A DNA stretch of 64,000 nt, from the NCBI GenBank assembly GCA_036374795.1, contig DASUTC010000210.1:2533-66532 (forward strand), given 5' to 3'. This DNA comes from Herpetosiphonaceae bacterium (GTDB lineage: Bacteria; Chloroflexota; Chloroflexia; Chloroflexales; Kallotenuaceae). The notes beneath the pieces are model-generated. The model did not search any database, had not been told where the DNA came from, and saw only the letters and a program-made list of their open reading frames with translations. The position numbers were made by a program, and so were the translations under genes. Shown one piece after another: positions 1 to 64,000 of the stretch (positions within the stretch are counted from its first letter, which is position 1; the number at the start of each line of letters is the position of its first letter).

Positions 1-1
1 C

Positions 2-664
2 GGCAGCGGCACGCTTGAGGAGTCGATGCTGGAATGGTCCGAGCAGCACGGCAGCAGCACGCTCACCGAGGGTCCCGACGCGGGCAGGCGGCAGGTCTGG
101 ATCAGAGGCTTTGAGAACGATCGCTGGCTGCAAGCGTTCTTCGAGCAGCGCGGCTACCAGCGCGATGAGGACTTCATGTTCCACTACTGCCGCTCGCTCG
201 ACGGGCCGATCCCTGAGCCGACGCTACCGCCGGGCTTTCGCGTGCGGCACGTCGGCGGGGAAGAAGAGTGGAACCAGCGCGTCGAGACGCACCGCGAGGT
301 CTGGCATCCCTCGAAGGTCACGCTCGAAGCCTACCGGCGGCTGCGTCAAGCGCCGGGCTACATCCCGGAGCTGGATCTGGTGGTCGAGACACCCGGCGGC
401 GACTTTGGAGCCTACTGCATCTGCTGGCTCGATCGGATCAACGGCCTTGGCGAGTTCGAGCCGGTCGGGACTCGTCCGGCCTATCGCGGCCAGGGGCTGG
501 GCAAGGCGGTCATGCTGGAAGGGCTGCGGCGCTTGCAGGAGCGCGGCGCGCAGAGCGCGCTGGTCTACTCCGAAGGCAACAACGTGGCCTCCAACCGGCT
601 GTACCAGTCCGTCGGGTTTCAGCCCGTCGATAAAGATCTCTTTTTTACCAGGATCGTGTCGTGA
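2..664 (+). CDS. GNAT family N-acetyltransferase, 5' end off the window (probably two GNAT domains)
   Basis: The frame stays open back to nt 2 (GSGTLEES precedes the ORF-track Met at 26). Acetyl-CoA motif [15 protein letters not shown]. Stop TGA at 662-664. Confidence 0.7.
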
Positions 665-699
665 CATGCGCATCCGGCACGGAGCGAACAGGGAGTGCT

Positions 700-1851
700 A
701 TGCACGCAACGATGACGCTGCTGCCCGGCGATGGGATCGGGCCGGAGGTGGTGGCCGAGGGCGCGAAAGTCCTCGCCGCTGTCGCGGAGCGCTGGGAGCA
801 TCGCTTCGAGCTGCGAGAGGCGCTGATTGGCGGCTGCGCGCTCGACGCGACCGGCTCGTCGCTGCCCGCTGAGACGGTGCAGCTTTGCCGCTCCGCCGAC
901 GCCGTGCTGCTGGGCGCGGTCGGCGGTCCCAAATGGGACGATCCCCATGCCGCCGATCGGCCTGAGCGCGGCCTGCTCGGCATTCGCAAAGCGCTCGATC
1001 TCTTCGCCAACTTGCGTCCGGTGACGGTCTATCCCTCGATCAGCGCGGCCTCGCCACTGCGCATGGAGCTGCTGGCGGGCGTCGATCTGATCGTCGTGCG
1101 CGAGCTGACCGGCGGGATCTACTTCGGGCCGAAGAGCCGCGAGGCCGTGGGCGACGGCGCGGAGCGCGCCAAGGATGTCTGCGTCTACACCACGGGCGAG
1201 ATCGAGCGGATCGTGCGCGTGGCCTGCGCGATGGCCCGCGAGCGGCGCGGCAAGCTCACCAGCGTCGATAAGGCCAACGTGCTGGAAACGTCGCGGCTGT
1301 GGCGCACCGTGACCACGCGCGTCGTCGCCGAGGAGTACCCCGACCTTCAGCTTGAGCATATGCTGGTCGATGCGGCGGCGATGCATCTGCTGCGCCGTCC
1401 CGCCGACTTCGATGTGATCGTCACTGAAAACATGTTCGGCGATATTCTTTCGGACGAAGCCTCGATGCTGGCCGGATCGATGGGCCTGCTGCCGAGCGCG
1501 TCGCTGGGCGGCGCAGAACAGCGGGACCGACAGGCCGGGAACGCCGAGCGCACGGACATGATCGCGTATCCGGCAGGGCGGACGCGGATCGGGCTGTACG
1601 AGCCGATCCACGGTTCCGCGCCCGACATCGCCGGGCGGGGCATCGCGAATCCACTGGCGACGATCCTCAGCGTCGCGATGCTGCTGCGTTACTCGCTTGG
1701 CCTGCACAACGAGGCGCAGGCGGTCGAGGCTGCCGTGCAGCAGGTGCTCGTGCAGGGCCACGTGACCGCCGACATCGCGCCTGCGGGAGCGCCCGCCTAC
1801 ACGACCAGCCAGGTTGGCGATGCGGTGGTCGCGGCGCTCCGTGCCGGGTAG
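700..1851 (+). CDS. leuB: 3-isopropylmalate dehydrogenase
   Basis: [19 protein letters not shown]-terminus, and [20 protein letters not shown] is the isocitrate/isopropylmalate dehydrogenase signature. GGGAG lies 4 nt before ATG 700; ATG 712 is an alternative start. Confidence 0.9.
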
Positions 1852-1953
1852 CCGGATCGGGGGTGGAGCCTGCTCCAACAGCAGGCTCCGCCGGCGTTGG
1901 ATACAGGGGCGTAATCCCTCGCTTCGTGAAGGTTAGGAACAGGACACACCGAA

Positions 1954-1987
1954 GCCGCTGGCAGACACATCGCCAGCGGCTATTTTT
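1954..1987 (+). terminator. Intrinsic terminator after leuB
   Basis: GCCGCTGGC-agacacatc-GCCAGCGGC followed by TATTTTT. A second hairpin without a U-tract lies at 1865-1889. Confidence 0.65.
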
Positions 1988-2448
1988 GTCGCCAGCGGCG
2001 GCAGTGCTCTGCCTATTGCAGCATCAAAGAACTGTTTGAGAAAGCCTTGATCCGATTCCGCATGAAAAGGGGAAATCGTTGGGAGCCATCCCAACCCCCG
2101 GCCTGCTGGCGCACGAGTCTTGCCTCCGCTGTTTCAAGGTTTTTTTCAGGAAATATTAAGGCGCGTTAAGCGCTCTGTTAAGACCGTTGGTGTTTACTGT
2201 TATTAACCGATAATTCCCCAGGTGGCACCTCAGTACGGTTGAGAGTCTCAGGAAGGCCATATCCTCGGTGTTCCATCCTCGGCCACTACGCGCAGGTCAG
2301 CCACGAGCAAGCACATGTTAAAGGAGGTGAGCTGAGCTACCAGCCTTGTGATTCGATCGGCCAGGCGAAAGGTCGTCGGCTGATCACAGCGATGATCTAT
2401 GGTCCGCGCGGTTACGTTCCCGTTTACGATCCTGAAGGAAAATCCTCT

Positions 2449-3024
2449 ATGATGTACCGTCTGATCCGTACCGCCATCCTTTCCGCGATGGTTTGGAGTG
2501 CCGTCATCTTCAGCTCGCAGGCATCAGCCTGGGGGCCGTCGCCAGCCCATGCCAGAACGATGGTCGGCTGGCATCCCGGCACCATCGGCCTGTATCAACA
2601 CCACGTCTCAGGGAACACCGACGGCGGTAATCCCTGTAGTACGGCCTACTGCAACATGGTTTCACTGCGCGACAGGGCAGTGATGTGGCGAAGCTGGTGG
2701 GGGCATAAGGGCGCTACTGCGACGTATGCCAATCACACGATGATCGCGGCGATGGAGGCGATGATCTGGGAGCACTACCATCGCTACTCCGTCTCGGCGA
2801 TTGCTGGCGGAAGCCACAGCACCTACTCACACCATTACAATGGAGACGCCTTTGACGTGCCTGAGATCGCCGGTACGCCCGTCAGCTATAGCGATCCTCA
2901 TCACAACGCCTTCATGCAGTTCTGCCGCAACTACGGCGCTCAGGAGGTGCTTGGGCCAGGCAATGCGGGCCATAGCAACCATGTCCACTGCGCGAAGTTC
3001 GCTCCATACAATGTCTGGAACTAG
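2449..3024 (+). CDS. Secreted LAS-family (peptidase M15 / VanY-like) zinc peptidase, putative
   Basis: ATG 2449 follows GAAGGA. Signal-peptide-like MMYRLIRTAILSAMVWSAVIFSSQASA. SHHYNGDAFDV fits the LAS SxHxxGxAxD motif and NHVHCA fits the HxH motif. Family assignment is from motifs only. Confidence 0.5.
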   Translation: MMYRLIRTAILSAMVWSAVIFSSQASAWGPSPAHARTMVGWHPGTIGLYQHHVSGNTDGGNPCSTAYCNMVSLRDRAVMWRSWWGHKGATATYANHTMIAAMEAMIWEHYHRYSVSAIAGGSHSTYSHHYNGDAFDVPEIAGTPVSYSDPHHNAFMQFCRNYGAQEVLGPGNAGHSNHVHCAKFAPYNVWN

Positions 3025-3084
3025 GATTCTCCCGCACTGATCCGTCTGGTTCAATCCCTCGACAGAGGGCAGAACGAGGCCAAT

Positions 3085-3112
3085 AAGCCCGGTTCCTTCA
3101 CGCTCCGGGCTT
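3085..3112 (+). terminator. Hairpin downstream of the peptidase gene
   Basis: AAGCCCGG-12 nt-CCGGGCTT. The T-tract is weak. Confidence 0.35.
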
Positions 3113-3249
3113 ATCCTGCTCATGTACGGTTTTCGTGGTGCAGAATCACTGCGCGTGTTGGCGGGACAACCCAGCCCGTTGTTCGCTGTTCTGCGCCTAG
3201 TCTGTCGGCGCGCGGGCACAGTTTGGGATACATCATGTGGAGGACGACG

Positions 3250-4569
3250 ATGATCGGGCAAGGCGCACGGGACCACGCAATTTCTCCAATGCCGCACAAG
3301 CAACGATATGCACTCTGGCAGCGGGTTTTGCTCCATACCTGCGTGATCGTGGCGGTTGGCTTGTTGATGTTGGGAGGCCGCTGGTTCTGGGAAGAACGCT
3401 ACCTGCCCAGCCGTACCGTAGGGCAGGTCGGTGAGCGCACGATTACCCGGCGCGACTACCTGATCGTCCTGGAGCTGAACCTGGCTCAATTTATTCTCAA
3501 GACCCAGGACAAGATTAAGGCGTACGATCAGATCATGCAAACGTCCCAGGACGAAAAGGCGCGGTCGTTCGCGGAACAGGCGCGTCAACAGTATGTAAAA
3601 GGTCTTGACGACACGCTGACGCGCTATGCGCAGCTTCGCGGCGGGCCGCTGCGCTATATTGTGCTCAACCAGATGATCGAGGACGATCTGATCCTGCAAG
3701 GCGCTGCTCGTGACGGCGTTACGGTCGGCGACGATGATGTCTACCGAACGCTGGCCGCCAAGCTGCTGTCGCCGCCCCAAGAAGAGCCAGCGATCCCCCT
3801 GACTCCGACCTTGCCGCTGAGCGAAGTGGGGAGCGCTGCCATGACGCCCGCTGCGGCGCGAGAGACGGTCGTGCGCACGTTGAGCGCCGCCTATGATGAG
3901 CTGGCGCGGATGCTCACGGAGTCGTACGGCATCTCGCCGCAGATCTCGCGCGAAGACTACATCAAGCATACCGTGCATCATCAGCGGGTCCAGTTATTAC
4001 GGGAGCGGATCGGCTTCGATCTTGTTCCGATCCAGGAGCCGCCTCCGCAGCTGCAAGCCTATGCGCAGGTCATGGTCTTGACGATTCCCAGACCGATCAC
4101 GGCAACCGATGAGTTCCTGGAGGCCGCGTATGCCAGGCGCAAAGTCCAGGCAGATGTGGCCTATGCCCAGATCAATCAGGGAGCCGATTTCGCAACTGTC
4201 GGCAAGCCCTACGCTGTCGAGGCGAATGAAGACTACGAGCCGCAGTGGATTGTGATCGATCAATTGTTTCCAGAGCAGGCGGAGGCGCTGCGGACGCAGC
4301 CGCTAGGCGAGGTGGGACCGCCCGTGAAGTCGACGGCGGGCTGGTTTCTCTTCAAAGTCTTGCGGCGCGAGCTGCGGCCTGATGAAAACACGGTGCCGGA
4401 TATGCGCGTTGCCGCGTTCCATCGATGGCTAGAACACCAGCGCGCAACGCTACCCGTCAGGCGCTTCCCTGAGCCTACGGCAATGCCCACCGGCCTTGTC
4501 ATCCCACCGGAAGACGCCGATCACGGCCACACGGCAGCGCCGACGCCAACTCCCGCCAGCGCTCGATAA
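3250..4569 (+). CDS. Membrane-anchored parvulin-type peptidyl-prolyl isomerase (PrsA/SurA-like)
   Basis: GGAGGA lies 6 nt before ATG 3250. TM segment VLLHTCVIVAVGLLMLGG. C-terminal PPIC-type domain (GADFATVGK...STAGWFLFKVLRRE). Confidence 0.7.
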   Translation: MIGQGARDHAISPMPHKQRYALWQRVLLHTCVIVAVGLLMLGGRWFWEERYLPSRTVGQVGERTITRRDYLIVLELNLAQFILKTQDKIKAYDQIMQTSQDEKARSFAEQARQQYVKGLDDTLTRYAQLRGGPLRYIVLNQMIEDDLILQGAARDGVTVGDDDVYRTLAAKLLSPPQEEPAIPLTPTLPLSEVGSAAMTPAAARETVVRTLSAAYDELARMLTESYGISPQISREDYIKHTVHHQRVQLLRERIGFDLVPIQEPPPQLQAYAQVMVLTIPRPITATDEFLEAAYARRKVQADVAYAQINQGADFATVGKPYAVEANEDYEPQWIVIDQLFPEQAEALRTQPLGEVGPPVKSTAGWFLFKVLRRELRPDENTVPDMRVAAFHRWLEHQRATLPVRRFPEPTAMPTGLVIPPEDADHGHTAAPTPTPASAR

Positions 4570-4578
4570 TAGAAAGGT

Positions 4579-4605
4579 GGAGGCGCGACCACACGCCGCG
4601 CCTCC
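4579..4605. terminator. Hairpin between convergent genes
   Basis: GGAGGCGCG-9 nt-CGCGCCTCC. There is no clear U-tract on the plus strand and CCTTTCTATT on the minus strand. Confidence 0.35.
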
Positions 4606-4618
4606 GCGCACCGACCGA

Positions 4619-5116
4619 TTAAGCGCCTGCCTCGCGTGTCTGCTGCCCAAGGAAGATCTGCACGACCATCGGCAGTTGCTGGTCCAGCCAGCGCTGCATC
4701 TCCTCCTCGTCGCGCAGAATCTCCTGGCAGATGCGCGCCGTCTCCATATCGCCCACATGCTGCGCCGTGGCGATCAGCGCCTTGTACGATGCGATCTCGA
4801 AGTGCTCGGTCGAGTAGTCGGCGAGCGCGTTTTTGACGATCTCATCGCTGGAAACTGCCATCGGCACCTCCTTCAGCGTCCCGAACATGCTGGCAAGGCC
4901 GGTCTTGATCGTCGAGACATCGCCGCCCAGACGCTCGATACAGCCTCGCACCAGATCGGCGTGCCGATTCGTCTCGTCGACGTGCTGGCGGATTCTGGCC
5001 TCGATCTGCGGATGGTTCTTGGCATCCTTGGCGTGATTTTCCAGCACCGGCACGAGCGCTTTTTCCATCGAGTACGCATCCTTCAGCCAGTTGACCAGTT
5101 GTTCTCGTGCTTGCAT
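4619..5116 (-). CDS. DUF892 / YciE-YciF-like ferritin-like stress protein
   Basis: MQAREQLVNWLKDAYSMEKALVPVLENHAKDAK is typical of DUF892. AGGAGGG RBS precedes ATG 5116. Confidence 0.75.
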   Translation of the reverse strand: MQAREQLVNWLKDAYSMEKALVPVLENHAKDAKNHPQIEARIRQHVDETNRHADLVRGCIERLGGDVSTIKTGLASMFGTLKEVPMAVSSDEIVKNALADYSTEHFEIASYKALIATAQHVGDMETARICQEILRDEEEMQRWLDQQLPMVVQIFLGQQTREAGA

Positions 5117-5328
5117 AGCCTTCCCTCCTGGCGTGCCGTCAGGCCGGAGTTTGGGGTCGTCCCCCAAGCTCTCCCGCGCTGCTAACGATTAGCTCTCAGA
5201 CGCGGCAACTCCTGTGCCAGCAGATGCGCCGCGATCGAAGCGACGACCGCTTGGTTATTTCGCACAAACACAGGCGTCGAACGAGCACGCCGCGCCGCCG
5301 CCAGTTGTACGAAACGCCCAACTGGCGT

Positions 5329-5357
5329 TTGACAGCCCGCGTAACATCTTGTATAGT
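5329..5357 (+). promoter_or_regulatory. Sigma-70-type promoter for the gltB leader
   Basis: TTGACA (5329-5334), a 17-nt spacer, then TATAGT (5352-5357). Confidence 0.55.
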
Positions 5358-5396
5358 AAAGCGACATTAACTGCTCATTCTGTGGCGTTGACTACG

Positions 5397-5440
5397 CGCC
5401 CACCACGCCTCATTGACGAGGCAACGGTGGGCGTTTTGTG
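5397..5440 (+). terminator. Terminator-like hairpin early in the gltB leader
   Basis: CGCCCACC...GCCTC-attgac-GAGGC...GGTGGGCG followed by TTTTGTGT. It lies about 35-75 nt downstream of the predicted TSS and about 190 nt before the gltB ATG. Confidence 0.45.
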
Positions 5441-5627
5441 TCCCCCGGAGCTGCCTCGTCGCCGATGGCTGTGGCTCTGTGTCCCAATGATGTGCTGCTC
5501 AACGACTTCGATCGTCGTACGCGCCTCGACCTGCTGAGGCCAGAGACAGTGTACGCGCACCTGGGGTGTGCATCGACCGACCGGCACCCTGATGTGCCGC
5601 TTGAACATGCAGCGATGAGAGGGACCT

Positions 5628-10106
<4,479 letters not shown>

Positions 10107-10124
10107 GCACCCGGCGATCCACGG

Positions 10125-10156
10125 CTCCCCGCTTGCTTCGGCAGGCGGGGAGTTTT
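10125..10156 (+). terminator. Intrinsic terminator after gltB
   Basis: CTCCCCGC-12 nt-GCGGGGAG followed by TTTT. Confidence 0.6.
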
Positions 10157-10202
10157 CGTCTCAGCGCTTGCTCCAGCCCCTACGTTTGGTAGATGCCTGC
10201 GC

Positions 10203-10439
10203 TCAGGAGAATCTGGTCGTGTTGGTGTGGTGCGCCGAGGTGCGCAGCAGCACCACGACGCTGCCAAAGACCGGGATCAGCAGCACGACGAGCGTCCAGA
10301 GCAGATACTGCGCCTCGGAGAGCGGCAATCGCCGCAGCCGTTGCAGGCCCAGCGCGGTCAGCACCACCCAGGCGATCAGCAGGGTCAGGTTGAGCAGAAA
10401 CAGGAAGAAGGTGATCGGTAGAATTCCTTGCGGGTCCAT
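10203..10439 (-). CDS. Small two-TM membrane protein (PLDc_N-like)
   Basis: MDPQGILPITFFLFLLNLTLLIAWVVL...LLWTLVVLLIPVFGSVVVLL. Two hydrophobic helices with a basic loop between them. Confidence 0.5.
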   Translation of the reverse strand: MDPQGILPITFFLFLLNLTLLIAWVVLTALGLQRLRRLPLSEAQYLLWTLVVLLIPVFGSVVVLLRTSAHHTNTTRFS

Positions 10440-10613
10440 ACACTCACTTCTAGAATGGATCATCTACTGTGATGCTGATCATACACCATTTCGCGGCGGC
10501 TGGCTAGATCATATTCCGCGCCTGCCACGATCGTTTGACAGCGGTGTGACAATACCTGAATCCAGCGAGATCGACCCGTCGTGCAATGTCGTGCTAGGAT
10601 CAGGAGGGCAGCT

Positions 10614-11435
10614 ATGTGTCTACCGGAAACACTCGCCGCGTTGAATGCCGCCGTTAGCCGTCGAGATGTGTTCAAAGGTGTTGCCGCCGCCGCCCTTGGG
10701 GCGACACTTCCGCAGATCACCCAGGCCGAGCCAGCCCGATCCGTGCGCGTGAGCCGCGCCGTCGATCTCACACATATTATGGGAACCCAGATGCCCGTTT
10801 TCCCCGGCTACGATCCGATGCGGATCGACGTAATCCGCACCCATGATCGAGACGGATATTATGTGAATCGGCTCACGCTGGCCGAGCACACCGGCACGCA
10901 TATGGACGCGCCGCTGCATTTCGCGAAAGATGGCCTGTCGGTGCATGCCATCCCCGCCGAGCGGCTGATCGGCCCGCTGGCGGTGATCGATATTCGCGCG
11001 CGTGTCGCCCGCGACCCCGATGCCATGGTGATGCCCGACGATATTCTGGTCTGGGAGCGGCGTCACGGTCGGCTGCCTGCCGGGGCGATCGTGATCATGA
11101 ACAGCGGATGGGCCACGCGGATCGGCGATAGCGCGGCATTCCTCAACGCCGATGCTGGCGGCACGCTGCATTTTCCGGGCTGGAGCAAGGCCGCAACCGA
11201 TCTGCTGATGAACGAGCGCAGGGTGATCGGCATCGGCGTCGATACGTTGAGTCTCGACCACGGGGCGTCAAAGGATTTTGCGGTGCATTACTCGTGGCTG
11301 CCGAGCGGGCGCTGGGGCCTCGAAAACGTGGCAAATCTCACGGAGGTGTCGCCCGCCGGTGCGATGCTCTTTGTCGGCGCTCCAAAAGTCTACGGCGGCT
11401 CAGGCGGCCCAACACGCCTGATCGCGGTGATGTAA
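10614..11435 (+). CDS. Cyclase family protein / kynurenine formamidase-like, Tat-type signal
   Basis: GGAGGG RBS. SRRDVFKGVAAAALGA is a twin-arginine-like signal. HTGTHMDAPLHF is the cyclase motif. Confidence 0.75.
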   Translation: MCLPETLAALNAAVSRRDVFKGVAAAALGATLPQITQAEPARSVRVSRAVDLTHIMGTQMPVFPGYDPMRIDVIRTHDRDGYYVNRLTLAEHTGTHMDAPLHFAKDGLSVHAIPAERLIGPLAVIDIRARVARDPDAMVMPDDILVWERRHGRLPAGAIVIMNSGWATRIGDSAAFLNADAGGTLHFPGWSKAATDLLMNERRVIGIGVDTLSLDHGASKDFAVHYSWLPSGRWGLENVANLTEVSPAGAMLFVGAPKVYGGSGGPTRLIAVM

Positions 11436-11496
11436 ACCACGAACGGTCCGATGGCGCGTCGGCCCGTTCAGCGCGCATGGCAAGCCGGTGCGATGA

Positions 11497-12174
11497 TCAG
11501 AGATCCGGAAGCTGCCAGTCGATCTCCGGCTTGCCATGCTCACGCAGCGCCGCGTTGATCTTCGAGAATGGCCTGCTGCCGAAAAAGCCGCGCTTGGCCG
11601 AGAGCGGCGACGGATGCACGCCCTCGACGATCGTGTGACGCGCGGTGTCGATCAGATCGCGCTTCTTCTGCGCGTAGCTGCCCCACAGCACAAAGATCAC
11701 GCCGTCGTCTTTGTCGTTGACAGTGCGGATCACGGTGTCGGTGAACTGCTCCCAGCCTTTGTTTTTGTGCGAGTTCGGCTCGTGCGCCCGCACGGTCAGC
11801 ACCGCGTTGAGCAGCAGGATGCCCTGCCTGGCCCACGGCACGAGGTAGCCGTTATTGGGCACGCGGCAGCCTAGGTCGTCGCGCAGCTCCTTGAAGATAT
11901 TTTTGAGCGACGGCGGCGGCTTGATGCCGGGCCGTACCGAAAAGCACAGCCCGTGCGCCTGGTTGTCGTCGTGATACGGGTCCTGGCCCAGCAGCAGCAC
12001 GTTCACGGCATCATACGGCGTTAGCTCGAAGGCGGAGAAGACTTCCGGCTCCGGCGGATAGACCGCGTGCTCGCGTCGCTCGTCGTCGAGGAAGCCGCGC
12101 AGGCGGTGGAAATAGGGCTTGTCGAACTCGTCGGCCAGCAAGGGCTGCCAGGATGGTGGAAGTTGAGGCTGCAT
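11497..12174 (-). CDS. ung: Uracil-DNA glycosylase (family 1)
   Basis: GQDPYH and HPSPLSA motifs. The ORF-track start at 12180 is TTG; ATG is at 12174. Confidence 0.9.
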   Translation of the reverse strand: MQPQLPPSWQPLLADEFDKPYFHRLRGFLDDERREHAVYPPEPEVFSAFELTPYDAVNVLLLGQDPYHDDNQAHGLCFSVRPGIKPPPSLKNIFKELRDDLGCRVPNNGYLVPWARQGILLLNAVLTVRAHEPNSHKNKGWEQFTDTVIRTVNDKDDGVIFVLWGSYAQKKRDLIDTARHTIVEGVHPSPLSAKRGFFGSRPFSKINAALREHGKPEIDWQLPDL

Positions 12175-12208
12175 CGTCAAACCTTACACGAAACGGAGCG
12201 TCAAGCGA

Positions 12209-13327
12209 TTAGCGCTCCTGCTCACGCTCCATCGATCGGATGAACTCGGTGAAAAGCGGGTCGGCGTCGTGGGGGCCGGGCGCGGCCTCCGGGTGATACT
12301 GCACCGAGAACGCCGGATAGCGCGTGTGGCGCAGCCCCTCGACGGTGCCGTCGTTCAGGTTGCGGTGCGTCACCTGCACGTCCTCCGGCAGCGATTCGGC
12401 ATCGACCGAGAAGCCGTGGTTTTGCGACGTGATCTGCACGTGGCCGGTCGCCAGGTCTTTGACCGGATGGTTGCAGCCGTGGTGGCCGTAGGGCAGCTTG
12501 AAGGTCTTGCCGCCGACAGCCAGGCCCATGAGCTGGTGGCCCAGGCAGATCCCGAACATCGGCTTGCGGCCAAGCAGCGCATGAATATTCTCCACGGCAT
12601 AGCCGAGCGTGGCCGGATCGCCGGGGCCGTTGGAGAGGAAAACGCCGTCGGGATTGAGCTTGAGTACCTCGGCGGCGCTCATCGTCGCCGGAACCACCGT
12701 AACGTGCGCGCCGTGGTCGACGAGCTTGCGCAGGATGTTGCGCTTCAGCCCGAAGTCGTAGGCCACGACGTGGAAGCGGGGCTGGATCGGCGTCGTCTCA
12801 CTGGCCCACTCGCCGCTGCCCTCGGTCCAGGTATAGATCTCGTGGGTGCCCACGCCGCTGGCGAGATCCAGGCCCTCCATGCTGGGCGTCGCACGCGCCA
12901 GGCTCAGCAGATGATCGACATCGTCCGTCTCGGTCGAGATCGCGGCTCGCAGCGCGCCTTTTGCGCGAATATGCCGCGTCAGTGCGCGGGTATCGATGTC
13001 GGCCAGCGCGATGATGTTGTTTTCGCGGAGGTAGTGCGATAGCCCGGTGCGGGCACGCCACGACGAGTAATCGTCGGAGTAGGCGCGCACCAGAAAGCCC
13101 GCGACATACGGCTTTTCGGCTTCGGGATCGATCTCGTTCACGCCGGTATTGCCGATATGCGCCGCCGTCATGGTGACGATCTGCCCCGCGTAGGAGGGAT
13201 CGGTCAGCACCTCCTGATAGCCGGTCATGCCGGTCGCAAAGACTACCTCGCCGGTCGTCTCGCCGTCCGCGCCGAACGAGCGGCCCCAGAAGACGCGGCC
13301 ATCTTCGAGCACAAGTAAAGCGTCCAT
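12209..13327 (-). CDS. carA: Carbamoyl-phosphate synthase small (glutaminase) subunit
   Basis: GICLGHQ catalytic Cys motif and HGFSV...QYHPEA. Full-length CarA architecture. Confidence 0.93.
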
Positions 13328-13392
13328 CTCACCTCATATACCATGAGCCAGGGATTCCGCGATCCCTGGCTGCCTCTAGCTCTTGTTGTTTA

Positions 13393-14586
<1,194 letters not shown>

Positions 14587-14595
14587 CGTATGTTC

Positions 14596-15336
14596 CTACC
14601 GTACAATCTGCGTTCCGGTTCCGGCCTGCAATCCGGCCAGGTTGGTGATACGCACCGCTGGCACGCCGCTCAGCGCATCGACCGCCGAGCGCACCTTGGG
14701 CACCATGCCGCCGCCGATCGTGCCGTCGGCGATACGCGCCTCAACCTGCGCCGAGGTAAGCTGCGGCAGCACCGCGCCGTCGATCAGCACGCCGGGCACG
14801 TTCGAGACAAAGATCAGCTCGTCGGCGCGCAGCGCGGCTGCCACGGCCAGCGCCGCGTGATCGGCGTTGACGTTAGTCGGGCGCTGGTCCTGCTGATCGA
14901 CCGAGATTGGCGAGATCACCGGCAGCCAGCCCTGCCCGATCAGCGCGTGCAGCACCTCGGCCCGCACCGCGACGATCTCGCCCACGCGGCCAAGATCGCG
15001 GCCACCGGGACGCAGCGGGCGGGTTTGCAGCAGATGCAGATCTACGCCGCTGATGCCGATCGCCGGAACGCCCGCCGCGTTGAGCTGTGCGACCAGCCGC
15101 TTGTTGATCGCGCCGCTGAGCACCTGCTCTACCACCGCCATCGCCGCATCGCTGGTGGCGCGCATGCCGTCGACAAACTCGAAGTCGAGGCCGTGCCGTG
15201 CCAGCGCCACGCCGGTTTCCTTCCCGCCGCCATGTACGATCGCGCCCGGCCCCGTCAGCGTCCGCACGGCTGCACAGAGGCCGCTCAAGAACTCCGGCTG
15301 ATCGATCTCGTTGCCGCCAATTTTGAGTACATACAT
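14596..15336 (-). CDS. argB: Acetylglutamate kinase (short, LysZ-like length)
   Basis: Amino-acid kinase fold: MYVLKIGGNE...VHGGGKE...ISVDQQ. Lies between argC and argD. Confidence 0.8.
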   Translation of the reverse strand: MYVLKIGGNEIDQPEFLSGLCAAVRTLTGPGAIVHGGGKETGVALARHGLDFEFVDGMRATSDAAMAVVEQVLSGAINKRLVAQLNAAGVPAIGISGVDLHLLQTRPLRPGGRDLGRVGEIVAVRAEVLHALIGQGWLPVISPISVDQQDQRPTNVNADHAALAVAAALRADELIFVSNVPGVLIDGAVLPQLTSAQVEARIADGTIGGGMVPKVRSAVDALSGVPAVRITNLAGLQAGTGTQIVR

Positions 15337-15343
15337 CGTCGTT

Positions 15344-16351
15344 TTAGAGCAGCCCCGCCGTCTCCGGCAGGCCCAGCATAAGATTCATGTTTTGCAGCGC
15401 CTGCCCCGAAGCGCCTTTGACCAGATTATCCTCACTTGACGTAATGATCCAGTTGCCGCGATCGTCGGCCTGGTGCAGGCCGAGCACGCAGAGATTGGTA
15501 TGGACGCTGTGGCTCAGCGTCGGTAGCTGGCCCTCCGGCAGCACGCGCACAAACGGCTCGTCGGCGTAGCGCACGGCGTACAGCGCGCGCACGGCATCGG
15601 GCGCGATGTCCGGGGCCAGCCGCACGTAGATCGTCGAGAGAATGCCGCGATTGACCGGCAGCAGATGTGGCGAGAAAATCACGTGGACAGGCGCTCCCGC
15701 CGCCGCAAGCTCCTGCTCCATCTCGGCGATGTGCCGGTGCGTATGGCCGATGTTGTACGGCGCGAAGTTCTCGTTCGTCTCGGCAAAGTGCGTCTTGAGC
15801 GACAGCGAGCGGCCCGCGCCGCTCACGCCCGACTTGGCATCGACGATCACCTGACCATCCAGCAGCCCGGCCTCGGCCAGCGGCAGCAGCGCCAGCAGCA
15901 CGCTCGTCGGGTAGCAGCCCGGATTGGCGACCAGCCGTGCCTGCCTGATCTGATCGCGGTACAGCTCCGGCAGGCCATAGACCGCCTCGGCCAGCAACTC
16001 CGGCGCGGTGTGTGGATGCTTGAACCATGCGGTATAGACCTGCGGATCGCGCAGCCGAAAATCGTTGCTCAGATCGATCACGCGCGCGCCCGCCGCCAGC
16101 ACCTCTTGCGCCGTGGCGATCGTCGTGGGGCCGTGCGGCAGACATAAAAACACAATATCGCAGGCCGCCGGATCGGCCTCGGCGGCATCGATCAGCGGCA
16201 AGGTGTCGGTAGTCGGGAAGGTGTCGCTGAGCCGCTTGCCCGCGTAGCTGCGCGACGTGGCAAAGACGATCTCGGCCTGGGGATGCCGCCGCAGCCAGCG
16301 GATCAGCTCAAAGCCGGTATAGCCCGTCGCGCCGTAAATTCCAACGCGCAT
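15344..16351 (-). CDS. argC: N-acetyl-gamma-glutamyl-phosphate reductase
   Basis: MRVGIYGATGYTG, and the active-site Cys in ANPGCYPT. Confidence 0.92.
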   Translation of the reverse strand: MRVGIYGATGYTGFELIRWLRRHPQAEIVFATSRSYAGKRLSDTFPTTDTLPLIDAAEADPAACDIVFLCLPHGPTTIATAQEVLAAGARVIDLSNDFRLRDPQVYTAWFKHPHTAPELLAEAVYGLPELYRDQIRQARLVANPGCYPTSVLLALLPLAEAGLLDGQVIVDAKSGVSGAGRSLSLKTHFAETNENFAPYNIGHTHRHIAEMEQELAAAGAPVHVIFSPHLLPVNRGILSTIYVRLAPDIAPDAVRALYAVRYADEPFVRVLPEGQLPTLSHSVHTNLCVLGLHQADDRGNWIITSSEDNLVKGASGQALQNMNLMLGLPETAGLL

Positions 16352-16432
16352 CAGTTTCCTCCACTATTCCAGATAGCTCCTCCGCAGACGAAAGGACGGT
16401 ACTTGGTGGATGCCCGCCCCGGCCTCGCGGCG

Positions 16433-16939
16433 CTATCGGCCCAGCCGCAGGATCATCGCGATCTCGTCGCAGCAATCCTGCTTCGAGCAGAACTGGCAAT
16501 CCTGCCAGACTTTCTGCGATAGGATCGTCTTCTCCACCACCTCGAAGCCGAGCCGCGCGAAGAACTCGACCTGATACGTCAGCGCGAAGACGGTCGGAAT
16601 GCCCAGCGCCCGCGCGTCCGAAATCAGCGGCGCGCACAGCCGACGGCCCAGGCCCCGGCCCTGCCACGCGGGCGCGACCGCCAGCGACACGATCTCGGCC
16701 AGGTCGCGCCAGGTGATTTTGAGGCCAGCGCAGCCGACGATCGCGCCGTCGACGTCGACGACGATGAAATCGCGCAGGTTGTTGTAGAGCTGCGCCAGCG
16801 ATTTGGGCAGCATCAAGCCTTGCGCGGCGTAGCTGTTGATCAATCCGGCCATCGGCTCGACATCGCCGACGTAGGCGCGGCGAACCACTGGCTCGCCCTC
16901 GGTGCGCGCAGGCGGCATGTGTAGTGCAATCGTTGCCAT
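16433..16939 (-). CDS. GNAT acetyltransferase, short N-acetylglutamate-synthase-like
   Basis: WQGRGLGRRL acetyl-CoA motif, 168 aa. The start is 3 nt after the argH stop, inside the arg operon. Confidence 0.65.
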   Translation of the reverse strand: MATIALHMPPARTEGEPVVRRAYVGDVEPMAGLINSYAAQGLMLPKSLAQLYNNLRDFIVVDVDGAIVGCAGLKITWRDLAEIVSLAVAPAWQGRGLGRRLCAPLISDARALGIPTVFALTYQVEFFARLGFEVVEKTILSQKVWQDCQFCSKQDCCDEIAMILRLGR

Positions 16940-16942
16940 AAT

Positions 16943-18310
16943 TTATTGCGTGCAGACGCGGGCCGCCGTCAGTTGCTCCGCGAGCGACTGAGCAGCGGTG
17001 CCGCCGCTACTATGATGCTGTTCGATCGAGCGCTGCATATCGAAGACGTGCAGCCAGACATCCGCCAGCTCGGTATGCGCCGCCCGCACGGTTTCGAGCG
17101 GCAGATCACGCAGCGCGATGCCCTGCGTTTCGGCGGCGCGAACCAGCTGTCCGACCAGACCGTGTGCCTCGCGGAAGGGCACGCCCAGCCGCACCAGCTC
17201 GTCGGCGAGGTCGGTCGCCAGCATCGTATCGTCCAGCGCGGCGCGCATCCGCTCGGTGTTGAAGCGCAGCGTGCCGATCACGCCGCCGACGACCGGCAGC
17301 GTCATCAGCAGCGTATCGATCGTGTCGAACAGCCCTTCTTTGTCTTCCTGAAGGTCTTTGTTGTAGGTCGATGGCAGGCCCTTGAGCACGGCCAGCACGC
17401 TGACGAGGTTGCCGATCAGCCGCCCGGCCTTGGCGCGCGTCAGCTCCAGCGAGTCGGGATTTTTCTTCTGCGGCATCAGCGACGAGCCGGTTGCATAGGC
17501 GTCGTCGAGCGTCACAAAGCCAAACTCCGCCGAGCTGTAGATGATCAGATCCTCGGCCAGCCGCGACAGATGCGTGCCCAGCAGCGCCCCGGCGAAGAGC
17601 AGCTCGGCCACGAAATCACGATCTCCGACGGCATCCATGCTGTTGCGCGTCACGTCGTCGAAGCCGAGCACCCGCGCCAGCAGCGCCCGATCGATGCCAA
17701 AGGTGTTGCCCGCCAGCGCCGCCGCGCCCAGCGGTAGGAGGTTGAGCCGCCTGCGGCAATCCTGAAGCCGCTCGCGGTCGCGCTGGAGCGGCCAGAAGTG
17801 CGAGAGCAGCCAGTGCCCCACCGATACCGGCTGCGCGCGCTGAAGATGGGTATAGCCCGGCATCAGCGTCGCCTGATGCGCCTCGGCCTGCGTCACCAGC
17901 GCGCGCTGGACCTCGCAGAGCGCCTCGTCGAGCCGCTTGATCGCCATGCGCGCATAGATCCGCAGGTCGGTCGCTACCTGATCGTTGCGCGAGCGCCCGG
18001 TGTGCAGCTTGCCCGCGACCGGCCCGACCAGCTCGTGCAGGCGGCGCTCGACGGCGGTGTGAATATCTTCGTCGGAGAGTCGTAGCTCGAACTGTCCGGT
18101 GCCGAACTCTTCCAGCACCTGTCCCAGCCCGCGCTGCAACTGATCGCGCTCGTCGGTGGTGATCAGCCCCACGTCGGCCAGCGCCTCGGCGTAGGCTACC
18201 GAGGCCTCGATGTCGGCCTCGTACAAGCGCCAGTCAAAGCCGATCGAGGCATTGAACTGCTCCATCAGCTCGCTCGTCTGGCCCTCGAAGCGTCCGCCCC
18301 ATAATTTCAT
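16943..18310 (-). CDS. argH: Argininosuccinate lyase
   Basis: MKLWGGRFEG start and the GSSLMPQKKNPD signature. The ORF-track extension to 18478 reads through the heptad repeat, so I rejected it. Confidence 0.93.
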   Translation of the reverse strand: MKLWGGRFEGQTSELMEQFNASIGFDWRLYEADIEASVAYAEALADVGLITTDERDQLQRGLGQVLEEFGTGQFELRLSDEDIHTAVERRLHELVGPVAGKLHTGRSRNDQVATDLRIYARMAIKRLDEALCEVQRALVTQAEAHQATLMPGYTHLQRAQPVSVGHWLLSHFWPLQRDRERLQDCRRRLNLLPLGAAALAGNTFGIDRALLARVLGFDDVTRNSMDAVGDRDFVAELLFAGALLGTHLSRLAEDLIIYSSAEFGFVTLDDAYATGSSLMPQKKNPDSLELTRAKAGRLIGNLVSVLAVLKGLPSTYNKDLQEDKEGLFDTIDTLLMTLPVVGGVIGTLRFNTERMRAALDDTMLATDLADELVRLGVPFREAHGLVGQLVRAAETQGIALRDLPLETVRAAHTELADVWLHVFDMQRSIEQHHSSGGTAAQSLAEQLTAARVCTQ

Positions 18311-18330
18311 CGCTACCTCTTCGAGCAAAC

Positions 18331-18392
18331 AGAGAACAAAGAACAGGAGATTCAGTTTCGTTGTTCTTTGTTCCGTTGTTCTTTGTTCTTTA
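18331..18392. repeat. Heptad (GAACAAA / TTGTTCT) array, inverted arrangement
   Basis: AGAGAACAAAGAACAGG...GTTGTTCTTTGTTCCGTTGTTCTTTGTTCTTT. It fills the argJ-argH spacer, and the two arms are complementary over about 12 nt. Confidence 0.8.
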
Positions 18393-19637
18393 TTACGTTC
18401 GATACTCCGCATTGATCGACACGTACTCGTGCGAAAAATCGCAGGTCCAGACCGTCGCCGTCTCGTCGCCGAGGCCAAGCTCGACCGTGATCTGCACCTC
18501 GGAGCCGCTCAGCGCGGCGTGTGCGTCGGCCTCGCTGTAGGCCAGCGGAGCGCCCGCCTCGACCAGCCGAACGCTGCCGAAGGAGAGCGCCAGCCTGCCG
18601 GGATCGACCGTCACGCCGCTGCGCCCGACCGCCGCCAGCACGCGGCCCCAGTTGGCGTCGATGCCGTAGATCGCCGTCTTGACCAGGCTTGATGTAGCGA
18701 TGGTCCGCCCGATCTGCCGCGCCTCGTCGAAGCTGCGCGCGCCCTGCACATCGATAGTGACGAACTTGGTCGCGCCCTCGCCGTCGCGTGCAACCAGCTT
18801 AGCAAGTTCGGTGCAGACGATCGTCAGCGCCTCGCGGAACGCGCGAAAAGCGGGCGAGTCGGTGGATGTGATCGGCGGATGATCGGCCAGGCCGTTCGCC
18901 AGCACCAGCAGCGTATCGTTGGTGCTGGTATCGCCGTCGATCGACATGCAGTTGAACGAGCGCTCCACGGCGTAGCGCAGCGCGGCATCCAGCGCCACGG
19001 GATCGACCGCCGCGTCGGTGCAGACCAGCGCCAGCAGCGTCGCCATGTTGGGATGGATCATACCAGCGCCTTTGCACATGCCGCCGATCACGATCGGCAC
19101 GCCGTCGAGCGTGGTGCGCAGCGCGACCGCTTTGGGCCGCGTGTCGGTGGTCATGATCGCGCGCGCGGCGGCGTGTCCGGCCTCGGCATCCGCCCCAATC
19201 TCTCTGGCGGCGGCAGCCACGCCCGGCAGCAGCTTCTTCATCGGCAACTGCTCGCCGATGACCCCGGTGGACATCACCAGCACGCTGTCGCAGGGCAGAT
19301 CGAGCGCCTCGATCACGGCCTGCGCCATCGTCTGCGTGTTGCGCTGGCCCTGCTCGCCGGTGATCGCGTTGGCGCAGCCGCTATTGATCACCACGGCGCG
19401 AATCCCGGCGGACTTGCGCTGGAGCAGCGCGCGATCGAACATGACCGGCGCGGCCTGAAGCTGGTTCGTGGTAAAGACCGCCGCCGCCGCGCACGGCTGG
19501 TCGGCGCTGATCAGCGCCAGATCCAGGCCGCCGTGCTTCTTGATGCCCGCCGCGACTCCAGCGGCTCGAAAGCCCGGCACGCAGGTGATCGGATCGTCGC
19601 TGATGGCGGCGTGGATCGTCTGTCGTTTGTCGCTCAT
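18393..19637 (-). CDS. argJ: Bifunctional ornithine acetyltransferase / N-acetylglutamate synthase
   Basis: ATLLALVCTDA self-cleavage site region and C-terminal NAEYRT. ATG 19637 overlaps the upstream stop (ATGA). Confidence 0.92.
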   Translation of the reverse strand: MSDKRQTIHAAISDDPITCVPGFRAAGVAAGIKKHGGLDLALISADQPCAAAAVFTTNQLQAAPVMFDRALLQRKSAGIRAVVINSGCANAITGEQGQRNTQTMAQAVIEALDLPCDSVLVMSTGVIGEQLPMKKLLPGVAAAAREIGADAEAGHAAARAIMTTDTRPKAVALRTTLDGVPIVIGGMCKGAGMIHPNMATLLALVCTDAAVDPVALDAALRYAVERSFNCMSIDGDTSTNDTLLVLANGLADHPPITSTDSPAFRAFREALTIVCTELAKLVARDGEGATKFVTIDVQGARSFDEARQIGRTIATSSLVKTAIYGIDANWGRVLAAVGRSGVTVDPGRLALSFGSVRLVEAGAPLAYSEADAHAALSGSEVQITVELGLGDETATVWTCDFSHEYVSINAEYRT

Positions 19638-20290
19638 AATGGCTCCGTCGAGGCCAGCATCTCCGAATCGAGATGCGCGACATCGTTGTAACGCAACAAA
19701 TACCAGCGCTGGTCGCTCGCGGGGTCGCCCTGCCGCCACTGGGTGATCGAGGTATGATGAATCCAGAAGCCGGAGCGCAGCACGAGCGCCGCGCTGGAGC
19801 CGAGGAAGTAGTAGAACGATGCCTCAATGATCCCGCCGTGCGCCACGACGACGATGTTCTGTCCTTCGTGCTGGCGCAGGATGCGGCTGAGCGCCCTGCC
19901 GACGCGGGCAACAAACATGGCGAAGCTCTCGCCGCCAGGCGAGTACGGCTGGTACACGATGTCGCGCCCCGCCGTGTTGAAGCGCTCGCGCGCCTCGTCG
20001 TAGGTCATGCCGTCGGCCTCACCTGGCCGAATTTCCTCGAACTCCTCGTCCCAGCGGATCGGCACGTCGAGGCCAGCCGCCGCCGCCTGCGCCGTCTCAC
20101 GGGCACGCCGCAGCGGGCTGGCGTAGAGCACATCGGCGCGGATCTCGCCACGCGCCAGCCGAGCTTGCAGCCGCGCCGCCTGCTCGTGGCCGCGCGGCGT
20201 GAGCCCCTGGCAGCCGTTGCGCCCGCCGACGATATTGCCGACGTTGCAGACCGCCTCGCCGTGTCGAATGATGTAAAGATTCGTCATCAT
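19634..20290 (-). CDS. Histidine phosphatase (PGAM-like) family protein
   Basis: LYIIRHGEA RHG motif and VVVAHGG. Has a 4-nt ATGA overlap with argJ. Confidence 0.75.
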   Translation of the reverse strand: MMTNLYIIRHGEAVCNVGNIVGGRNGCQGLTPRGHEQAARLQARLARGEIRADVLYASPLRRARETAQAAAAGLDVPIRWDEEFEEIRPGEADGMTYDEARERFNTAGRDIVYQPYSPGGESFAMFVARVGRALSRILRQHEGQNIVVVAHGGIIEASFYYFLGSSAALVLRSGFWIHHTSITQWRQGDPASDQRWYLLRYNDVAHLDSEMLASTEPL

Positions 20291-20298
20291 GACCTTTG

Positions 20299-20433
20299 CT
20301 TCCACGTTCCACGTTCCACATTCCAGGTTTCGGTTTCCAGCTCTTAGTTCTTGGTGCGCCGGGCGATCATGCCGGGCGCCCATGCCGGGCGCCCTCTGGG
20401 CATGGCACCCGGTTCTTGGTTCTCGGTTCTCGG

Positions 20434-20434
<1 letters not shown>
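20299..20434. repeat. Composite heptad-repeat element with GC-rich core
   Basis: CCACGTT/CCAGGTT heptads, the core at 20353-20412 (GGTGCGCCGGGCGATCATGCCGGGCGCCCATGCCGGGCGCCCTCTGGGCATGGCACCCGG), then GTTCTTG/GTTCTCG heptads. Confidence 0.8.
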
Positions 20435-21693
<1,259 letters not shown>

Positions 21694-21749
21694 CTCATGC
21701 TCCTCGTTAGAGCCAGTCCGCGCAGCACTGCCTTGGCTCATCGTTGAGC

Positions 21750-21785
21750 ATAAAAAAGCAGCCCCGCCGTCTGGCAGAGCTGCTT
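21750..21785 (-). terminator. Attenuator terminator in the arg-operon leader
   Basis: Minus-sense AAGCAGCuCUGCC-AGAC-GGCGGgGCUGCUU followed by UUUUAU, about 55 nt upstream of the argG ATG. Confidence 0.65.
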
Positions 21786-21812
21786 ACATCCATCAATCCA
21801 ACGCAAGCGCAC

Positions 21813-21887
21813 CTAACCAGACGTGGTATCCGGCTTCGTACGGCGACGACGGGGCGTGCTGTGTAGATTGTACGTTTGTCTGTGCAT
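21813..21887 (-). CDS. Putative arginine leader peptide (24 aa: MHRQTYNLHSTPRRRRTKPDTTSG)
   Basis: My hand translation of the minus strand. Codons 13-16 are CGT CGT CGC CGT. The ATG lies 10 nt after the -10 box, and the stop TAG lies about 27 nt before the terminator stem. Confidence 0.6.
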   Translation of the reverse strand: MHRQTYNLHSTPRRRRTKPDTTSG

Positions 21888-21897
21888 GTGAGGCGCG

Positions 21898-21926
21898 AGT
21901 ATAGCACGCGATCTGGCGCGTGTCAA
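21898..21926 (-). promoter_or_regulatory. Consensus sigma-70 promoter of the arg operon
   Basis: Minus strand: TTGACA (21926-21921), a 17-nt spacer, then TATACT (21903-21898). Confidence 0.65.
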
Positions 21927-22164
21927 CGACGCTGAATGGCTGCCGCTGCGACATATGGCACGTTTGTGCCCCCCGCTATGGGCGGATTAGATGGATCGCT
22001 TGTGCGAAAGATGGTCGTATCCTCCTACCCCCTGCTGGCGATTAGTCCGATGTTGATTAAGCAACGAGACGGTATCCTTCCTATCAGCGAAAAGTGTTAT
22101 CTCCATCTCCACCATGCTCGACGGATTGTTGACTCGGTAGTTCTATTGAAGGACGGATACGACT

Positions 22165-25100
22165 ATGAACAGTCAACCCATGATGATCAAAAGGTTCAAC
22201 ACGCTTAGGCTATTCACAGTCCTGGGCATGGTGCTTGGTTTATTTGCACCGCTCACGCCGACCACGAGCGTGAGTGCCGCGTCGGTTAGCTCGGCCTCGT
22301 TCACCGGCGGCACCAGCACCATCAACGTGAGTGGTACTTTATACGCGAAGAATGGCGGCGCGCTGACTCTGACAGTCGTGACCGATAGTACGACCAAGTG
22401 TGTCGAAGTAGTGGGCGCTCATACCGCCACCCAAAGCTCGAACACGGTGAAGTCGTCTTGGACCTTCTCGTTCACTGCTGGCTCCGGCGACGGCGTGCGG
22501 ACGGTAACAACGACCGCCTATCGGAGCTTTAACGGCCAAGGCAAATGTACGGCGAATGCAGGCGAGAGCGTGGGTGCGTACCCAGCCTCGTACATTCTTG
22601 ATAACACTGGCCCGGTCGTGACGGCGGCGCTGACTCCCGCCGCGAACGCCGCAGGCTGGAATAACAGCAATGTTTCGATCGCCTGGACGGCCAGCGATGC
22701 AGGCTCCGGTGTTGCCAGCGGACCTATTCCCGCTACCGACAGCCAGCAGCAGAATACCCCAGGTGTCCCCAAGAGCGCGATTGCGACCGACCGGCTGGGC
22801 AACACCGGCAGCGCCTCGGTGACAGTCAAGCTCGACAAGACAGCGCCCTCGATCAATGCCAGTCGCACCCCGGACCCTAATAGCTTCGGCTGGAACAACA
22901 GCAGCGTGACGATTGAATTCACCTGCGCCGATGCGCTCTCTGGAATCAAGAGTTGTACCGGCGGCGGCTCCGTAACGCTGTCCAGCGAAGGTGCAAATCA
23001 GTCGGTTCCTGGCACCGCTATTGACAATGCTGACAACACGAATAACACTGGCGTGAGTGGCATCAACATCGACACGACGGATCCGACCTTGAGCGGTGCT
23101 CCGACGACCGCGCCGAATGCAGCCGGGTGGTACAAGAACGACGTGACGATCGACTGGACCGCCGCCGACACGCTTTCGGGCATCGTAGCGGAGCCAGCCA
23201 ATAGCACGATCGGCGGCGAGGGCACGGACCTGATCGCTAGGGAGACGGTCAGCGACAGGGCGGGCAACACGACAAGCGCCACCAGCCCGGCGGTGAAGAT
23301 CGACCGCACCGCGCCCAACACATCCGCGACAGCGCCGACGAGTTGGAACAATACCAACGTCACGGTGAGCCTCAACGCCGCCGATAACTCGTCGGGCGTC
23401 AAAGCCACCTACTTCAAGCTCAACGGCGGCGCGCAGCAGACAGGCACCAGCGTCGCGATCAGCGCCGAGGGCATCCATAGCCTCCAGTTCTGGAGCGAAG
23501 ATCAGGCCGGTAACGTCGAGGCTGCGAAGTCGGTCCAGGTCAAGATCGACCGGACGCCGCCGACGATCAACCATACCCAGTCGCCAGCGGCAAATATCCT
23601 GGGCTGGAACAACAGCAATGTGACCGTCACCTTTACCTGTGCTGATAGCGGCGGCTCCGGCGTCGCAAGCTGCACCGCGCCCCAGACCGTGACCACCGAA
23701 GGCCAGAGTCAGGCCGTGACGGGCACCGCGACCGACCATGCTGGCAATACCGCGACCGATCCGGCAACGGTGAGCATCGATAAGACCAGGCCGACGGCGA
23801 CGGCTGCCGCCGATCGTAGCGCCAACTCCCTTGGCTGGTACAACGACAATGTCACTGTTACCTTCACCTGCGCCGACGCGCTCTCCGGCCTGTATAGCTG
23901 CTCCGCTTCTCAGACGTTGGGCGAGGGCGCGAACCAGAGCGCCACGGGCGCGGCCAGTGACGCCGCAGGCAACGTCAGCGAAGCGGCTGTCGTCTCCGGC
24001 ATCAACGTGGACAAGACCGCGCCGACGCTGAGCGGCGCTGCGACGACCGCGCCGAACGCCAACGGTTGGTACAACGGCGATGTGACTGTTCACTGGACGG
24101 CGGCGGACTCGCTCTCTGGACTCGCATCGGCTGCTCCTGACGCCAGCACGATCGTCGGCGAAGGCGACGACCTTTCCTCCAGCACCTCGGTCAGCGACAA
24201 GGCGGGCAACAGCGCCAGCACGACAGTCAAGGGGATCAAGATCGACCGCACCGCGCCGAGCACCCTCGCCAGCGTTCCCGCGCCGCTCGATAGCGGCTGG
24301 TACGCGGCTGGCTTCAATGTCACTCTGAACGGCATTGATACCATGTCGGGTGTTGACAAGACCTATTACAGCGTCAACGGCGGCGCTGCCCACGTGTACA
24401 GCGGCTCGTTCAACCATAACACTCCCGGCGTCAGCACCATCACCTTCTGGAGCGTGGACCAGGCTGGAAACGTTGAGGACAAGGCTGCGCCAGGTCACAG
24501 CATCACGCTCAAGATCGATAACCTGCCGCCAGCGATCCAGGGCATCCGCTCACCTGCGGCTAACGGCTTCGGCTGGAATAATGTCCCCGTGACGGTCAGC
24601 TTCACCTGCGCCGATGGCGAGTCCGGCCTGGCGTCAGGCGTGGCGGGCTGCACGGACGCCGTGACGCTGAGCAACGAGGGCGCGAGCCAGTCCGTTGTCG
24701 GCAATGCGCTCGACAATGCCGGTAACAGCAGCAGCGCCAAGGTTGAGGATATCAACATCGACACGACGGTTCCGACGCTGAGCGGTGCTCCGACGACTAA
24801 CGCCAACGCTGCGGGCTGGTACAAGGGCGATGTGACGATCGCGTGGACCGCACAGGATGGCCTCGCAGGCATCGACCCGGCGACACAGCCAGCCGATAGC
24901 GTGATCACCGGCCAGGGCAGCAGCCTGAGCGCCGGACCTGTCAGCATCGCAGACAAGGCGGGCAACAGCACCAGCGCGACAGTCGGCGGCATCAAGATCG
25001 ACCGCACCGCGCCGACGATCAGCGGTGCTACAGTCAACGACAATGGCACGGCGCGCAGCGCCAACGCAGCAGGCTGGTTCAACAGCGCCGTCCGCGTCCG

Positions 25101-26610
25101 CTTCACCTGCGCCGATACCCTCTCAGGCGTGCAGGAGTGCGCAAGCGATGTGCTGCTCACCGACGATGGTGTGAGCCAGCGCGCCAGCGGCACCGCGACT
25201 GATAAGGCCGACAACAGCGCCAGCGCAACGGTCAGCGGCATCAAGATCGATAGCCAGGCACCGCAGACATCCGCAAATAACCAGTGCGACAGCAAGAATG
25301 GCTGGTGCAAGGGACAGACCGCAACGGTCGTCCTCACGGCTGCCGATCAGTCTGGCCTCTCAGGCGTGAAGGAGATCCGCTACAGCGTCAACGGCGGCCC
25401 TGTGCAGAGCGCGACCGGCTCAACCGCGAATGTGAATGTTCCGCTCGCAGCGCGCAGCGGCCTCGCGACGGTCAAATTCTACGCCGTGGACAACGCAGGC
25501 AACAGCGAGCTAGAGAGCGGCGTGTCGCTCAAGTTCGACAACATTGCGCCGACAATGTCGCACACGCTCAACCCAACAGCAAATGCCGCCGGTTGGAACA
25601 AGGCGGACGTGACGGTTCACTTCGATGCGACGGATGATGATGGCGGCTCTGGCGTGGACCCCAGCACAGTAACGCCCGATCAGTCGGTCAGCACGGAGAC
25701 AGCAGGCCAGACGATCAACGGCGAGGCCTACGACCTGGCGGGTAACAAAGGCACCGATGCCGTGACGGTCAGGCTCGACAAGACAGCGCCGACGATCAGC
25801 GGCGCGGCCACGACCGCCCCGAACGCCAACGGTTGGTACAACAGTTCTGTGACGGTGAAATTCACGTGCGCCGATGCGCTCTCAGGTGTTGCGACCTGCC
25901 CCGCCGATCAAATGCTGACGGCCAACGCTGCGAACCAGTCGATCACTGGCAAGGCGATTGACAAGGCCGACAACGCGCAGGATGTTGCGGTCACTGGCAT
26001 CAACATCGACTCGGTTGCGCCGACGATCACGATCAACGGGCTGAAGGCAATCTACACGCTCGGCGAGGCGGCGGCGCTCTCCTGCACCGCAACCGATAGC
26101 GGCTCTGGCCTCGACAGCCCATGCGCGATCAGCGTCAGCGGCGGTACTGCCAACGGCGTCGGCACGTTCAACTACACGGCGACGGCGACCGATAAGGCTG
26201 GCAACCTGAAGACCGAATCGGGCACCTACAAGGTGATCTACAAGTGGGGCGGCTTCCAGCAGCCGATCAATGATACCGCCCACCAGATCGGCACCAGCAC
26301 CAGCATCTTCAAGGGTGGCAGCACCGTACCGGTCAAGTTACAGCTCAAGAAGGCCGACGGCTCAATCGTTCAGTCTAATACCTTGCCGCAGTGGTTGACT
26401 CCGGCCAAGGGCAGCCCAACGACGGCTCAGGTGGATGAGAGCGTGTACAGCGATCCGGCGACAGGCGGAAGCACGTACAAGTACGATGCGACGGCTCAGC
26501 AGTACATCTACAACTGGAGCACCAAGGGTGCGGCGGTCGGCTACTACCACCGCATCGGCGTCACCCTGGACGACGGCCAGACCTACTACGTCAATATCGG
26601 TCTGCGGTAG
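22165..26610 (+). CDS. Large secreted protein made of tandem Ig-like modules (adhesin / surface-layer-like)
   Basis: Signal peptide MIKRFNTLRLFTVLGMVLGLFAPLTPTTSVSAA. About 14 modules of roughly 90-100 aa, with boundaries like (K/N)ID(K/R/T)TAPT and the motif PNA(A/N)GWYNxxVTVxFTCADxLSG. Three modules carry Y(Y/F)xxNGG. Confidence 0.8.
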   Translation: MNSQPMMIKRFNTLRLFTVLGMVLGLFAPLTPTTSVSAASVSSASFTGGTSTINVSGTLYAKNGGALTLTVVTDSTTKCVEVVGAHTATQSSNTVKSSWTFSFTAGSGDGVRTVTTTAYRSFNGQGKCTANAGESVGAYPASYILDNTGPVVTAALTPAANAAGWNNSNVSIAWTASDAGSGVASGPIPATDSQQQNTPGVPKSAIATDRLGNTGSASVTVKLDKTAPSINASRTPDPNSFGWNNSSVTIEFTCADALSGIKSCTGGGSVTLSSEGANQSVPGTAIDNADNTNNTGVSGINIDTTDPTLSGAPTTAPNAAGWYKNDVTIDWTAADTLSGIVAEPANSTIGGEGTDLIARETVSDRAGNTTSATSPAVKIDRTAPNTSATAPTSWNNTNVTVSLNAADNSSGVKATYFKLNGGAQQTGTSVAISAEGIHSLQFWSEDQAGNVEAAKSVQVKIDRTPPTINHTQSPAANILGWNNSNVTVTFTCADSGGSGVASCTAPQTVTTEGQSQAVTGTATDHAGNTATDPATVSIDKTRPTATAAADRSANSLGWYNDNVTVTFTCADALSGLYSCSASQTLGEGANQSATGAASDAAGNVSEAAVVSGINVDKTAPTLSGAATTAPNANGWYNGDVTVHWTAADSLSGLASAAPDASTIVGEGDDLSSSTSVSDKAGNSASTTVKGIKIDRTAPSTLASVPAPLDSGWYAAGFNVTLNGIDTMSGVDKTYYSVNGGAAHVYSGSFNHNTPGVSTITFWSVDQAGNVEDKAAPGHSITLKIDNLPPAIQGIRSPAANGFGWNNVPVTVSFTCADGESGLASGVAGCTDAVTLSNEGASQSVVGNALDNAGNSSSAKVEDINIDTTVPTLSGAPTTNANAAGWYKGDVTIAWTAQDGLAGIDPATQPADSVITGQGSSLSAGPVSIADKAGNSTSATVGGIKIDRTAPTISGATVNDNGTARSANAAGWFNSAVRVRFTCADTLSGVQECASDVLLTDDGVSQRASGTATDKADNSASATVSGIKIDSQAPQTSANNQCDSKNGWCKGQTATVVLTAADQSGLSGVKEIRYSVNGGPVQSATGSTANVNVPLAARSGLATVKFYAVDNAGNSELESGVSLKFDNIAPTMSHTLNPTANAAGWNKADVTVHFDATDDDGGSGVDPSTVTPDQSVSTETAGQTINGEAYDLAGNKGTDAVTVRLDKTAPTISGAATTAPNANGWYNSSVTVKFTCADALSGVATCPADQMLTANAANQSITGKAIDKADNAQDVAVTGINIDSVAPTITINGLKAIYTLGEAAALSCTATDSGSGLDSPCAISVSGGTANGVGTFNYTATATDKAGNLKTESGTYKVIYKWGGFQQPINDTAHQIGTSTSIFKGGSTVPVKLQLKKADGSIVQSNTLPQWLTPAKGSPTTAQVDESVYSDPATGGSTYKYDATAQQYIYNWSTKGAAVGYYHRIGVTLDDGQTYYVNIGLR

Positions 26611-26755
26611 GCATACACGACAGACGGGAGCCGGATCGCCCGGCTCCCGACACCCCCGCTCAGCAGACCTGCGTCATCCCCATGTCGCGATCACGCAGTG
26701 GCAAGGAACCTCTTGTGTACGGCTTCGCACGGGGCATGCGAAGATCATCGCAAGA

Positions 26756-26905
26756 GGTTCTTTGTTTAAACCAAAAACCGGGTGCCATGCGGGTGCCCTT
26801 TGGGCATGGGCGCCCGGCGGCACCGAGAACCAAACGAAGGAACAAACAACAACAGAACAAAACGCCCAATGGCTTTGTTCGCTTGTTTCCTTGTTCGCTT
26901 GTTCC
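26756..26905. repeat. Composite heptad-repeat element with GC-rich core
   Basis: Core at 26778-26824 (CCGGGTGCCATGCGGGTGCCCTTTGGGCATGGGCGCCCGGCGGCACC), flanked by GAGAACC/GGAACAA units and then inverted TTGTTCG/TTGTTTC units. It lies between two convergent genes. Confidence 0.8.
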
Positions 26906-26921
26906 CTCGCGCTTATTCCCC

Positions 26922-27839
26922 CTACACCTGCCCCACCACTGCCCGCGCCAGCGTCTCGATCCCATCCAGATCATCCAGATCGAGCCACTGGAGCATCACG
27001 CGCTGCACGCCTGCCTCGGCCAGCCGTCCAAGCTGCTCCACCACCTCCGCGCCCGTGCCCACCAGCACCCCGCGCCCGCGCAGCTCGGCGGCGTCGCGAC
27101 CGTTGAGCTTGCGCTGCACTTCGGCGTCGTCGCGGCCAAACACGACGTTGGTCATCAGCGAGCGGCGCACCTCGCTGGGCTGTCGGCTTTGCTCGTGCAG
27201 CAGCGCGTCCAGCCTGGCGTTTAGCTCGGCGAACCTGGCCGGAGAGATGAACAGGGCGTTCCACTCGCGGGCGTAGCGCGCCACCAGCGGCAGCGTGCGT
27301 CTGGGACCGTTGCCGCCGATCAGAATCGGAGGGCCGCCGGGCCGCTGCGGACGCGGCAGCAGAATTGCCTCGTGCAGCCGGTAGAAATTGCCCGCGAACG
27401 AAACCGGCTCGTCGCCGTGGAGCAGCCGCGTGGTAACATCCAGCGCCTCCTCGAAGCGCGCGAAACGCTGCGGCAGCTCCAGCAGCTCGAAGCCGAAGTT
27501 GCGATGCTCACGCTCCTGCCAGCCCGTGCCCATGCCGAGCGTCAGCCGCCCGCCCGATAGATCGTCCACCGCGCTCGCCATGCGCGCCATGATCACCGGG
27601 TGGCGGAACGAGACTGGCGCGACCAGCGGCCCGAACTCGATCCGCTGCGTATGGCTTGCCAGCCACGTCAGCGACACCCACAGCTCCAGCGAGTCGATGT
27701 CGGGCGGGTTGGAGTTGGTGAAATGATCGGAGCGGTACAGGCCCGCAAAGCCAAGATCTTCCGCCGCCCGCGCGATCCGCTGCCAGCGCGGCCAGTTCAG
27801 GCCGTTCTGGCCTTCGAGCATCAATGCAACCTCAAGCAT
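26922..27839 (-). CDS. LLM-class (luciferase-like) F420-dependent oxidoreductase
   Basis: MLEVALMLEGQNGLNWPRW...LYRSDHF is typical of the LLM family. The start was moved to ATG 27839. Confidence 0.8.
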   Translation of the reverse strand: MLEVALMLEGQNGLNWPRWQRIARAAEDLGFAGLYRSDHFTNSNPPDIDSLELWVSLTWLASHTQRIEFGPLVAPVSFRHPVIMARMASAVDDLSGGRLTLGMGTGWQEREHRNFGFELLELPQRFARFEEALDVTTRLLHGDEPVSFAGNFYRLHEAILLPRPQRPGGPPILIGGNGPRRTLPLVARYAREWNALFISPARFAELNARLDALLHEQSRQPSEVRRSLMTNVVFGRDDAEVQRKLNGRDAAELRGRGVLVGTGAEVVEQLGRLAEAGVQRVMLQWLDLDDLDGIETLARAVVGQV

Positions 27840-27849
27840 CGTCGTCCTT

Positions 27850-28674
27850 TCACGCCGGGAACTCTCCCTCCAGCGCCCGCAGATAGCGTGCCGCCGACCG
27901 CTCGACGGCGGCTTTGGCATCGCTTGCGACAATTGTCGGGAACCACGCGCCGTAGATCCGCTCGAAGGCGAAGTGGTCCACCGCCCGCACGATATGCTGC
28001 ACCGCGCTCGCTGGCAGCGGGATCAGGTTGGGGTAGCTATACATAAAACTAACGTGTCGCCGATCCGCGACCACATGGATGATGTCGCCTGTGAGCAGCG
28101 CGCCGCGTCCGTCCGCTCCCGCCGTCCAGTGCAGGACTGTGCCGCCGGGAAAGTGACCGCCGCAGCGGATCAGCGTCAGATCTTCGCCAAGCGGGTGAGT
28201 CTCGCCCTCCCAAAAGACAATCGCCGCATCGGGCCGCATCACCCACTGTCGATCGGCGGCGTGGAGGTAGATCGGCACGTCGCCGAACGCCTGGCTCCAC
28301 TCGAGCATCCCTGAGTAGTAGTGCGGATGCGAGATCGCAATTGCCGATAGACCGCCGCGCGCACGCACCGCCTCAACCGCCGCGTCGTCGAGCAGCGGGA
28401 TACAGTCCCAGAGTATGTTGCCGCCCAGCGCTTCTACCAGCAGCGCCCGCTGCCCGATCCCCAAGCTCGGCTCGATGCCGATGCCGGTCAGTCCCGGCTC
28501 GTGCTCCTTGATCAGCGTATGGCGCTCGGCCCGCAGCGCCTCAAGCGTGGTCCACTGCTGGCCCTGGTAGCCGATGTACTGCCGCTCGTCCTCACAGATC
28601 GGGCAGTGGCCGGGCGGCTGCTCCGTGGGCGCGAACTGCGTGCCGCAGGTTGTACAGATAAACGCCTGCATCAT
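27850..28674 (-). CDS. MBL-fold metallo-hydrolase with N-terminal zinc-knuckle
   Basis: CTTCGTQF...CPICEDERQ and ISHPHYY. AAGGAGGAC RBS. Confidence 0.8.
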   Translation of the reverse strand: MMQAFICTTCGTQFAPTEQPPGHCPICEDERQYIGYQGQQWTTLEALRAERHTLIKEHEPGLTGIGIEPSLGIGQRALLVEALGGNILWDCIPLLDDAAVEAVRARGGLSAIAISHPHYYSGMLEWSQAFGDVPIYLHAADRQWVMRPDAAIVFWEGETHPLGEDLTLIRCGGHFPGGTVLHWTAGADGRGALLTGDIIHVVADRRHVSFMYSYPNLIPLPASAVQHIVRAVDHFAFERIYGAWFPTIVASDAKAAVERSAARYLRALEGEFPA

Positions 28675-28767
28675 GTCCTCCTTGACACGAGCTTACACCC
28701 TGTGCGCTTCCGGCGGGCTGTCCGATCGGGCAAGCCGCCTTTGGACCTTGGTTGGATCGCTGCGGCG

Positions 28768-29700
28768 TTACGCGCCCTTCCGCAGCAGTTGGCGGAGCGC
28801 CTGCTCCGAGTTCGGATACTTGAACTGATAGCCGAGATCAAGCGCCTTTTTGGGGATCACCCGCTGGCCCTCGGCCAGCATTCCGGACACCTCGCCCAGC
28901 ACGATCCGCAGCGCAAAGCCGGGCACCGGAAACCATGAAGGCGAGCGCATCACTCTGCCGAGCGTCGCGCTAAAATCGCGGTTGGTCTGCGACTCCGGCG
29001 CGGCGGCGTTGAGCGGGCCGCGCACGCGCTGATCCTCAAGTGCCAGCATAATCAAGCCGATCTCGTCGTCAACGTGAATCCAGGGAAACCACTGCGTGCC
29101 GGGCAAGATCGGGCCGCCCGCGTAGAAGCGGAAGGGCAGCAGCATTTGCGGAAGCGCGCCCTCCCGTGGATCGAGCACGATGCCGGTGCGGACGATCGCC
29201 GTGCGAATACCCAGCTCCTCGGCTTTGGCTGCCTCGCGCTCCCACTCGATGCACGTCCGAGCCAGGAAATCGTCGCCGGGAGCCGCGCTCTCGTCCAGCT
29301 TCGTGTCGTCGCGAGCGCCGTAGTAGCCGACCGCCGAGCCGCTGACGAAGACCTGCGGCCTGTGCTGCGCTGCGCGCATCGCGTTGACCAGCCCGCGCGT
29401 GCCGATCACCCGGCTGTTGCGGATCTCGGCCTTGTAAGCGGCGCTCCAGCGCTTGCCGATGATCGGCGCTCCCGCCAGGTGGATCACGCCGTACGCGCCG
29501 TCGATCGCGCCGGTCCACGGCCCTTCCTCGGCGGGCGTCCACGTGATATACTCCGCAGCGCCCGGCAGTGAGCGCCGCGCCTGCTGCGGATCGCGCGAGA
29601 AGACCACGATCTGATAGCCTTTCGCCTTGAGCTGCTCGCATAGCCGCTTCCCAATCAGGCCGGTCGCTCCCGTAATAACTACACGTTTTGTATCAGCCAT
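28768..29700 (-). CDS. TIGR01777 / SDR39U1-type epimerase family protein
   Basis: VVITGATGLIGKRL Rossmann motif and a DUF1731-like C-terminus. Confidence 0.8.
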   Translation of the reverse strand: MADTKRVVITGATGLIGKRLCEQLKAKGYQIVVFSRDPQQARRSLPGAAEYITWTPAEEGPWTGAIDGAYGVIHLAGAPIIGKRWSAAYKAEIRNSRVIGTRGLVNAMRAAQHRPQVFVSGSAVGYYGARDDTKLDESAAPGDDFLARTCIEWEREAAKAEELGIRTAIVRTGIVLDPREGALPQMLLPFRFYAGGPILPGTQWFPWIHVDDEIGLIMLALEDQRVRGPLNAAAPESQTNRDFSATLGRVMRSPSWFPVPGFALRIVLGEVSGMLAEGQRVIPKKALDLGYQFKYPNSEQALRQLLRKGA

Positions 29701-29825
29701 TGCTCTGCTCCTCGCTGATCGATGCGCCATGCACAGTAAATGCACAACGCTTGTCCATCTACCATGATAGGCCGAATTGCGCGCGCTGGCAAGAGTAAAC
29801 CGCCGATTTGGCGATCATGCTTCAC

Positions 29826-29950
29826 GAAGTTTCAAGTTTCAAGTGTCGAGTTTCGAGTTTCAAGTTCCAAGTTCCCTGGCTCTTGGTTTGCCCAGAGCGC
29901 ACCCGGTTCGTTGTTCTTTTGTTCCTTCGTTCCCCGGTTCTTTTTTCTCT
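29826..29950. repeat. Heptad-repeat element with degenerate core
   Basis: GTTTCAAG/GTTTCGAG units, then CTGGCTCTTGGTTTGCCCAGAGCGCACCCGGTTCG, then TTGTTCT units. It lies in a divergent promoter region. Confidence 0.75.
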
Positions 29951-30013
29951 CATCCGCTGCCGCATGGCCCGTAACCTGCTGCTGTGCCGTAGAAGCTCAT
30001 ACATGGAGGACAT

Positions 30014-30808
30014 ATGCCAACGGCTGATCTCGACGGAATCTCGATCTTTTACCATGACGAAGGCCAGGGCGAGCCGCTGCTGCTGATCCACGGCTTTCCG
30101 CTCTCAAGCGATCTCTACCAGCCGCAGCGCGCGGCGCTCAGCCGCCGCTTTCGGGTGATCACGCCCGATCTGCGCGGCATGGGTCGCAGCGATGCGCTCC
30201 CCGGCGGCTACTCGATCGACGTCTACGCCGATGACCTGGTGGCGCTGCTCGATCATCTCGGCATCGGTCAGGCGATCGTCGGGGGCATGTCGATGGGCGG
30301 CTACGTGCTCTTCGCGCTGCTGCGTCGGCATCCCGATCGGGTCAAGGGGATCATTCTGCTCGATACCAAGGCCGCAGCCGATACCGAGGAAGGCCGGGCT
30401 GGCCGCTACAAGATGGCGGAGCAGGCCCGCAGTGAGGGCACCAGCGCGATTGCCGACGCGATGCTGCCCAAGATGCTGACCGAGCAGACCCGCGAGCAGC
30501 AGCCGGAGCTGGCACAGTTCGTGCGCGAGATGATGGCGACCACGTCCGTCGAGGGTATCGTCGGCGCGCTGGAGTCGATGGCGGCGCGGCCCGACTCGAC
30601 GCCGCTGCTCGGCTCGATCGCGGTGCCCACGCTGATCGTCGTCGGGCGCGAGGATCAGGTGACGCCGCTCGCGGTTGCCCAGGAGATGCAGCAGGCGATC
30701 CCCGGCGCGCAGCTTGTGATCATCGACGGCGCGGCCCACGCGGCCAACCTCGAACGACCCGCCGCCGTCAACCAGGCGATCGAGGAGTGGGCCACAGAGT
30801 GGACATGA
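30014..30808 (+). CDS. Alpha/beta hydrolase
   Basis: HGFPLSS, the nucleophile elbow GMSMGG, and the C-terminal His in GAAHAANLE. GGAGGA RBS. Confidence 0.85.
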   Translation: MPTADLDGISIFYHDEGQGEPLLLIHGFPLSSDLYQPQRAALSRRFRVITPDLRGMGRSDALPGGYSIDVYADDLVALLDHLGIGQAIVGGMSMGGYVLFALLRRHPDRVKGIILLDTKAAADTEEGRAGRYKMAEQARSEGTSAIADAMLPKMLTEQTREQQPELAQFVREMMATTSVEGIVGALESMAARPDSTPLLGSIAVPTLIVVGREDQVTPLAVAQEMQQAIPGAQLVIIDGAAHAANLERPAAVNQAIEEWATEWT

Positions 30809-31560
30809 GTCGGTGCATCGAGCGTAGGCAGTAAAAATAGGAAGCCCTGCGCGGCGTGTATACATTGTTTGTGGCTATGCGGCTGCGAATCTAACGGGTA
30901 TGCAGCCGGGTAGCCACTAGACGATCATCGTCCTCGCTTCCTGGCGGCTGTGCTGGCTCGGTCCGCTACACCAAAGATATTGAACGTTTGCTATTTTTTA
31001 AATATAGGTCTAAAGTCATACTCGGCGGTAGTACTGGATAAAACCACGCATAGTACTTATGGCCTAATTACTGGTCCTGGCTAGTTATAGTACACTCGGT
31101 TTAACTCTTCTAAACTAATAACCTATTTTTTACACACAACACCATTCTTAAATACCCCCCAATCATTTCACCCTCTACGGTATTTGGTAGCGATCAATAT
31201 TTGGTTGCGACATCTTAATCGGCACGCCAACCGATTAGTGTCTGTTGCTATCACACCTCTTAAGGCGCTGACATTCCCGCTTTCGCCCTTGCTGCCGGAC
31301 GTAACGTTGGATCGCTGTTTCACTCCCATATCGGCCAACCGTGGTGCTGAAATAGCCACGTGACCAGAAGGCTCCACCGCAGCCCCGGTGTCTTCATGTA
31401 CGAAGACTCCTGACTCAATATGTTCAGAAATAAGGAGGTGGCGCAGTGAGTGGATGAGTACTGTGCTTGGTACTGATTTGTGGATCACTAATGGATCGGT
31501 ACCACGTACTTTCTGTCACGTTCAGCCTGGAATTGAGTGCCTAGTGGAAGGATCTTCATC

Positions 31561-32658
31561 ATGTCCACCACGTATCGAAAGATCACCCCTCTGTCCATTA
31601 TCGTGTGTCTCACGATCGTTTCCTTAACTACGGCCTTCAACGCTCAAGCACGGTACTCCGAAGATAGGGGTGGGCGTTCGACAACAACGACCATCATGGC
31701 CTCCAAGGCGCAGCAGCAAGCATCGCTGGGCATGTGGACCCGCGAGGCGCGAACAGCGGCTAAGCCTTTGCCGCTCCCCTCAGAGGACGTCGCACCGCCG
31801 AATGCGGATGCAGCGCCGACGGGAGCGCCCAGTGCGGCTAGCAGCGGCGCGGCAGATCCCAAGGCTGTCCAGGCTGCTCAAGCACAATACCCCGAAGAGT
31901 GGGCCGCCCTCACAGCTAACTCCGATGCGACGACAATGGTCGAGCCAATGGGTACTGCGGGTGTCTTCACGAGCTACCTGGGCAATTACTTCTCCGAAAT
32001 GCACACCTCCTTCCCGTACGCGGCAGTGGGCAAACTCTACTTCACGACTCCGGGCGGCAGTAGCTCGTGCAGCGCCTCTGTCATTAGCGGCAATAACATC
32101 ATTGTCACCGCCGCCCACTGTGTCTTCGATACCTCCAATAATATCTGGTATAACAACTGGACCTTTGTTCCCGCAGACCGCGCTGGGGCTGCTCCTTTCG
32201 GCTCATTTCCCTGGGCCAGCGCCACTGTGTTGACCAACTGGATGAATGCCTCCGGCACAGACAGACGCTATGATGTCGCGGTGATCAATCTTGGGACCAA
32301 TAGCTCCGGTATCCCTGTAACCTCCTACACGGGCTGGCTGGGTCGGTCGTGGAACTTCGGCTCCACCCAACATCATCACGCTATCGGCTATCCGAGCAAC
32401 CTCGATAGCGGCCTGTACACCTATATCTGCGCCGCCGAAAGCTTCTCTGGTGGGACCGATGTTCTTGGGATGGGCTGCAATATGACCTTTGGCAGCAGCG
32501 GCGGTCCGTGGATTCGGGCCTTCACGCCCTACACTGGCGGCTCAGTCAACTATGTGAACTCCGTCGTAAGCGGCGGGACGCCAGGAACAAATACATTCTA
32601 CGGCGCGCGCTTCAACGACAACAACATCGTACTGCTGTGTAATACGGCTGGCTGCTAG
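31561..32658 (+). CDS. Secreted trypsin-like (S1) serine protease
   Basis: Signal peptide MSTTYRKITPLSIIVCLTIVSLTTAFNAQA. Catalytic triad contexts VTAAHCV, YDVAVINL and FGSSGGPW. GC is visibly lower than in the neighbouring genes. Confidence 0.75.
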   Translation: MSTTYRKITPLSIIVCLTIVSLTTAFNAQARYSEDRGGRSTTTTIMASKAQQQASLGMWTREARTAAKPLPLPSEDVAPPNADAAPTGAPSAASSGAADPKAVQAAQAQYPEEWAALTANSDATTMVEPMGTAGVFTSYLGNYFSEMHTSFPYAAVGKLYFTTPGGSSSCSASVISGNNIIVTAAHCVFDTSNNIWYNNWTFVPADRAGAAPFGSFPWASATVLTNWMNASGTDRRYDVAVINLGTNSSGIPVTSYTGWLGRSWNFGSTQHHHAIGYPSNLDSGLYTYICAAESFSGGTDVLGMGCNMTFGSSGGPWIRAFTPYTGGSVNYVNSVVSGGTPGTNTFYGARFNDNNIVLLCNTAGC

Positions 32659-32964
32659 GCAGGAGCAATGTAGACGGCCATCCAGAGGGCTTGATAGCGT
32701 TGCATCAGGCCCTCTTTCTACTGGTATTACCTGTCGTATGTCGGCGAAGGATAATGCGCTCTATCAGCGATCGATCAATCCATTGATCTGTTAGGATTGC
32801 CTGGTGATGTGGCTGATCGCGGTCACGCCACTCTCGAAATCGAATGGCGCGCTGATCTTGACAACTGCTGTACCGTAGTAGCTATGATCCCTATGCGGCT
32901 AGTGGCATCCTGTACCTGTCCAACTCAATGGTCGTGCTGCCGTGGGTTATACAGGGAGGAAACG

Positions 32965-33702
32965 ATGTTGAGACAATCTAAGCTCCCGCTCATATCCTCG
33001 ATCATCCTGTCTTTCTTGCTCGTGCAGTGCGGAACCTACGACGGCGACAACAGTCAGTCCTTAGCCGAGCATCGAGATGATACTCCTCATGCTACCAGCC
33101 AAACTGTATCCATCTCAAATCCTGCGGTGCAGCGCACCCCGCAGGACTCTGCCGCTCGATCTTCTCCAGCCAATGCTACATCTGGTCAGCCAGGACAGGC
33201 TTCAAGCAGCGGGGGTACAGCTCCCAGCGGACCCGTCACACCAGCCCCGTTGGAGCATCCCGATCCTCGCACATGGCAGGCCTACGTCGATAGAACCTAC
33301 CATTTTCGCATCGCCTACCCGCCGTACATAACAATTAAGCATGTGAGTGATGCAGAGCGCGCGCAGCTCACCCCGGTTCCATTGGCGGCAACCTATTTCC
33401 AAGACGGGCGAAACGAGCTTGCTGCTCTAGCGCCACCTCTGTTTTCAATCCGCATCTTTGCCAATGAGTCCCAGCAGCCTGTAGCAGACTGGCTTGTCGC
33501 ATCAGGCTTGCTCAATCGTGAAGCCGGCTGGATCGCAGAGCCATTCACAGGAGCCAATGTATCGGGGGTTAAGGTGGTTTCGCCGACGCTCATGGCACCT
33601 GGCTGGTTTCTTTATGTGAGGCATAAGGGCTTTGTTTTCCAGCTTACTCCGCTGGGTGAGGATGCTGATCGCATGTTGAGCACCTTTGCCCTGACACAAT
33701 AG
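32965..33702 (+). CDS. Hypothetical lipoprotein
   Basis: GGGAGGA RBS. MLRQSKLPLISSIILSFLLVQC is a lipobox-like signal. Low-complexity Ser/Pro linker. I recognised no family. Confidence 0.5.
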   Translation: MLRQSKLPLISSIILSFLLVQCGTYDGDNSQSLAEHRDDTPHATSQTVSISNPAVQRTPQDSAARSSPANATSGQPGQASSSGGTAPSGPVTPAPLEHPDPRTWQAYVDRTYHFRIAYPPYITIKHVSDAERAQLTPVPLAATYFQDGRNELAALAPPLFSIRIFANESQQPVADWLVASGLLNREAGWIAEPFTGANVSGVKVVSPTLMAPGWFLYVRHKGFVFQLTPLGEDADRMLSTFALTQ

Positions 33703-33744
33703 GGCATCACTCGCCTGGCTGTCTCCAACAGATCTTCGCATCAT

Positions 33745-33891
33745 GCGTCGCGAAGGTCATCACTGCCGCTCATGGGTGCCCAGGAGATGCAGCAGGCAAT
33801 CGAAGAGGGGGCCGCGCCGTGGACGCAGCATGCCTTTGAAACCTGGGCTGGTACCCCATCGATCAGCTTGGCCGGGAACAACGCCGCATGA
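33745..33891 (+). pseudogene. Degraded duplicate of the 3' end of the alpha/beta-hydrolase gene
   Basis: 33778-33801 matches 30677-30700 at 23 of 24 nt (GCCCAGGAGATGCAGCAGGCRATC). The next block, CAGGCAATCGAAGAGGGGGCC, matches 30773-30793 at 18 of 21 nt. This implies an 81-nt internal deletion between two CAGGCGATC repeats. Confidence 0.5.
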
Positions 33892-34047
33892 TCTGCGGCG
33901 TTTGCCGTGTCGCGCTCGAAGAGCGTTATACTACAGATAGAAACATGTTTGAAGACGAGGCACTCATAATCATGCGAGGCATTGGACGGCTGCGCGCCGC
34001 GCGCGTCGGCGGCCTGTTCGTGCTGTGTGACGCATGGAGCGCGTGCT

Positions 34048-34539
34048 ATGCTTGCGCCTGAGCTGCTTGCCCATCTGCTGGCGAAGGCGGCGCTGCTTGC
34101 AACCGATCCCGGCACGACCCGCCTCAATGCTGTCGATCTCAATCCTCCCGCGCTGCGCGGCTCGGAATTGTGCGGGGCACAGCTTGAAGGCGCGGATCTG
34201 CGCGACTCCGATCTGCGCGGCGCGGATCTGTCCCGCGCCAGGCTGCGCTACGCCAACGTGCGGCTCGTCGATCTGACCTATGCCTGCCTCGCCGAGGCCG
34301 ATCTGCGCGAGGCGGACCTGTCGTACGCGAACTTGAGCAGCGCCGACCTGAGCAACGCCGATCTGTGTGGCGCGAACCTGACGGAGGCGATACTCAGCGG
34401 CGCGAACTTAAGCCATGCCAATCTGCGCGGCGCGTGCCTCCGGAACGCCAATCTGCTCGACGCCAATTTCGCAGGCGCTCACCTGAGTGAGATCGATGTG
34501 CGTGGCGCGATCTTGCCCGATGGCTTCAGATATGACTGA
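34048..34539 (+). CDS. Pentapeptide-repeat protein
   Basis: Continuous A(D/N)Lxx repeats (ADLRDSDLRGADLSRARLRYANVRLVDL...). Confidence 0.8.
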   Translation: MLAPELLAHLLAKAALLATDPGTTRLNAVDLNPPALRGSELCGAQLEGADLRDSDLRGADLSRARLRYANVRLVDLTYACLAEADLREADLSYANLSSADLSNADLCGANLTEAILSGANLSHANLRGACLRNANLLDANFAGAHLSEIDVRGAILPDGFRYD

Positions 34540-34635
34540 GCATATACCTTCCAGCGCAACCGATCAGGTGCGGTAAAGAGCGCGATGCGGTATCATCCAA
34601 CAGCATACAATCGAACCAATCGAGCGAGGACTGTG

Positions 34636-35040
34636 ATGGCAGATGAGCAAGCGCTGCGCCAGGCGGTCGGCGAGCTGGGCATCGGCAACATTCAGCGGCA
34701 TATCTTCCTCTGCGCGGACCAGACCGAGCCGAAGTGTGCGCCCCATGCGGAGACGCTGGTGTCGTGGGATTTTTTGAAAAAGCGGCTCAAGCAGCTTGGC
34801 CTGACCGAGGGCAAGCAGATCGTCTTTCGGACAAAGGCGAATTGCCTCCGGGTCTGCGTCTCCGGCCCGATCGCCGTGGTCTATCCCGAAGGTACGTGGT
34901 ATCGCGAGTGCTCTCCTGAGGTGCTGGAGCGCATCATTCAGGAGCACCTGATCGGCGGCCAGCCCGTCGAGGAGTATGCGTTCGCGTTCGATCCGCTGTG
35001 CGAGCTGGGCGATGAGCTGGATCCAGCAGCCAGGCGCTAA
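34636..35040 (+). CDS. Thioredoxin-like [2Fe-2S] ferredoxin domain protein
   Basis: Cys pairs in IFLCADQTEPKCA and NCLRVCVSGP. GAGGA RBS. Confidence 0.6.
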   Translation: MADEQALRQAVGELGIGNIQRHIFLCADQTEPKCAPHAETLVSWDFLKKRLKQLGLTEGKQIVFRTKANCLRVCVSGPIAVVYPEGTWYRECSPEVLERIIQEHLIGGQPVEEYAFAFDPLCELGDELDPAARR

Positions 35041-35141
35041 ACGACCGCCGTACTCGGCGCAGGTACGACAGAAGACCCAGCGCCGGACGCGGCTTTGCGA
35101 TGTCGCACGAGCAGTATAACGATTGTGGCGTTGCGCAGCGT

Positions 35142-36302
35142 CTAGAGCAGCTCCAGGGTGCTGTTTGGCTGTCCTTCCGCGAAGCGGCTCGGTCGCAGTG
35201 CATACGTGTCGAGCGTGCTGGCCTGTCCATCGAGCATGATCTCAGCTAGAAGCTGCCCTAGCGCGGGCGCATGCATCACGCCGTGGCCGGAGGAGCCATT
35301 GACGAGGTAGAAGTTCTCAACGCCCGGTGCCGGGCCTAGCAGCGCATGCTTGTCGGGCGACATCTCATACAGTCCTGCCCAGCAATGCTGACGATCGATG
35401 ATTGTTCTGGCTAGACACGGCACCGATCGATGCGCGCGGCGCGTGACCTGCTCGACCCACAGATTGGAAACTGTGGTATCGAAGCGGTCGGCGGTCGCTG
35501 GCTGATCCGGCCACGCAAGCAGGATACGTCCGTCGCGGACCCGTAGATGAAAGCCGTCATCGGCGAAGACCGTCATCGGCATCTGCTCCGGCAGCAGATC
35601 GCAGGGCGCGGTGAGCGCAACCTGGCGGCGCAGCGGAGTGACCGGCAGATCGATGCCTGCGTAGCGGGCTACCGACGCGGCCCAGGCTCCAGCGGCATTA
35701 ACAACACAGCCCGCTGCAATCGTTGCCGATGGCGTGCAGACCGCCGTGATACGGCTAGCGTCCATCTGGAAGCTCGTGCATGACGTGCCGCAGGCGAACC
35801 TGACGCCAAGCTCCTTTGCGCGCTCCATGTAGCCGTGCATCAGCGCCATGGGCCGGATAAAGCCATCGGTAGGGCAGAACACGCCGCCCAGCAGGTCCTC
35901 CGTGTCGATCGCGGGATTAATCTGCCGGATCTCTGTTGGGGATACAGCCTCAACTTCATGCAGGCCAGCCGCTCGCTGAATCTTCTGCGCGGCCAGCAGT
36001 GCGTCGAGCACCATCTGCTGGTGCGTAACAAACAGATAGCCATAGGGCCGATAGCCCGAATCGACGCCGCACTCTTCTGGAAAGCGGCGCAGCTTCTCGC
36101 GCGAGAGCAGCGACAGCCGGACGTTCGTCTCAGAGCTGAACTGGGCGCGAAAGCCGCCCGTCGCGCTGCCCGTGCTTCCCGTCCCCGGCTCCGAGCCAGA
36201 GTCGATGACCAGAATGTTGGAACAGCCGCGCGCGGCAAGATGGTAGGCGACGCTCGCGCCGATGACACCCGATCCAATGATGACCACATCAACAGATTGC
36301 AT
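35142..36302 (-). CDS. FAD-dependent oxidoreductase (DAO family, sarcosine/glycine oxidase-like)
   Basis: VVIIGSGVIGASVAYHLA dinucleotide fold, and the C-terminal GHGVMHAPALG. Confidence 0.8.
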   Translation of the reverse strand: MQSVDVVIIGSGVIGASVAYHLAARGCSNILVIDSGSEPGTGSTGSATGGFRAQFSSETNVRLSLLSREKLRRFPEECGVDSGYRPYGYLFVTHQQMVLDALLAAQKIQRAAGLHEVEAVSPTEIRQINPAIDTEDLLGGVFCPTDGFIRPMALMHGYMERAKELGVRFACGTSCTSFQMDASRITAVCTPSATIAAGCVVNAAGAWAASVARYAGIDLPVTPLRRQVALTAPCDLLPEQMPMTVFADDGFHLRVRDGRILLAWPDQPATADRFDTTVSNLWVEQVTRRAHRSVPCLARTIIDRQHCWAGLYEMSPDKHALLGPAPGVENFYLVNGSSGHGVMHAPALGQLLAEIMLDGQASTLDTYALRPSRFAEGQPNSTLELL

Positions 36303-36451
36303 GGTTGGCTCCACAATTAGGATGCAGACGAACGTCGTGCTCTAGCCCAGGCATTATACAGAGTATGATCAAAGCGGCCTGCTGTCATAGCCAGGGCTCG
36401 ACAGAGCGCGAGGAAGCGGTGTCCCGCAGGCTGAGGTCATGGCCTGACGCG

Positions 36452-36497
36452 ATTGTTCTGCGCTTTGGTTGATTGTTCTTTGTTCTTTGTTCTTCTT
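36452..36497. repeat. Heptad (TTGTTCT) array
   Basis: GATTGTTCTGCGCTTTGGTTGATTGTTCTTTGTTCTTTGTTCTTCTTCC. A TTGTTC unit (36480-36485) sits 16 nt before TACAAT (36502-36507). Confidence 0.75.
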
Positions 36498-36542
36498 CCG
36501 GTACAATGTAGATCTGATTACGCAGCAAGAAATCGGCGATCA

Positions 36543-38723
36543 ATGGCAATCCTCGAAGGCTCTCTGGAGCGAATTACGTATCATAATGCCGACACCGGCT
36601 ACACCGTCGCGCGCGTGCAGCCCGTCGGGAAGCGCTACCTTGTCGCGGTCGTCGGCAAGCTGCTCGGCGTACAGGTCGGCGAGTCGCTGCGCCTTGAGGG
36701 TGAGTGGGCCAGCCATCCTGAGCACGGCAAGCAGTTCAACGTCGTGGGCTGGCAGGCGATGCTGCCCGCCGATGTCGAGGGCATTCGCAAGTACCTCGGC
36801 TCCGGCCTGATCAAAGGGATCGGACCCAAGACCGCCGAGCGGATCGTCGATACCTTCGGCGTCGACACGCTGCGCGTGATCGAGCAGCAGCCGGAGCGGC
36901 TGCGCGAGGTGTCGGGCCTGGGCCGCAAGAAGATCGACGATATTACGCGCGCCTGGCACGAGCAGCAGGGCATCAAGGCGCTGATGACGCTGCTGCAAAG
37001 CCACAATATCACGCCCTCGCTGGCGATCCGCATCTATCGCCACTACGCCGAGCAGGCGCTGACGATCGTCCAGGATCATCCGTACCGGCTGGCCGACGAG
37101 GTCTTCGGCATCGGCTTTCTGACCGCCGACGAGATCGCGCAGGCGCAGGGCGTGCCCTACGACGACGCCTTCCGCATCGGCGCGGGCATTCGGCATGTGC
37201 TGAGCGAGGCCGCCAACGACGGGCATTGCTACCTGCCGCGCGACGAGCTGCTGCCGCGTGCGGCGCGCATCCTCCAGGTGGACGAGGCGGCGGTTCTGGC
37301 GACGCTCCAAAATATCGACGCGGCTGGCGAGGTCCATGTGGATGATGTCGATGGCGTGCCCGCGATCTACCTGCTGCCGTTCTATCGCGCCGAGCTGGGC
37401 GTTGCCAACTCGATCCGCATCATTCAGTCGACGCCGTCGCCGCTGTTGCAGCAATCCCGGCGCATGGACTGGGCGCGGCTCTGGGATCAGCTTGCGGCGG
37501 AGAGCGGCTTTCGGCTGACCGAGAAGCAGCAGGCGGCGGTCAAAGCGGCGCTCTCGACCAAGCTGCTGGTGCTGACGGGCGGGCCGGGCACGGGCAAGAC
37601 CTCGACCATGCGCGCGATCATCGTGCTGCTGGAGAAGCTCAATAAGCGCTACGTGCTGGCATCGCCGACGGGCCGCGCCGCCAAGCGGCTGAGCGAGGCC
37701 ACCGGCGCGGAGGCTAAGACGATCCATCGTCTGCTTGAGTACTCGCCGATCGGCGGGGGCGGCCAGCAGTTCAAGCGCGACCGCGATAATCCGCTGCCGT
37801 GCGATATGCTGGTGGTCGACGAGGCTTCGATGCTCGATGTGCTGCTCTGCAACAGCCTGCTGAAGGCCGTGCCGCCCAGCGCGCATGTGCTCTTCGTCGG
37901 CGATGTCGATCAACTGCCATCGGTCGGGCCGGGCAACGTCCTGCACGATCTGATCGAAAGCTGGGCGGTGACGACGGTCCAGCTCGATCGCGTCTTTCGG
38001 CAGGCGGAGGGATCGGGCATTATCACCAACGCCCATCGCATCAACCACGGCGAGCAGCCGCAACTGCGCGGCCTTGACGATTTCTTTTTCTTTCCGCGTC
38101 CGCAGCCCGACGCTTGCGCCGAGCTGGTCGTCGATCTGGTCTGCAACCGCATTCCGCGCCGCTTTGGCTGCGATCCGCGCCGCGCGATCCAGGTGCTCTC
38201 GCCGATGCATCGCGGTCCAGCGGGCGTTCAGTCGCTTAACAAGCTGCTGCAAGAGGCGCTCAATCCGCCGCACCCGACCAAGACCGAGCGCACCTGGGGC
38301 GAGACGATCTTTCGCCTGGGCGATCGGGTGATGCAGGTGCGCAACAACTACGATCTCGACGTGTACAACGGCGATGTCGGCGAGATTGTCTCGATCGATC
38401 GTGATGATCAGAAGCTAACCGTGCGCTTCGAGGAGGCGCGCGGCGCTCGTGAGGTCAGCTACGACTGGGCCTACCTCGACGAGTTGCAGCTAGCCTATGC
38501 GCTCAGCATTCACAAATCGCAGGGCGGCGAGTATCCTGTGGTGGTCGTGCCGCTGCTCAGGCAGCACTTTGTGCTCTTGCAGCGCAACCTGCTCTACACT
38601 GCGATTACCCGCGCGAAGCATACCGTGGTGCTGGTCGGCGACCAGCAGGCGATCGAGATTGCGGTCGAGAATAACCGCGTCGCGCAGCGCTACACCGGCT
38701 TGCAGCGCCGCCTGCGGGTGTAA
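36543..38723 (+). CDS. recD2: RecD2-type SF1B ATP-dependent DNA helicase (RecD-like/YrrC)
   Basis: Walker A in LTGGPGTGKTS, DEASMLD, and a C-terminal SIHKSQGGEYPVVV...YTAITRAK. The N-terminal region is OB/HhH-like. Confidence 0.9.
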   Translation: MAILEGSLERITYHNADTGYTVARVQPVGKRYLVAVVGKLLGVQVGESLRLEGEWASHPEHGKQFNVVGWQAMLPADVEGIRKYLGSGLIKGIGPKTAERIVDTFGVDTLRVIEQQPERLREVSGLGRKKIDDITRAWHEQQGIKALMTLLQSHNITPSLAIRIYRHYAEQALTIVQDHPYRLADEVFGIGFLTADEIAQAQGVPYDDAFRIGAGIRHVLSEAANDGHCYLPRDELLPRAARILQVDEAAVLATLQNIDAAGEVHVDDVDGVPAIYLLPFYRAELGVANSIRIIQSTPSPLLQQSRRMDWARLWDQLAAESGFRLTEKQQAAVKAALSTKLLVLTGGPGTGKTSTMRAIIVLLEKLNKRYVLASPTGRAAKRLSEATGAEAKTIHRLLEYSPIGGGGQQFKRDRDNPLPCDMLVVDEASMLDVLLCNSLLKAVPPSAHVLFVGDVDQLPSVGPGNVLHDLIESWAVTTVQLDRVFRQAEGSGIITNAHRINHGEQPQLRGLDDFFFFPRPQPDACAELVVDLVCNRIPRRFGCDPRRAIQVLSPMHRGPAGVQSLNKLLQEALNPPHPTKTERTWGETIFRLGDRVMQVRNNYDLDVYNGDVGEIVSIDRDDQKLTVRFEEARGAREVSYDWAYLDELQLAYALSIHKSQGGEYPVVVVPLLRQHFVLLQRNLLYTAITRAKHTVVLVGDQQAIEIAVENNRVAQRYTGLQRRLRV

Positions 38724-38824
38724 CCCGCCCGTCATGCCTGGCTCAGTCGCCCGCGATTGGCCCGGCTGCCGATCGCTGCTACACTGCACGCGAAGCCAGA
38801 TCCAAGCCATCCCCAAGGAGCGTC

Positions 38825-39712
38825 ATGCGCCGTCTTAGTATTCTCGGATTGCTCGTGCTCGCGCTGGCGGGCTGCCAGATGCGCGTGCCGGTCGAGCCGA
38901 TTCCCACGCCAACCGCTACGCCTGCCGCGCAGGTGCGCCTGCCGTTTGTCTCCGGCCCGCAGGCATCCGCTACGCCTACCCGCACCCCGCAGCCAACCTT
39001 GACGCCCACGTCCACGCCGACGATCACACACACGCCGCTGTCGACGCTGACGCCGCTGCCAACGGTCACGCCGACGACCGACCCAGCCAGCGCGCCGGTC
39101 GTGCTGATCGCGCAGCCGGTCGCGAGCGAGTTTGTCACCACCGCGATCACGGTGACAGGCAGAGTTGCCAATACCACAGCCGGTATCGTTCGCATCCAGG
39201 CGCGCACGCCCGACGGGCAGCCGGTGGGGCGGGAGCCGGTGCTGGTGACGACGCAGGTCCTCAGCGATGGTCTGGGCTTTGTCGGCACGCTGGCGGTTGA
39301 GCCGCCGCCTACGCCGCGCCAGATGGCGGTCGCGGCGCTCTGGTCCCCGTCGGAGGGCGAAGCACCCGCCGCCGAGGCCAGCCAGCTCGTCTCGATCCTG
39401 GGACGCTACGGGCGCGTGGATCGGCTGATCATCGAGGGGCCACGGCCCTACGAGCGCGGCGATGCTCCCCAGCTTGTCGTGCGCGGAGCCGCGCCCGGCC
39501 CGCCCGCCAAGATTCTGGCCCGGCTGCTGGACGAGAACGATCAGGTGGTCGAGACGACCGAGGCATTGCTTGCGTGGTATCAGCCGGGCCTGCCCTGCGC
39601 CTTCGACGCCGTCCTGCCGAATAATCCCGCCGGCACGCAGCTTCAGGTGATCAGCCTTGGCCCCGATGATGCCGTGATCGAGGCCGTGCGGGTGCGGCTG
39701 ACGGAGAGGTAG
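38825..39712 (+). CDS. Hypothetical lipoprotein with Thr/Pro linker and Ig-like (Gmad2-like) domains
   Basis: AAGGAG RBS. Lipobox in MRRLSILGLLVLALAGC. TPTxTP-rich linker. Confidence 0.55.
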   Translation: MRRLSILGLLVLALAGCQMRVPVEPIPTPTATPAAQVRLPFVSGPQASATPTRTPQPTLTPTSTPTITHTPLSTLTPLPTVTPTTDPASAPVVLIAQPVASEFVTTAITVTGRVANTTAGIVRIQARTPDGQPVGREPVLVTTQVLSDGLGFVGTLAVEPPPTPRQMAVAALWSPSEGEAPAAEASQLVSILGRYGRVDRLIIEGPRPYERGDAPQLVVRGAAPGPPAKILARLLDENDQVVETTEALLAWYQPGLPCAFDAVLPNNPAGTQLQVISLGPDDAVIEAVRVRLTER

Positions 39713-39716
39713 AGTG

Positions 39717-39858
39717 CGAGAACCAGGAACCAAGAACTAAGAACCGGGTGCCAGGCGGGTGCCATGCCCAGAGGGCGCCCGGCATGGGCGCCCGGCGCAC
39801 CAAGAACCAGGAGCCGGAAACTCGAAACTTGGAACTCGAAACTTGGAACTTGGAACTC
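39717..39858. repeat. Composite heptad-repeat element with GC-rich core (best-preserved copy)
   Basis: GAGAACC AGGAACC AAGAACT AAGAAC, the core at 39744-39801, then AAGAACC AGGAGCC GGAAACT CGAAACT TGGAACT CGAAACT TGGAACT TGGAACT. It abuts the stop of the minus-strand gene. Confidence 0.85.
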
Positions 39859-39860
39859 TG

Positions 39861-40484
39861 CTACTGCAACGCCAGCAGCACCGAGATGGACGCGATCGCC
39901 CAGCCCGCGATCACCTGCCCGATCGTATGATTGCCGGTGCGAATACGCGCCCAGCCAAGCGCCAGCGCGATCAGCCAGAGCGTTACCCAGATCGGCGACG
40001 GCAAGAACTTGGTGCTGAGAGTCGCCAGCGTAGCGATCGACGCCGAGTGAACGCTGACCTTCCAGACGAAGTTGATCAGCATACATACCACCATCGTGCC
40101 GATCGACGCGCCGATCATCCGTAAAAAGATCGTCGGGACGCTGAGCGCGTACAGCGCCAGGCTGGCAAGCACGACGGTGCCCAGCGAGAAATAGTAGAGG
40201 CCGTGGCGCTGATTGCGCTGCGAGATGTCGTCGTCGGAGAAGTGGCCGCGAAACAGCCGGAAGTAAAAGTAGATCGTCGGCGGCAAGATCAGCAGGGTGA
40301 TGGCGATCAGCGCCCAGCCCAGGCCGCGCAGCCGCCCTGCCGCAAAATCGTCGGCGAACGCGCCCACAATCAAAAAAGAGGCGATCCCGTTGGTGATCGG
40401 ATGGAATATCTGTGACAGCCACCGCCCGATGCGGTAGGAGGTATCCTGCGCGACGGGATTGCCGAACTGATCGATCGCTGGCAT
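39861..40484 (-). CDS. Integral membrane protein, PAP2-like (tentative)
   Basis: Six hydrophobic segments. SVHSAS and RIRTGNHTIGQ resemble PAP2 motifs C2 and C3, but I did not see motif C1. Confidence 0.45.
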   Translation of the reverse strand: MPAIDQFGNPVAQDTSYRIGRWLSQIFHPITNGIASFLIVGAFADDFAAGRLRGLGWALIAITLLILPPTIYFYFRLFRGHFSDDDISQRNQRHGLYYFSLGTVVLASLALYALSVPTIFLRMIGASIGTMVVCMLINFVWKVSVHSASIATLATLSTKFLPSPIWVTLWLIALALGWARIRTGNHTIGQVIAGWAIASISVLLALQ

Positions 40485-40768
40485 CTATCTGCTCCATCGA
40501 CGTACGCGCGAGCGTACGCACGCTAAATCCAAATCATGACGCTCCATGATCTATAGGCCGATACGTGTACAGCAAGCGTTGCGCCACTCAGTCTGCCGCG
40601 CTGGCGCGCGTCGGCCGCGCTCGTCACCGGCCTGGAGATGAACGGCTCAGGCATTATACAGCATAAGCTCCTGTCGGCTGCCTGCCGATGTCGGGGCGCG
40701 CCCAGGCTGCGGCAAAAGCACCTGCTGCTCGCACGCTGTCGCTGGCGGCCAGGGGTGTGCCTGGCCCG

Positions 40769-41233
40769 CTACCGGCGTTGGTAGGTTCCGATCAGCTCGC
40801 CCTGTGCCAGGATATGGCCCTCCATCGCTTGCAGCAATTGCTGCTTGGTCGCGCCGCCTTCGAGGCTAAGCTGCGTGTCGAGGGCGTAGAGCTTGAAGAA
40901 GTAGCGATGGCTGCCGCTGGGCGGGCACGGACCGCCGTAGCCGAGCTTCCTAAAATCATTGGTGCCGTGTCGCGCGCCATTGTCGAGGCTGCGCAGCGCC
41001 GGGATGTTTTCGGGCAGTTGCGTGACGGACGCCGGTAGATTGTAGAGCACCCAATGCACCCAGGTGCCGCGCGGCGCGTCAGGATCGTCCGCGATCAGCG
41101 CGAAGCTCTGCGTTCCGCTGGGCGCGCCTGACCACGCCAGGGGCGGCGAGATATTCGTGCCATCGCAGGTGTACTGGCTGGGGATCGCGGCATGGGCGCT
41201 AAACGCCGCGCTTGTCACCGTCATCGTCTGCAT
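40769..41233 (-). CDS. YbhB/YbcL family Raf-kinase-inhibitor-like (PEBP) protein
   Basis: IPSQYTCDGTNISPPLAWSG...HRYFFKLYALD. AGGAGG RBS. Confidence 0.85.
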   Translation of the reverse strand: MQTMTVTSAAFSAHAAIPSQYTCDGTNISPPLAWSGAPSGTQSFALIADDPDAPRGTWVHWVLYNLPASVTQLPENIPALRSLDNGARHGTNDFRKLGYGGPCPPSGSHRYFFKLYALDTQLSLEGGATKQQLLQAMEGHILAQGELIGTYQRR

Positions 41234-41522
41234 AGATCCTCCTGAGGGAGTCCGCCGCAGATGGAGCCTGCTGGCAGCCAGCCAGCCACCACACGATCAG
41301 CGCTCCCGTCCACACATGCACATCGTTCGACGCATGGCTGCTCCCGCTGGTTGCGCGGCTCGATCGTCGCATGTCGACGCCTGCCGATCGTGCTGCCGAA
41401 TGCGATCGGCGCCTCAGGATCATGCCGCCGCTCTTATGATAGAACGCCTGGCAAGTCGATCGGGGCGGGAATAATCGAGGAGGAAAGATCGCGGGAGGAG
41501 CAAGCCGTAGTGCCGAGAGGTG

Positions 41523-42686
41523 CTACTGGCGCTGTGCTATCGCGCGATACACCGCGTGCAACTGCGCCGCCGCCGTATCCCACGAGAATCGCGCCGCCTG
41601 ATCGGGTCCGCGCCGCCGGGCGGCCTCCGTCAGCGCCGGATCGTCGAGCAGCCGCCGAATGCCCGCCGCGATGCTCTCGACGCTGGCAGGCTGCACGAGC
41701 ACGCCCAGATCGCCCGCGACTTCGGGCAGGCTCGATGTGTCGGAGGTCAGCACGGGCGTGCCGCACGCCAGCGACTCCAGCACGGGAAAGCCAAAGCCCT
41801 CGTACAGCGACGGATAGACCGTCGCCGTCGCCAGCGTATAGAGCACCGGCAGATCGGCGTCGTCGATTGGGCCGAGCATTCGCACGCCGGGTGTGTGCTC
41901 CGCCCGCGCCACGATCGTATCCGAGAGCCAGCCGGGCTTGCCGCCAAGCGCAAGCTGAAGCGCATCGGGCGCGGTGCTGGTGGCGTGGAGCACCTGCTGA
42001 TACGCCTCGATCAGGTGCTCCAAATTCTTGCGCGGCTCCAGCGTCCCGATGAAGAAGAGAAAGCGCTCCGGCAGCTCGTACCGATCCTGCACCGCTTGCA
42101 GCCGCGCCGGGTCGGTCGCGCGCTTGAAGTGCGCTGCGACGCCGGGATAGAGCACGGTGATCTTCGAGGCCGGAACCTGCATCAGGCGTTGGAGATCGCG
42201 CCTGGTGCTCTCGGAGTCGGCGAGGACGTGACCGGCGCGCTGGAGCGAGCGCGGCACTGCCTGCTCAAGGTAGCGCCGCAGACTGGCAAAGGCCGTTTCG
42301 GGATGCACCCGAAACGTCAGGTCGTGGACCGTCAGCAGCGACGGCGCGCGCCTGATGGGCGGCAGCACAAAATCGGGCGCGTGAACCAGATCGACCGGGC
42401 CGGTCCAGCGCTCGACCGCAATCGGCAGCCGCGCGCGCTGCCAGACGATCGTCAGCCAGCGCTCAGGCAGCGGAATAGGCGCGGCGCGCACCTGGGGAAA
42501 CTCCGCCTGTAGCTCGCGCAGCCCGCGCATGCCCCAGTGATCGGGCGGCAGATCGCGGGCGGCATAGAACAGCGCCAGCTCATCGCCCGTCTGGAGTCGC
42601 AAAAACGCGCGCACCAGATCGCGTGTGTAGCGTCCGATGCCCGCAGGTTGTCGCAGCGCCGCGTTGTAGTCGAGTGCGATCCGCAT
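41523..42686 (-). CDS. Glycosyltransferase family 4 (GT-B)
   Basis: C-terminal EGFGFPVLESLACGTPVLTS motif. Confidence 0.85.
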   Translation of the reverse strand: MRIALDYNAALRQPAGIGRYTRDLVRAFLRLQTGDELALFYAARDLPPDHWGMRGLRELQAEFPQVRAAPIPLPERWLTIVWQRARLPIAVERWTGPVDLVHAPDFVLPPIRRAPSLLTVHDLTFRVHPETAFASLRRYLEQAVPRSLQRAGHVLADSESTRRDLQRLMQVPASKITVLYPGVAAHFKRATDPARLQAVQDRYELPERFLFFIGTLEPRKNLEHLIEAYQQVLHATSTAPDALQLALGGKPGWLSDTIVARAEHTPGVRMLGPIDDADLPVLYTLATATVYPSLYEGFGFPVLESLACGTPVLTSDTSSLPEVAGDLGVLVQPASVESIAAGIRRLLDDPALTEAARRRGPDQAARFSWDTAAAQLHAVYRAIAQRQ

Positions 42687-42695
42687 CGCGGCGCG

Positions 42696-43763
42696 CTACT
42701 TCCGCTTCGAGAAGAGATACAGCACGAAGCCGAAGATCACGATGCTCCAGTAGTTGATCACCCGGTCGAGCACCGCGACCGCGCTGGCAATCGCTATCGG
42801 CACGCCAAACAGCGGCGAGCTGAGCACGCCGATGATCCCGCCTTCGACCAATCCCAGGCCGCCCGGCGTCGCGGGCACGGTCGTCAGCAGCGAGCCCATC
42901 AGCGCCACGAAGATCACCGACAGCAGATTGAGGTGCAGCCCGCCCATCGCCTCGATCACCAGAAAGAGCCGCAGCGACTCGCCCATCCACACCAGCGAGG
43001 TCAGAAAGAAGAGCAGCGGCAGGCTGCGTGCTTTGAGCGAGCCGAGCGTGCCCGCCTCGAACGAGCCGTAGACGCGCTCCAATCGCGACGGGATGATCCG
43101 CCGGATCAGCGGGCTGAGAAAGCGCATCGCCGCCAGCCCGGTGACGATCACGATCACCAGGAACAGGCCGAAGATGAAGACATACCGCGCGCTCGACGGC
43201 AGCCGCGTGCCGAAGACGCTCCAGCCCGACGCGACCAGCAGCGCGAAGAGCACGATCATGTCGAGCAGCCGCTCCGCGAAGATCGTGCCGAACGAGCGCG
43301 AGAACGAGACATCTCCGTTGTGCTTGAGCAGGTAGCCGCGATAGGCGTCGCCCAGCTTGGCGGGCACCACGCAGTTGGCAAACCACGACAGCCCGATATA
43401 CTCCGTCAGCGCTGGCAGCGAGGCCCACGAGTGGCGGCCCTCGTCGACCGGAAAGTTGGCGTTGCGTAGCAGGATGCGCCAGCGCAGCGCGCGGATCGGA
43501 AACGTCAGATAGAACGTCGCGAAGGCCAACAGGTAGAGCGCCGGATTGACCTTGCGCATCTGCTGCCATGTCTCCGCCAGGTTAATATCGAATCCACGGA
43601 AAACGAAGATAATGATCGCGACCGCAATCGCGATGCTGATCAGCGAGCGCGGATTGAGCATCCGCTCTTTGAGCGAAAAACCACGCTCGGCAACCTCGTC
43701 GGTCGGCTCCTCCGGCACGACCGGCTCTTCGTTTTCACCTGTGTACACTTTCGATGTGCTCAT
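42696..43763 (-). CDS. Flippase-like / lysyl-PG-synthase TM-domain (UPF0104) membrane protein
   Basis: Polytopic, with ATPGGLGLVEGG near the C-terminus. Confidence 0.7.
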   Translation of the reverse strand: MSTSKVYTGENEEPVVPEEPTDEVAERGFSLKERMLNPRSLISIAIAVAIIIFVFRGFDINLAETWQQMRKVNPALYLLAFATFYLTFPIRALRWRILLRNANFPVDEGRHSWASLPALTEYIGLSWFANCVVPAKLGDAYRGYLLKHNGDVSFSRSFGTIFAERLLDMIVLFALLVASGWSVFGTRLPSSARYVFIFGLFLVIVIVTGLAAMRFLSPLIRRIIPSRLERVYGSFEAGTLGSLKARSLPLLFFLTSLVWMGESLRLFLVIEAMGGLHLNLLSVIFVALMGSLLTTVPATPGGLGLVEGGIIGVLSSPLFGVPIAIASAVAVLDRVINYWSIVIFGFVLYLFSKRK

Positions 43764-43775
43764 CTACCCTCAACC

Positions 43776-43868
43776 AGAAGAACAAACAACCAAACGAAAG
43801 AATAAAGAACAAAGAACAAAGAACAGGAAACTCGGAACTTGAAACTTTGAAACTTTGAACTCGAACTC
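43776..43868. repeat. Heptad-repeat array (no core)
   Basis: AGAAGAACAAACAACCAAACGAAAGAATAAAGAACAAAGAACAAAGAACAGGAAACTCGGAACTTGAAACTTTGAAACTTTGAACTCGAACTCC. Confidence 0.8.
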
Positions 43869-43898
43869 CCCAACAGCGCTCCTTAGCTTCTGCACGAG

Positions 43899-45392
43899 CT
43901 ATGTCGCGCGCTCTGTATCGTCCGCCCACCGCTGCGCGATGATCGCGAGCGCCCACACGCCGCTCAGTTGGATACCCATGTTGAGCACATGCAGGTTTTC
44001 AAAGACGTTATGACCAGCAACGGCGGCTATGATACCACAAACGCCGACCGCGGCGGCTCCCCAGGCGGTGCCAGGCAGCCGCCAGCGCGCCCGCAGCGCC
44101 TCGCGCGTCATCGCGCCGATCAGCAGCAGGTAGCTCAGCAGCCCGAAGATCCCGCTCTCGGCCAGCGTGTGGATGTAGTAGTTGTGCGCGTGGCCTTGCG
44201 AGATCGACCAGGGCGCGACGAAGAAGTCAGGGTAGGCGACGTTGTAGTTGCCCACGCCGACGCCGAAGAGCGGATAGGCTCGATACATGCGCCAGCCTGC
44301 CTGCCAGTGCGCCATGCGCTCGACGATCGCGAAGTTTTCGGGCGTGACGCTGACCTGGCCCGCGTCGAAGATCCGCAGGTTGTTCGTGATCGTTTGCAGC
44401 CGATCGGTGAGCGCGACCGGCAGCGCGCTGAACGCGCCCAGCAGCCCTACCAGCAGCCCGACGATCACCACCAGCCCGGCCATGCCAGCCGTGCGCCGTC
44501 CGGCTACCAGCGCCAGCACGCCCACGCCGACTATCGCGCCGATCCAGCCGCCGCGCGAGTACGACGCGAATAGACCGGCCAGCAGCAGGAACGCGAAACC
44601 GGCAAAGACCGGAACCAGGAACCAGGAGCCGAGAACCGAGAACCGAGAACTCGAAACCTGGAACGTGGAACCTGGAACGTGGAACTCGGATCGCCGCTTG
44701 CCGATAAAAAATCCCGCCAGCGCAACCGCCAGCGGCCAGCCCATGTTGAGGTAGCCTGCGAACGGGTTGGGCTTGCCGAAGGTGGCGTAGGCGCGGGCGA
44801 AGCGACCGCCCAGGATCAAAAAGCTGGCGGGCGCGGAGGCCGTGACGAACTGGTACAGCCCGATCAGCGCCGCGATCGTCGGCCCCAGCAGCAGCACGAT
44901 CAGCAGACCCCAGGCCCGTCGCCGGTCGGTGATGGTGCCGAGCGTCAGCACGAATGCCAGGAACGACGCCACCCAGCGCGCGAACTGGAGCACGCCATCG
45001 AGGCGCGAGTAGGGCGTGAACGCGATCGAGGCGAGCTGCACGCCCAGGAAGATCAGCCACGGCGCGAGCAGCCGCAGGCCAAGCCGCCGCTCAGGATGCG
45101 CCAGCACCCGCAGCATCCACGTGCTGAAGGCCAGCAGCACCACCGCCTGCGTGACTGTCAGCCCCGCCGGAAGATGCACTACCTCCTGCACCGGAACCGA
45201 GAGGATCGCGGCGTACAGGCCAAACGCAGGCTCGACGATCGTCAGCGTCACCACGAGCAGCCCGCCGACGAGCGCCGCCGCGATCCACAGCGGCAGCACC
45301 GCCAGCGCGACGACCAGCAGCGCGATCGGGATCGTCAGCAGGAGCGATCTGGACCAGCCATGCCCTACTCGTGAGCCGCTGAGCGTCGTCAT
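43899..45392 (-). CDS. O-antigen ligase / Wzy-like polymerase family membrane protein
   Basis: At least 10 TM segments. YSRGGWIG and HAHNYYIHTLAESGIFG are Wzy_C-type motifs. It contains an in-frame heptad-repeat insert. Confidence 0.7.
   Translation of the reverse strand: MTTLSGSRVGHGWSRSLLLTIPIALLVVALAVLPLWIAAALVGGLLVVTLTIVEPAFGLYAAILSVPVQEVVHLPAGLTVTQAVVLLAFSTWMLRVLAHPERRLGLRLLAPWLIFLGVQLASIAFTPYSRLDGVLQFARWVASFLAFVLTLGTITDRRRAWGLLIVLLLGPTIAALIGLYQFVTASAPASFLILGGRFARAYATFGKPNPFAGYLNMGWPLAVALAGFFIGKRRSEFHVPGSTFQVSSSRFSVLGSWFLVPVFAGFAFLLLAGLFASYSRGGWIGAIVGVGVLALVAGRRTAGMAGLVVIVGLLVGLLGAFSALPVALTDRLQTITNNLRIFDAGQVSVTPENFAIVERMAHWQAGWRMYRAYPLFGVGVGNYNVAYPDFFVAPWSISQGHAHNYYIHTLAESGIFGLLSYLLLIGAMTREALRARWRLPGTAWGAAAVGVCGIIAAVAGHNVFENLHVLNMGIQLSGVWALAIIAQRWADDTERAT
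44611..44689. repeat. Heptad-repeat array embedded in the Wzy-like CDS
   Basis: GGAACCAGGAACCAGGAGCCGAGAACCGAGAACCGAGAACTCGAAACCTGGAACGTGGAACCTGGAACGTGGAACTCGG, translated on the minus strand as EFHVPGSTFQVSSSRFSVLGSWFLVP. Confidence 0.8.
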
Positions 45393-45398
45393 TCGCGC

Positions 45399-46385
45399 CT
45401 AACCATGCGCTTTCGCCTCGCCGGCAACGGCGGGCAACTGCCCCAGCTTGTGCAGCTCGTCGCGGAAGTACGGCACGGTCAGCCGAATGCCCTCGGCCAG
45501 TTCGACCTTCGGCTCCCAGTCGAGGATGCGGCGCGCCTTGGCGATGTCGGGCTGTCGCGTCTGCGGATCGTCCTGAATGCGCAGCTCCGGCTTGACGACG
45601 ATCCCGGCGGGATTGTCCGTGAGTCGATTGACCAGCTCGGCAAACTCGCGGATTGTGAACTCGTTCGGATTGCCAATGTTGACCGGCTCGGCCTCGTCCG
45701 ATTGCAGCAGGCGATAGATACCCTCGACCAGATCGCTGACGTACTGGAACGAGCGCGTCTGCTGGCCGTCGCCGTAGACCGTCAGCGGCTCCTGGCGGAG
45801 CGCCTGCTGGATAAAGTTGGGCACGACTCGTCCATCGTTGAGGCGCATGCGCGGCCCGTAGGTGTTGAAGATCCGCACGATGCGCGTTTCAAGGCCGTGG
45901 TAGCGGTGATAGGCCATCGTGATCGCCTCGGCAAAGCGCTTGGCCTCGTCGTACACGCCGCGCGGCCCCACGGGGTTGACGTTGCCCCAGTACGTCTCCG
46001 GCTGCGGGTGGACCAGCGGATCGCCATAGACCTCGGAGGTCGAGGCCAGCAGAAAGCGCGCGCCTTTCGCCATCGCCAGGCCCAGCGCGTTGTGCGTGCC
46101 GAGCGCGCCGACTTTGAGCGTCTGGATCGGCAGATCAAGGTAATCGATCGGGCTGGCGGGCGAGGCAAAGTGTAGGATCGCGTCGAGCGGCCCCGCCACG
46201 TAGATATAGTTGGACACATCGTGCTTGACGAAGCGGAAGCGCTCGTTGCCGTTCAGATGCGCGATGTTGTCGGTGCTGCCCGTCAGCAGATTATCCATTG
46301 CCAGCACCTCGTGGCCCTCGGCCAGGAAGCGCTCGCAGAGGTGCGAGCCGATGAAACCGGCTCCGCCTGTTATCAGAACACGCAT
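45399..46385 (-). CDS. UDP-glucuronate decarboxylase (UXS-type SDR)
   Basis: [12 protein letters not shown] and YDEAKR. Typical length and C-terminus for UXS. Confidence 0.85.
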
Positions 46386-46540
46386 ACCAATCCTTTACGT
46401 GTAGTCGGGTGTATCAGCAAGAGAAACGCGCCGCCGCGCCATGAAGTTACGCTGAACGTTCCACCATCGTCGGGATCGGATCGTAGGGGCACAGCGTGCC
46501 GTGCCCTGGGGCGTATAGCATACGCCCCCTATACCCATCA

Positions 46541-48061
46541 TCAATATGCGCCGCGCCCTTTGATCACCGAGGGAATGGTCGCCAGCAGAATCCGCAGGTC
46601 CAGCCACACCGACCAGTGCTCGGCATAGTAGATGTCCAGCCTGACATACTCGTCGAAGCTGCTGTCGGAGCGTCCGGTCGCCTGCCACAGCCCGGTGACG
46701 CCCGGCGTGACTTCCAGGCGGCGCCGATGCCAGCTCTCGTACTGGAAGACCTCTTCGGGGATTGCCGGACGCGGCCCGACCAGGCTCATCTCGCCGCGCA
46801 GCACGTTCCAGAGATTCGGGATCTCGTCCAGGCTGTACTTACGCAGGATGCGACCGATCGGCGTGACGCGCGGATCGTTCTTCATCTTGAAGAGGGGCCC
46901 GTCGCCCTCGTTCTGATCCATCAGCTCGGCCTTCAGCTCGTCGGCGTTGACCACCATCGTGCGGAACTTGAGGAACTCAAAGGGCACGCCGTGCCGCCCG
47001 ATGCGCGTCTGCCGGTACACCACAGGGCCGCGCGAGGTCAGCTTGATCAGCAGCGCGACGATCAGCGCGATCGAGCCCCAGAGCGGCAGCGCGGCCAGCA
47101 CCAGCGCCACGTCGATCACCCGCTTGATCAGGTAGTTTGCGCCCTTGATCCGGTTTTCGCGCAGCCCGATCAGCGGCGTGCCACGTAGCTCCTGAATCGT
47201 CACGCGGTCGAAGGAAAGCTCGTAGAAATCGGGAACGACCTGGAAGTCGATGCCAAGCTGGGTACACATCTGCACCACGTTCGGCAGCGAGCGGTGCTGC
47301 CAGAAGGGCAGCGCGACGATGATATGGTCGATGTTGTGCTGCGCGACCTTGATCGGCAGCGATTCGAGCGGCCCCAGATGCGGCGCTGCCACTCTGTCGG
47401 TAAAGCGCGGCCTGGGCGCGTCCTCCTCAGGCGGATCGGCCACGTAGCCCACCAGCTCATAGCCTGTCGCCGAGGTATCGGCCAGACTAGCCATCACCTC
47501 GCGGCTCAGCCCGGTGCCGCCGACTACCAGCACGCGCTCCAGGTCGTGGCCGTGCTGCCAGCGCCAGCGCCGCACCGTCTGGATCATCAATCTTCCGAGC
47601 GCCAGCAGCATAAAGATGAACAGCGCGGCGTAGATAAAGATCAGCCGCGAGAAGAAGCTGAACGGATCGTACAGAAAGAGGAAGATGATCGTCAGCCCGG
47701 CGGCGGTCAGCACGCTGCTGGCGAGGGTACCAAGCTGGCTCAGCCAGGTAGTGTTGCGCGGCTGGTGGTAGCTGCCCTTCAGCCAGAGCAGGCACAGCGT
47801 CGTCGCCAGCATCGTCAGGCTGGTCAGCGTAAAGGCAGGCAGCGGCTTGAAGAAAAAGATCTCGCGGCCAAAGTCGATCCGCAGAATGTAGCGCACCCAG
47901 TAGGCCAGCATAAAGCCCGCGACGATCAGCATAAGATCGAGCGCGAACGTGGCGCTCGCCTCGATCCGCTGCCGTCGCGCCCGCCGCACATGCACCGGCA
48001 GGGCGGTCGAGCGCATGCCCGGTAGCTGGAGCTCGCTCACGCTCCCAGTTCCTCGCTCCAT
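46541..48061 (-). CDS. Polyprenyl-phosphate glycosyl-1-phosphate transferase (WbaP/WcaJ-like sugar transferase)
   Basis: N-terminal TM block, and a C-terminal PF02397-type domain (GPRPAIPEE...GVTGLWQ). ATG 48016 is an alternative start; the 48061 start overlaps obg by 25 nt. Confidence 0.8.
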
Positions 48062-49338
48062 TCCAGCTCCGCTTTTTCAATCAAGACGGTATCGCCCTCT
48101 TGAACGCCCGCTTCGCGCAGCGCCTCGGCGATGCCGCTGGCCTCAAGCACCCGTTGCAGCCGATCGATCGATTCGGGCTGCGCGAAGTTGAGCATCGAAA
48201 CCAGCCGCTCGATCTTCTGCCCGCGCACGCGATAGCCGCCGCGCTCACGGGAAATCGTAAACTCGTCGGGATCGACTTCCGGCACCGGCCACTCCAGCAT
48301 CTCGTTCGAGCGCGGCAGCAGCGCCAGCGGGCTTGGCATCTCGCGCAGGTACTCGGCCACTCGCCGCAGCAGCGGTTGCACGCCCTCGCCGGTTGCCGCC
48401 GAGATGCCGAAAAGAGTGTCTTTCGCCACCGGCAGTGCCTTGCGCAGCCGCTCGTAGTGCTCCTGGCCTTCAGGCAGATCGAGCTTGTTCAGCGCCACCA
48501 CCTGCGGACGCTCGGCAAGCTGCGGCTGGTAGAGGCGCAGCTCCTCGTTGATCTGCGCGAAGTCGTCGAGCGGATCGCGGCCTTCGGTGCCAGCGGCGTC
48601 GACGACGTGGATCAGCAGCCGCGTGCGCTCGACATGCCGTAGAAAATCGTGGCCCAGGCCAATCCCGGCGTGCGCGCCCTCGATCAGCCCCGGAATGTCG
48701 GCTACCACAAAGGTCTGCGTGCCAATCTCGACCACGCCCAGGTTCGGCACCAGCGTGGTAAAAGGATACGCCGCGATCTTTGGCCGCGCCGCGCTGATCG
48801 CCGAGAGCAGCGTGGATTTTCCGGCGTTGGGATAGCCCACCAGCCCCACGTCGGCGATCAGCTTCAGCTCCAGCTCGATCTCGTACTCTTCGCCGGGCTG
48901 TCCCAGCTCGGCAATGCGCGGCGCTTGATTGGTGGATGTGGCGAAGTGGGTATTGCCCAGGCCGCCTTTGCCGCCGCGCGCCGCCCGCAGCCGCTGCCCC
49001 GGCGCGACCAGATCGATCTCGTACGGCTCGCCGTCGATCGTCGTCCGCGCGACCGTGCCCGGCGGTACGGTGATCACCAGATCTTTGCCGCTGCGCCCGG
49101 TCTTGCGACCGGAGCCGCCATTATGCCCCCGCTCGGCGACAAATTTTCGCTCGTACTGGAACTTGAGTAGCGTGTTGAGCTGCGGATCGACTTCGAGATA
49201 GACGCTGCCGCCGCGCCCGCCGTCGCCGCCGTTCGGCCCGCCGCGTGGCACAAATTTCTCGCGCCGAAAGGTCGCCAGGCCGTCTCCGCCATCCCCTGCC
49301 TTCACAAAAATTGTGGCCTGATCGATCATTTCTGCCAT
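48037..49338 (-). CDS. obg: GTPase Obg/CgtA
   Basis: Glycine-rich Obg fold ([18 protein letters not shown]), G-domain GYPNAGKST, and a C-terminal OCT domain. Confidence 0.93.
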
Positions 49339-49451
49339 GCAACAACCCATACCCCGCAGCACACGCTGCGGGCTTCTCTGCTAATGTATCTTCATGACTC
49401 TGGAGGGCGCGACACTGCGCGCCCTCGGTCGGTAGCTCTGCCTGGTCGTCG

Positions 49452-49649
49452 TTAGACCCGCGTGGTGTCGCGCGGCTCGTCGCTGTGATCCGCAGCTTTC
49501 TTCGTCTCGTCGTCGCGGACGGCCTTGCGGAACTCGCGGATGCTGCCGCCCAGCGCGCCGCCGACGCCTGCCAGCTTCCCGGCACCAAAGACCGCTATAA
49601 CGATCACGAGAATAAGCAATAGCTCTGGCAAGCCTAATGAACCAAACAT
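49452..49649 (-). CDS. tatA: Twin-arginine translocase subunit TatA/E
   Basis: [26 protein letters not shown]. Confidence 0.85.
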
Positions 49650-49719
49650 ATGCGTGCTCCTTGTGAGATCCAGCCTCACATCTGTCGCATTATACCATAG
49701 GCCCCTGCGCGCCTGCGTT

Positions 49720-49728
49720 TGCTACAAT
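49720..49728 (+). promoter_or_regulatory. Extended -10 element (TGCTACAAT)
   Basis: TGn + TACAAT immediately upstream of the heptad array and the DprA-like gene. I saw no good -35. Confidence 0.35.
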
Positions 49729-49733
49729 AGCGA

Positions 49734-49866
49734 GGAAGAACCAAGAACCAACGGAAAGCGTTGAAGTTGTTCCCGACCCCTGATCCCTGGACGTTGAACT
49801 TGCAACTCGAAACTTGGAACTTGGAACTTGCAACTCGAAACTTGGAACTCGAAACTTGGAACCAAA
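49734..49866. repeat. Heptad-repeat element (5' UTR of the DprA-like gene)
   Basis: GAAGAACCAAGAACCAACGG...TTGAACTTGCAACTCGAAACTTGGAACTTGGAACTTGCAACTCGAAACTTGGAACTCGAAACTTGGAACC. Confidence 0.8.
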
Positions 49867-49872
49867 ACAACT

Positions 49873-50751
49873 GTGAATGCCGAACATGTGCCCGATCCGA
49901 CCGCGCTCTGGCTCTGCCAACTGCCGGGAATGACCGCCGCCCTGCTGCGCGAGCTGCTGGCCGCCTTCGGCTCTGCCGACGCGGTGCTGCGCGCGTCCTC
50001 CAGCGCGCTGCGCAGGCTGGGCGTCGCGCCCGCGCTGGTGGCGCAGCTTGTCGCCGGGCCGCGCCAGATCCCGCATGTCGCGGCTGGTCTGAAGGGCTTG
50101 CAGCGTCTGGGCATCGTGCCGCTGCCGTTCGCCGCGCCGAGCTACCCTGAGCGACTCCAGCGCCTGTCGGAGCCGCCGCTGGTGGTCTACGTCCAGGGAC
50201 CGTGGCCGCTCGCGCAGCCGCTCGCGCTGATCGTTCAGCCCGACGAGATCGATCCGCGCGTCGCGACAGGCTGGGAGCAGATCTCGGCCACGCTTCGCGT
50301 ACACGCAGGCTTCGCCGCACTGGCGACCGCAGCCGCCGCTCAGACCAGGCCAGCGCTGCTTGGCGTCCACCACGGCCTGATGCTGGCGCGGCAGCGCTTG
50401 CCGCAGGATCTCTGGAAGCAGGTGACGGCGCGTAGCTGCACGCTGCTTTCGATCTGCCCGCCCACGGCGCAGCCCGATCCCGCGCTGGCCCACGCCACCT
50501 ATCGGGCGCTCGCGGCGCTATCGGATGCGCTCGTGGCGCTGCTGCCGCTGCCCGCAGAAGCCGACGATCTGCTCACCACGGCCCGCGCCGTGGGCCTGCC
50601 GATGTTTGGCCTGGGCGCGACCACTCGCACGCCGCTGCCGCCCGCCATGCGCCGCCTCCGCCCAGGCAAGAGCGGCGTCCGTGCCCTGTCGATCGCGCTG
50701 GGCGTTCATCCCGACGGCACCTCGACGATCCAGCAGGAGCGGCTCTTTTGA
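49873..50751 (+). CDS. DprA/Smf-like protein, divergent
   Basis: The N-terminal helical region and YPERLQRLSEPPLVVYVQG resemble DprA. The Rossmann-like part is degenerate. The start is uncertain (GTG 49873 or ATG 49930). Confidence 0.45.
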   Translation: MNAEHVPDPTALWLCQLPGMTAALLRELLAAFGSADAVLRASSSALRRLGVAPALVAQLVAGPRQIPHVAAGLKGLQRLGIVPLPFAAPSYPERLQRLSEPPLVVYVQGPWPLAQPLALIVQPDEIDPRVATGWEQISATLRVHAGFAALATAAAAQTRPALLGVHHGLMLARQRLPQDLWKQVTARSCTLLSICPPTAQPDPALAHATYRALAALSDALVALLPLPAEADDLLTTARAVGLPMFGLGATTRTPLPPAMRRLRPGKSGVRALSIALGVHPDGTSTIQQERLF

Positions 50752-50778
50752 GCCTGCCGAACATATCACGGTGAAACT

Positions 50779-50787
50779 TGCTATAAT
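50779..50787 (+). promoter_or_regulatory. Extended -10 element (TGCTATAAT)
   Basis: TGn + TATAAT, about 28 nt before ATG 50815. Confidence 0.4.
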
Positions 50788-50814
50788 CTGCGGAATTTCA
50801 GAAAAAGGTGGAGC

Positions 50815-51759
50815 ATGATCGTCGTCACAAGTGCAAATGGTATCGTCGGCATTCAGGAAGCGATCGGGATCTTACGCCGGGGCGGCAGCGCGCTCGATGC
50901 GGTCGAGGCGGCGACGCGGCTGGTGGAGGCCAATCCCGACGATCATACGGTCGGCTACGGCGGCTATCCCAATCTCGTGGGCGAGGTTGAGCTTGACGCC
51001 TCGATTATGGACGGGCGCACCCTGCACGCCGGGGCGGTCGGCGGGCTCAAAGGCTACCGGCATCCGATCTCCGTCGCGCGCAAGGTGATGGAAGAGCTGC
51101 CGCATGTGCTGCTGGTCGGCGAGGGCGCGGCGCGCTTTGCCGCCGAGATGGGCTTCGAGGCCGAGAATCTGCTGACCGAGGAGGCCGCCGAGGTGTATCG
51201 TCAGGGAATCAGCGGCGCGCTGCCAGAAGATAAGCGCGATTGGCTGACCGGCGGCATCGAGGGCAACCTGGCGCGTCTGGCGCGTATTACTGCCGACCCG
51301 GAGCACGCCGCGGGAACGGTCAACTTTATCGCCCAGGATAGCGCGGGCAATATCGCCTGCGCGGTCAGCACCAGCGGCTGGGCCTGGAAGTATCCCGGTC
51401 GGCTGGGCGACTCGCCGGTGATTGGCGCGGGCAACTACGCCGACAACCGGAGCGGCGCGTGTGCCTGCACCGGCTGGGGTGAGCTGGCGCTGCGCTGCGG
51501 CACGGCGCGCTCGGTTGTGCTGTACCAGCGGCTCGGCTTTGGCCTGGAGCAGGCCTGCCGTCAGGCGATGTACGATCTGGCCTCTGCTACCGACGATCCC
51601 GCTCATGCGATCATGAGCCTGGTCGCGATCAACCATGATGGACGCCCCATTGGCATGACCACGGTGCCGGGCCGCACGTATGTCTGGATGACGCCGGAGA
51701 TGGACGAGCCAGTCGAGGAGCCGCGTGTGGTGGTCGATCTAACGGAGGCCCACCGCTAG
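50815..51759 (+). CDS. Ntn-hydrolase: isoaspartyl peptidase / glycosylasparaginase family
   Basis: The autoproteolytic Thr is in HAAGTVNFIAQD. Also GRLGDSPVIGAG. Confidence 0.85.
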   Translation: MIVVTSANGIVGIQEAIGILRRGGSALDAVEAATRLVEANPDDHTVGYGGYPNLVGEVELDASIMDGRTLHAGAVGGLKGYRHPISVARKVMEELPHVLLVGEGAARFAAEMGFEAENLLTEEAAEVYRQGISGALPEDKRDWLTGGIEGNLARLARITADPEHAAGTVNFIAQDSAGNIACAVSTSGWAWKYPGRLGDSPVIGAGNYADNRSGACACTGWGELALRCGTARSVVLYQRLGFGLEQACRQAMYDLASATDDPAHAIMSLVAINHDGRPIGMTTVPGRTYVWMTPEMDEPVEEPRVVVDLTEAHR

Positions 51760-51777
51760 CTCGAGGGGACGCTCGTC

Positions 51778-51833
51778 CCAAGTTCCAAGTTCAAAGTTCG
51801 ACGAACACGCAACTTGAAACTTGAAACTTGAAA
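51778..51833. repeat. Inverted heptad arrays upstream of def
   Basis: CCAAGTTCCAAGTTCAAAGTTCG-acgaacacg-CAACTTGAAACTTGAAACTTGAAAG. Confidence 0.75.
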
Positions 51834-51850
51834 GTAAGCGATGAGGACGT

Positions 51851-52372
51851 ATGACAGTCCGATCCATGCTTCAGCTCGGTAATCCACTGCTGCGCCAGCC
51901 CGCGCAGCCCGTCGACGATGTGCAGAGCGAAGCTACTCAGTCGCTCATCGCCGATCTGTGGGATACCCTGTACGATTTTCGCGGCCAGCACGGCTGGGGC
52001 CATGCGCTCGCCGCGCCGGTGATCGGCGTTCCGCTGCGGGTGATCGTGGTAGACTGGGAGGGTGATCGCTTTGTGCTGATCAATCCGCGCTTCGAGCGCT
52101 GGAGCCGCGAGCAGGAGGTCGCCTACGAGTCGTGTGTCACCTTCAGCTCGATCTGGGGCGCGGTCTGCCGCCCGACGCGGGTTGTCGTCACGGCGCTGGA
52201 CGAGCACGGGCAGGAGCAGCGCTACGATGCCGTGGGTCCGCTTGCCCGGCTGCTGCAACACGAGCTGGATCATCTGGATGGCTTTGTCTGGCTGGATCGC
52301 GAGCCTGATCTGTTGAGCATCTGTACCACCGACGAGTATCGGCGGCAGCGCCAGTTGCCCGATCAGCCCTGA
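51851..52372 (+). CDS. def: Peptide deformylase (divergent motifs)
   Basis: HELDHLDG is motif 3. Motif 2 reads ESCVT rather than EGCLS, and motif 1 reads GHALAAPV. Confidence 0.75.
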   Translation: MTVRSMLQLGNPLLRQPAQPVDDVQSEATQSLIADLWDTLYDFRGQHGWGHALAAPVIGVPLRVIVVDWEGDRFVLINPRFERWSREQEVAYESCVTFSSIWGAVCRPTRVVVTALDEHGQEQRYDAVGPLARLLQHELDHLDGFVWLDREPDLLSICTTDEYRRQRQLPDQP

Positions 52373-52686
52373 GTGTGGCGCTGGAATGCCTGGGCGACGG
52401 CGGCGACGATCCGCAGCAGATCGAGCGACCCGGCGGCGACGATCGCGCCGTCCAGCAGCACGATAGGCAGCGGCAGCCGATCCGCGCCAGGCAGAGCAAT
52501 CGTCTCGTCGATCCGCGCCTGGGCTTGAGGATCGCCGAGGTCGTAGTAGGCGACCTCAACCGCCGCGCCGTAGATCCGGTTCAGCGACGCTGTGAGCGCT
52601 GCGGCTGCCTCCGACGAAGGCACGCGCGGCGCTCAGCCGTGGCGGCTGTACACGTCGGCTGGCTCGCCGTAGATCTCTAGCTGCAT
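52363..52686 (-). CDS. ArsD-like thioredoxin-fold protein with in-frame TGA (candidate selenoprotein, or pseudogene / shorter ORF from GTG 52623)
   Basis: GGGAGGAG RBS + ATG 52686 gives MQLEIYGEPADVYSRHG-TGA(52635-52633)-APRVPSSEAAAAL...LPLPIVLLDGAIVAAG. The TGA begins a hairpin of about 43 nt. Confidence 0.35.
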
Positions 52687-52808
52687 CGGCTCCTCCCCTG
52701 CGATCGGCTCGATGGCCGATCTGCTGCAATGATTGTACCGCCCGGCAGCCCGAAAATATGCTACGATCCCTACTGAGTCGATCGCCAGCATTATCTGTGG
52801 AGCTATCC

Positions 52809-53243
52809 GTGAACTATCCCTATACCGTGTCGGTCAACGTTTCGTTTCGCGACATCGACGCGCTCGGACATGTCAACAACGCGGTCTATCTGACCTATTT
52901 CGAGCAGGCGCGCATCGGCTACGGGCTTCAGCTTGTCGGCGGCAGCGGCGTCGACGATCTGCATTTTGTGCTGGCCGAAGCGACAGTATCCTATCTGCGT
53001 CCCGTGTTTTTCGGCGATGTGCTGGAGATCGGCGTGCGCGTCGGCGAGATCGGCACCAAAAGCTTTGTGATGGACTACAGTATCCAGCGCCAGTCGGACG
53101 GCGAGCTGATCGCCCGTGGTCGCACGGTGCAGGTCTGGTACAACTATCAGACGCAGCGCTCGCAGCCGGTGCCCGATTCGTTTCGGGCGGCGGTGGCGCG
53201 GGATAACGAGCGGCTACGCCAGTCCGTGCCGCAGGAGGAGTAG
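52809..53243 (+). CDS. Acyl-CoA thioesterase (4HBT / YbgC-like hotdog)
   Basis: VSFRDIDALGHVNNAVYLTYFE. GGAG lies 6 nt before GTG 52809. The ORF-track ATG at 52758 sits inside a putative promoter. Confidence 0.75.
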   Translation: MNYPYTVSVNVSFRDIDALGHVNNAVYLTYFEQARIGYGLQLVGGSGVDDLHFVLAEATVSYLRPVFFGDVLEIGVRVGEIGTKSFVMDYSIQRQSDGELIARGRTVQVWYNYQTQRSQPVPDSFRAAVARDNERLRQSVPQEE

Positions 53244-53269
53244 CGCAAGCTCAACGCGCGAGGGAGGCC

Positions 53270-53941
53270 ATGGCATTCAAAGAGCCGATTCCCAATCTCG
53301 AAACAGCCGACGGATTACCGCGCGATGCGCTGATCTGTACTGCGTGCGGCTATGTGATGGCTCAGTGGGCTGGCGATCCGCTGAGCTGGCCGCGCGAGAT
53401 CGGCAGCGGCGACGATGTCAAGTATCAATGTCCGGCCTGCGATAGCGATCTCCAGGCGTGGGCACCCGTGCCAACCGTGCTGGGCGAGCGGCGCATCGAT
53501 ATTGCCGCGCTGATTCACGACGGCGAGGGCCAGGCCGTCGACTTCAAGGATTATGGCAGCGTGGACAGCCCCGATCTTCAGCGCGACCTGGCGCGGCATA
53601 TTGCGGCGTTCGGCACCAGCGGCGGCGGCGTGCTGCTGATCGGCGTGCGCAACGACGGCACGATCTCCGGCATCAACGGCGCGGACAATGTCGAGGGCCG
53701 CGACCGCTGGCGGAAGGCGATCTACGCGGCCAGCCGGATGGTCAAACCGGCGATTGTGGTTGCGCCCGATTTTATCGAGGCGAACGGCTCGCTGGTGCTG
53801 GCGATCCGCATTCCGCGCGGTCACGAGCCGGTCTATTATTTCTCGAACCGGCCCTACATTCGCGATGGGCAGGCGTCGCGGCCAGCCGAGCCCGACGAGG
53901 TCAAGGCGCTCTACACGCGTCAACCGAGCGGCGGCCTGTAG
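53270..53941 (+). CDS. Zinc-ribbon + AlbA_2 (Schlafen-like divergent AAA) domain protein
   Basis: CTACG...CPACD zinc ribbon. Also EGQAVDFKDY...AAFGTSGGGVLLIGVRNDGTISGI...RPYIRDGQASRPAEPDE. Confidence 0.55.
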   Translation: MAFKEPIPNLETADGLPRDALICTACGYVMAQWAGDPLSWPREIGSGDDVKYQCPACDSDLQAWAPVPTVLGERRIDIAALIHDGEGQAVDFKDYGSVDSPDLQRDLARHIAAFGTSGGGVLLIGVRNDGTISGINGADNVEGRDRWRKAIYAASRMVKPAIVVAPDFIEANGSLVLAIRIPRGHEPVYYFSNRPYIRDGQASRPAEPDEVKALYTRQPSGGL

Positions 53942-53972
53942 CGTGTCGCCGCGTGAGTATAAAGGACGATCC

Positions 53973-54584
53973 ATGGAGTCTCCAAGCACACGCTTGATTC
54001 TGGTCCGTCATGGCGAGACGGAAGCCAATGTTGCCGGGCGCATGCAGGGCCGCAGCAACGATCCGCTGACCCCGCTCGGCCAGCGGCAGGTACACGCGGT
54101 TGCGGCCAGGCTCAAGCGCGAGGGCCATCCGATCGAGGCGCTCTACACCAGCTCGCTGCTGCGGGCATGTCTCACCGCCGACGCGATCGGCGCGGAGCTG
54201 GGCCTGACGCCCCGGCTGCGCGATGGGCTGCAAGAGATGCATCTTGGCGACCTCGATGGCGAGTCGGCGGCGACGCTCTTTGCTGCCATGCCGCGCTCGC
54301 TCGACGAGAGCTACCCCGGCGGCGAGTCGCTGCGTGAGTTCGTCGAGCGCATCATGGGCACGCTCTACGGCATTGCCATCGCGCACACCGGCGGCACCGT
54401 TGCCGTGGTCAGCCACGGCGGCGTGATCAGCACAGCCCTGTCGATCTGGAAGCGCGGCCACGGCGGCGCGTGGCGCGAGTACGCGCCTGATAACTGCGCG
54501 ATCTCGATCGTCGAGTTCCAGGCCGGTCCCGCCGTGATCAGCGTCAACGATTGCACGCATCTCACGCGCGAGGCCAACGGATAA
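53973..54584 (+). CDS. Histidine phosphatase (PGAM/CobC-like) family protein
   Basis: LILVRHGETEAN and VVSHGGVI. Confidence 0.85.
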   Translation: MESPSTRLILVRHGETEANVAGRMQGRSNDPLTPLGQRQVHAVAARLKREGHPIEALYTSSLLRACLTADAIGAELGLTPRLRDGLQEMHLGDLDGESAATLFAAMPRSLDESYPGGESLREFVERIMGTLYGIAIAHTGGTVAVVSHGGVISTALSIWKRGHGGAWREYAPDNCAISIVEFQAGPAVISVNDCTHLTREANG

Positions 54585-54679
54585 CACCGCCTCTGGGACG
54601 CGCTGCCGCTCTGCGCGTCCCTCCTTCCCTCCGCCCAACCGCCCAAGCTTTGCCTCAAAATTGAGTAATTTCCGCAAAC

Positions 54680-54702
54680 GTTGTGACCGTACCTGTCACA
54701 AC
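54680..54702. promoter_or_regulatory. Perfect inverted repeat GTTGTGAC-N7-GTCACAAC
   Basis: 8-bp arms, read directly from the sequence. It ends 7 nt upstream of a TATACT hexamer (54710-54715). Confidence 0.3.
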
Positions 54703-54767
54703 GGGTGGTTATACTGGCTTCATCAGGCGAAGGTGAGATGGAGCTAACGCATACCAATCGGCTGGAC

Positions 54768-54796
54768 TTGCGCTTGTCGAACACGTGTGCTATACT
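54768..54796 (+). promoter_or_regulatory. Promoter with embedded LexA (Cheo-box-like) site
   Basis: TTGCGC, a 17-nt spacer, then TATACT. The spacer contains CGAACACGTGTGCT (54778-54791), which matches CGAAC-N4-GTTYC at 12 of 14 positions. Confidence 0.45.
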
Positions 54797-54849
54797 ATAG
54801 CTTCACATAACATGAGCCGGAGTGTGTTATCTAAAACGGAGGAAACCCA

Positions 54850-55620
54850 ATGCCTAAGCACGAAGAAACAGTCCAGGCCAGCGTGACACGCACGCTGCGG
54901 GCGGCAGTCAAAGTCGGAGACGATTACTACACGCTCGAAGAGACGATCACGCTGCCGCCGACGGCCAGCGACGAGCAGATTGCCCAGGCGGTCGCCACGG
55001 GGCTGCGCATGTACGAGGCACAGCGCGCGGCGGTCGAGGCGCAGGTCCGCGATCTGCGCGAGCATGTCGTCGCACAGCCGCTGCCGGTCCAGATCCGCGA
55101 GCCTGACGCTCCCGCCAGCGAGAAGCAGCGCCAGTACATGGAGTACCTGCTCAAGGAGCTAGGCTGGGATAACGAGCGGCTGGCAGCCTTTGCCGCCGAT
55201 CGCATGCTGAACCTGCTGACGCTGACCAAGCGCGAAGCATCCGAGCTGATCGACGAGCTGAAGGGCGCGCTCTCCGGCTCCGTAGACGAAGCGCCGTCCG
55301 ATGCCGCCGCGCCTGTGGAGGCAGCGGCGGAGGAGCCCGCCGCCGAGCAGCCGCAGCCTGAGCCAGCTCCCACCGACCGCCAGGCGATTCTGCCGATCGG
55401 CGAGCGCGCGACACAGCGCCAGGTCCGCGCGCTGGAGCGTCTGGTCGACGAGCGCGGCATCGATGTCGAGGGCGAGCTGCGAGCGCGCTTCGGCGATCGT
55501 GGCCTGGCCGATCTTTCGATGGATGAGGCCGGCCAGTTGCTCAGCGAATGGCAGCAGCGCCCCCGCCAGCTTCGCCCGCGCGATGCGTCTGCCGCCTCCG
55601 GCACCCGCCGCGCAGCTTAA
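54850..55620 (+). CDS. Hypothetical protein with two copies of a helical (S/T)xxQxxxLxxL...L(T/S)xxEAxxLIxE motif
   Basis: ASEKQRQYMEYLLKELGWD...LTKREASELIDELKG and ATQRQVRALERLVDERGID...LSMDEAGQLLSEWQQ, separated by an acidic Pro/Ala linker. GGAGGAAAC RBS. Confidence 0.6.
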   Translation: MPKHEETVQASVTRTLRAAVKVGDDYYTLEETITLPPTASDEQIAQAVATGLRMYEAQRAAVEAQVRDLREHVVAQPLPVQIREPDAPASEKQRQYMEYLLKELGWDNERLAAFAADRMLNLLTLTKREASELIDELKGALSGSVDEAPSDAAAPVEAAAEEPAAEQPQPEPAPTDRQAILPIGERATQRQVRALERLVDERGIDVEGELRARFGDRGLADLSMDEAGQLLSEWQQRPRQLRPRDASAASGTRRAA

Positions 55621-55757
55621 TTCGGGCCTGCGATGGCCTTCAGCCCTCAGCCGAGGGCCATCGCGCACGGTTGTACGTTCTATTGTGTTGGTCCGAATCG
55701 TGCGCTTGAGCCTAACAAGCGCATGAACAAGTTGCGCATGATGCGTGGAGGTGTACA

Positions 55758-56144
55758 ATGAAGCCGGTGCGAGGTACTGTTAACTATGTCGAGCTGATCG
55801 GGTGGCTGGGCAACGATCCCGAACAGCGCTATACCCCGTCGGGCGTGCCGATCGCGGAGTTTAGCGTCGCCACCAAGCGGCCCGGCAGCCGCAACGAAGA
55901 CGGCACCTGGAACTACGACACGGATTGGATCGATGTGGTCGCCTGGGACCAGCTGGCCGAGACGGCGGTCGCGAATCTACGCAAAGGCAGCCGGGTGCGT
56001 GTGACGGGCAGCCTGCGCACGGATAGCTGGGAAGATCGCGAAGGAAACAAGCGCAAGCGCATCATGGTGCGCGCCGACGACATCATGTTTCTGGATGCCC
56101 GGCCCGCGCTCGACGAGACGGCTATGAGCGAGGCCCCATTTTAG
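55758..56144 (+). CDS. ssb: Single-stranded DNA-binding protein (short, 128 aa)
   Basis: OB-fold start NYVELIGWLGNDPEQRYTPSG. C-terminal acidic tip ending in EAPF. Confidence 0.9.
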   Translation: MKPVRGTVNYVELIGWLGNDPEQRYTPSGVPIAEFSVATKRPGSRNEDGTWNYDTDWIDVVAWDQLAETAVANLRKGSRVRVTGSLRTDSWEDREGNKRKRIMVRADDIMFLDARPALDETAMSEAPF

Positions 56145-56172
56145 CCAGAACACACCTACCCTTCACACCCGT

Positions 56173-56207
56173 GCCCGGAGTTCTATAGACTCCGGGCGCA
56201 TCTTTTT
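56173..56207 (+). terminator. Intrinsic terminator after ssb
   Basis: GCCCGGAGT-tctatag-ACTCCGGGC, then GCATCTTTTT. Confidence 0.7.
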
Positions 56208-56304
56208 AAATCGCTGGTATACTTGAGCATACCATTGCAGCATTATTCCAGGTCGGGCCTCATCCAGGGCTGTCGATTGCGGCCCTGTTGGGATGCGATA
56301 GGCA

Positions 56305-56313
56305 TGTTATAAT
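56305..56313 (+). promoter_or_regulatory. Extended -10 (TGTTATAAT) 7 nt before the ATG; likely leaderless mRNA
   Basis: TATAAT at 56308-56313 and ATG at 56321. No RBS fits in the gap. Confidence 0.4.
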
Positions 56314-56320
56314 CTGGCCG

Positions 56321-57139
56321 ATGAGCCTCCAAGTTCGGTCCTTAGCCAGCGGCAGCAGTGGCAACGCGTTTCTGGTGCGAACAACTGCTGGCGCGTTTTT
56401 AATCGATGCCGGCCTGTCCGCGCGCACGCTAGAGCGGGTGCTACGCCAACATAATGTTGAGCCGAGCACGCTCACGGCGATCGTGCTCTCGCATGAGCAT
56501 CACGACCACGCGCAGGGTGCCGGGCCGTTAGCGCGGCGCTACAACGTGCCGATCGTCTGTACCTCTGGCACGGCGCAAGCCCTCGGAGCGGCGGTCCAGG
56601 GCGTGGATCTGCGAGCCTTGCACGCCGACGGCATCAGCGTGGGCGATGCCGATGTCTGGAGCTTTGCGCTGCCGCACGATGCCGCCGAGCCTGTCGGCGT
56701 GCTGCTGCGTCACCAGGAGTGGACGATCGGCATCGCGCTCGATTTTGGACATACTCAGCCACATATTGTCGCCGCGCTCCAGGAGGCGAACCTCGTGGTG
56801 ATCGAGGCGAACCACGACCGCGAGCGGCTGCTGGCGACGGCCTATCCGTGGAGCACCAAGCATCGCATTCTGGGAGAGTACGGGCACCTGTCGAATTTGC
56901 AGGCGGCGCAACTGATCGAGGCGATTGTGCAGGATGGTCGGCGGCGCGACGTGTGGCTCGGGCACCTGTCCGAGCGAGCGAATGACCGTCCGCGCGGCGT
57001 GATCCAGTTTGTGCGCAACTATCTCGACATGCTGGACGTGCCGCCGCTCACGTTGAGCATTGCGCAGCGCGACAAGCCGAGCGCAACCTGGCACAGCGAT
57101 CTGGCGCTTCAGCAGGGCGAACTCTTTCAAATCTGCTAA
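56321..57139 (+). CDS. MBL-fold metallo-hydrolase (YycJ/WalJ-like)
   Basis: LASGSSGNAFLV and LSHEHHDHAQG. Confidence 0.8.
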   Translation: MSLQVRSLASGSSGNAFLVRTTAGAFLIDAGLSARTLERVLRQHNVEPSTLTAIVLSHEHHDHAQGAGPLARRYNVPIVCTSGTAQALGAAVQGVDLRALHADGISVGDADVWSFALPHDAAEPVGVLLRHQEWTIGIALDFGHTQPHIVAALQEANLVVIEANHDRERLLATAYPWSTKHRILGEYGHLSNLQAAQLIEAIVQDGRRRDVWLGHLSERANDRPRGVIQFVRNYLDMLDVPPLTLSIAQRDKPSATWHSDLALQQGELFQIC

Positions 57140-57260
57140 TCTGGCGGTACTCTCCGACCACTAACCAATGATACCTGCAAGATCGTGATACTCATGCTCC
57201 ATGTCTGATACGAAGAACGGTAGTAGCATAGAGGTGCGCGGAATAACTAGGGGCGAGGCC

Positions 57261-58883
57261 ATGAACGGACAAAACCCGGCGCGAATTCTAATCGTCGATG
57301 ATCATGAGGATAATGTTGACCTCCTCCGCATGATTCTGCGCTCGCAAGGCTACGATATTTTGACGGCCAGCGATGGCCTGCAAGCGTTAGAGATCATCCA
57401 ACATACCATCCCCGATCTGATGCTGCTCGACGTGATGATGCCGCGCATGAGCGGCTACGAGGTGATCGAGGAGGTGCGCCGCAACCACGAGGAATACCTG
57501 CCGATCATGCTGATTACCGCCAAGCATGATCTATCGGATAAGGTCAGAGGCCTTGAAGTTGGCGCGGACGATTTCCTGAGCAAGCCGGTCCAAAGCGCCG
57601 AGCTGATCGCCAAAGTTCGCGCGCTGCTGCGTCTCAAGCAGGTGCAAGACGAGCTGATCAACGAGCGCGACAAAAACGAGATGCTCTGTTTCGTCGGGCA
57701 GCAGCTTAACAGCACGCTGGATGTCGACCAGCTTGTGCGCGAGGCGCTGAATGTGATGGTCAATCTGATCGGGGCGACGCAGGGCAGCGTGCTGATCAAG
57801 CATCCGCGCGGCCAGACCTGGCGCAAGATCACCACGCTGGTCGAAGGCGATCAGACGCATCATCCCGATGAAACAACGCTGGTGCTGGCGCAAGGTCTGG
57901 CCGGTCTGGCGCTGCGCAGCCGCGAGACGGTTCTCGTCACCGATACGATCAACGACTCCCGCTGGCTGCCGCTGGACGATCTGACCGGGCCGGTGCGTAC
58001 CGCGCTGGCGATCCCGCTGATTCATAACCATACTGAGCTGGGCGTGCTGACGCTGATGCATCGAGAGCCGCAGCGCTTCCGCGAAGAGCAACTGCCGATG
58101 GTGAGCTCAGTCGCGGCGCAGGTGATGTCGGCGCTGTATAACGCCAGCCTCTACACCCAGCTTAAACAGGCCGAGGCCGCGCGCGAGTATGTGGTGCATA
58201 TGCTGACGCACGATCTGCGCGCTCCCCTGGCGGGCATTATGGGCTGCCTGCATGTGCTTGGCGTCAGCGTGCAAGATCCCGACAGCATGGAGTTTATCGA
58301 TCTGGCGCGCAAGGCGTGCGAGGCCCAGGAGGAGCTGATCAACGATATTCTCGACGTATATCGCGCTGAAACCGGGCTGCTGGAGCTGGCAAAAGTGCCG
58401 TTCCAGCCGTCCGATCTGAAAGGCCCGGTGCTGGATCAGCTTTCGGGCGCTGCCGCCGAGCGCAAGCTGCGGCTCACAATCGAGATGCCGGAGGAGCCGA
58501 CGATCATCGCCGACATGCGTAAGCTGAGCCGCGTGCTCGTCAATCTGGTCAATAACGCGATCAAGTTTACGCGCAAAGGTGGCGTGTATATTACTGCGAG
58601 GCGGGCGGAAAACGACGTCCAAATGCTGTTTACGGTACGCGATACCGGCGTTGGGATTGCGCCGGAGGATGTCGGGCATATCTTCGACCGGTTCTTCCAG
58701 GCCCGGCAGGAGGGCGCGCGGCGTGGTTCCGGGCTTGGCCTGAACTTCTGCCGTGAGGTTGTGCGCGCGCATGGCGGCCAGATCTGGGCCGAAAGCCAGC
58801 TCGATGTTGGTACGACGATCTACTTTACCATTCCCCTAGAAGGTAACTTTGATGACCAAGTGGCGATTACTGATCGCAGATGA
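57261..58883 (+). CDS. Hybrid sensor: receiver + GAF + HisKA/HATPase histidine kinase
   Basis: REC (ILIVDDHEDN...LLDVMMP), a GAF-like middle region, the H-box HMLTHDLRAPL, and G-boxes RDTGVGI and GSGLGL. ATG 57201 is an alternative start. Confidence 0.85.
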   Translation: MNGQNPARILIVDDHEDNVDLLRMILRSQGYDILTASDGLQALEIIQHTIPDLMLLDVMMPRMSGYEVIEEVRRNHEEYLPIMLITAKHDLSDKVRGLEVGADDFLSKPVQSAELIAKVRALLRLKQVQDELINERDKNEMLCFVGQQLNSTLDVDQLVREALNVMVNLIGATQGSVLIKHPRGQTWRKITTLVEGDQTHHPDETTLVLAQGLAGLALRSRETVLVTDTINDSRWLPLDDLTGPVRTALAIPLIHNHTELGVLTLMHREPQRFREEQLPMVSSVAAQVMSALYNASLYTQLKQAEAAREYVVHMLTHDLRAPLAGIMGCLHVLGVSVQDPDSMEFIDLARKACEAQEELINDILDVYRAETGLLELAKVPFQPSDLKGPVLDQLSGAAAERKLRLTIEMPEEPTIIADMRKLSRVLVNLVNNAIKFTRKGGVYITARRAENDVQMLFTVRDTGVGIAPEDVGHIFDRFFQARQEGARRGSGLGLNFCREVVRAHGGQIWAESQLDVGTTIYFTIPLEGNFDDQVAITDRR

Positions 58884-59550
58884 CGATCTCGTGGTGCGGC
58901 GCTCGTTAGAGGCGAGCTTTCTCACCGATGGGTTCGACGTAGTGACGGCCCCGGATGGCGAAACCGCCCTGGAAAAAGTGAATCAGCGCTGGCCGGATAT
59001 CGCGGTGCTGGACCTGATGATGCCGGATATGACCGGGTTCGATCTGTCGGACCGGCTGCGCCGCGCGGTGGAGATCCCGATTATCATTCTGACCTCGATC
59101 AGCGACGAGGAGACGACGATCAAGGGCCTGGAGGAGCACGCGGATGATTATATTATCAAGCCGTTCAGCTACCCGATCCTCCGCGCGCGCGTCAACCGGC
59201 TGCTGGCGCGCTACTACGAGGGCGGGCTGCATCCCGGCGAGCGCGTGGTCGTCGATCAGCATCTAACGGTCGATTTCGGGCATCGCCTGGCATGGGTCGA
59301 CGGCAAGCAGGTCGCGCTGACGCCGATCGAGGCGCGAATCCTGTTCCTGCTGATGCAGAACGCCAACACGATCGTGCCCACGGCGACGCTGCTGCGCAAA
59401 GCCTGGGGCTTTGGCGAGGAGGGCGATCCCGAATCGCTCTGGGTGCGCATTCGCAAGCTGCGCAACAAGATCGAGCCGGAGCCCGACAGCCAGCGCTATA
59501 TTCATACCGAGCGCGGCGTCGGCTATCGCTTCAATCGTCGCGCCTCGTGA
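58852..59550 (+). CDS. OmpR-family response regulator
   Basis: LLIADDD...VLDLMMPDMTG receiver domain and a winged-helix C-terminus (RYIHTERGVGYRF). It overlaps the kinase 3' end. Confidence 0.9.
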   Translation: MTKWRLLIADDDLVVRRSLEASFLTDGFDVVTAPDGETALEKVNQRWPDIAVLDLMMPDMTGFDLSDRLRRAVEIPIIILTSISDEETTIKGLEEHADDYIIKPFSYPILRARVNRLLARYYEGGLHPGERVVVDQHLTVDFGHRLAWVDGKQVALTPIEARILFLLMQNANTIVPTATLLRKAWGFGEEGDPESLWVRIRKLRNKIEPEPDSQRYIHTERGVGYRFNRRAS

Positions 59551-59593
59551 TGGCATGATGGGCGCTCGGTTGCGATAAGGAATCCTGGTATGT

Positions 59594-59626
59594 GAAGCGG
59601 CTCGCGTTGACGGCGCGAGCCGCTTC
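59594..59626. terminator. 13-bp hairpin between convergent genes
   Basis: GAAGCGGCTCGCG-ttgacgg-CGCGAGCCGCTTC. No clear U-tract. Confidence 0.45.
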
Positions 59627-59674
59627 GCCTTAACCTCGATCGCACCTGCTGGCAGCGCAGCCCCGCACGCCCTC

Positions 59675-60520
59675 CTACTGAACGGTCATCTCAAACCAGC
59701 GGCTAAGCAGCGCGATCACCTGATCGGCGGTTTCTTCGATCGGCTTGTTGGTGACGTTGACCAGCGCAAATCCATGCCGCCGACACAGCCGCCGCGCGCT
59801 CATGATCTCGTCTTGGAGCATCTCAGGCTCCGTATAATCGCGGCCAGTCGTTCCGACCATTGCTGAGCGCCGCCAGTGACGATGCTGGAGCAAAATATCC
59901 ACGTCGATCGTCAGACCAACCACGCGATGCGGATCGATCTGGAACAGCTCGGCTGGCGGCGCGACGTGTGGCACCAGCGGAACATTCGCGACTTTCCAGC
60001 CGAGCACCGAGAGGTAGATGCTGAGCGGCGTTTTGCCGACGCGCGACACGCCGACCAGCACCACGTCGGCCTGGTGCAGCTCATGCGGGTTGCGCCCGTC
60101 GTCATGCTCGACGGTGTACTCAATCGCGTGGATGCGTTCGAGATAGACCTCGTGCTGGCGCTGGTAGAGGCCGGGCTGTCCCAGCGGCTCATGCCCGAAG
60201 ACTGAGGCGATTTGCGCAAGCGGATCGCCGATCGTGTCGATCGCCGGAATCCGGTGCTGCTCGGTCAGCGCGACCAGCGTCCGGCGCATGGTCGGCTCGA
60301 CCATCGTGTGGATGATAATGCCCTGCTTGGCCGCTACCTGCGCGATCACCTCTGGAAGCTGCTCGGCGTGGCGGACCTGCGGAATCACCAGGACTTGCGG
60401 ATTGATCTGTGGAAACTGCGAGAGCGCGATCCGGGCGATATGCTTGCCGAGCGCGCCAGCGCCGCCGGAGATGATAAAGATCGGTGGAAGCTCTTGGGAG
60501 TTTGGCTGTATACTCGCCAT
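59675..60520 (-). CDS. ppsR: Pyruvate-phosphate dikinase / PEP synthase regulatory kinase-pyrophosphorylase (DUF299)
   Basis: VVLVGVSRVGKTPLSIYLS...KVANVPLV. Confidence 0.85.
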   Translation of the reverse strand: MASIQPNSQELPPIFIISGGAGALGKHIARIALSQFPQINPQVLVIPQVRHAEQLPEVIAQVAAKQGIIIHTMVEPTMRRTLVALTEQHRIPAIDTIGDPLAQIASVFGHEPLGQPGLYQRQHEVYLERIHAIEYTVEHDDGRNPHELHQADVVLVGVSRVGKTPLSIYLSVLGWKVANVPLVPHVAPPAELFQIDPHRVVGLTIDVDILLQHRHWRRSAMVGTTGRDYTEPEMLQDEIMSARRLCRRHGFALVNVTNKPIEETADQVIALLSRWFEMTVQ

Positions 60521-60733
60521 ACGGGTGCCTCGTGATCGATGTTCGCTCAGCGCGCCGCGCGGTAGCTGGTCGGTGCGCTGCAAGATCCGCCTGGCTGCCA
60601 CTGTAGCAAGCGAGCCGGTGCGCCGCGTAGCGATCCGCCCACCAGCGGTAGCCGTTATGCCATCCAGCGCGGGCGTCGGGGATAAGCGTAAAGGTCGACG
60701 TGATCGACTTCAAAGGTTTGAGGTGATCGAGCT

Positions 60734-61132
60734 ATGAACAGACAACGTATTGCGACGGGCACGACGTGGGAGTCGATCGTCGGCTACTCGCGGGCGGTGC
60801 GGATCGGTCCCTTTGTGCATGTCGCTGGAACCACGGCAACCGATCCCGATGGCAAGATCGTCGGCATCGGCGATCCGTACGCCCAGACGATCCAGATCCT
60901 CCGCAACATCGAGGCGGCGCTGCAAGCCGCCGGTGCCAGCCTGGAGGACGTGGTGCGCACGCGGATCTATGTCGTCAATATCGACGATTGGGGGCAGATC
61001 GGCAGGGCACACGGCGAGTTCTTTCACGCGATCCGCCCGGCGACGAGCATGGTCGAGGTGCGGCGCTTGATCCGGCCAGAGATCCTGGTCGAGATCGAGG
61101 CTGAGGCGGTGATCGCCGAGGCGCTGGCCTGA
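60734..61132 (+). CDS. RidA/YjgF family protein
   Basis: Length and C-terminal VEIEAEAV are typical of the RidA fold. GAGGTG RBS. Confidence 0.8.
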
Positions 61133-61142
61133 GCGCTGGCGT

Positions 61143-61244
61143 GCGGCGCCTGTGTATAAGCTGACACTCGTCACTCGCAATACGGATGATTTTGACTGGA
61201 TTGACGGTCTAACCCTCTTCAATCCGTTTACATCCTCCCAGTAG
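61143..61244 (+). pseudogene. C-terminal remnant of a PIN-domain (VapC-like) toxin
   Basis: My translation is ...AAPVYKLTLVTRNTDDFDWIDGLTLFNPFTSSQ*. This matches the canonical VapC tail (LVTRNxxDFxxIxGLxLxNP). No N-terminal part and no antitoxin are present. Confidence 0.5.
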
Positions 61245-61446
61245 ATCTTCGCCGTGCATAGGCGACGCCGCTAGTGGATTTGCGAGATGCGGGGGACACG
61301 TCGCGCACGTGTCCCAGGCAGTTGTTAGCACCCGCCTGCGCCGTAGCCGTACTAGCCGAACTTCCAGGTTGGGCCTCATCGACTAGCCGATGCTGCCACG
61401 CTGGCCGCGCGCTACACTCATGATCAACAATGAAACGGAGGACGAT

Positions 61447-62349
61447 ATGAGTGACAACGTGCTAGCCGATCTGTCGACGCAGATGGCGAACGCAGTTGAG
61501 CGGGCGGGCCGCTCCACGGTTTTGGTCAATGGTCGCCAGCGCTTTCCCGCGAGTGGTATTGCCATCGCCGCCGACCTGATCCTGACCGCCGACCACGTGG
61601 TCGAGCGCGACGAAGATATCAGTATCGTGACACACGACGGTACCGAGGCCAAAGCGCAGCTTGTCGGACGCGACCCGGCGACCGATATTGCGGTGCTGCG
61701 CGTGTCGGGCGTGACGCTTGAGCCAGCGACACAGGCCAGCGAGCCAGCGCGGGTGGGGCAACTGATCCTGGCGCTCGGACGGCCCAGCACGAGCGGCCCG
61801 ATGGCAAGTCTCGGCATCGTCAGCGCGGTAGGCGGGCCGTGGCGCGGCGGACGCGGCGGTATGATCGAGCGCATTATTCGCACCGACGCGACGCCCTATC
61901 CCGGCTTTTCGGGCGGCCCGCTGATCACCGCTGACGGCGCGATCGTCGGCATGACGACTACGGGGCTGTCGAACGGCCCGGCGATCGGTATTCCCAGCTC
62001 GATCGCCTGGAGCATCGCGCAGACGCTAACGCAGCACGGCTCGCTCAAGCGCGGCTATCTTGGCATCAGCTCGCAGCCGGTACGTCTGCCCGACAATACT
62101 CCCACGATCAGCGGCACGCGGCCCAGCGTCGGCCTGCTGCTGGTGCATGTCGAGCCGAATAGCCCGGCGGCGAACGCCGGTCTGCTGCTGGGCGATGTGC
62201 TGGTGGCGATGAACGGGCAGATCGTCGAGAGCGCGGATGATTTGCAGGCGTTTCTGACCGGCGATAAAGTTGGTCAGGCGCAAACGGCGCAGATCATTCG
62301 CGGCGGCGAGCTGCGCGAGCTATCGGTCACGGTTGGTACGCGCTCGTAG
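61447..62349 (+). CDS. HtrA/DegP-like S1C serine protease with PDZ domain
   Basis: Triad contexts LTADHVV, DIAVLRV and GFSGGPL. C-terminal PDZ domain (GLLLGDVLVAMNG). Confidence 0.8.
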   Translation: MSDNVLADLSTQMANAVERAGRSTVLVNGRQRFPASGIAIAADLILTADHVVERDEDISIVTHDGTEAKAQLVGRDPATDIAVLRVSGVTLEPATQASEPARVGQLILALGRPSTSGPMASLGIVSAVGGPWRGGRGGMIERIIRTDATPYPGFSGGPLITADGAIVGMTTTGLSNGPAIGIPSSIAWSIAQTLTQHGSLKRGYLGISSQPVRLPDNTPTISGTRPSVGLLLVHVEPNSPAANAGLLLGDVLVAMNGQIVESADDLQAFLTGDKVGQAQTAQIIRGGELRELSVTVGTRS

Positions 62350-62377
62350 CACGCCGATAGGCCGGGTTTGGGGCGTC

Positions 62378-62406
62378 AGAACCAAGAACCGAGAGATCGA
62401 AACTCC
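62378..62406. repeat. Short heptad-repeat patch
   Basis: CAGAACCAAGAACCGAGAGATCGAAACTCC, between the two htrA paralogs. Confidence 0.6.
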
Positions 62407-62442
62407 TATCGATCGTTCCTGCTGCAAGCTCAAGAGGAAGAT

Positions 62443-63372
62443 ATGTTGGAACAGGAGTCTGTAACAGGCGCTACACTGCTGTCGCGGGCAATTTCCGATG
62501 GGCTGGCCGGGCTCATCGGCAAGGTTCAGGATAGCGTGGTGCAGGTGCGGAGCGGGCGGCGCGGCTCCGGCTCCGGCATCGTGTGGCGGTCGGATGGCAT
62601 CGTCATGACCAACCATCACGTTGTGGGCAGCCGCGAGCATGTATCGGTGCTCTTCAACGACGACCGCGAGATCCAGGCACGGGTGATCGCCCGCGATCCG
62701 GTGCTGGATCTGGCGGCGCTCAGCGTGGACGCGATCGGCCTGCCCGCGGCGGAGATCGGCGTGTCGTCGACGCTGCGCGTGGGCGAGCTGGTGCTGGCGG
62801 TGGGCAATCCCTGGGGCCAGCGCGGCGTGGTCACGGCAGGGATCATCAGCGCGGTCGGCGAGATCGAAACGTCGTGGCGCAGCGGCAAAGCCGAGTATAT
62901 TCGCTCCGACGTGCGTCTCGCGCCGGGCAACTCCGGCGGTCCGCTGCTGGACGCGCAGGGCCGCGTGATCGGCGTCAACGCGATGATCTTCGGCGGCGAT
63001 CTGGGCGTGGCGATTCCCAGCCATATCGCGACGCAGTTCTTGCTGGTGGCGGAGGGCCAGCGCCCGATGCTTGGCGTCGGCGTGCAGCCGGTGCCGCTTC
63101 CGGCCAGCTTCCAGGCGTTGGCGCAGCGTGATCGCGGGCTGCTGGTGGTCGAGCTGCTGTCGGGCGGCGCGGCGGAGCGGGCGGGCTTCTACATCGGCGA
63201 TGTGCTGCTGGACGTGGCGGGCAAGCCCGTGCTGGACGGGCATAGCCTGACCTACGCGCTGGCCGAGCACCGCGCAGGCGATGCGGTGGGCGTGCGCTAT
63301 CTGCGTGGCGGCGAGATCCGCGACGCCGATGTCGCGCTGGATGCGTTTCCGGCGCAGCGGGTAGCGGCGTGA
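62443..63372 (+). CDS. HtrA/DegP-like S1C serine protease with PDZ domain (paralog 2)
   Basis: MTNHHVV, DLAALSV and GNSGGPL. PDZ domain (GFYIGDVLLDVAG). Confidence 0.8.
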   Translation: MLEQESVTGATLLSRAISDGLAGLIGKVQDSVVQVRSGRRGSGSGIVWRSDGIVMTNHHVVGSREHVSVLFNDDREIQARVIARDPVLDLAALSVDAIGLPAAEIGVSSTLRVGELVLAVGNPWGQRGVVTAGIISAVGEIETSWRSGKAEYIRSDVRLAPGNSGGPLLDAQGRVIGVNAMIFGGDLGVAIPSHIATQFLLVAEGQRPMLGVGVQPVPLPASFQALAQRDRGLLVVELLSGGAAERAGFYIGDVLLDVAGKPVLDGHSLTYALAEHRAGDAVGVRYLRGGEIRDADVALDAFPAQRVAA

Positions 63373-63986
63373 TTCGGGTGGCGGTGATCGCGGCGGCGCC
63401 AGCGGTGCGGGCGGGCCTGCGCGTCTTGCTGGCCTCCGATCCGTCGCTCCAGGTGATCGGCGACGGCGCGACGCTGGACGATCTTCGGCACGCGCCACTC
63501 GCCGCCGCCGAGGTTGCGGTGCTGCATGGCCTGCTGCCGAGCGGGCGTCTGGCGGTGCCGGATACGCTGCGCGGCGTGCTGCTCGTCACCGACGAGGGAG
63601 AGGCCGGGCTTGGGTCGCCTGCGGTTGGCTGCGCCTGGGGCATGTTGCCGGGCGATGCCTCTGCCGAGGAGCTGATCGCAGGCGTTACCGCGCTGTACCA
63701 CGGCCTGTTGGTGATCCATCCGCATCTTGCAGCGCAGGTCCTGGTGTCGGCGGGCACCCTTCGTGCCGATGCCGACGAGCCATTGGCCGAGCCGCTGACG
63801 ACGCGGGAACAGGAGGTGTTGCAACTGATTGGACAAGGGCTGTCCAATAAAATGATCGCCGATCGTCTGCACATCAGCGAGCATACCGTCAAATTCCATG
63901 TTTCGGCGATCTATGCCAAACTTGGCGTCGCCAGCCGCACCGAAGCCGTGCGCTCAGGCGCGCGCCGTGGGCTGATCGTCCTGTGA
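63369..63986 (+). CDS. LuxR/NarL-type regulator with degenerate (non-phosphorylatable-looking) receiver
   Basis: C-terminal HTH LTTREQEVLQLIGQGLSNKMIADRLHISEHTVKFHV. The N-terminus reads VAVIAAAPAVRAGL where the acidic DD pocket is expected. GTG 63369 overlaps the upstream TGA. Confidence 0.75.
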   Translation: MIRVAVIAAAPAVRAGLRVLLASDPSLQVIGDGATLDDLRHAPLAAAEVAVLHGLLPSGRLAVPDTLRGVLLVTDEGEAGLGSPAVGCAWGMLPGDASAEELIAGVTALYHGLLVIHPHLAAQVLVSAGTLRADADEPLAEPLTTREQEVLQLIGQGLSNKMIADRLHISEHTVKFHVSAIYAKLGVASRTEAVRSGARRGLIVL

Positions 63987-64000
63987 CGACTGGGGCGTGC

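Follow-up and report, generated by a model that had tools for sequence, protein, structure and literature searches.

In a 64-kb stretch of DNA from a Herpetosiphonaceae bacterium (Chloroflexota), which we refer to as the window, a short leader open reading frame (ORF) with four consecutive arginine codons lies between a promoter and an intrinsic terminator ahead of argG, and the same architecture precedes argG in about 66 distinct Chloroflexota loci with very different sequences. We estimate at roughly 80% the probability that this minus-strand element is a four-segment ribosome-mediated transcription attenuator specific for arginine, as modelled below; given that about 66 related genomes share the design, it looks like a ribosome-sensing switch of the trp-operon style, with arginine as the sensed amino acid. 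A preliminary description of the locus had proposed such an Arg-codon attenuator on a near-leaderless leader, and this proposal agrees with every computational test that we applied.

Arginine biosynthesis is a textbook case of control by the ArgR repressor. In the searchable literature, leader-peptide attenuation is reported for Trp, His, Leu, Thr, Ile/Val and Phe, and the work on arginine deals with ArgR repression and, at the RNA level, with T-boxes only (PMC1262725). An arginine leader-peptide attenuator is not described in the searchable literature, and an earlier prediction in attenuator surveys or RegPrecise is possible. The initial impression that such a mechanism would be unusual for arginine is in line with these searches, given that Rfam, Pfam, NCBIfam and the searchable literature describe none.

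The leader and the genes behind it

The -35 and -10 hexamers of the leader promoter (Table 1) are separated by a 17-nt spacer and match the consensus at 11 of 12 positions. The TAnnnT pattern of the -10 box is invariant in 19 leaders of the Anaerolineae type, and among the close relatives of the window, taken from the exact-protein cluster, conservation starts exactly at the -35 hexamer, with 97% of the columns further upstream varying. When the entire 64-kb window was searched for TTGACN-N16-18-TAnnnT-N4-12-ATG/GTG, the sole match was the leader promoter together with its start codon. The leader ATG, at 21887, follows the -10 box by 10 nt and lacks a Shine-Dalgarno (SD) sequence, so that the 5' untranslated region would be only about 0-4 nt long. 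Promoter, start codon and the 24-codon ORF with arginine at codons 13-16 were all found where the preliminary description had placed them. The exact leader peptide is absent from the protein collection that we searched; thus, no leader gene product is on record there. Compared with shuffled sequences, the leader RNA has a folding z-score of -2.9.

Table 1. Features of the candidate arginine attenuator and the downstream genes (coordinates within the window)
Feature	Coordinates	Strand	Basis or remark
-35 hexamer TTGACA	21921..21926	-	sequence; TTGAC invariant in aligned relatives
-10 hexamer TATACT, extended TG (gTGcTATACT)	21898..21903	-	invariant among Herpetosiphonaceae relatives
Leader ORF, 24 codons and UAG, encoding MHRQTYNLHSTPRRRRTKPDTTSG	21813..21887	-	sequence and relatives
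Putative regulatory Arg codons 13-16, CGU CGU CGC CGU	21840..21851	-	sequence
Region 1, AGCCGGAU, 5' arm of the predicted 1:2 anti-antiterminator hairpin	21828..21835	-	predicted folding
Region 2, CGUCUGGUUAGGUGCGCUUGCGUUGG, antiterminator 5' strand	21798..21823	-	covers last leader codons and stop
Region 3, antiterminator 3' strand	21768..21792	-	folding
Intrinsic terminator hairpin (regions 3:4), AAGCAGCUCUGCC-AGAC-GGCGGGGCUGCUU	21756..21785	-	13 bp, 4-nt loop
U-tract, UUUUUUAU	21748..21755	-	invariant in close relatives
argG, argininosuccinate synthase, first gene under putative control	20434..21693	-	NF001770, 629 bits
Histidine-phosphatase-family gene, argJ, argH, GNAT N-acetyltransferase gene, argC, argB, argD, carA	12209..20383	-	co-directional

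The argG ATG, at 21693, stands behind a GAGGAG SD sequence, and the encoded protein is identical to HEX6290649.1 from a Herpetosiphonaceae metagenome-assembled genome. The leader precedes a set of arginine-making genes, those for ArgG, ArgJ, ArgH, ArgC, ArgB, ArgD and CarA, with ung coming after carA; the tight gene spacing suggests that the cluster from argG to carA is one transcription unit. All genes of the operon as originally outlined, argG-argJ-argH-argC-argB-argD-carA, are present, but that outline overlooked the histidine-phosphatase-family gene and the GNAT N-acetyltransferase gene. Inspection of the segment from the terminator to argG revealed no other consensus promoter.

Searches for known regulatory elements gave no indication of a previously described family. 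No relevant Rfam match, T-boxes, riboswitches and amino-acid leaders included, was obtained in positions 20000-24000 even at E <= 10; there were no matches at the gathering score in the entire window, and none on the leaders in the loci of 15 relatives. Weak matches to BSnc120 and to miRNA families were dismissed as noise. Five representative leader peptides matched no Pfam or NCBIfam family at E <= 10 and no known arrest-peptide family. The ARG box TNTGAATWWWWATTCANW, with up to three mismatches allowed, has no match in the 64-kb window, although this consensus is that of Escherichia coli and the Chloroflexota operator may diverge from it. ArgR may act at a divergent operator in this lineage.

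Recurrence and coding signature among Chloroflexota

The architecture that we counted consists of a promoter, an ATG located 5-11 nt past the -10 box without an SD sequence, an ORF with an Arg cluster, a terminator, and argG. It is present in 40 of the 81 argG-upstream regions from GTDB genomes (the window included) and in 28 of the 80 from metagenomes. Roughly half of the argG loci lack it, and in most of these, argG is located within an operon or on a short contig. The carriers span Anaerolineae, Herpetosiphonaceae, Chloroflexaceae, Amarolinea and others; cultured carriers are Bellilinea caldifistulae GOMI-1 and Anaerolinea thermolimosa IMO-1. A scan of metagenomes for nearer relatives of the window never yielded ArgG identity above 74%. 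The search of related genomes for short Arg-rich ORFs followed by a terminator upstream of argG, which the preliminary description had suggested, turned up the conserved element in about 66 loci.

This recurrence is specific for argG. Among the argG-upstream regions of 48 relatives that contain a terminator, 38 have an Arg-cluster ORF, compared to the 4.1 expected from shuffling, and none has one on the reverse complement. In a strict scan of 1.04 Mb, 30 of the 46 matches were directly upstream of argG. Two more matches of the strict scan within the window, at 1820-1936 and 61287-61328, both on the plus strand, appear to be spurious judging by their appearance.

The unannotated leader ORFs vary from 9 to 42 codons, with 4 to 28 residues ahead of the Arg cluster, which usually takes the form R-x-R-R and otherwise RRR or RRRR. 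The subgroups have in common the architecture rather than the sequence, and the regions around the cluster differ completely between them; in large subgroups, R-x-R-R is often followed by P-x-P or T-K-P, and this is conserved at the peptide level. When the first Arg-Arg hexamer was sought in all frames, it proved to share the frame of the promoter-proximal ATG in 50 of the 53 loci compared, at eight different distances from it. The spacing between the -10 box and the ATG is exactly 10 nt in 36 of 53 relatives (over the full set of loci, range 5-11 nt, mode 10). The Arg codons themselves differ synonymously between loci (CGU, CGA, CGC, AGG), and in two relatives (loci L164 and L165), there is a 3-nt in-frame deletion, with a Lys-to-Arg replacement holding the Arg count constant. 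Among close relatives, 39% of the positions in the N-terminal leader codons vary, compared to 0-25% in the RNA stems.

The choice of Arg codons is strongly biased. CGU accounts for 6% of the Arg codons in the genes of the window, yet for three of the four Arg codons in the leader. Pooled over the family, the clusters contain 126 CGT, 43 CGC, 30 CGA, 8 AGG and 3 AGA codons, with CGG found only once among 211. That CGU and CGA are favoured and CGG is avoided suggests that the leader monitors one particular tRNA-Arg isoacceptor.

Competing structures and ribosome position

The terminator hairpin begins 27 nt past the leader stop codon, has a folding energy of -23.2 kcal/mol on its own, and is directly followed by TTTTTTAT. 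The distance from the terminator to the argG ATG is 56-62 nt in the window and reaches 224 nt in relatives. The originally reported arrangement, a strong hairpin about 27 nt past the stop codon followed by a U-tract some 55 nt before argG, is recovered. Substitutions in close relatives preserve the base pairs, with G-U replaced by A-U and G-C by G-U, and in an alignment of 41 sequences, 89.6% of the cells in the terminator helix are paired and 7 of the 13 pairs show compensatory changes, a result equalled by none of 500 shuffles.

The antiterminator is a 23-bp helix in which 21823-21798 pairs with 21792-21768. Region 3 contains the entire 5' arm of the terminator (21785-21773) and the AGAC loop and extends one base into the 3' arm; the antiterminator uses up the whole 5' arm and is mutually exclusive with the terminator. 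An antiterminator had been proposed before in the form of CGUCUGG (21823-21817) pairing with CCAGACG (21774-21768); that pairing is exact, but the helix extends over 23 bp, not 7 bp. Region 2 is invariant among close relatives, and in the 41-sequence alignment, 89.0% of the antiterminator cells are paired, with 17 double-change cells and a covariation score of 0.153 versus 0.097, which none of 500 shuffles equalled. In the window, the duplex between region 2 and its cognate terminator arm has an energy of -18.5 kcal/mol, against a mean of -9.3 kcal/mol for non-cognate arms, none of 37 being as good; across the family, the energies are -15.3 kcal/mol for the own arm and -11.3 kcal/mol for non-cognate ones (p ~5e-6, with the caveat that such p-values overstate independence because the loci are phylogenetically related).

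The remaining helix is the predicted 1:2 hairpin, in which 21835-21828 would pair with 21822-21815 (-8.8 kcal/mol alone); its 5' arm, region 1, would lie beneath a ribosome stalled at Arg15/16. Close relatives differ from one another in its loop and in 2 of the 8 columns of the region 1 stem, while they share an invariant region 2. In the Anaerolineae group, the corresponding helix covaries weakly, 20 of 500 shuffles equalling its score, and the proposal that this hairpin completes a four-segment scheme is, accordingly, weakly supported.

To model the effect of the ribosome, the positions that it covers were barred from pairing, and three states were compared: free RNA, RNA with a ribosome stalled in the Arg cluster, and RNA on which the ribosome has reached the stop codon. 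Such a comparison had been recommended in the preliminary description. In silico, free RNA of the window sequence forms the 1:2 hairpin and the terminator; as anticipated in that description, the antiterminator is the minimum-energy structure when the mask reaches the A-site at Arg15/16, and the terminator returns when the ribosome is at the stop codon. With the ribosome at Arg16 on the full-length leader, the antiterminator (-32.4 kcal/mol) has almost the same energy as an enforced terminator (-31.8 kcal/mol); therefore, read-through would depend on the order of events during transcription. Equilibrium scans of full-length RNA hold the terminator at every stall position in roughly half of the relatives, and when every stall position is masked in turn, a dip in terminator probability at the Arg cluster appears in only about one third of the loci, because at equilibrium the strong terminators win out. 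For this reason, 62 loci were analyzed using truncated transcripts that end before the 3' arm of the terminator is made. In these, the paired share of the terminator 5' arm has a median of 0.29 in free RNA, 0.75 with the ribosome at the last Arg codon and 0.20 with the ribosome at the stop codon; pairing is greater under the Arg stall than at the stop in 58 of the 62 loci and greater than in free RNA in 54. Region 2 begins 14-20 nt past the last Arg codon, just beyond the stalled ribosome. For the window itself, the truncated-transcript model allows the antiterminator from codon 2 onward, indicating that the position of the Arg codons there is permissive rather than uniquely required.

Proposed mechanism, alternatives and implications

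We propose that transcription begins a few nucleotides before the AUG and that a ribosome loads on what is practically a leaderless 5' end. A shortage of charged tRNA-Arg would stall this ribosome at the four consecutive Arg codons, where it would cover region 1, leaving region 2 free to pair with the emerging terminator 5' arm and loop; the resulting antiterminator would let RNA polymerase continue into argG and, presumably, the downstream genes to carA. When arginine is plentiful, the ribosome would reach the UAG codon, which lies inside region 2, and, given that region 2 is then occluded, the 13-bp terminator would form and stop transcription about 56 nt before argG. Untranslated RNA would terminate as well, because region 1 would sequester region 2.

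The terminator and antiterminator exist and covary regardless of what throws the switch, and the same structures would be expected if an RNA-binding protein or, in a riboswitch-like manner, a ligand set it, the ORF being incidental or an aid to ribosome loading. The nucleotide invariance of region 2 and its surroundings in close relatives, as well as the many loci in which equilibrium folding alone yields no clean switch with ribosome position, are compatible with such factor-dependent control. We nevertheless consider it improbable, because what all lineages have in common is the in-frame Arg-codon cluster, and neither a sequence nor a fold of the RNA: within the cluster, nucleotides vary synonymously, the flanking sequences are wholly different between subgroups, and no Rfam family, T-boxes and riboswitches included, is matched. 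Furthermore, the in-frame indel of L164 is hard to account for without translation. The peptide-level conservation of R-x-R-R with P-x-P or T-K-P in large subgroups raises the possibility that the nascent Arg-rich peptide (R-x-R-R-P/T...) arrests the ribosome from within the exit tunnel, perhaps triggered by arginine itself or by some metabolite related to it, in the way known from TnaC, SpeFL and the fungal arginine attenuator peptide. Between subgroups, however, nothing of the peptide is conserved beyond the Arg cluster, the N-terminus drifts even in close relatives, the length ahead of the cluster is highly variable, and no known arrest-peptide family is matched. The bias for the rare codons CGU and CGA speaks more for decoding rate than for the chemistry of the peptide. 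Moreover, if high arginine made the ribosome stall here, the antiterminator would be favoured and biosynthesis turned on, the reverse of the response expected; we regard this explanation as the least probable of all.

Only slightly less remote is the simpler scenario that there is no conditional regulation, that is, the terminator is constitutive and partial and dampens a strong promoter, or belongs to a separate small gene or sRNA, with argG transcribed by leak-through or from another promoter. The strength of the terminator, whose bypass is deduced rather than observed, and the gap that separates it from argG in the window and in relatives are in favour of this scenario; the lack of another consensus promoter in that gap in the window argues against this scenario, as does the specific association with argG. 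Under it, a conserved, covarying antiterminator over the 5' arm of the terminator would serve no purpose, and the peptide is too variable for a functional small protein.

The candidate arginine attenuator has the layout of enterobacterial trpL, hisL, leuL, thrL, ilvL/ivbL and pheL: a short ORF behind the promoter and ahead of the first biosynthetic gene, a cluster of codons for the end product, a terminator opposed by an exclusive antiterminator, a 1:2 hairpin (here a predicted one), and a stop codon placed such that a finishing ribosome covers region 2. The use of rare CGU codons resembles that of CUA codons in the leu leader of Salmonella, reportedly rare and discussed by Carter, Bartkus and Calvo in 1986. 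Unlike in the enterobacterial attenuators, the amino acid here is arginine, there is no SD sequence, the start codon is about 10 nt past the -10 box, most clusters have the form R-x-R-R instead of a long homopolymeric run, there is no similarity to Rfam leaders in sequence or structure, and the hosts are Chloroflexota. Ribosome-mediated attenuators outside Proteobacteria are known from the actinobacterium Corynebacterium glutamicum, with leader peptides listed for ilvB, trpE, leuA and aroF (PMC4046766); these sense Val/Ile/Leu, Trp, Leu and Phe/Tyr, respectively, rather than Arg, and are unrelated in sequence. The title of one study cited there (Morbach et al. 2000) refers to formation of the ilvBNC leader peptide without a ribosome binding site.

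Closer to arginine, orf34 in the Salmonella speF leader likewise contains consecutive Arg codons (two), at which ribosome pausing reports arginine and refolds the downstream mRNA. This SD-dependent gammaproteobacterial element, however, controls ornithine decarboxylase and hence polyamine synthesis, not arginine biosynthesis, and its output consists in RNase G sensitivity, access to the ribosome binding site and Rho termination, with no intrinsic terminator/antiterminator pair. T-boxes sense tRNA charging and act through the choice between terminator and antiterminator. The Arg T-box leaders of Firmicutes also tie RNA-level control to arginine, but there the leader RNA itself captures uncharged tRNA, and neither an ORF nor a ribosome takes part; no T-box match was obtained here. 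Arginine genes are under T-box control in other species (PMC1262725). ArgR/AhrC at ARG boxes fills the same role, arginine feedback on arg genes, as a protein repressor acting at transcription initiation, in contrast to the attenuation proposed for the Arg leader.

Dozens of lineages consistently place the ATG 10 nt past the -10 box, which suggests, as far as sequence comparison goes, that the design includes initiation on a leaderless transcript; tight coupling of translation to transcription from the first nucleotide would explain it. The candidate leader would, therefore, lend itself to the study of transcription-translation coupling on mRNAs of the leaderless kind. The Arg leader ORFs and their terminators merit annotation, and for synthetic biology, the element is a putative arginine-responsive part of compact size. 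If an attenuator with Arg codons is indeed conserved, the classical mechanism serves one more amino acid and occurs in a phylum that has been little studied. We give about even odds to the broader possibility that Chloroflexota control arginine synthesis mainly by a leader-peptide attenuator on a leaderless transcript, tuned to tRNA-Arg(ICG) through the rare CGU and CGA codons. If this is the case, attenuation reaches the one major amino acid pathway that was thought to be without it, and possibly replaces ArgR in these lineages.

The arginine leader and its operon in the window

Direct reading of the minus strand of 21600-22200 gave the leader elements listed in the table; the promoter, start codon, ORF and terminator all stand as written in the preliminary description. 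In a consensus scan, the promoter is an 11/12 match with an extended TG, and the terminator comprises 13 pairs. The promoter-plus-start pattern has no second occurrence in the 64-kb window, and the 199-nt leader folds with z = -2.9 against shuffles. The 24-aa leader peptide is absent from the protein collection searched, so the leader ORF is unannotated.

Leader elements and associated features, in window coordinates
Feature	Position or length	Strand	Basis
-35 box TTGACA	21926-21921	minus	direct reading
-35/-10 spacer	17 nt	minus	direct reading
Inverted repeat CACGCG-N6-CGCGTG	21905-21922	minus	
-10 box TATACT	21903-21898	minus	direct reading
Gap from -10 box to ATG, without Shine-Dalgarno (SD)	10 nt	minus	direct reading
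Leader ORF MHRQTYNLHSTPRRRRTKPDTTSG	ATG at 21887, stop 21815-21813	minus	direct reading
1:2 hairpin	21835-21828 with 21822-21815		predicted folding
Antiterminator, 23 bp	21823-21798 with 21792-21768		predicted folding
Stop-to-hairpin gap	27 nt	minus	direct reading
Terminator hairpin AAGCAGCUCUGCC-AGAC-GGCGGGGCUGCUU	21785-21756	minus	direct reading
UUUUUUAU	directly after terminator hairpin	minus	direct reading
argG ATG, preceded by GAGGAG SD	21693	minus	direct reading
Histidine-phosphatase-family gene	19634-20383	minus	
GNAT N-acetyltransferase gene	16433-16939	minus	
tRNA-Met call	60153-60252	plus	ARAGORN
Arg-rich ORF and hairpin	1820-1981	plus	

The co-directional genes downstream of the leader are, in order, argG, a histidine-phosphatase-family gene, argJ, argH, a GNAT N-acetyltransferase gene (PRK07757 type), argC, argB, argD, carA and ung. 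The genes named previously (argG-argJ-argH-argC-argB-argD-carA) are thus all present, but that list omitted the phosphatase-family and acetyltransferase genes. The gene upstream of the leader, encoding a 1481-aa DUF7743 protein, is divergent, so that the terminator is not the end of an upstream gene. The window ArgG has the same sequence as HEX6290649.1, a protein of a Herpetosiphonaceae MAG (Chloroflexota).

Several additional features were observed in and around the operon. The 249-aa histidine-phosphatase-family protein has its top match, under the cutoff, to an alpha-ribazole-phosphatase-like model; in seven close Herpetosiphonaceae relatives (L161-L167), argJ follows argG after 2 nt, indicating that this gene is a recent insertion into the window operon. 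The 168-aa GNAT protein, encoded immediately 3' of argH (PRK07757, 191 bits), has a second match, to the C-terminal domain of PRK12308, the 624-aa model for fused ArgH, and, judging from these matches, appears to be a short N-acetylglutamate synthase that partners ArgH without being fused to it. In L161-L163, L166 and L167, an extra 166-168-aa gene (PF24838, 8xMP), located about 250-320 nt ahead of argG, separates the leader promoter from the large divergent DUF7743/Big_13 gene; the window, L164 and L165 lack it. The perfect inverted repeat between the promoter boxes, whose outer parts (TTGACACG ... CGTGCTATACT) are unchanged in the close relatives and which is missing from Anaerolineae-type leaders, may serve as the operator of a further regulator or merely form promoter context with the extended -10. 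Elsewhere in the window, a 38-codon Arg-rich ORF (MRWSRRSV...LRRRW...) is followed by a 29-nt hairpin, AGCCGCTGGCAGACACATCGCCAGCGGCT; it sits where overlapping long ORFs end and is most likely a gene-end terminator, not a second attenuator. ARAGORN calls a 100-nt tRNA-Met (anticodon at position 38), and Rfam at gathering score finds no tRNA in the whole window; the call is probably spurious, or stems from a tRNA that is unusual, interrupted by an intron or degraded.

Conservation of the leader across Chloroflexota

We compared the window with 80 argG loci from GTDB genomes and 80 from metagenomes, nearly all Chloroflexota, with ArgG 64-74% identical to that of the window. A single leader design precedes argG in 39 of the 80 GTDB loci (40 of 81 regions including the window) and in 28 of the 80 metagenome loci: a TTGAC[AGT]-16/17-TAnnnT promoter; an ATG 5-11 nt on (mode 10) with no SD; a 9-42-codon ORF whose Arg cluster reads R-x-R-R, RRR or RRRR; and a stop followed, after 18-73 nt, by a strong intrinsic terminator and, after another 22-224 nt, by SD-led argG. 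The scan of related upstream regions suggested earlier found an Arg-cluster ORF in 38 of the 48 terminator-bearing GTDB regions, compared with 4.1 expected from shuffles and none on the reverse complement. Strict scanning of the 80 GTDB loci on both strands (1.04 Mb) gave 46 matches, 30 of them directly upstream of argG. Where the element is missing, the locus mostly lies on a short contig or has argG inside an operon, behind a co-directional gene no more than about 100 nt away. Carriers include the cultured Bellilinea caldifistulae (L045) and Anaerolinea thermolimosa (L056), and Ca. Amarolinea (L009).

Two carriers with ArgG 67-69% identical to the window's are labelled as Desulfobacterales (L042) and cyanobacterium (L050) MAGs, which points to Chloroflexota contigs binned wrongly or to argG having been transferred horizontally along with the attenuator. 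In a Chloroflexia MAG (L025:2760-2912), three identical small hairpins, AACGTGCTTTAGCACGTT then TGATGTTT, form a tandem repeat with 67-nt spacing upstream of argG, where the Arg leader would stand.

The ORF appears to be read as codons. With spacing to the -10 box as the sole criterion for the start, 50 of 53 loci have their first Arg-Arg hexamer, sought in all frames, in frame 0, at eight distances (12-39 nt), and the cluster is kept as arginine while its nucleotides vary among CGU, CGA, CGC and AGG. The seven close relatives (ArgG at least 90% identical) align with the window from the -35 box onward, and 97% of the columns farther upstream differ. Their leader peptides are MNTQPHNLVSTPRRRRTKPDQTSG, MNTQSYNLLSTPRRRRTKPDQTSG and MKTQTNKRLSMSRCRTRPDRTSG, the last with a 3-nt in-frame deletion inside the cluster and an adjacent K->R change, retaining three Arg codons within five. 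Among these relatives, the N-terminal codons are 39% variable, mostly non-synonymously, the terminator arms 8-15% and the hairpin loops 44-60%; region 2, the 5' strand of the antiterminator, is invariant together with the next 15 nt.

Arg codons in ten window genes are 63% CGC, 20% CGG, 6% CGU and 5% CGA; the window leader has CGU CGU CGC CGU, and the clusters pooled over 66 leaders contain CGT 126, CGC 43, CGA 30, AGG 8, AGA 3 and CGG 1. tRNA-Arg(ICG) reads CGU, CGC and CGA, so the Arg sensor may be tuned to this isoacceptor and to slowly decoded codons, in parallel to the rare CUA codons of the Salmonella leu leader.

Predicted mutually exclusive RNA structures

The minimum-energy structure of the free window RNA (-55.6 kcal/mol) combines the 1:2 hairpin (predicted at -8.8 kcal/mol alone) with the terminator. 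We then blocked the RNA up to a ribosome with its A site on Arg15 or Arg16, or at UAG. As proposed in the preliminary description, the Arg mask yields the antiterminator, predicted to take up the entire terminator 5' arm and loop, and the UAG mask restores the terminator. The CGUCUGG:CCAGACG pairing described there holds but is only the outer helix of the 23-bp structure. In the full-length RNA, the energies of the antiterminator (-32.4 kcal/mol) and the enforced terminator (-31.8 kcal/mol) are almost equal, from which we infer that the decision is kinetic, as in trp.

In full-length equilibrium folding across the family, terminator probability dips at or just past the Arg cluster in about one locus in three, with the terminator dominant elsewhere. 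For transcripts of 62 loci cut before the terminator 3' arm, the 5' arm has a median paired fraction of 0.29 in free RNA, 0.75 when the last Arg codon occupies the A site and 0.20 for a ribosome at the stop codon. The Arg value is above the stop value in 58 of the 62 loci and above the free value in 54, the latter comparison being the non-trivial one because masking more RNA there raises pairing. Region 2 starts 14-20 nt past the last Arg codon, just outside the stalled ribosome.

Covariation was assessed in 41 Anaerolineae-type leaders (alignment A4). The terminator is paired in 89.6% of cells, with compensatory changes in 7 of 13 pairs, and none of 500 shuffles matched it on any measure. The antiterminator (89.0% paired, 17 double-change cells) scores 0.153 versus 0.097, a score reached by 0 of 500 shuffles. 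Its main contributor is pair 74-191 (AU 22, GC 14, UA 1). The region 2 column of that pair shows covariation with region 1, the 5' arm of the 1:2 hairpin, as well (UA 14, CG 10); overall, support for the 1:2 helix is weak (78% paired, score reached by 20 of 500 shuffles). Comparison between lineages whose terminators are unrelated shows region 2 pairing more strongly with its own arm (-15.3 kcal/mol) than with foreign ones (-11.3 kcal/mol; p about 5e-6). In the window, the values are -18.5 and -9.3 kcal/mol, and none of 37 foreign arms is as good. Given the relatedness of the loci, none of these p-values describes independent events.

Relation to known attenuators

Comparative and folding evidence supports the earlier interpretation, and we put the probability that the leader acts by ribosome-mediated Arg-codon attenuation at roughly four in five. 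As seen from sequence and folding, it shares every defining feature tested with classical leader-peptide attenuators except the 1:2 hairpin, for which support is weak. No ARG box of the E. coli consensus was found in the window; a Chloroflexota ArgR operator could diverge from that consensus. The leader has no match in Rfam, Pfam or NCBIfam and is outside every catalogued family. Full-text literature searches found no Arg-codon attenuator of arginine biosynthesis, with priority not fully settled because the Lopatovskaya et al. 2010 survey lies outside the comparison. Seliverstov et al. 2005 (PMC1262725) list RNA-level arginine regulation for T-boxes only. One of the two nearest precedents is the C. 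glutamicum leader peptides, of which, as Morbach et al. 2000 (cited in PMC4046766) report in their title, that of ilvBNC forms without a ribosome binding site. The other is Salmonella speF orf34, whose two Arg codons sense arginine but whose output is RNase G, Rho and RBS access. We regard as new here, within a known mechanism, the amino acid (arginine), the leaderless leader and the phylum.
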